A DNA stretch of 15,946 nt from Candidatus Methylomirabilota bacterium (GTDB taxonomy: Bacteria; Methylomirabilota; Methylomirabilia; Rokubacteriales; CSP1-6): NCBI GenBank assembly GCA_046726415.1, contig JBKPAK010000092.1:1-15946 (forward strand). Direction: 5' to 3'. Below the pieces are notes generated by a model. The model worked only from the letters and a program-made list of their open reading frames with translations. It had not been told where the DNA came from and did not search any database. How positions within the stretch are numbered: the stretch's first letter is position 1; each line of letters starts with the position of its first letter. Shown piece after piece: positions 1 through 15,946 of the stretch. The position numbers and the translations under genes were made by a program.

Positions 1-335
1 GTGGTCAGGCGAGCGTCCCATGTCCACCAGGTGCCCCAGGTGGGTTTGCCCCAGATGGATCCGGACACGATCGTGATGGCGAGGAAGAGCACGCCGACCT
101 CCGCCGAAGCATGGCCCAGGCGGTCGGCCGCCTCGGAGCGGCTCGCCAGATAGGCGATGGAGGCCAGGAAGAGCACGCCGAAGGCGAGGTACTCGCCGAT
201 GATCGCGCTGGGCACGTGGACGTACATGATCCGCTGCACGTTGCCCTGGGTGACCTCGCGCGGCGCCACCGCGAAGGCCATCGCGATACCGGCGACGAGC
301 GCAAAGACAGCGAGCCAGCCGAGGATCCGGACCAT
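1..335 (-). CDS. ccmC: Cytochrome c biogenesis protein CcmC (heme exporter C), 5' part; runs off the window edge
   Basis: Manual translation from ATG at 335 gives [44 protein letters not shown]...[22 protein letters not shown], which has the CcmC YxHVP and WGxWWxWDxRLT motifs. It lies directly downstream of ccmB and is not in the ORF track because no stop falls in the window. Confidence 0.93.
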   Translation of the reverse strand, partial: [111 protein letters not shown]

Positions 336-343
336 GCTTCTGA

Positions 344-1017
344 TCAACCCTCGATGATGAAATCGAACGTCAGGAATCCCACGACGAGAAAAATAACGTC
401 GGCTGCCCCGAGGAGGGTGAGCCAGTGGATGGCTGCGACCAGACCCTCTCGCGAGAGAACCGCCTCGGTGGCCTGCACGGTTCCCAGGAGCACTGGCACT
501 TCGAGAGGCAGCAGCAGCACCGGGAAGAGCAGCTCGCGCGCGCGCAGGTCAGCCGTCATTGCCGCGAAGAGCGTGCCCAGGGCGGCCAGCCCCACGGTGC
601 CGAGGACGATGACCGTCAGGAGCGCGGGCAGCACCCCGGCAAGGTCGACGTTGAAGAAGACCACGAAGAGCACGAGCAGGAGCGCCTCGACGGTGAACAT
701 CAGCGCGAGATTGGCCATCAGCTTGCCGGCGTAGATGGCGGACTTGTCCCCCGGGGCGAGCAGAAGCCCCTCCCAGCAGTCATTCTCCCGCTCGATCAGA
801 AAGCTCCGCCCCAGGGCCAGCAGTCCGCTCAGCACGAAGCCGAGCCACAACAGTCCTGGCAACAGCGCCACGAGGCGCTCGCGGTCGGGTCCCAGCGCGA
901 ACTGAAAGACGAAGAGGAGGACTAAGGAGAAGAAGACGAGGGCATTCAGCGCTTCCTTCGTGCGCCGCTCCACGAGCACGTCTTTCCACAGGATGATGAA
1001 GGCCCGGCGGGTGAAGC

Positions 1018-1021
<4 letters not shown>
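344..1021 (-). CDS. ccmB: Heme exporter protein B (ABC permease)
   Basis: Hydrophobic 225 aa with WKD..ERR N-terminus, F..E.E...EGLLLAP and LLFPVLLLPLEVPVLL motifs. ATGA overlap with ccmA. Confidence 0.92.
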
Positions 1022-1743
<722 letters not shown>

Positions 1744-1753
1744 AGCGGGGTCA

Positions 1754-1782
1754 ATTGTCCCTTGCCGCTCGGTGGGGGTCAA
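1754..1782 (-). promoter_or_regulatory. Putative sigma70-type promoter for ccmABC
   Basis: Minus strand TTGACC (1782-1777), 17-nt spacer, GACAAT (1759-1754). Confidence 0.5.
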
Positions 1783-1794
1783 GAAAGGGCCGAC

Positions 1795-1835
1795 GCCCCG
1801 AGGATCGGGGGTTGGGGGCCGGTCGAGGCCCCCAT
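1795..1835. repeat. REP-like GC-rich palindromic element, copy A
   Basis: GCCCCGAG-gatc-GGGGG-t-TGGGGGCC-ggtcga-GGCCCCCAT. Same architecture as 8972-9014; lies between the htpX stop and ccmA. Confidence 0.7.
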
Positions 1836-1839
1836 TTTC

Positions 1840-2685
1840 TCAAACGCGCATAGCGCGCAGGCGAGCGATGCGCTCCTCGAGCGGTGGATGCGTCGCGAAT
1901 AGCTTCATGAGCGTTTGACCGCTGAGTGGGTTGACGATGAACAGATGCGCGGTGGCGGGCGACGCATCCAGCGGCGCGACCTGGTTGGCCATTTGCAGCT
2001 TCCCGAGGGCGTTGATGAGGCCTCCCGTCCGTCCGGCCAGGCGGGCCCCGCTGGCATCGGCCTGATACTCGCGCGCCCGAGACACCGCCAGCTGGACGAT
2101 CATCGCGGCCAGCGGCGCGAGGACAGCAAGCAGCATGGCGGCAATCGGATTGGTTCCACCTTCATCGTCGTCGCGCCGCCCACCGAAGATGGCTGCCCAC
2201 TGCGCCATGTGCGCGAGATAGGTGATGGCGCCGGCCATGGTCGCCGCGATGGTCGAGATGAGCACGTCGCGGTTGGCCACATGCGATAGCTCGTGCGCCA
2301 ACACGCCCTCCAGCTCGCTCTCGTCGAGGATCCGCATGATCCCTTCCGTCACCGCCACCGCGGCGTGCTCAGGATTTCGCCCGGTGGCGAAGGCGTTGGG
2401 CGTGTCGCTCGGGATCACGTACACGGGGGGCATCGGGATGCCGGCGCGGGTGGCCAACCGCCTCACGATCGCGTACAGGCCTGGGGCCTGGGATTCGGTG
2501 ATAGGGCGGGCACCGTACGCGGCCAGAACGATCTTGTCCGAGAACCAGTAGCTGAAGAAGTTCATAACCGCAGCGAGGACGAAGGCCACGATCATGCCCT
2601 GCTGACCGCCGATCGCTCCACCGATCAGGACCAGCATCGCGGTCAGGACGGCGAGCAGGAGCCCCGTCTTGAAGACGTTGGACAT
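1840..2685 (-). CDS. htpX: Zinc metalloprotease HtpX (peptidase M48)
   Basis: [17 protein letters not shown] (HExxH), SRAREYQAD and THPPLEERI motifs. Start at ATG 2685 (MSNVFKT) with AGGAGGT RBS at 2697-2691. Confidence 0.95.
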
Positions 2686-2722
2686 TCGCGACCTCCTGAA
2701 AATGCGGTCGAGTGGTGAGCGA

Positions 2723-2751
2723 AGGTTAACAAAGCGCCCAAGAGCGGTCAA
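2723..2751 (-). promoter_or_regulatory. Putative sigma70-type promoter for htpX
   Basis: Minus strand TTGACC (2751-2746), 17 nt, TAACCT (2728-2723). Confidence 0.6.
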
Positions 2752-2769
2752 ATCGCGGGGCCAAATGCC

Positions 2770-2798
2770 TTGACTTGGGGGAAGGCGGCCGATATACT
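2770..2798 (+). promoter_or_regulatory. sigma70-type promoter for the yceD-rpmF-plsX-fab operon
   Basis: TTGACT (2770-2775), 17 nt, TATACT (2793-2798), followed by an AT-rich leader in a GC-rich background. Confidence 0.75.
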
Positions 2799-2854
2799 GG
2801 CGCGGTTACTTAAGAAAAATCTTTACCGACAGACACTTAGCAGGAACCTCTGAC

Positions 2855-3364
2855 GTGATCATCCGAGTATCGGAGCTCCAAGGGGAAGGCTTGACCATTG
2901 GCGATCCGGCCGCCCTGGGATCGCCCTACGCGGACCGCTCGTGGCGCCTCGAGGGCGTGAATCTCGAGGTAGCCCGGGACGGGGCAGACGTGGTCGTAGG
3001 TGGGACAGTCGAAGCCTCCGTGCCCCAGGTGTGCGGGCGGTGCCTCGAACCGTTCCCCGTCGACCTTCGCGTCCAGATCGATTTGAGATTCGTGCCGCGA
3101 CCCGCCGTGGGTGACAACGTCGAGCTGTCTGAGGACGACTTCGAAACCGACTTCTACGCCGACGACCAGCTCGATCTCGGCGCGATGGTGGAAACCGAGA
3201 CCACGCTCGCCCTCCCCATGAAGCCGCTGTGCCAGCCAGGCTGCCGCGGTCTCTGTCCGGTGTGCGGGGGCAACCGCAATATCGTCGCGTGCTCGTGCCC
3301 GGAACGCCGGCCCAACTCGCGGTTCACCGCGCTCCGCGATCTGTCGGCGCGACTCCACCACTGA
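2855..3364 (+). CDS. yceD: DUF177/YceD family protein (23S rRNA accumulation)
   Basis: CGRCLEP and LALPMKPLCQPGCRGLCPVCG.N.N...CSC motifs; conserved position upstream of rpmF; GTG start. Confidence 0.92.
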   Translation: MIIRVSELQGEGLTIGDPAALGSPYADRSWRLEGVNLEVARDGADVVVGGTVEASVPQVCGRCLEPFPVDLRVQIDLRFVPRPAVGDNVELSEDDFETDFYADDQLDLGAMVETETTLALPMKPLCQPGCRGLCPVCGGNRNIVACSCPERRPNSRFTALRDLSARLHH

Positions 3365-3378
3365 AGGGAGATCACCTG

Positions 3379-3561
3379 ATGCCGCTGCCGAAACGACGAC
3401 ACTCGCGGGCGCGCGGCCGGAAGCGTCGCACCCACTACAAGCTGGCGCCGCCGACGGCTTCTCTCTGCCCACAGTGCCGGGAGGCCAAGCTGCCGCACCG
3501 GGTCTGCCCTCACTGCGGCTACTACAAGGGTCGGGAGATCATCGCGGTCGAAGGGGCGTAG
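3379..3561 (+). CDS. rpmF: 50S ribosomal protein L32 (four-Cys zinc-ribbon form)
   Basis: MPLPKRRHSRARGRKRRTH...CPQC...PHRVCPHCGYYKGREII, 60 aa; GGGAG RBS upstream. Confidence 0.97.
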   Translation: MPLPKRRHSRARGRKRRTHYKLAPPTASLCPQCREAKLPHRVCPHCGYYKGREIIAVEGA

Positions 3562-3579
3562 CCTGACGCCGACCACGGC

Positions 3580-4602
3580 ATGAAGATCGCCGTCGACGCC
3601 ATGGGAGGCGACCATGGCCCGGCTGTGGTCGTCGAGGGCGCGCTTGTCGCTCAGCGGGAGTTTGGTGTCTCCGTCATTCTGGTCGGTGACCAGGCCGCCC
3701 TCGAGCGAGAATTGGACCGATGCGGGGCGCGCCGGCTGGGCGTCGAGATTCGACATGCCTCCCAGGTGGTGGGAATGGCGGAAAGCCCGTCGCAGGCCTT
3801 GCGGCGGAAACGCGACTCGTCCCTCCGCGTGGCGGCCGAGCTGGTGCGCGATGGGCACGCCTCGGCCCTCGTCTCCGCCGGCAACACCGGCGCCGCCATG
3901 GCCGTGGCCATGTTCACCATCGGCGTGCTGCGAGGGGTCGACCGCCCGGCCATTGCCGCCCTCCTACCCAGCCCCAGACGCTACACGATCCTGCTCGACG
4001 TGGGCGCCAACGTCACGCCCAAGCCGTGGCACCTGTTCCAGTTCGCGATCATGGGGCACGTGTATGCGCGGGACATCCTCGGCATCGACCGGCCGCGGGT
4101 GGGCCTTCTGTCGGTGGGAGAGGAAGAGGGCAAGGGCAACGACCTCACGCGCGAGGCATACGAGGAGCTGCGCGAGTCGTCGCTGAACTTCATCGGTAAC
4201 GTCGAAGGGCGCGACATCTACAACGGCAACTGTGACGTCGTGGTCGCCGACGGCTTCACCGGCAACGTGGCCCTCAAGATCTCCGAGAGTCTGGCGGACA
4301 TGCTGGGAGCCATGATCAAGGAAGAGTTGCAGCGCGACGTCCGGTCGCGCCTGGGGGCAGCACTGGCTTTGCCCGCCTTCGAGAGGTTCCGCAAGCGGGT
4401 GGACTACACCGAAATGGGGGGTGCCCCGCTCCTCGGCATCGATGGCGCCGCCGTGATCTGCCACGGCTCCTCGCCGCCCAAGGCCATCAAGAACGCCGTG
4501 CGCGTGGCGTCGGAGTGGGCCAAGGCGGGGCTGAACGAGCACATCAGGATGGCGCTGGACGCGGAACTCACGCGGAGTCAACGAGAAGGAGGCCGCGAAT
4601 GA
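3580..4602 (+). CDS. plsX: Phosphate acyltransferase PlsX
   Basis: IAVDAMGGDHGP, SAGNTGA, LDVGAN, GNVEGRD, DGFTGNVALK and GGAPLLG motifs. Confidence 0.97.
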   Translation: MKIAVDAMGGDHGPAVVVEGALVAQREFGVSVILVGDQAALERELDRCGARRLGVEIRHASQVVGMAESPSQALRRKRDSSLRVAAELVRDGHASALVSAGNTGAAMAVAMFTIGVLRGVDRPAIAALLPSPRRYTILLDVGANVTPKPWHLFQFAIMGHVYARDILGIDRPRVGLLSVGEEEGKGNDLTREAYEELRESSLNFIGNVEGRDIYNGNCDVVVADGFTGNVALKISESLADMLGAMIKEELQRDVRSRLGAALALPAFERFRKRVDYTEMGGAPLLGIDGAAVICHGSSPPKAIKNAVRVASEWAKAGLNEHIRMALDAELTRSQREGGRE

Positions 4603-5579
4603 TGCGGGCGAGGATCATCGGGGTGGGGGCATACGCGCCCAAGCGCATCCTCACCAACGCGGATCTCGAGAAGATGGTCAATACGAGCGACGCGTGGATC
4701 GTTCAGCGCAGCGGCATTCGCGAGCGCCGAATCGCCGACGAGACGGAGGCCACGTCGGACCTGGCCGTGAAGGCCGCGCAGCAGGCGCTGGAGCGCGCCA
4801 ACCTGAGCGCAGACGACATCGACTTCATCGTGGTCGGCACAACCAGCGCCGACATGCAGTTCCCCTCCACCGCAAACTATGTGCAGTACAAGCTCGGGTG
4901 CCGCAGGATCGGATCGGTCGACGTGTGGGCGGCCTGCACCGGTTCCATCTACTCCCTCTCCATCGGGGCGCAGTACATCCAGACCGGCAAGTACCGACGG
5001 GTGCTCTGCATCGGAGCGGAAACGCTCTCTCGGATCACGGACTTCACCGACCGGTCCACCTGCGTGTTGCTGGCCGACGCGGCCGGCGCCGCCATCCTCG
5101 GCCCATCCCCGGACGAGCGCGGATTCATCGACGCCGACCTCTACTCGGACGCCGCCCATGCCGATCTCCTGTATATGTCGGGCGGCGGCTCCCGCCACCC
5201 CGCCTCCCACGAAACGGTCGATGCGCGCCTGCACTACGCCAGGATGAAGGGGAGCGAAGTCTTCAAGATCGCGGTGCGGATGTTCACCGAGGCGGCCACC
5301 GCGATTCTGGCCCGCCACGGGTTCACGGCCGGCGATGTGGATCTCTTCATTCCCCACCAGGCCAATCTGCGCATCATCGAGGCCGCGGTGAAGCGCCTGG
5401 GACTGCCCATGGACAAGGTCATGGTGAACCTGGACCGCTACGGCAACACCGGGGCCGCGTCGGTTTACGTGGCTCTGGAGGAAGCCGTCGCCGCCGGCCG
5501 GGTCGAGACCGGTGCCCTCATCCTGCTGGCGGCGTTCGGTGGTGGACTGACCTGGGGCGCGGCCCTCTATCGATGGTGA
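4599..5579 (+). CDS. fabH: 3-oxoacyl-ACP synthase III
   Basis: Catalytic triad motifs AACTG, PHQAN, YGNT and C-terminal FGGGLTWG; ATGA overlap with plsX. Confidence 0.96.
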   Translation: MMRARIIGVGAYAPKRILTNADLEKMVNTSDAWIVQRSGIRERRIADETEATSDLAVKAAQQALERANLSADDIDFIVVGTTSADMQFPSTANYVQYKLGCRRIGSVDVWAACTGSIYSLSIGAQYIQTGKYRRVLCIGAETLSRITDFTDRSTCVLLADAAGAAILGPSPDERGFIDADLYSDAAHADLLYMSGGGSRHPASHETVDARLHYARMKGSEVFKIAVRMFTEAATAILARHGFTAGDVDLFIPHQANLRIIEAAVKRLGLPMDKVMVNLDRYGNTGAASVYVALEEAVAAGRVETGALILLAAFGGGLTWGAALYRW

Positions 5580-6514
5580 TCGCGTTCCTCTTCCCTGGAC
5601 AGGGCTCGCAGACCGTCGGGATGGGTCGCACCTTCTACGAGACCTCCCCGCGGGCCAAGGCGATCTTCGAGGAAGCCAACGACGCCCTCGGCATCGACCT
5701 CAGGCGCGTCATCTTCGAGGGACCGGAAGCGGATCTCGCCCTCACGGCCACGACCCAACCGGCCGTACTCACGGTGAGCGTGGCGGCGGCCGCCGTGTGC
5801 GCCGAGCACGGCCTCTCACCTGCGCTGGCCGCCGGGCACAGCCTCGGCGAGTACTCCGCGCTGGTGGTCGCCGGAGCTCTCGCCTTTGCCGACGCGGTGC
5901 GGATCGTCCACCGGCGCGGCCAGTACATGCAGGAGGCGGTCCCGGTAGGGACCGGCGCCATGGCCGCCATGATGGGCTTGGATCTCGCCGGAACGGAGAG
6001 GTTGTGCGCGGAGGCTGCTCAGGGCGAGGTCGTCGAGGTGGCCAACGTCAACTCGGCGGCCCAGATCGTGATTGCCGGGCACCGCACCGCGGTCGAGCGC
6101 GCGGCGGGGCTGGCGGCCAGCCGCGGCGGTCGCGTGAGGAGCGTCATACTCCCGGTGAGCGCGCCCTTCCATTGTTCGCTCATGGCGCCGGCGGTCGACC
6201 GGCTGGCGCGAGACCTGGCCGATGTCGCCGTGGCCGACCCACTGGTCCCCGTGGTTCGCAATGTCGATGCGGGTGTCACGCGGACCGCCGCCGACGTGAA
6301 ACCGTTCCTCCTGAGTCAGGTGGCAAGCCCCGTGCGCTGGACCGATTGTGTCACCCGGTTGGCCAGCGAGGGCGCCTCCGCTTTCGTGGAGGTGGGGCCA
6401 GGCCGCGTCCTCTCCAGCCTCGTCAAGCGCATCGTGGAGGGCGCGACCGGCCTCGCGGTCGAAGATTCCGGGAGCCTGGAAAGGACGCTTATCGCCCTCG
6501 GAAACGCCCGGTGA
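5573..6514 (+). CDS. fabD: Malonyl-CoA:ACP transacylase
   Basis: FPGQGSQ, TQPA, GHSLGEY, VSAPFH and EVGPG motifs; ATG 5573 overlaps the fabH end. Confidence 0.96.
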   Translation: MVIAFLFPGQGSQTVGMGRTFYETSPRAKAIFEEANDALGIDLRRVIFEGPEADLALTATTQPAVLTVSVAAAAVCAEHGLSPALAAGHSLGEYSALVVAGALAFADAVRIVHRRGQYMQEAVPVGTGAMAAMMGLDLAGTERLCAEAAQGEVVEVANVNSAAQIVIAGHRTAVERAAGLAASRGGRVRSVILPVSAPFHCSLMAPAVDRLARDLADVAVADPLVPVVRNVDAGVTRTAADVKPFLLSQVASPVRWTDCVTRLASEGASAFVEVGPGRVLSSLVKRIVEGATGLAVEDSGSLERTLIALGNAR

Positions 6515-7254
6515 GCTCCCTCGCTGGCAAAGTCGCCATCGTGACCGGCGGTAGCCGGGGGATCGGAGCGGCCATCGCCACCTTGCTGGCCGAACGCGGC
6601 GCGGCGGTGGTCGTTTCGGGCCGCGACGAGGAGCGCCTCAGGGATGTGGTGAAGGCGCTGGAGGGGGAAGGCCGTTTGGTCCTCGGCATCGCGGCGGACG
6701 CCGCGCGTCGCGAAGATGCCGAGCGGTTGGTGGACGCCGCCCGGGAGCACTTCGGTCGGCTCGACGTGCTTGTGAACAACGCGGGCATTCTCCGCGACGC
6801 CCTCCTGGTCCGGATGAAGGATGACGACTGGGACCGCGTGCTGGAGACCAATCTGAAGGGCGCTTTTCTCATGGCGCGGGCGGCCGGGCGCCTGATGATG
6901 CGCCAGCGGAACGGGCGCATCATCAACATCGCCTCCACGGCAGGCGTCATGGGGAACGCCGGCCAGGCCAATTACTCGGCGGCCAAGGCCGGTCTCATCG
7001 GACTCACCAAGGCCACCGCGCGAGAGCTGGCCCACTGGAATATCCTGGTCAACGCGGTGGCGCCGGGGTTGATCGAGACCAACATGATCGCCGCCATTCC
7101 GGTCGCGGCCCGCGAGGCTCTGCTGGCCCAGGTGCCGCTGTCGCGAATCGGACAGGTGCAGGATGTGGCCGAAATGGTAGGATTCCTGGCCGGAGACGGC
7201 GCCGGCTACATCACGGGCCAAGTGTTCCACGTCAACGGCGGCCTCTACATGTAG
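6511..7254 (+). CDS. fabG: 3-oxoacyl-ACP reductase
   Basis: [25 protein letters not shown] (YxxxK) and [11 protein letters not shown] motifs; GTGA overlap with fabD. Confidence 0.96.
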
Positions 7255-7348
7255 CGCGGGCCTTGTGGTGTCGGACCCGCGTGCCCGGCGGGACCTGTGG
7301 TGGTGGCGAGCGTCATCCGCGAATTCTCTCGTTGGAGGACACGAGTTC

Positions 7349-7585
7349 ATGGCGAAGTCGGTCGAGGAGAAGGTGAAGGAGATCATCGTCGAGCAACTCG
7401 GGGTCGAGGAAGACGATGTCACCCCGAGCGCGAAGTTCATCGAGGACCTGGGCGCCGACTCCCTCGACACCGTGGAGCTCGTCATGGCGCTGGAGGAGCA
7501 TTTCGATATCCAGATCCCTGACGAGGACGCCGAGAAGATCTCCACCGTGGGCGAGGCCATCGAATACATCAAGGACCATATGTAG
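7349..7585 (+). CDS. acpP: Acyl carrier protein
   Basis: [19 protein letters not shown]...[26 protein letters not shown] upstream. Confidence 0.98.
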
Positions 7586-7587
7586 TC

Positions 7588-8832
7588 GTGAGCCCGCCGC
7601 GGGTCGTCGTCACCGGTCTCGGAGCCCTGACGCCCATCGGCAATACGACCGACGAGTTCTGGTCGGGGCTGGTCCAGGGGCGCTGCGGCATCGGCCCCAT
7701 TACCAAGTTCGACGCCACCGGCTATCCCACGCAGATCGCCGGGGAGATCCGCAACTTCGACCCCCTGAAGTACGTCGAGCGCAAGGAGGCGCGACGGCTC
7801 GACCCCTACCTTCAATACGCCATGGCCTGCGCCTGCATGGCCGTCGACGACGCCAGTCTCGACACGGGCGCGGTCGACAGCGAGCGCTTCGGCGTGCTGA
7901 TCGGCTCCGGTATCGGCGGTATCACCTCCCTGATGGACGGCGAGCACACGCGCCTGGAGAAAGGTTTCGATCGCGTGTCGCCGTTCGTCATCCCCATGCT
8001 CATCATCAACATGGCCTCAGGGTTGGTTTCCATGCGTTTCGGGGCCAAGGGGCCGAACTCCTCGGTGGTGACGGCGTGCGCCACTGGCAACCACGCCCTC
8101 GGCGACGCCTACCGGATCATCCAGCGGGGCGAGGCCGACGTGATGATCGCCGGCGGAGCGGAAGCCATCATCGTCCCGATTGCCATTGCCGCCTTCTGCG
8201 CCATGAAGGCGATGTCCACGCGCAACGACGAGCCCGAGAGGGCCTCCCGCCCGTTCGACGCGGGGCGTGACGGTTTCGTGTGCAGCGAGGGCGGCGGCAT
8301 TCTCACCCTCGAATCGCTGGAGCACGCTGTCCGCCGGGGTGCGCGGATCTACGCCGAGATCGTCGGCTACGGCATGAGCGGTGACGCTCACCACATGACC
8401 GCGCCCGACCCCGAGGGGGATGGCGCAGTCCGAGCGATGCGGGCGGCCCTGCGCGACGCCGCCCTGAGGCCGGCCGAGGTCGGCTATATCAACGCCCACG
8501 GGACGTCGACCCAGTACAACGACAAGTTCGAGACGCTGGCCATCAAGCGCGTCTTCGGCGAATACGCCGCGCGGCTCGCCGTCTCGTCGACGAAGTCCAT
8601 GACCGGGCATCTGCTGGGCGCGGCCGGCGGCATTGAGGCGGTGGCTTGCGTGTTGGCCCTTCATCACGGCATCCTGCCTCCGACCATCAACTACGAGACC
8701 CCCGACCCCGACTGCGACCTCGATTACGTGCCCAATCAGGCGCGCAAACAGGACATCGACGTCGCTCTGTCGAACGCCTTCGGATTTGGCGGCACCAACG
8801 CCACCCTGGCGTTCCGCAAGTACCGCGGCTAG
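7588..8832 (+). CDS. fabF: 3-oxoacyl-ACP synthase II
   Basis: RVVVTGLG, TACATG, NAHGTST, KSMTGHLLGAAG and NAFGFGGTN motifs; GTG start. Confidence 0.97.
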   Translation: MSPPRVVVTGLGALTPIGNTTDEFWSGLVQGRCGIGPITKFDATGYPTQIAGEIRNFDPLKYVERKEARRLDPYLQYAMACACMAVDDASLDTGAVDSERFGVLIGSGIGGITSLMDGEHTRLEKGFDRVSPFVIPMLIINMASGLVSMRFGAKGPNSSVVTACATGNHALGDAYRIIQRGEADVMIAGGAEAIIVPIAIAAFCAMKAMSTRNDEPERASRPFDAGRDGFVCSEGGGILTLESLEHAVRRGARIYAEIVGYGMSGDAHHMTAPDPEGDGAVRAMRAALRDAALRPAEVGYINAHGTSTQYNDKFETLAIKRVFGEYAARLAVSSTKSMTGHLLGAAGGIEAVACVLALHHGILPPTINYETPDPDCDLDYVPNQARKQDIDVALSNAFGFGGTNATLAFRKYRG

Positions 8833-8846
8833 GACCGTGACGAACG

Positions 8847-9014
8847 AGCGCGGGGCACCGCGGCGGCGCCGCGGTGCCTCGAGCGCTGGGGGTGTTCGAA
8901 GGGGACTCCGGCGGGGTCCCGTCGCCCGAACCACCAGGCGTCTCCGAGGGGTGCCGCGGCGGCGCCGCGGTGCCCCGAGCGCTGGGGGCATGGGGGCCAT
9001 TTCGGGGCCCCCAT
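8847..9014. repeat. Composite REP/BIME-like palindromic repeat block
   Basis: 35-nt direct repeat at 8858-8892 and 8954-8988 with one mismatch. Hairpins at 8851-8881 (14 bp, one G:U), 8902-8920 and 8990-9014 (9 bp). The terminal part 8972-9014 matches the element at 1795-1835. Confidence 0.8.
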
Positions 9015-9022
9015 CTCAATAG

Positions 9023-9466
9023 TTGGACGGCGCCCGCCTCGCCGCGCTCGAAGATCGCCTCGGGCATCGTTTCCGTGACGAAGGTCTGCTCGAGCGCGCC
9101 TTCACTCATACCTCGTACGCCAACGAGCACCCATCCACGCCGCACCACGAGGCCCTCGCTTTCCTGGGCGACGCCGTCCTGAGCGTCGTGGTGGCTGAGT
9201 ACCTGCTTGGTGCCGAGGCCACCGCTACCGTAGGCGAGCTAACCACGCGTCGCGCCGAGCTGGTGGCGGGCGCCAACCTGGCATGTTGGGCAGCGGAGCT
9301 CGAGCTCGGATCGCTACTTCGACTCGGTCGCGGCGAGGACCAGACCGGTGGGCGCAGCCGCGAATCCATCTTGGCCACGGCGCTGGAGGCCGTGCTCGGC
9401 GTGGTTTACCTCGAAGGCGGTTTGGCTTCCGTCCGCACCGCGGTGGGGCGTCTGGCTCTGTGGTAG
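9023..9466 (+). CDS. rnc: RNase III catalytic-domain protein, dsRBD absent, degenerate active site
   Basis: LEDRLGHRF..LLERAFTHTSY, EALAFLGDAVL (compare ERLEFLGD), LRLGRGE...GG..RESILATALEA; typical rnc position after fabF; only 147 aa; TTG start. Confidence 0.8.
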   Translation: MDGARLAALEDRLGHRFRDEGLLERAFTHTSYANEHPSTPHHEALAFLGDAVLSVVVAEYLLGAEATATVGELTTRRAELVAGANLACWAAELELGSLLRLGRGEDQTGGRSRESILATALEAVLGVVYLEGGLASVRTAVGRLALW

Positions 9467-9525
9467 CCTGATCGCATGCGATTCTTCCCGCGCTGGTAGC
9501 CTGATCGCATGCGATTCTTGCCGCG
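9461..9525 (+). repeat. 33-bp tandem duplication containing an extended -10 box and ATG
   Basis: TGGTAGCCTGATCGCATGCGATTCTT is identical at 9461-9486 and 9494-9519; each copy is followed by one variable base and CCGCG. Confidence 0.9.
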
Positions 9526-10636
9526 ACGCCGTCCGACGCTGATCCCGCCGGCGTCCGACGATCTGCTCGTCATCGAAGAGATTCTCCGCCGCCGCGTGGA
9601 AGAGGTCTTCGAGGTGCACCAGCGGTACTTCCAGGGGAGAGCCTTCGTCTTCACCGGCGAGCTCAAGGCTCGCCCCGGCCACGCCCTCGACGTCCTGCTC
9701 GATCGCTTTCGCCCGCTCGGCTACACACCCGTGCTCCGTCACCAGGGAGCGGGCGCTGTGCTGGAGGCGTGGCCGCTGCGCGAGTCGGTTCCGCGCAGGC
9801 GGGTGGGTGTGAACGTGCTGCTCTTCGCCCTCACGTGTCTCACCACGCTCATGGCGGGCTCGGGCGCGTTCCTGAGCTTCGATCCGCTCGCGCATCCGTG
9901 GCGGATCCTGACCGGGGTGCCCTTTGCCTTCACCCTGCTGGCCATCCTCGGCACTCACGAGTTTGGCCACTACTTCACCGCGCGTTACCACGGCGCCGCC
10001 GTGTCCCTGCCGTACTTCATCCCTGCGCCTCCACCCTTTCTCTTCGGCACACTGGGCGCCATCATCCGAATGGGTTCCGCCGTGCGCGATCGCAACGCCC
10101 TCTTCGACATCGCCGTGGCTGGACCCTTGGCGGGGTTGGCGGTGGCCATCCCGGCTCTGCTGCTCGGTCTGGCATGGTCAGTCGTGGCGGTGGTTCCCGC
10201 GGGCGGCCACATCGTCTTCGGTGATTCGATGCTGATGCGCTTTCTCGTCTACCTCACCTTCGGCCGGATCCCGGGAGGGATGGACGTCTTCGTCCATCCC
10301 GTCGCGCTGGCCGGGTGGGTCGGCCTGTTCGTGACCGCACTGAATCTCTTTCCGGTGGGGCAGCTCGACGGTGGACGTATTGCGTACGCGCTCTTCGGCC
10401 GCTACCACCGCATGGTCGGTTATCTCACCGTCGCCGGGCTGGTGGCGCTGGGAGCAGTCACGTCGTCGCCGAACTGGCTCGTGTGGGCGGCCCTCGTGTT
10501 CTTCTTCGTCGGCGTCCGCCACAGCCCCCCGCTCGACGACGTCACTCCGCTAACACGAGGCCGACGCCTCCTCGGCTACCTCTGCCTGATACTCCTGGTT
10601 CTCCTCATCCCCCCGGTCCCCATCGAACTCAGCTGA
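9509..10636 (+). CDS. Site-2 protease family (M50) intramembrane zinc metalloprotease
   Basis: HEFGH within a TM segment, IAVAGPLAG, NLFPVGQLDGG; multiple TM helices and a soluble N-terminal extension. Confidence 0.93.
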   Translation: MRFLPRRRPTLIPPASDDLLVIEEILRRRVEEVFEVHQRYFQGRAFVFTGELKARPGHALDVLLDRFRPLGYTPVLRHQGAGAVLEAWPLRESVPRRRVGVNVLLFALTCLTTLMAGSGAFLSFDPLAHPWRILTGVPFAFTLLAILGTHEFGHYFTARYHGAAVSLPYFIPAPPPFLFGTLGAIIRMGSAVRDRNALFDIAVAGPLAGLAVAIPALLLGLAWSVVAVVPAGGHIVFGDSMLMRFLVYLTFGRIPGGMDVFVHPVALAGWVGLFVTALNLFPVGQLDGGRIAYALFGRYHRMVGYLTVAGLVALGAVTSSPNWLVWAALVFFFVGVRHSPPLDDVTPLTRGRRLLGYLCLILLVLLIPPVPIELS

Positions 10637-10676
10637 CCGCCGTCTTCCTCAAGTCGACGACCTCCGCGGTCGGCTT

Positions 10677-10703
10677 CTCGATCACTGCAAACGAGTGATC
10701 GGG
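10677..10703. terminator. Possible hairpin terminator between convergent genes
   Basis: CTCGATCACT-gcaaacg-AGTGATCGGG stem-loop; no clear U-tract. Confidence 0.35.
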
Positions 10704-10708
10704 ACGGA

Positions 10709-12556
10709 TCAGCCGAGCGCGTCGAGAACTTCAGCGATCACTTCGAACCGCCCAAACGACGGCATCAGATATACCCCCGGAAAGCGAGTGCGAATCGCGT
10801 GGACGAGTTGCTGCCCCATCTCGATTCCCACGCGGAGCGCGTGATCCCCGGCTTCGCGCAAGCGCGCGCGTACCGCATCCGGGATGGTAATACCAGGAAC
10901 CTCGTTGTGCAGGAACTCGGCGTGGCGCGAGCTGTGCAGGGGGAGCACGCCTACCACGAGCGGGACGGGCAGGTCCCCGCAGCGCTGGAGGAAGCGATCG
11001 AACTGCTCGAGATCGTAGACCGGCTGGGTCTGAAGCCAGCGAGCGCCCGCTTCGATCTTTCGGTGGGTTCGCTCGATCTCGCGCTCGATATCCGCGGCCG
11101 AGGGATTCAGGGTCGCGCCCACGCAGAAGGACGTCGAGGTGCCGATGCTGTTGCCGGTGGCGTCGAGGCCTTCGTTGAGACGCCGGATGATCTCCAGCAG
11201 ACCGATCGCATCGACGTCGAACACGGCGGTGGCGTTCGCGTAGTCACCGGGTCGGGGCGGATCTCCAGTCATGGCCAGGATGTTGCGGATGTCGAGGGCC
11301 TGGGCCGCGAGCAATTCGCCCTGGATGCTCATGAGGTTGCGGTCGCGGCAGGTGAAGTGCATCGAGACATCGAGCCCGGTGGCCTCTCGAATGAGGAGAG
11401 CCGTTGGCAGCACCGCCATGCGGACGCGACCGAGCGAGCCGTCGTTGATGTCGACGATCTCCACGCCCCGCTCCTTGAGGAGCTTGGCGCCCTGTACGAG
11501 CTTCTCTACCGTATGGCCACGCGGCGGGTCCAGCTCCACGGTCACCACGAAGTCTCCCGCCTCCAGCTTGCGCTGGAGCGCCGTGGGCTCCTCCGCTACG
11601 AGCCCCGTGTCTGAGGCGAATCCGGGCTCGCGGGTCACCGCGCGGCGCGGGCGCGGTGGGCGGCGCGGCGTGGCCAACCGGCGATCCACGACCTGTCGCA
11701 TGGCCGCGATGTGCGCCGGCGTTGTGCCACAGCAGCCGCCCACGAGGGTGGCGCCGGCGTCGAGCATGCGGCCCGCGTAGTCGGCCATGTAGGTCGGGGA
11801 TGAGATGTAAATCAGGCGCTGGCCGACCTGGGAGGGAAGGCCGGCATTGGGCTGGATGGTCAGGGGGATGCCCCCGGCCTCGGGCAGCATTCCCTCGAGA
11901 ACTTCGTGGAGGATGCTTGAACCGACCGAACAGTTTGCCCCCATGGCCTGGACGCCGAGATCGCGCAGCGCGTGCGCGACTTCGGCCGGGGTCCGGCCCA
12001 TGAAGGTCAGACACTCCTCGGTGAAGGTCATCTGGGCCACGACGGGCAGGTCAGTCACCGCGCGGACCGCCTCCACGGAGAGGGCGATCTCGGCGAGATC
12101 CGAAAATGTCTCGACGATGAGGGCATCGACCCCGCCCTCGACGAGGGCCTCGGCCTGCTCCCGGAATGCGGCCCGGGCTTCATCGGACGTCACCGCGCCC
12201 AGGGGCGCCAGATACCGTCCCAGGGGGCCGATCGAGCCGAGGACGAACACGTCGCGCCCGCTGCTCTCGCGGGCATCGCGGGCAAGCCGGGCCCCCTGGA
12301 TGTTGATGCGTCGGACGTCATCGTCGAAGCCGAACGCGGCCAGCTTGAAGCGATTGGCGCCGAAGGTATTTGTTTCGATGGCGTCGGCCCCGACGGCGAT
12401 GTACTCCGTGTGGACGGACTGCACCAGGCGGGGCTGGTTGATGTTGAGGGCATCGAAGCAGGGATCGAGCTCGACGCCGCGGGCATAGAGGAACGATCCC
12501 ATTCCACCATCGCAGAGCAGAGGTCCCTCGCTCAGGCGCCGGGTCAATGCGTGCAT
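10709..12556 (-). CDS. yitJ: Bifunctional homocysteine S-methyltransferase / 5,10-methylenetetrahydrofolate reductase (YitJ-like)
   Basis: HMT domain: DGGMGS, ETNTFGAN, GSIGP, GANCS, PNAGLP, GGCCGT. MTHFR domain: VELDPP, HFTCRDRN, TGDPP, TQPVYD, HNEVPGI. Confidence 0.93.
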   Translation of the reverse strand: MHALTRRLSEGPLLCDGGMGSFLYARGVELDPCFDALNINQPRLVQSVHTEYIAVGADAIETNTFGANRFKLAAFGFDDDVRRINIQGARLARDARESSGRDVFVLGSIGPLGRYLAPLGAVTSDEARAAFREQAEALVEGGVDALIVETFSDLAEIALSVEAVRAVTDLPVVAQMTFTEECLTFMGRTPAEVAHALRDLGVQAMGANCSVGSSILHEVLEGMLPEAGGIPLTIQPNAGLPSQVGQRLIYISSPTYMADYAGRMLDAGATLVGGCCGTTPAHIAAMRQVVDRRLATPRRPPRPRRAVTREPGFASDTGLVAEEPTALQRKLEAGDFVVTVELDPPRGHTVEKLVQGAKLLKERGVEIVDINDGSLGRVRMAVLPTALLIREATGLDVSMHFTCRDRNLMSIQGELLAAQALDIRNILAMTGDPPRPGDYANATAVFDVDAIGLLEIIRRLNEGLDATGNSIGTSTSFCVGATLNPSAADIEREIERTHRKIEAGARWLQTQPVYDLEQFDRFLQRCGDLPVPLVVGVLPLHSSRHAEFLHNEVPGITIPDAVRARLREAGDHALRVGIEMGQQLVHAIRTRFPGVYLMPSFGRFEVIAEVLDALG

Positions 12557-12563
12557 CGCGTTC

Positions 12564-12572
12564 AGCCTAGCA
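12564..12572 (-). promoter_or_regulatory. Extended -10 box for a probably leaderless yitJ transcript
   Basis: Minus strand TGcTAGGCT, then 7 nt to the ATG at 12556; no RBS. Confidence 0.55.
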
Positions 12573-12591
12573 TGGGCCTCGCCGTGAGGAG

Positions 12592-12680
12592 GCGAGGAAG
12601 CGATGACACGGGTGAGCGCCCCGCGAGGACGCGCTTGACACGGGAGGGCTGGCGCCGCGAGGAAGCGCTTGACATGGGTG
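12592..12680 (+). repeat. Three imperfect ~24-nt direct repeats (consensus GCGAGGAAGCGCTTGACACGGGTG)
   Basis: Copies at 12592-12614, 12623-12646 and 12657-12680 (periods 31 and 34); copies 2 and 3 contain TTGACA. Confidence 0.8.
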
Positions 12681-12698
12681 GCCAGCCCCGCCTAGGTT
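12669..12698 (+). promoter_or_regulatory. Putative sigma70 promoter for the peptidase/ATP-grasp operon
   Basis: TTGACA (12669-12674), 18 nt, TAGGTT (12693-12698), 10 nt before ATG 12709. Confidence 0.5.
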
Positions 12699-12708
12699 CG
12701 GCCGAGCT

Positions 12709-13950
12709 ATGCCGCGCACGGCCCAGCTATACCCGCAGGGAGCGGGCATCCGGTTCCTCGTCTTTCCTCAAGCGCGAACCGTCCGCGGGTTCCGGGCTCC
12801 CGAGGTGCTCACCATCGATCAGTCGCACGGCGTGATCCGGCCGGGCCCGCAGGACGACAGCATCTACGTGGTCGACGCCGAGGACAAAGTGCCATACCGC
12901 GATGACTCCTCAGGGGAGTACCGCGCCTATCCCCCGTACCGCGGGATCGTCCGCGCGCCCGTGCGGCCAGGGCCGGACGGACACTTCGATCATCTTCGCC
13001 CCGGCACTCGGGAGTTTTCCGCGGCCGCCCTGTTTGCCACGGTTCGCTACGTCCGCGCGGTGTGGGAGCATCACCTCGGGGGGCAGCTCCCCTGGTGGTT
13101 TCGCTACACCTACCCGCGGCTGGAACTGATTCCCCGCGTCGCTTCGCAGGTCGGCTGGTCTGGCCTTGGCTTCATCGAGTGCGGCTTTCCCCTGGTTCGG
13201 GGCCGCCCGGATCGGCGCGATCCGTACGCCGATAACTTCGACATCGTGGCCCACGAGACCGGGCACATCATTCTCAAAACGCTCATCGGAGATCCGTTCT
13301 CTCGTCGCCGGCCCTTCGAGTACCGCGCGCACGAGGAGGCGGGCGCCGACCTCACGGCCATGCTGACCTCGCTCTACTTCGACTCCGTGGTCGACCAGCT
13401 GCTCGCCCGCACGCGGGGCAATCTCTTCGCCCCGAGCACGCTCTCCCGAATGGGCGAGCTGCGCATTCCGCGGTCACCGACCGAACCGGCCGTGCGCTCG
13501 CTCCGCAACCGGGAGACGCTCACCAGCGCCCGGCGCACCATGGAGCGCGAAGGCCGTGCGCCGCATCACTACGCGGTGCCATTTGCCGGGGCGGTCTTCG
13601 ATCTGCTGGTGGAGCTCTACGAGCGGAATCTGACGCGCCGATCGCTCATCCCTTCGGCGCTCGGCCGGCGCTCCCGCAACGCGCGCGGAATCGAGCCCCA
13701 TTCCATTACCCGAGAATTCGCCCGGCACTACCAGCGCGCAGAGGCGGGCTTTAAGGACGCGCTGCTCGACGCCCGAGACACGCTGGGCCGGCTGCTCGCT
13801 CGCGCCTGGGACGCCACGTCGCCGCGCGGCTTGACGTTCGGTCGGGTCGTGGCCAACCTCATCGCCGTCGATCGCCAGCTCTACGGCGGCGCCCACACGG
13901 CGCTCATCCGCCGCCTATTCCGCGCCCGAGAGATCGTTCCGCCGCGATGA
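12709..13950 (+). CDS. Uncharacterised gluzincin-type zinc metallopeptidase (M4/M36-like), no signal peptide
   Basis: DIVAHETGH (HExxH, compare thermolysin DVVAHELTH) with downstream HEEAGAD (ExxxD third ligand); high-GC3 codon usage. Confidence 0.75.
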   Translation: MPRTAQLYPQGAGIRFLVFPQARTVRGFRAPEVLTIDQSHGVIRPGPQDDSIYVVDAEDKVPYRDDSSGEYRAYPPYRGIVRAPVRPGPDGHFDHLRPGTREFSAAALFATVRYVRAVWEHHLGGQLPWWFRYTYPRLELIPRVASQVGWSGLGFIECGFPLVRGRPDRRDPYADNFDIVAHETGHIILKTLIGDPFSRRRPFEYRAHEEAGADLTAMLTSLYFDSVVDQLLARTRGNLFAPSTLSRMGELRIPRSPTEPAVRSLRNRETLTSARRTMEREGRAPHHYAVPFAGAVFDLLVELYERNLTRRSLIPSALGRRSRNARGIEPHSITREFARHYQRAEAGFKDALLDARDTLGRLLARAWDATSPRGLTFGRVVANLIAVDRQLYGGAHTALIRRLFRAREIVPPR

Positions 13951-14012
13951 GGACCTCGCGAGCCGCAACACGGAGGGGGACTGGCGTGTCGGCGGGCGAG
14001 GCGAGGCCATGA
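13947..14012 (+). CDS. Possible 21-aa bridging small ORF (MRTSRAATRRGTGVSAGEARP)
   Basis: ATGA overlap with the peptidase stop and a second ATGA overlap with the ATP-grasp start. Confidence 0.3.
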   Translation: MRTSRAATRRGTGVSAGEARP

Positions 14013-15097
14013 CCATCGCGAAGCCCGTGTGCCTCCTCGTGCTGGGAGCGGGCACTGGCCCGGCCAACAACCTCGTGCGCAGCCTGCGCGCCAGGGAGCA
14101 CGGCTGGACGATCCTCGGCGCCCACTGCGATCGCTTCACCCTTACGCGCTCGGCGGCCGAAGACCAAAGCTTCTTGATCCCGTCTGTCGATCACCCCGCC
14201 TTCGTCAGGGTCCTTCGTCGTCTCGTGGCTCGCGAAGGCGTGGATCTCCTCGTCCCGACCTCGGATGCCGAGGTCGCCCGGCTGGTGTCGTCTCGGCGTG
14301 GCTGGCGGTGCCGGCTCTTCCTGCCCAGCGCCAATGCGGTCGCCCTGTGCCAGGACAAGTACGCGCTGGCCCGCCATCTCGAGGCGCACGGGGTGCCGGT
14401 GCCGCGCACGCTCGCGCTGCCCGAAATCCATGCGGTGAAGAGTGCCTTTCGCGAGCTCGGTCGGCCCGCCCGGGCATGGTGCCGTATCAGACAGGGGACC
14501 AATGCGTCCGGCGCCGCCCCGGTGGCGACGGCGGAGCAGGCGCAGAGCTGGATCGGGTACTGGGCAACCATGCGCGGAGTTCCGGCGTCGGCGTTCACGC
14601 TCTCGGAGTATCTGCCCGGCCGTGACTTTGCCTGTCAGAGCCTCTGGTGCCGGGGAGCGCTCGTGCTCGTGAAGGCCTTCGAGCGCCTGGCCTACGTCAC
14701 CGTGGGCAGCAATCCGAGCGGGATGTCCTCCGCCGCGGCCCTCGCCAGAACGGTGGCCGAGCCTCGAGTGGTGGAGGTGGCCGCCGCCGCTATCCGCGCC
14801 GTCGATGCCCGCGCCTCGGGGGTCTTCGGCGTGGACCTCAAGGAGAACGTCCGCGGTGAGCCCTGTGTCACCGAGATCAATGCCGGCAGGTTCCTGGCCG
14901 GCACGAACCTCCTCGATCTCACGGGAGAACACAACATGGCGGCAATGTATGTGAGGCTCGGGCTGGGGGAGCCAATCGCCCTGCGCGGGGTGTACGAGGC
15001 CGCCGAAGACTACTACATGGTGAGAAGCGTGGACGAGCTGCCACGCGTTGTCCACGCCGAGGGGCTGTTCCGGGGCATTCAGGATGCGCGGACGTAA
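14009..15097 (+). CDS. ATP-grasp domain ligase (carbamoyl-phosphate-synthase-like pre-ATP-grasp N-domain)
   Basis: N-terminal LVLGAG strand, VDLLVPTSD.E, CQDKY, GVPVPRT, SEYLPG and GVFGVDLKE...VTEINAGRF motifs. Confidence 0.85.
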   Translation: MTIAKPVCLLVLGAGTGPANNLVRSLRAREHGWTILGAHCDRFTLTRSAAEDQSFLIPSVDHPAFVRVLRRLVAREGVDLLVPTSDAEVARLVSSRRGWRCRLFLPSANAVALCQDKYALARHLEAHGVPVPRTLALPEIHAVKSAFRELGRPARAWCRIRQGTNASGAAPVATAEQAQSWIGYWATMRGVPASAFTLSEYLPGRDFACQSLWCRGALVLVKAFERLAYVTVGSNPSGMSSAAALARTVAEPRVVEVAAAAIRAVDARASGVFGVDLKENVRGEPCVTEINAGRFLAGTNLLDLTGEHNMAAMYVRLGLGEPIALRGVYEAAEDYYMVRSVDELPRVVHAEGLFRGIQDART

Positions 15098-15141
15098 ACG
15101 GAGATCCTTCGTGAAGCCGAAGACGAGAGGGAGGAAGAGTC

Positions 15142-15309
15142 ATGCCAAGCGAGCCCGTCCAGAAGGGAAAGACGCGCAAGGTCATCATCGAGATCAAGGG
15201 GCCGGTGTCGAAGGAGCAGCTGGTCGAGTTCCACAAGGAGCTCAGGGCGCTGGCGCGGACGGTCCGGGGAACGGTGGTCGCGAAGCGTCGGCCCAAGAAG
15301 AGCTCCTAG
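15142..15309 (+). CDS. Small basic hypothetical protein, 55 aa (MPSEPVQKGKTRKVIIEIKGPVSKEQLVEFHKELRALARTVRGTVVAKRRPKKSS)
   Basis: Strong RBS GAGGGAGGA at about 15127-15135 and nearly all codons end in G/C. Below the ORF-track length cutoff. Confidence 0.75.
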   Translation: MPSEPVQKGKTRKVIIEIKGPVSKEQLVEFHKELRALARTVRGTVVAKRRPKKSS

Positions 15310-15542
15310 CGCGGAGGGGCGGGAGCCACGAGGACCTCTCGATCATCGAGATCACTGCGGATCTCGACGCCTACGCCCTGGAAACGCTGCGACTGGACAT
15401 CCGGCGCTTGGCCGCGCGGCATGGCATCGGGCTCGAACGCGTGGCGGATATCGAAGGTGGCGGCGGATCCAGCCCCCCGGGAAACCCAGCGCGCGACGCC
15501 CGCGGCGCGGCCCAGGCCTTGATCTTGTTGAGGACGCCCTGA
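15309..15542 (+). CDS. Small hypothetical protein similar to the upstream 55-aa ORF; start unresolved (possible remnant)
   Basis: Segment IIEITADLDAYALETLRLDIRRLAARHG aligns ungapped with IIEIKGPVSKEQLVEFHKELRALARTVR; no ATG/GTG/TTG nearby in frame. Confidence 0.45.
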   Translation, partial: ARRGGSHEDLSIIEITADLDAYALETLRLDIRRLAARHGIGLERVADIEGGGGSSPPGNPARDARGAAQALILLRTP

Positions 15543-15552
15543 GCCGGGTTCC

Positions 15553-15946
15553 TCAATCTGACGTCGGCTGATCCGACTGGCACTGCGCGAGCCAGAAGCC
15601 CATCCCCATGGCGGCATAGAGTCTTGTCGCTTCCGCCCGGTGATGCGCGGCGTCCCCGGCGCGACCCCAGCGACGGTAGAGGCGGGCGAGACCGAGGTGA
15701 CAGTGGGCGACGAGCGGCCGCATGCCGAGCCTGTGCGCATGGGCCCGAGCGTCGTGAAAGCGGGCCTCGGCGTCAGCCACGGACACCGGTCGGGCCCGGG
15801 CCGCTACCTCGGCCAGTAGGCGCAGCACCCAGGCCTCGTGACCGCGCTCCCGGTGCTCGCGGGCGAGCTCGAGCGCGCGCTGAGCCCGCTCGTGGGCCGC
15901 CGCCCGGTCCCCGGCCATCAAGCTCGCGTAGCCCCACGACGCCACG
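15553..15946 (-). CDS. C-terminal TPR region of a large gene, likely a STAND/AAA ATPase-adenylate cyclase-type regulator; partial
   Basis: ERAQRALELARE..ERGHEAWVLRLLAE...LGMRPLVAHCHLGLARLYRR...AMGMGFWL resembles the TPR tails of such proteins; the gene start lies beyond the window. Confidence 0.7.
   Translation of the reverse strand, partial: VASWGYASLMAGDRAAAHERAQRALELAREHRERGHEAWVLRLLAEVAARARPVSVADAEARFHDARAHAHRLGMRPLVAHCHLGLARLYRRWGRAGDAAHHRAEATRLYAAMGMGFWLAQCQSDQPTSD

Follow-up and report, generated by a model that had tools for sequence, protein, structure and literature searches.

Close to the end of a Candidatus Methylomirabilota contig, a zinc metallopeptidase, an ATP-grasp ligase and two very small proteins are encoded in rapid succession, which raises the question of whether these genes belong to a single system and, if so, what its enzymes act upon. 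A sequence-only reading of the window (the whole 15,946-nt stretch of DNA that was analysed) had placed such a unit at 12709-15542, and each of its components was found where that reading had put it. The proposal that accompanied it, a writer/eraser system acting on the small proteins, is one that we also infer, in a modified form. To judge from its recurrence in related loci, the ATP-grasp ligase together with the two mini-proteins, here termed A and B, constitutes a genuine, conserved cassette; the peptidase joins it in some loci only, and a convergent regulator is a candidate for the component that reads the outcome.

A peptidase of an unnamed family and a divergent ATP-grasp ligase

The peptidase gene (12709-13950, + strand) encodes 413 amino acids with HExxH and ExxxD motifs. 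Its zinc site comprises HETGH at residues 182-186 and E210/D214 within HEEAGAD, and H182, E183, H186, E210 and D214 are invariant across 24 aligned homologues. No matching family was found in Pfam (E<=0.1) or NCBIfam, and the Pfam models Peptidase_M4, M4_C and M36 were not matched. When 8000 candidates were scored, 302 homologues were recovered at E<=0.001, and among the 120 matches listed any name given was 'hypothetical'; the ESM Atlas returned 'hypothetical protein' clusters only, with M4/M36 annotations on 11-17% of the members of lower-ranked clusters. The AF2 model (pLDDT 86.8) matched M36/M4 proteases in Foldseek (E 3.6e-6 to 1e-3, TM 0.53-0.70 on target), and comparison of the peptidase profile with the PDB gave E values of 0.004-0.07 only, around the zinc site. 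With HExxH, a downstream Glu as third ligand and a thermolysin-like fold in the model, the protein has the defining characters of a gluzincin (clan MA(E)). It shares with thermolysin (M4) and fungalysin (M36) the HExxH plus downstream E...D third-ligand motif and the two-lobed fold, but is separated from them by an identity of 8-14%, by the absence of a Pfam match and by the absence, on inspection, of a signal peptide or propeptide. The last of these agrees with the earlier description of the enzyme as signal-less, since inspection of the N-terminus revealed no hydrophobic signal-like stretch, and the enzyme is therefore presumably cytoplasmic. We regard it as a thermolysin-fold zinc metallopeptidase, presumably cytoplasmic, of an unnamed family. 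PADLOC models of anti-phage defence returned 0 families for the peptidase, the ligase, A and B.

Upstream of the peptidase gene lies a promoter-like element (12669-12698, + strand), with a -35 hexamer TTGACA at 12669-12674, an 18-nt spacer and a -10 hexamer TAGGTT at 12693-12698; another copy of the GCGCTTGACA motif is found at 12631-12640. Because the peptidase ATG follows the -10 element by 10 nt, the mRNA would be nearly leaderless. A consensus promoter scan reported no + strand promoter, and the -10 sequence fits the consensus at only 3/6 positions. Three to four relatives, including L002, L003 and L171, retain both hexamers within flanks that have diverged, which supports the claim that the unit has a promoter of its own.

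Between the peptidase and the ligase is a 21-codon ORF (13947-14012, + strand) with an ATGA overlap at either end. Its existence and its overlaps stand, but its listing as a component of the system does not, as L002 and L003 lack both the ORF and the ~59-nt spacer that carries it, their ligase beginning at the same ATG and overlapping the peptidase stop. Because the ligase of these relatives starts there, the ORF is a window-specific remnant of the ancestral ligase start, and it would serve at most as a translational-coupling relay. The spacer is also present in the independent contigs X1 and X2, and the region 13900-15560 was recovered in independent soil-metagenome contigs with 4-5 differences; since these contigs show the odd gene junctions too, the junctions are not assembly errors. 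Peptidase-ligase fusions suggested by long open frames were discarded, since the two genes do not share a frame and the long open stretches are shadows of the GC-rich sequence.

The ligase gene (14009-15097, + strand) encodes 362 amino acids of a divergent ATP-grasp lineage. Residues 114-292 match Pfam ATP-grasp_3 (PF02655; 24.8 bits, cut-off 23.2), PylC-like_N scores 25.9 bits against a cut-off of 27, and the top NCBIfam matches are 'carbamoyl phosphate synthase-like', every one far under its cut-off. Scoring of 8000 candidates gave 1547 homologues at E<=0.001, and E289, N291 and R294 (TEINxGR) together with D276, K278 and E279, which we take to function in Mg/ATP binding, are invariant in 19 sequences. 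The nearest PDB sequence is 2pn1 (7.6e-7), an uncharacterised CPS-like protein, with the LysX entry 3vpd at 6.6e-5; by profile, the characterised proteins closest to the ligase are LysX entries, among them one whose deposited name is that of a ribosomal-protein-S6-modification (RimK-type) protein. Judged by profile, the likeness to the LysX/RimK family is weak: the RimK family TIGR00768 gives 26 bits against 143.4, with the match confined to residues 107-153, and LysX/ArgX TIGR02144 gives 28.1 bits against a cut-off of 275.6. The 16 NCBIfam families reached at E<=0.1 include no graspetide or microviridin maturase, models of which the library presumably contains. The ligase does not fall into any curated small-molecule or polysaccharide family of NCBIfam.

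Mini-proteins A and B

Mini-protein A (15142-15309, + strand) is a very basic protein of 55 aa whose ribosome-binding site had been called strong, and GGAGG indeed lies at 15130-15134, 7 nt upstream. Its family has a conserved MP.. N-terminus, a C-terminal tail rich in Lys/Arg and a median net charge of +15 (40 sequences), and the sequence pattern suggests a strand-helix-strand core. The extreme basicity of A is equally compatible with a nucleic-acid binder.

Mini-protein B (15339-15542, + strand) comprises a strand-helix-strand core (15339-15455) followed by a variable tail. The AF2 model has a pLDDT of 70.3 (82-89 in the core) and found nothing at E<=0.001 in Foldseek; S6- and ACT-like rows at E 0.1-0.5 were set aside as no evidence. 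The frame of B is open over 15024-15542, with an ATG at 15084, and in the window clade no ATG, GTG or TTG lies between the stop of A and the core of B; translation may begin at a candidate ATC at 15342, 7 nt downstream of GAGGA. In most related copies A and B each have their own ATG start. A programmed -1 frameshift from A into B was considered and rejected, as no slippery heptamer is conserved at the 3' end of A; L002 and L003 have a hairpin behind the A stop, which the window has lost by deletion. The idea that A is overlapped by a long B, extended at its N-terminus, in a dual-coding arrangement was likewise rejected, the alternative frame across A being unconstrained (dN/dS 0.88-1.05). The corresponding values are 0.21-0.28 for A and 0.19-0.23 for the B core, and both proteins are under purifying selection.

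That the second small ORF is related to the first, as had been noted from the sequence, was upheld by profile-profile comparison (91% probability, E 1.1e-6, 33 columns), which identifies A and B as paralogues. In alignments of either protein the folded core is conserved and the tails differ in length and sequence; no leader motif is shared, so that the proteins do not match a short microviridin-type precursor, which has a conserved leader motif and a Thr/Ser-Asp/Glu core. The B profile reached 484 clusters among 1.84 billion representatives, and in the best 150 of these every B is a stand-alone protein of 41-114 aa. A Ser followed by Ala or Gly (S[AG]) stands at the extreme C-terminus in 32 of 150 representatives, where the composition of the tails would predict 1.9 and other offsets give 1-8, and in 33 of 60 locus copies; the ending is absent from the other 118 representatives and from the B of the window, whose tail carries a frameshifting 1-nt indel polymorphism at 15482.

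A complex of A and B was predicted with a score of 0.43, against 0.01 for the best control, with at least 89% of contacts agreeing between runs and partner pLDDT of at least 60. In calibration 58 of 80 solved complexes passed the mark applied here, as did 2 of 110 mismatched pairs, scores at or below 0.60 accounting for 7 of the solved complexes and for both mismatches, so that the prediction lends weak support to an association of the two proteins.

Conservation of the cassette and its regulator

Among 76 related loci with room downstream of the ligase, B follows in 70 and A in 52, and after the second profile round A and/or B was present in all 76; conversely, A and B occur in 0 of 71 peptidase loci that lack the ligase. 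A natural fusion occurs in L003 and P0131 (8 member sequences, 3 contigs), where the reading frame of the ligase continues without a break into B. This fusion and the near-universal ATP-grasp-A-B linkage argue for physical cooperation of the ligase with the mini-proteins. Of 55 loci with room upstream of the ligase, 32 carry the peptidase there and 23 lack it, with unrelated housekeeping genes in its place, and 51 of 80 peptidase loci have neither the cassette ligase nor YcaO/TfuA nearby. As it is absent from so many ligase loci and alone in so many of its own, the peptidase is optional and not required, and the expectation that all components would co-occur holds strongly for the ligase, A and B and partially for the peptidase. 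The cassette was recovered from 74 of the 201 genomes sampled and from no fewer than 552 metagenome loci, and a second cassette, of ligase, B and a TPR protein, is carried by the same genome as the first. A literature search found no description of it in titles and the openings of abstracts. The earlier remark that no transporter is visible applies to the window and extends to the related loci inspected.

Convergent to the cassette, and clipped by the contig end, is a gene fragment (15553-15945, - strand) that encodes the 130 C-terminal residues of a large regulator; it matches TPR_MalT and TPR_12, and 129 aa of it align at 64% identity with the C-terminal end of the regulator in L002. Its orthologues combine a sigma-54 activator AAA+ domain, HTH_8, AAA_16 (STAND) and TPR repeats. 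The arrangement Sigma54_activat + HTH_8 + AAA_16 + TPR is complete in L003, L005, L011 and L016; the L002 regulator is split into two ORFs, in which Sigma54_activat, AAA_16 and TPR were matched and HTH_8 was not (E<=1e-5). A STAND/TPR gene is convergent to the cassette in 59 of 90 loci. A search for sigma-54 promoters in the operon and 90 related loci gave weak, non-conserved matches, at least 9 of 12 positions being matched in 11 of the 90 upstream regions; the promoter of the operon itself is sigma-70-like. No conserved target gene was found beyond the regulator, five genomes having five different neighbours. The regulator may be the 'reader' of the cassette, a candidate role that is new relative to the sequence-only reading.

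In 20 of the 80 peptidase loci, the peptidase family and a homologous STAND/TPR protein instead flank YcaO/TfuA and a precursor with a repeat tail. This version of the system lies in other phyla, and its precursor has 150-290 aa with 4-10 C-terminal hexapeptide repeats. The peptidases are of the same family as that of the window (37-43% identity), the AAA_16/TPR regulators are homologous to that of the cassette, and in both settings an ATP-dependent peptide-modifying enzyme adjoins a dedicated substrate-like gene. They differ in the modifying enzyme, which is YcaO/TfuA there and ATP-grasp in the cassette, and in the regulator output, a nucleotide cyclase there and a sigma-54 activator here. 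Neither A nor B showed homology to these precursors (hhalign probability <1%). The peptidase and the STAND/TPR protein therefore recur as a pair with ATP-dependent peptide-modifying enzymes.

Possible roles of the cassette

From the gene content, conservation, paralogy, purifying selection, folds and domain architectures set out above we infer the biochemical steps, the choice of substrate and the role of the reader in the following model. The core unit would consist of the ligase, A, B and the convergent sigma-54-activator/STAND/TPR regulator, and in the window and about six of ten relatives the peptidase joins it upstream, translationally coupled. A, with a charge of about +15, would pair with B, which has an acidic core, a flexible tail and often a Ser-Ala or Ser-Gly end. 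Using ATP, the ligase would form an acyl-phosphate on a mini-protein carboxylate, likeliest that of the C-terminal tail of B, and would then join an amine or amino acid to it, much as RimK does on S6 and LysX on LysW. The peptidase would trim or remove the tail or its modification, and the TPR sensor of the STAND regulator would read the state of the tail and translate it into sigma-54-dependent transcription, the entire circuit being intracellular. That the cassette and regulator form such an intracellular protein-tail modification and signalling circuit, with the ligase modifying, the peptidase trimming and the TPR regulator reading, seems to us plausible, at somewhat short of an even chance.

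RimK adds Glu residues to the C-terminus of S6, a small alpha/beta protein, and LysX likewise acts on the C-terminal tail of a small partner. The RimK/S6 pair resembles the cassette in combining an ATP-grasp ligase with a small alpha+beta protein whose C-terminal tail is flexible, inside the cell and with no transporter, and S6 is among the top, non-significant, structural neighbours of the B model. However, B is a 45-residue strand-helix-strand unit and not S6, the ligase falls far under the RimK cut-off, and the cassette adds the basic paralogue A, the optional peptidase and the dedicated STAND/TPR regulator. The tubulin tyrosine ligase/carboxypeptidase cycle, a eukaryotic tail code, offers a purely conceptual analogy, with an ATP-grasp-fold tail writer, a metallopeptidase eraser and tail readers.

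The product of the ATP-grasp enzyme might instead be a small molecule, for instance a dipeptide or an amide, to which the STAND/TPR sensor responds as its ligand, A and B being co-transcribed regulatory or nucleic-acid-binding partners, for example a basic/acidic inhibitor-antagonist pair, and not substrates. The top ligase matches, to uncharacterised 'CPS-like' and PylC-like N-domain models, are in line with this, small-molecule ligases occurring among those families, as are the high charge of A and the weakly supported pairing of A with B. The near-universal linkage and the natural ligase-B fusion nevertheless speak for a closer relationship, no other biosynthetic gene is conserved nearby, and we consider this explanation fairly unlikely.

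The cassette could also encode a classical RiPP pathway, in which the ATP-grasp enzyme macrocyclises the tail of A or B through a graspetide-like ester or lactam and the peptidase cuts off a structured 'leader' to free a small bioactive or signalling peptide. The peptidase family does occur with YcaO/TfuA and multi-core, repeat-tailed precursors, and the tails of B are rich in Ser/Thr and Asp/Glu and those of A in Lys. Graspetide loci likewise have an ATP-grasp enzyme, ribosomal small substrates encoded alongside and, as described in PMC8939145, an association with peptidases; the same paper describes ATP-grasp lineages with peptidases and without a recognised precursor, which also counts for this explanation. 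Against it, transporter, GNAT, immunity and further tailoring genes are absent from the loci inspected, nearly half of the ligase loci do without the peptidase, no graspetide maturase was among the NCBIfam matches, and a division into leader and core is lacking, A and B being folded mini-proteins whose conservation sits in that folded core and not in a short core peptide, with tails that vary. On balance a RiPP pathway is unlikely.

A carrier of the LysW type would have the ligase load the C-terminus of B as an amino-group carrier, the cargo being transformed and then released by the metallopeptidase. LysW contains a zinc ribbon and terminates in an acidic EDWGE-type motif, and the LysX/LysW pathway employs the M20 metallopeptidase LysK. 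The parts correspond in outline, an ATP-grasp enzyme with weak profile similarity to LysX standing beside an acidic-tailed protein of about the ~55 aa of LysW and a metallopeptidase. Yet cargo-transforming enzymes are not conserved in the loci, the B sequences have neither paired zinc-ribbon cysteines nor an EDWGE-type ending, and the window peptidase is optional and of thermolysin fold, which makes a carrier of this kind very unlikely. The notion that A and B merely reflect open frames that arise by chance in GC-rich DNA, or pseudogenes in decay, with only the peptidase and ligase real, could point to common long alternative frames (such as 1020 aa across the peptidase in the L002 genome) and to the non-canonical start and indel-polymorphic tail of the window B, but is already contradicted at the family level by dN/dS of ~0.2 against ~1 for the overlapping alternative frame, by retention of A and B where ligases are only 50-58% identical to that of the window, by the ATG starts of most copies and by the 484 clusters of the B profile.

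The tail-modification circuit can be carried a step further, to a bacterial 'tail code' in which the tail of B (with basic A) is written by the ligase, erased by the peptidase and read by the TPR-STAND-sigma-54 activator, and in which other phyla have exchanged the writer for YcaO/TfuA thioamidation and the output for cyclic-nucleotide synthesis. This extension is unlikely to hold as a whole. Relative to the sequence-only reading, the sigma-54-activator/STAND/TPR neighbour, the YcaO/TfuA version and the placing of the 21-codon ORF outside the system are new.

Because the cassette is small, with four genes, its reconstitution in E. coli should be easy. The peptidase and STAND/TPR regulator shared with the YcaO/TfuA repeat-precursor loci of several other phyla also make it testable which ligands STAND/TPR regulators sense and whether short modified peptide tails can be among them. 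If the model is true, a cassette common in an abundant soil phylum would represent a new class of intracellular protein-tail modification for bacteria, built on two mini-protein families that had not been recognised before and on a family of cytoplasmic thermolysin-fold peptidases with neither a name nor a Pfam model.

A conserved neighbourhood around the ATP-grasp ligase

The window, which is an entire 15.9-kb contig from a 7.6-Mb genome of ~68% G+C whose closest relatives carry the label Rokubacteria/Methylomirabilota, ends in a cassette that belongs to a conserved neighbourhood of four to five genes with a sensor-regulator partner. On its + strand lie a 413-aa HExxH peptidase (12709-13950), a 362-aa ATP-grasp ligase (14009-15097), a 55-aa ORF, mini-protein A (15142-15309), with GGAGG 7 nt 5' of its start, and a second mini-domain, mini-protein B, whose core (15339-15455) sits in a frame that is open over 15024-15542. 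Ten bases past the B stop the - strand encodes a TPR protein, of which the final 130 codons (15553-15945) are present before the contig end cuts it off. Because independent soil-metagenome contigs (X1 and X2) span 13900-15560 with 4-5 differences, the odd junctions in the cassette are not assembly artefacts. Upstream are a fused homocysteine S-methyltransferase/MTHFR protein of 615 aa (10709-12556, -) and an M50 site-2-protease-like membrane peptidase (9509-10636, +); the adjacency of these two genes to the cassette is not conserved in relatives.

Association of the mini-proteins with the ligase was followed in two sets of 80 loci, one drawn from genomes by way of the peptidase, the other from metagenomes by way of the ligase; the metagenome scan confirmed at least 552 ligase loci from 599 candidate stretches. 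Ligase-bearing loci numbered 90, window included, and 76 of these had at least 600 nt downstream; B was present at 70 of them and A at 52, with 46 having the pair, and a second profile round left every one of the 76 with at least one of the two. At all 71 peptidase loci that have no ligase, A and B are absent. In most loci the two are separate ORFs, each with its own ATG. At one locus, L091, a diverged small basic ORF was seen by eye at A's place, where the A profile is silent.

The two mini-proteins represent new families that are paralogous to each other and under purifying selection. Their strand-helix-strand cores align in hhalign with 91% probability (E 1.1e-6), and in comparisons among the window and its relatives L002 and L003 the dN/dS is 0.21-0.28 for A and 0.19-0.23 for the B core, against 0.88-1.05 for the frame overlapping A. 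A profile search with B reached 484 clusters (E<=0.001) in a set of 1.84 billion representatives; each of the 150 best clusters is a stand-alone protein, 41-114 aa long. B is modelled as strand-helix-strand, its core at a pLDDT of 82-89, and no significant structural match to the model was found. Across 40 sequences the median net charge of A is +15, which makes it an extremely basic protein, and in B an acidic core is joined to a variable tail. Prediction of an A+B complex gave a score of 0.43 (runs 0.42, 0.43 and 0.45), against 0.01 for the best control, with at least 89% contact agreement between runs and a partner pLDDT of at least 60; in calibration 58 of the 80 solved complexes reached the mark, as did 2 of the 110 mismatched pairs, and at scores of 0.60 or below it was reached by only 7 of the 80 and by both mismatches. 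The modelling thus weakly supports a complex of the two.

The most conserved neighbour of the cassette, at 59 of 90 loci, is a large convergent gene just past B. At full length (loci L003, L005, L011 and L016) this regulator comprises a sigma-54-interaction AAA+ domain, a Fis-type HTH, AAA_16 (STAND NTPase) and TPR; in L002 two ORFs share the gene between them, and all of these domains are present but the HTH, which is unmatched at E<=1e-5. The window's fragment and the C-terminal end of the L002 copy share 64% identity. In the L011 genome a canonical sigma-54 promoter, TGGCAC-N5-TTGC (L174:4046, -), sits directly 5' of the regulator gene and is oriented in the opposite direction, leading to a ROS/MucR-family gene; no such promoter turned up in the other four genomes examined.

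The peptidase lies upstream of the ligase at 32 of the 55 loci with room for it, and at the other 23 the upstream genes are unrelated (oxidoreductase, SOD, helicase, DinB, beta-lactamase-like). The window's genome has a single peptidase copy and a second ligase copy of 48% identity, split over two contig ends (G000:C132:10368-11099; G000:C337:1-1977) and followed by a non-basic A-like ORF, a B gene and a convergent TPR gene. Across the phylum the ligase was detected in 74 of 201 sampled genomes, a tally that takes in two genomes flagged unpublished (G058 and G101), in 42 of 104 high-quality genomes and in 32 of 61 genera. PADLOC returned no defence-system match for the peptidase, ligase, A or B.

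Transcription and translation of the cassette

The sequence-only reading had counted a 21-codon ORF (13947-14012, +) as part of the system. The ATG of this ORF is, in L002 and L003, the start of the ligase itself, overlapping the peptidase stop, and the window differs from both by an extra ~59-nt segment plus a new ligase start, so the ORF drops out of the cassette. The promoter proposed in the same reading has support from conservation: TTGACA-18 nt-TAGGTT lies 10 nt 5' of the peptidase ATG and is kept in three to four relatives. This element suggests that the operon transcript is nearly leaderless and of sigma-70 type; no conserved sigma-54 promoter was found for the operon. A direct repeat of ~19 nt, CGCGAGGAnGCGCTTGACA, occurs 5' of the peptidase in two copies 34 nt apart (12622-12674), the conserved -35 element falling inside the second copy; neither L002 nor L003 preserves the first copy.

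The start of B is unusual in several loci. Between the A stop and the first strand of B there is no ATG, GTG or TTG in the window, L002 or L003. In two lineages outside the window, one represented by L083 (position 2552) and the other by L125 and L126 (positions 4076 and 4746), an ATC stands exactly where orthologues have the B ATG, behind a Shine-Dalgarno-like sequence, which suggests that this rare initiation codon is recurrently used for B. In the window GAGGA is followed after 7 nt by an ATC at 15342, and initiation there would be the simplest reading; in L002 and L003 an equivalent codon is absent ahead of the first strand. Far upstream, the open B frame of the window also contains an ATG at 15084, a conceivable start for a longer product. 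At L003:4313-5806 and in the protein P0131 a stop-less ligase frame reads through into B, giving a natural ligase-B fusion of 498 aa with A nested in another frame (two distinct sequences; eight member sequences, three contigs).

The tail of the window's B is also polymorphic among soil populations. At 15482, in an A-run, one population (X2) has a 1-nt deletion that shifts the C-terminal frame, and runs X1 and X5 have A>G; by hand translation the shifted tail is shorter and has an Arg/Pro-rich ending that resembles that of L002. Right past the A stop, L002 (8535-8585) and L003 (5612-5660) have a G+C-rich inverted repeat. This hairpin, which could serve in attenuation, RNA stability or translational control, is removed in the window by a 24-nt deletion.

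The peptidase family and its parallel loci

The peptidase has no match in Pfam or NCBIfam and is a member of a large family without a name: 302 of 8000 candidates scored are homologues at E<=0.001, the 120 listed are 'hypothetical' wherever they are named, and in species-representative genomes 469 loci, spread over many phyla, were confirmed. Across 24 aligned members, H182, E183, H186, E210 and D214 do not vary. Foldseek matched the AlphaFold2 model (pLDDT 86.8) to M36 and M4 peptidases, including thermolysin, LasB and aureolysin, at E 3.6e-6 to 1e-3, with a TM of 0.53-0.70 on the target and 8-14% identity, and the sequence profile reached thermolysin and fungalysin weakly, at the zinc site only. 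Since the structural match comes with no match to a curated family, the model identifies the protein as a thermolysin-fold gluzincin beyond the limits of M4 and M36 as curated. Inspection of its sequence showed neither a signal peptide nor a propeptide, and the family is presumably cytoplasmic.

Typing of 80 peptidase loci gave three classes. Nine are of the ATP-grasp type, seven with a STAND/TPR protein, the other two being contigs that end within the ligase. Twenty have YcaO and/or TfuA and/or a repeat-tailed protein, 14 of them with a STAND/TPR protein. The remaining 51, mainly from Actinoplanes, Bacillus/Paenibacillus and cyanobacteria, are of neither type, and the three STAND/TPR proteins among them match only the sigma-54-type regulator query. 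The YcaO-type operon runs STAND(cyclase)-YcaO-TfuA-peptidase-X, where X is a protein of 150-290 aa whose C-terminus consists of 4-10 tandem hexapeptides (SRMAMA, SRSDMT, SRGSAA, QSRAMM and similar), as in the proteobacterial loci L079:7254-7985, L072:7268-7921, L066:7311-8042, L055:2277-3095 and others. From its sequence X looks like a multi-core precursor, and cyclase-AAA_16-TPR proteins flank its loci. Homology between the two types of regulator covers the AAA_16/TPR part; the output domain differs, being a nucleotide cyclase in the YcaO type and a sigma-54 activator in the ATP-grasp type. The pair of peptidase and STAND/TPR protein therefore recurs with two different ATP-dependent peptide-modifying enzymes, each beside its own candidate substrate gene. 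Of the indirect evidence for A and B being substrates, this recurrence is the strongest.

The ligase and its candidate substrates

The ligase is a divergent ATP-grasp lineage. It passes the Pfam ATP-grasp_3 threshold narrowly (24.8 against 23.2 bits), and its matches to the 'CPS-like', LysX and RimK NCBIfam models fall far under their cut-offs. It could be placed in none of the small-molecule or polysaccharide families tested. In profile searches of the PDB the nearest sequence is 2pn1, an uncharacterised CPS-like protein (7.6e-7), and the nearest characterised match is LysX (3vpd at 6.6e-5; also 1uc8 and 1uc9). LysX and RimK are tail-ligating enzymes. The putative ATP/Mg residues are invariant among aligned homologues.

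We propose that the ligase acts on A and/or B. The C-terminal tail of B would be the likeliest site, given the analogy to LysX and RimK and a terminal S-A/S-G motif: 32 of 150 representatives have S-A or S-G at the extreme C-terminus, against 1.9 expected from tail composition, the same pairs occur 1-8 times at other offsets, and 33 of 60 B proteins in the locus set end in this way; the window's own B does not. The modified tail might then be trimmed by the peptidase and read by the TPR domain of the regulator. Taken jointly, these steps form a tentative reading whose chances come close to even. That the ligase instead makes a small molecule, with A and B as regulatory partners, is unlikely. 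Release of a RiPP-type peptide is somewhat less probable again, and a LysW-like carrier system is improbable.

In the literature searched we found no description of an ATP-grasp-A-B cassette. ATP-grasp branches without recognised precursors, associated with peptidases, TPR proteins, adenylate cyclases and YcaO/TfuA, are noted in parts of PMC8939145. Under the proposed action of the ligase on A and/or B, the cassette would fall, by analogy, within ATP-grasp modification of ribosomally made small proteins, which is a known kind; new here would be the putative substrate families, set in an unusual regulatory context.
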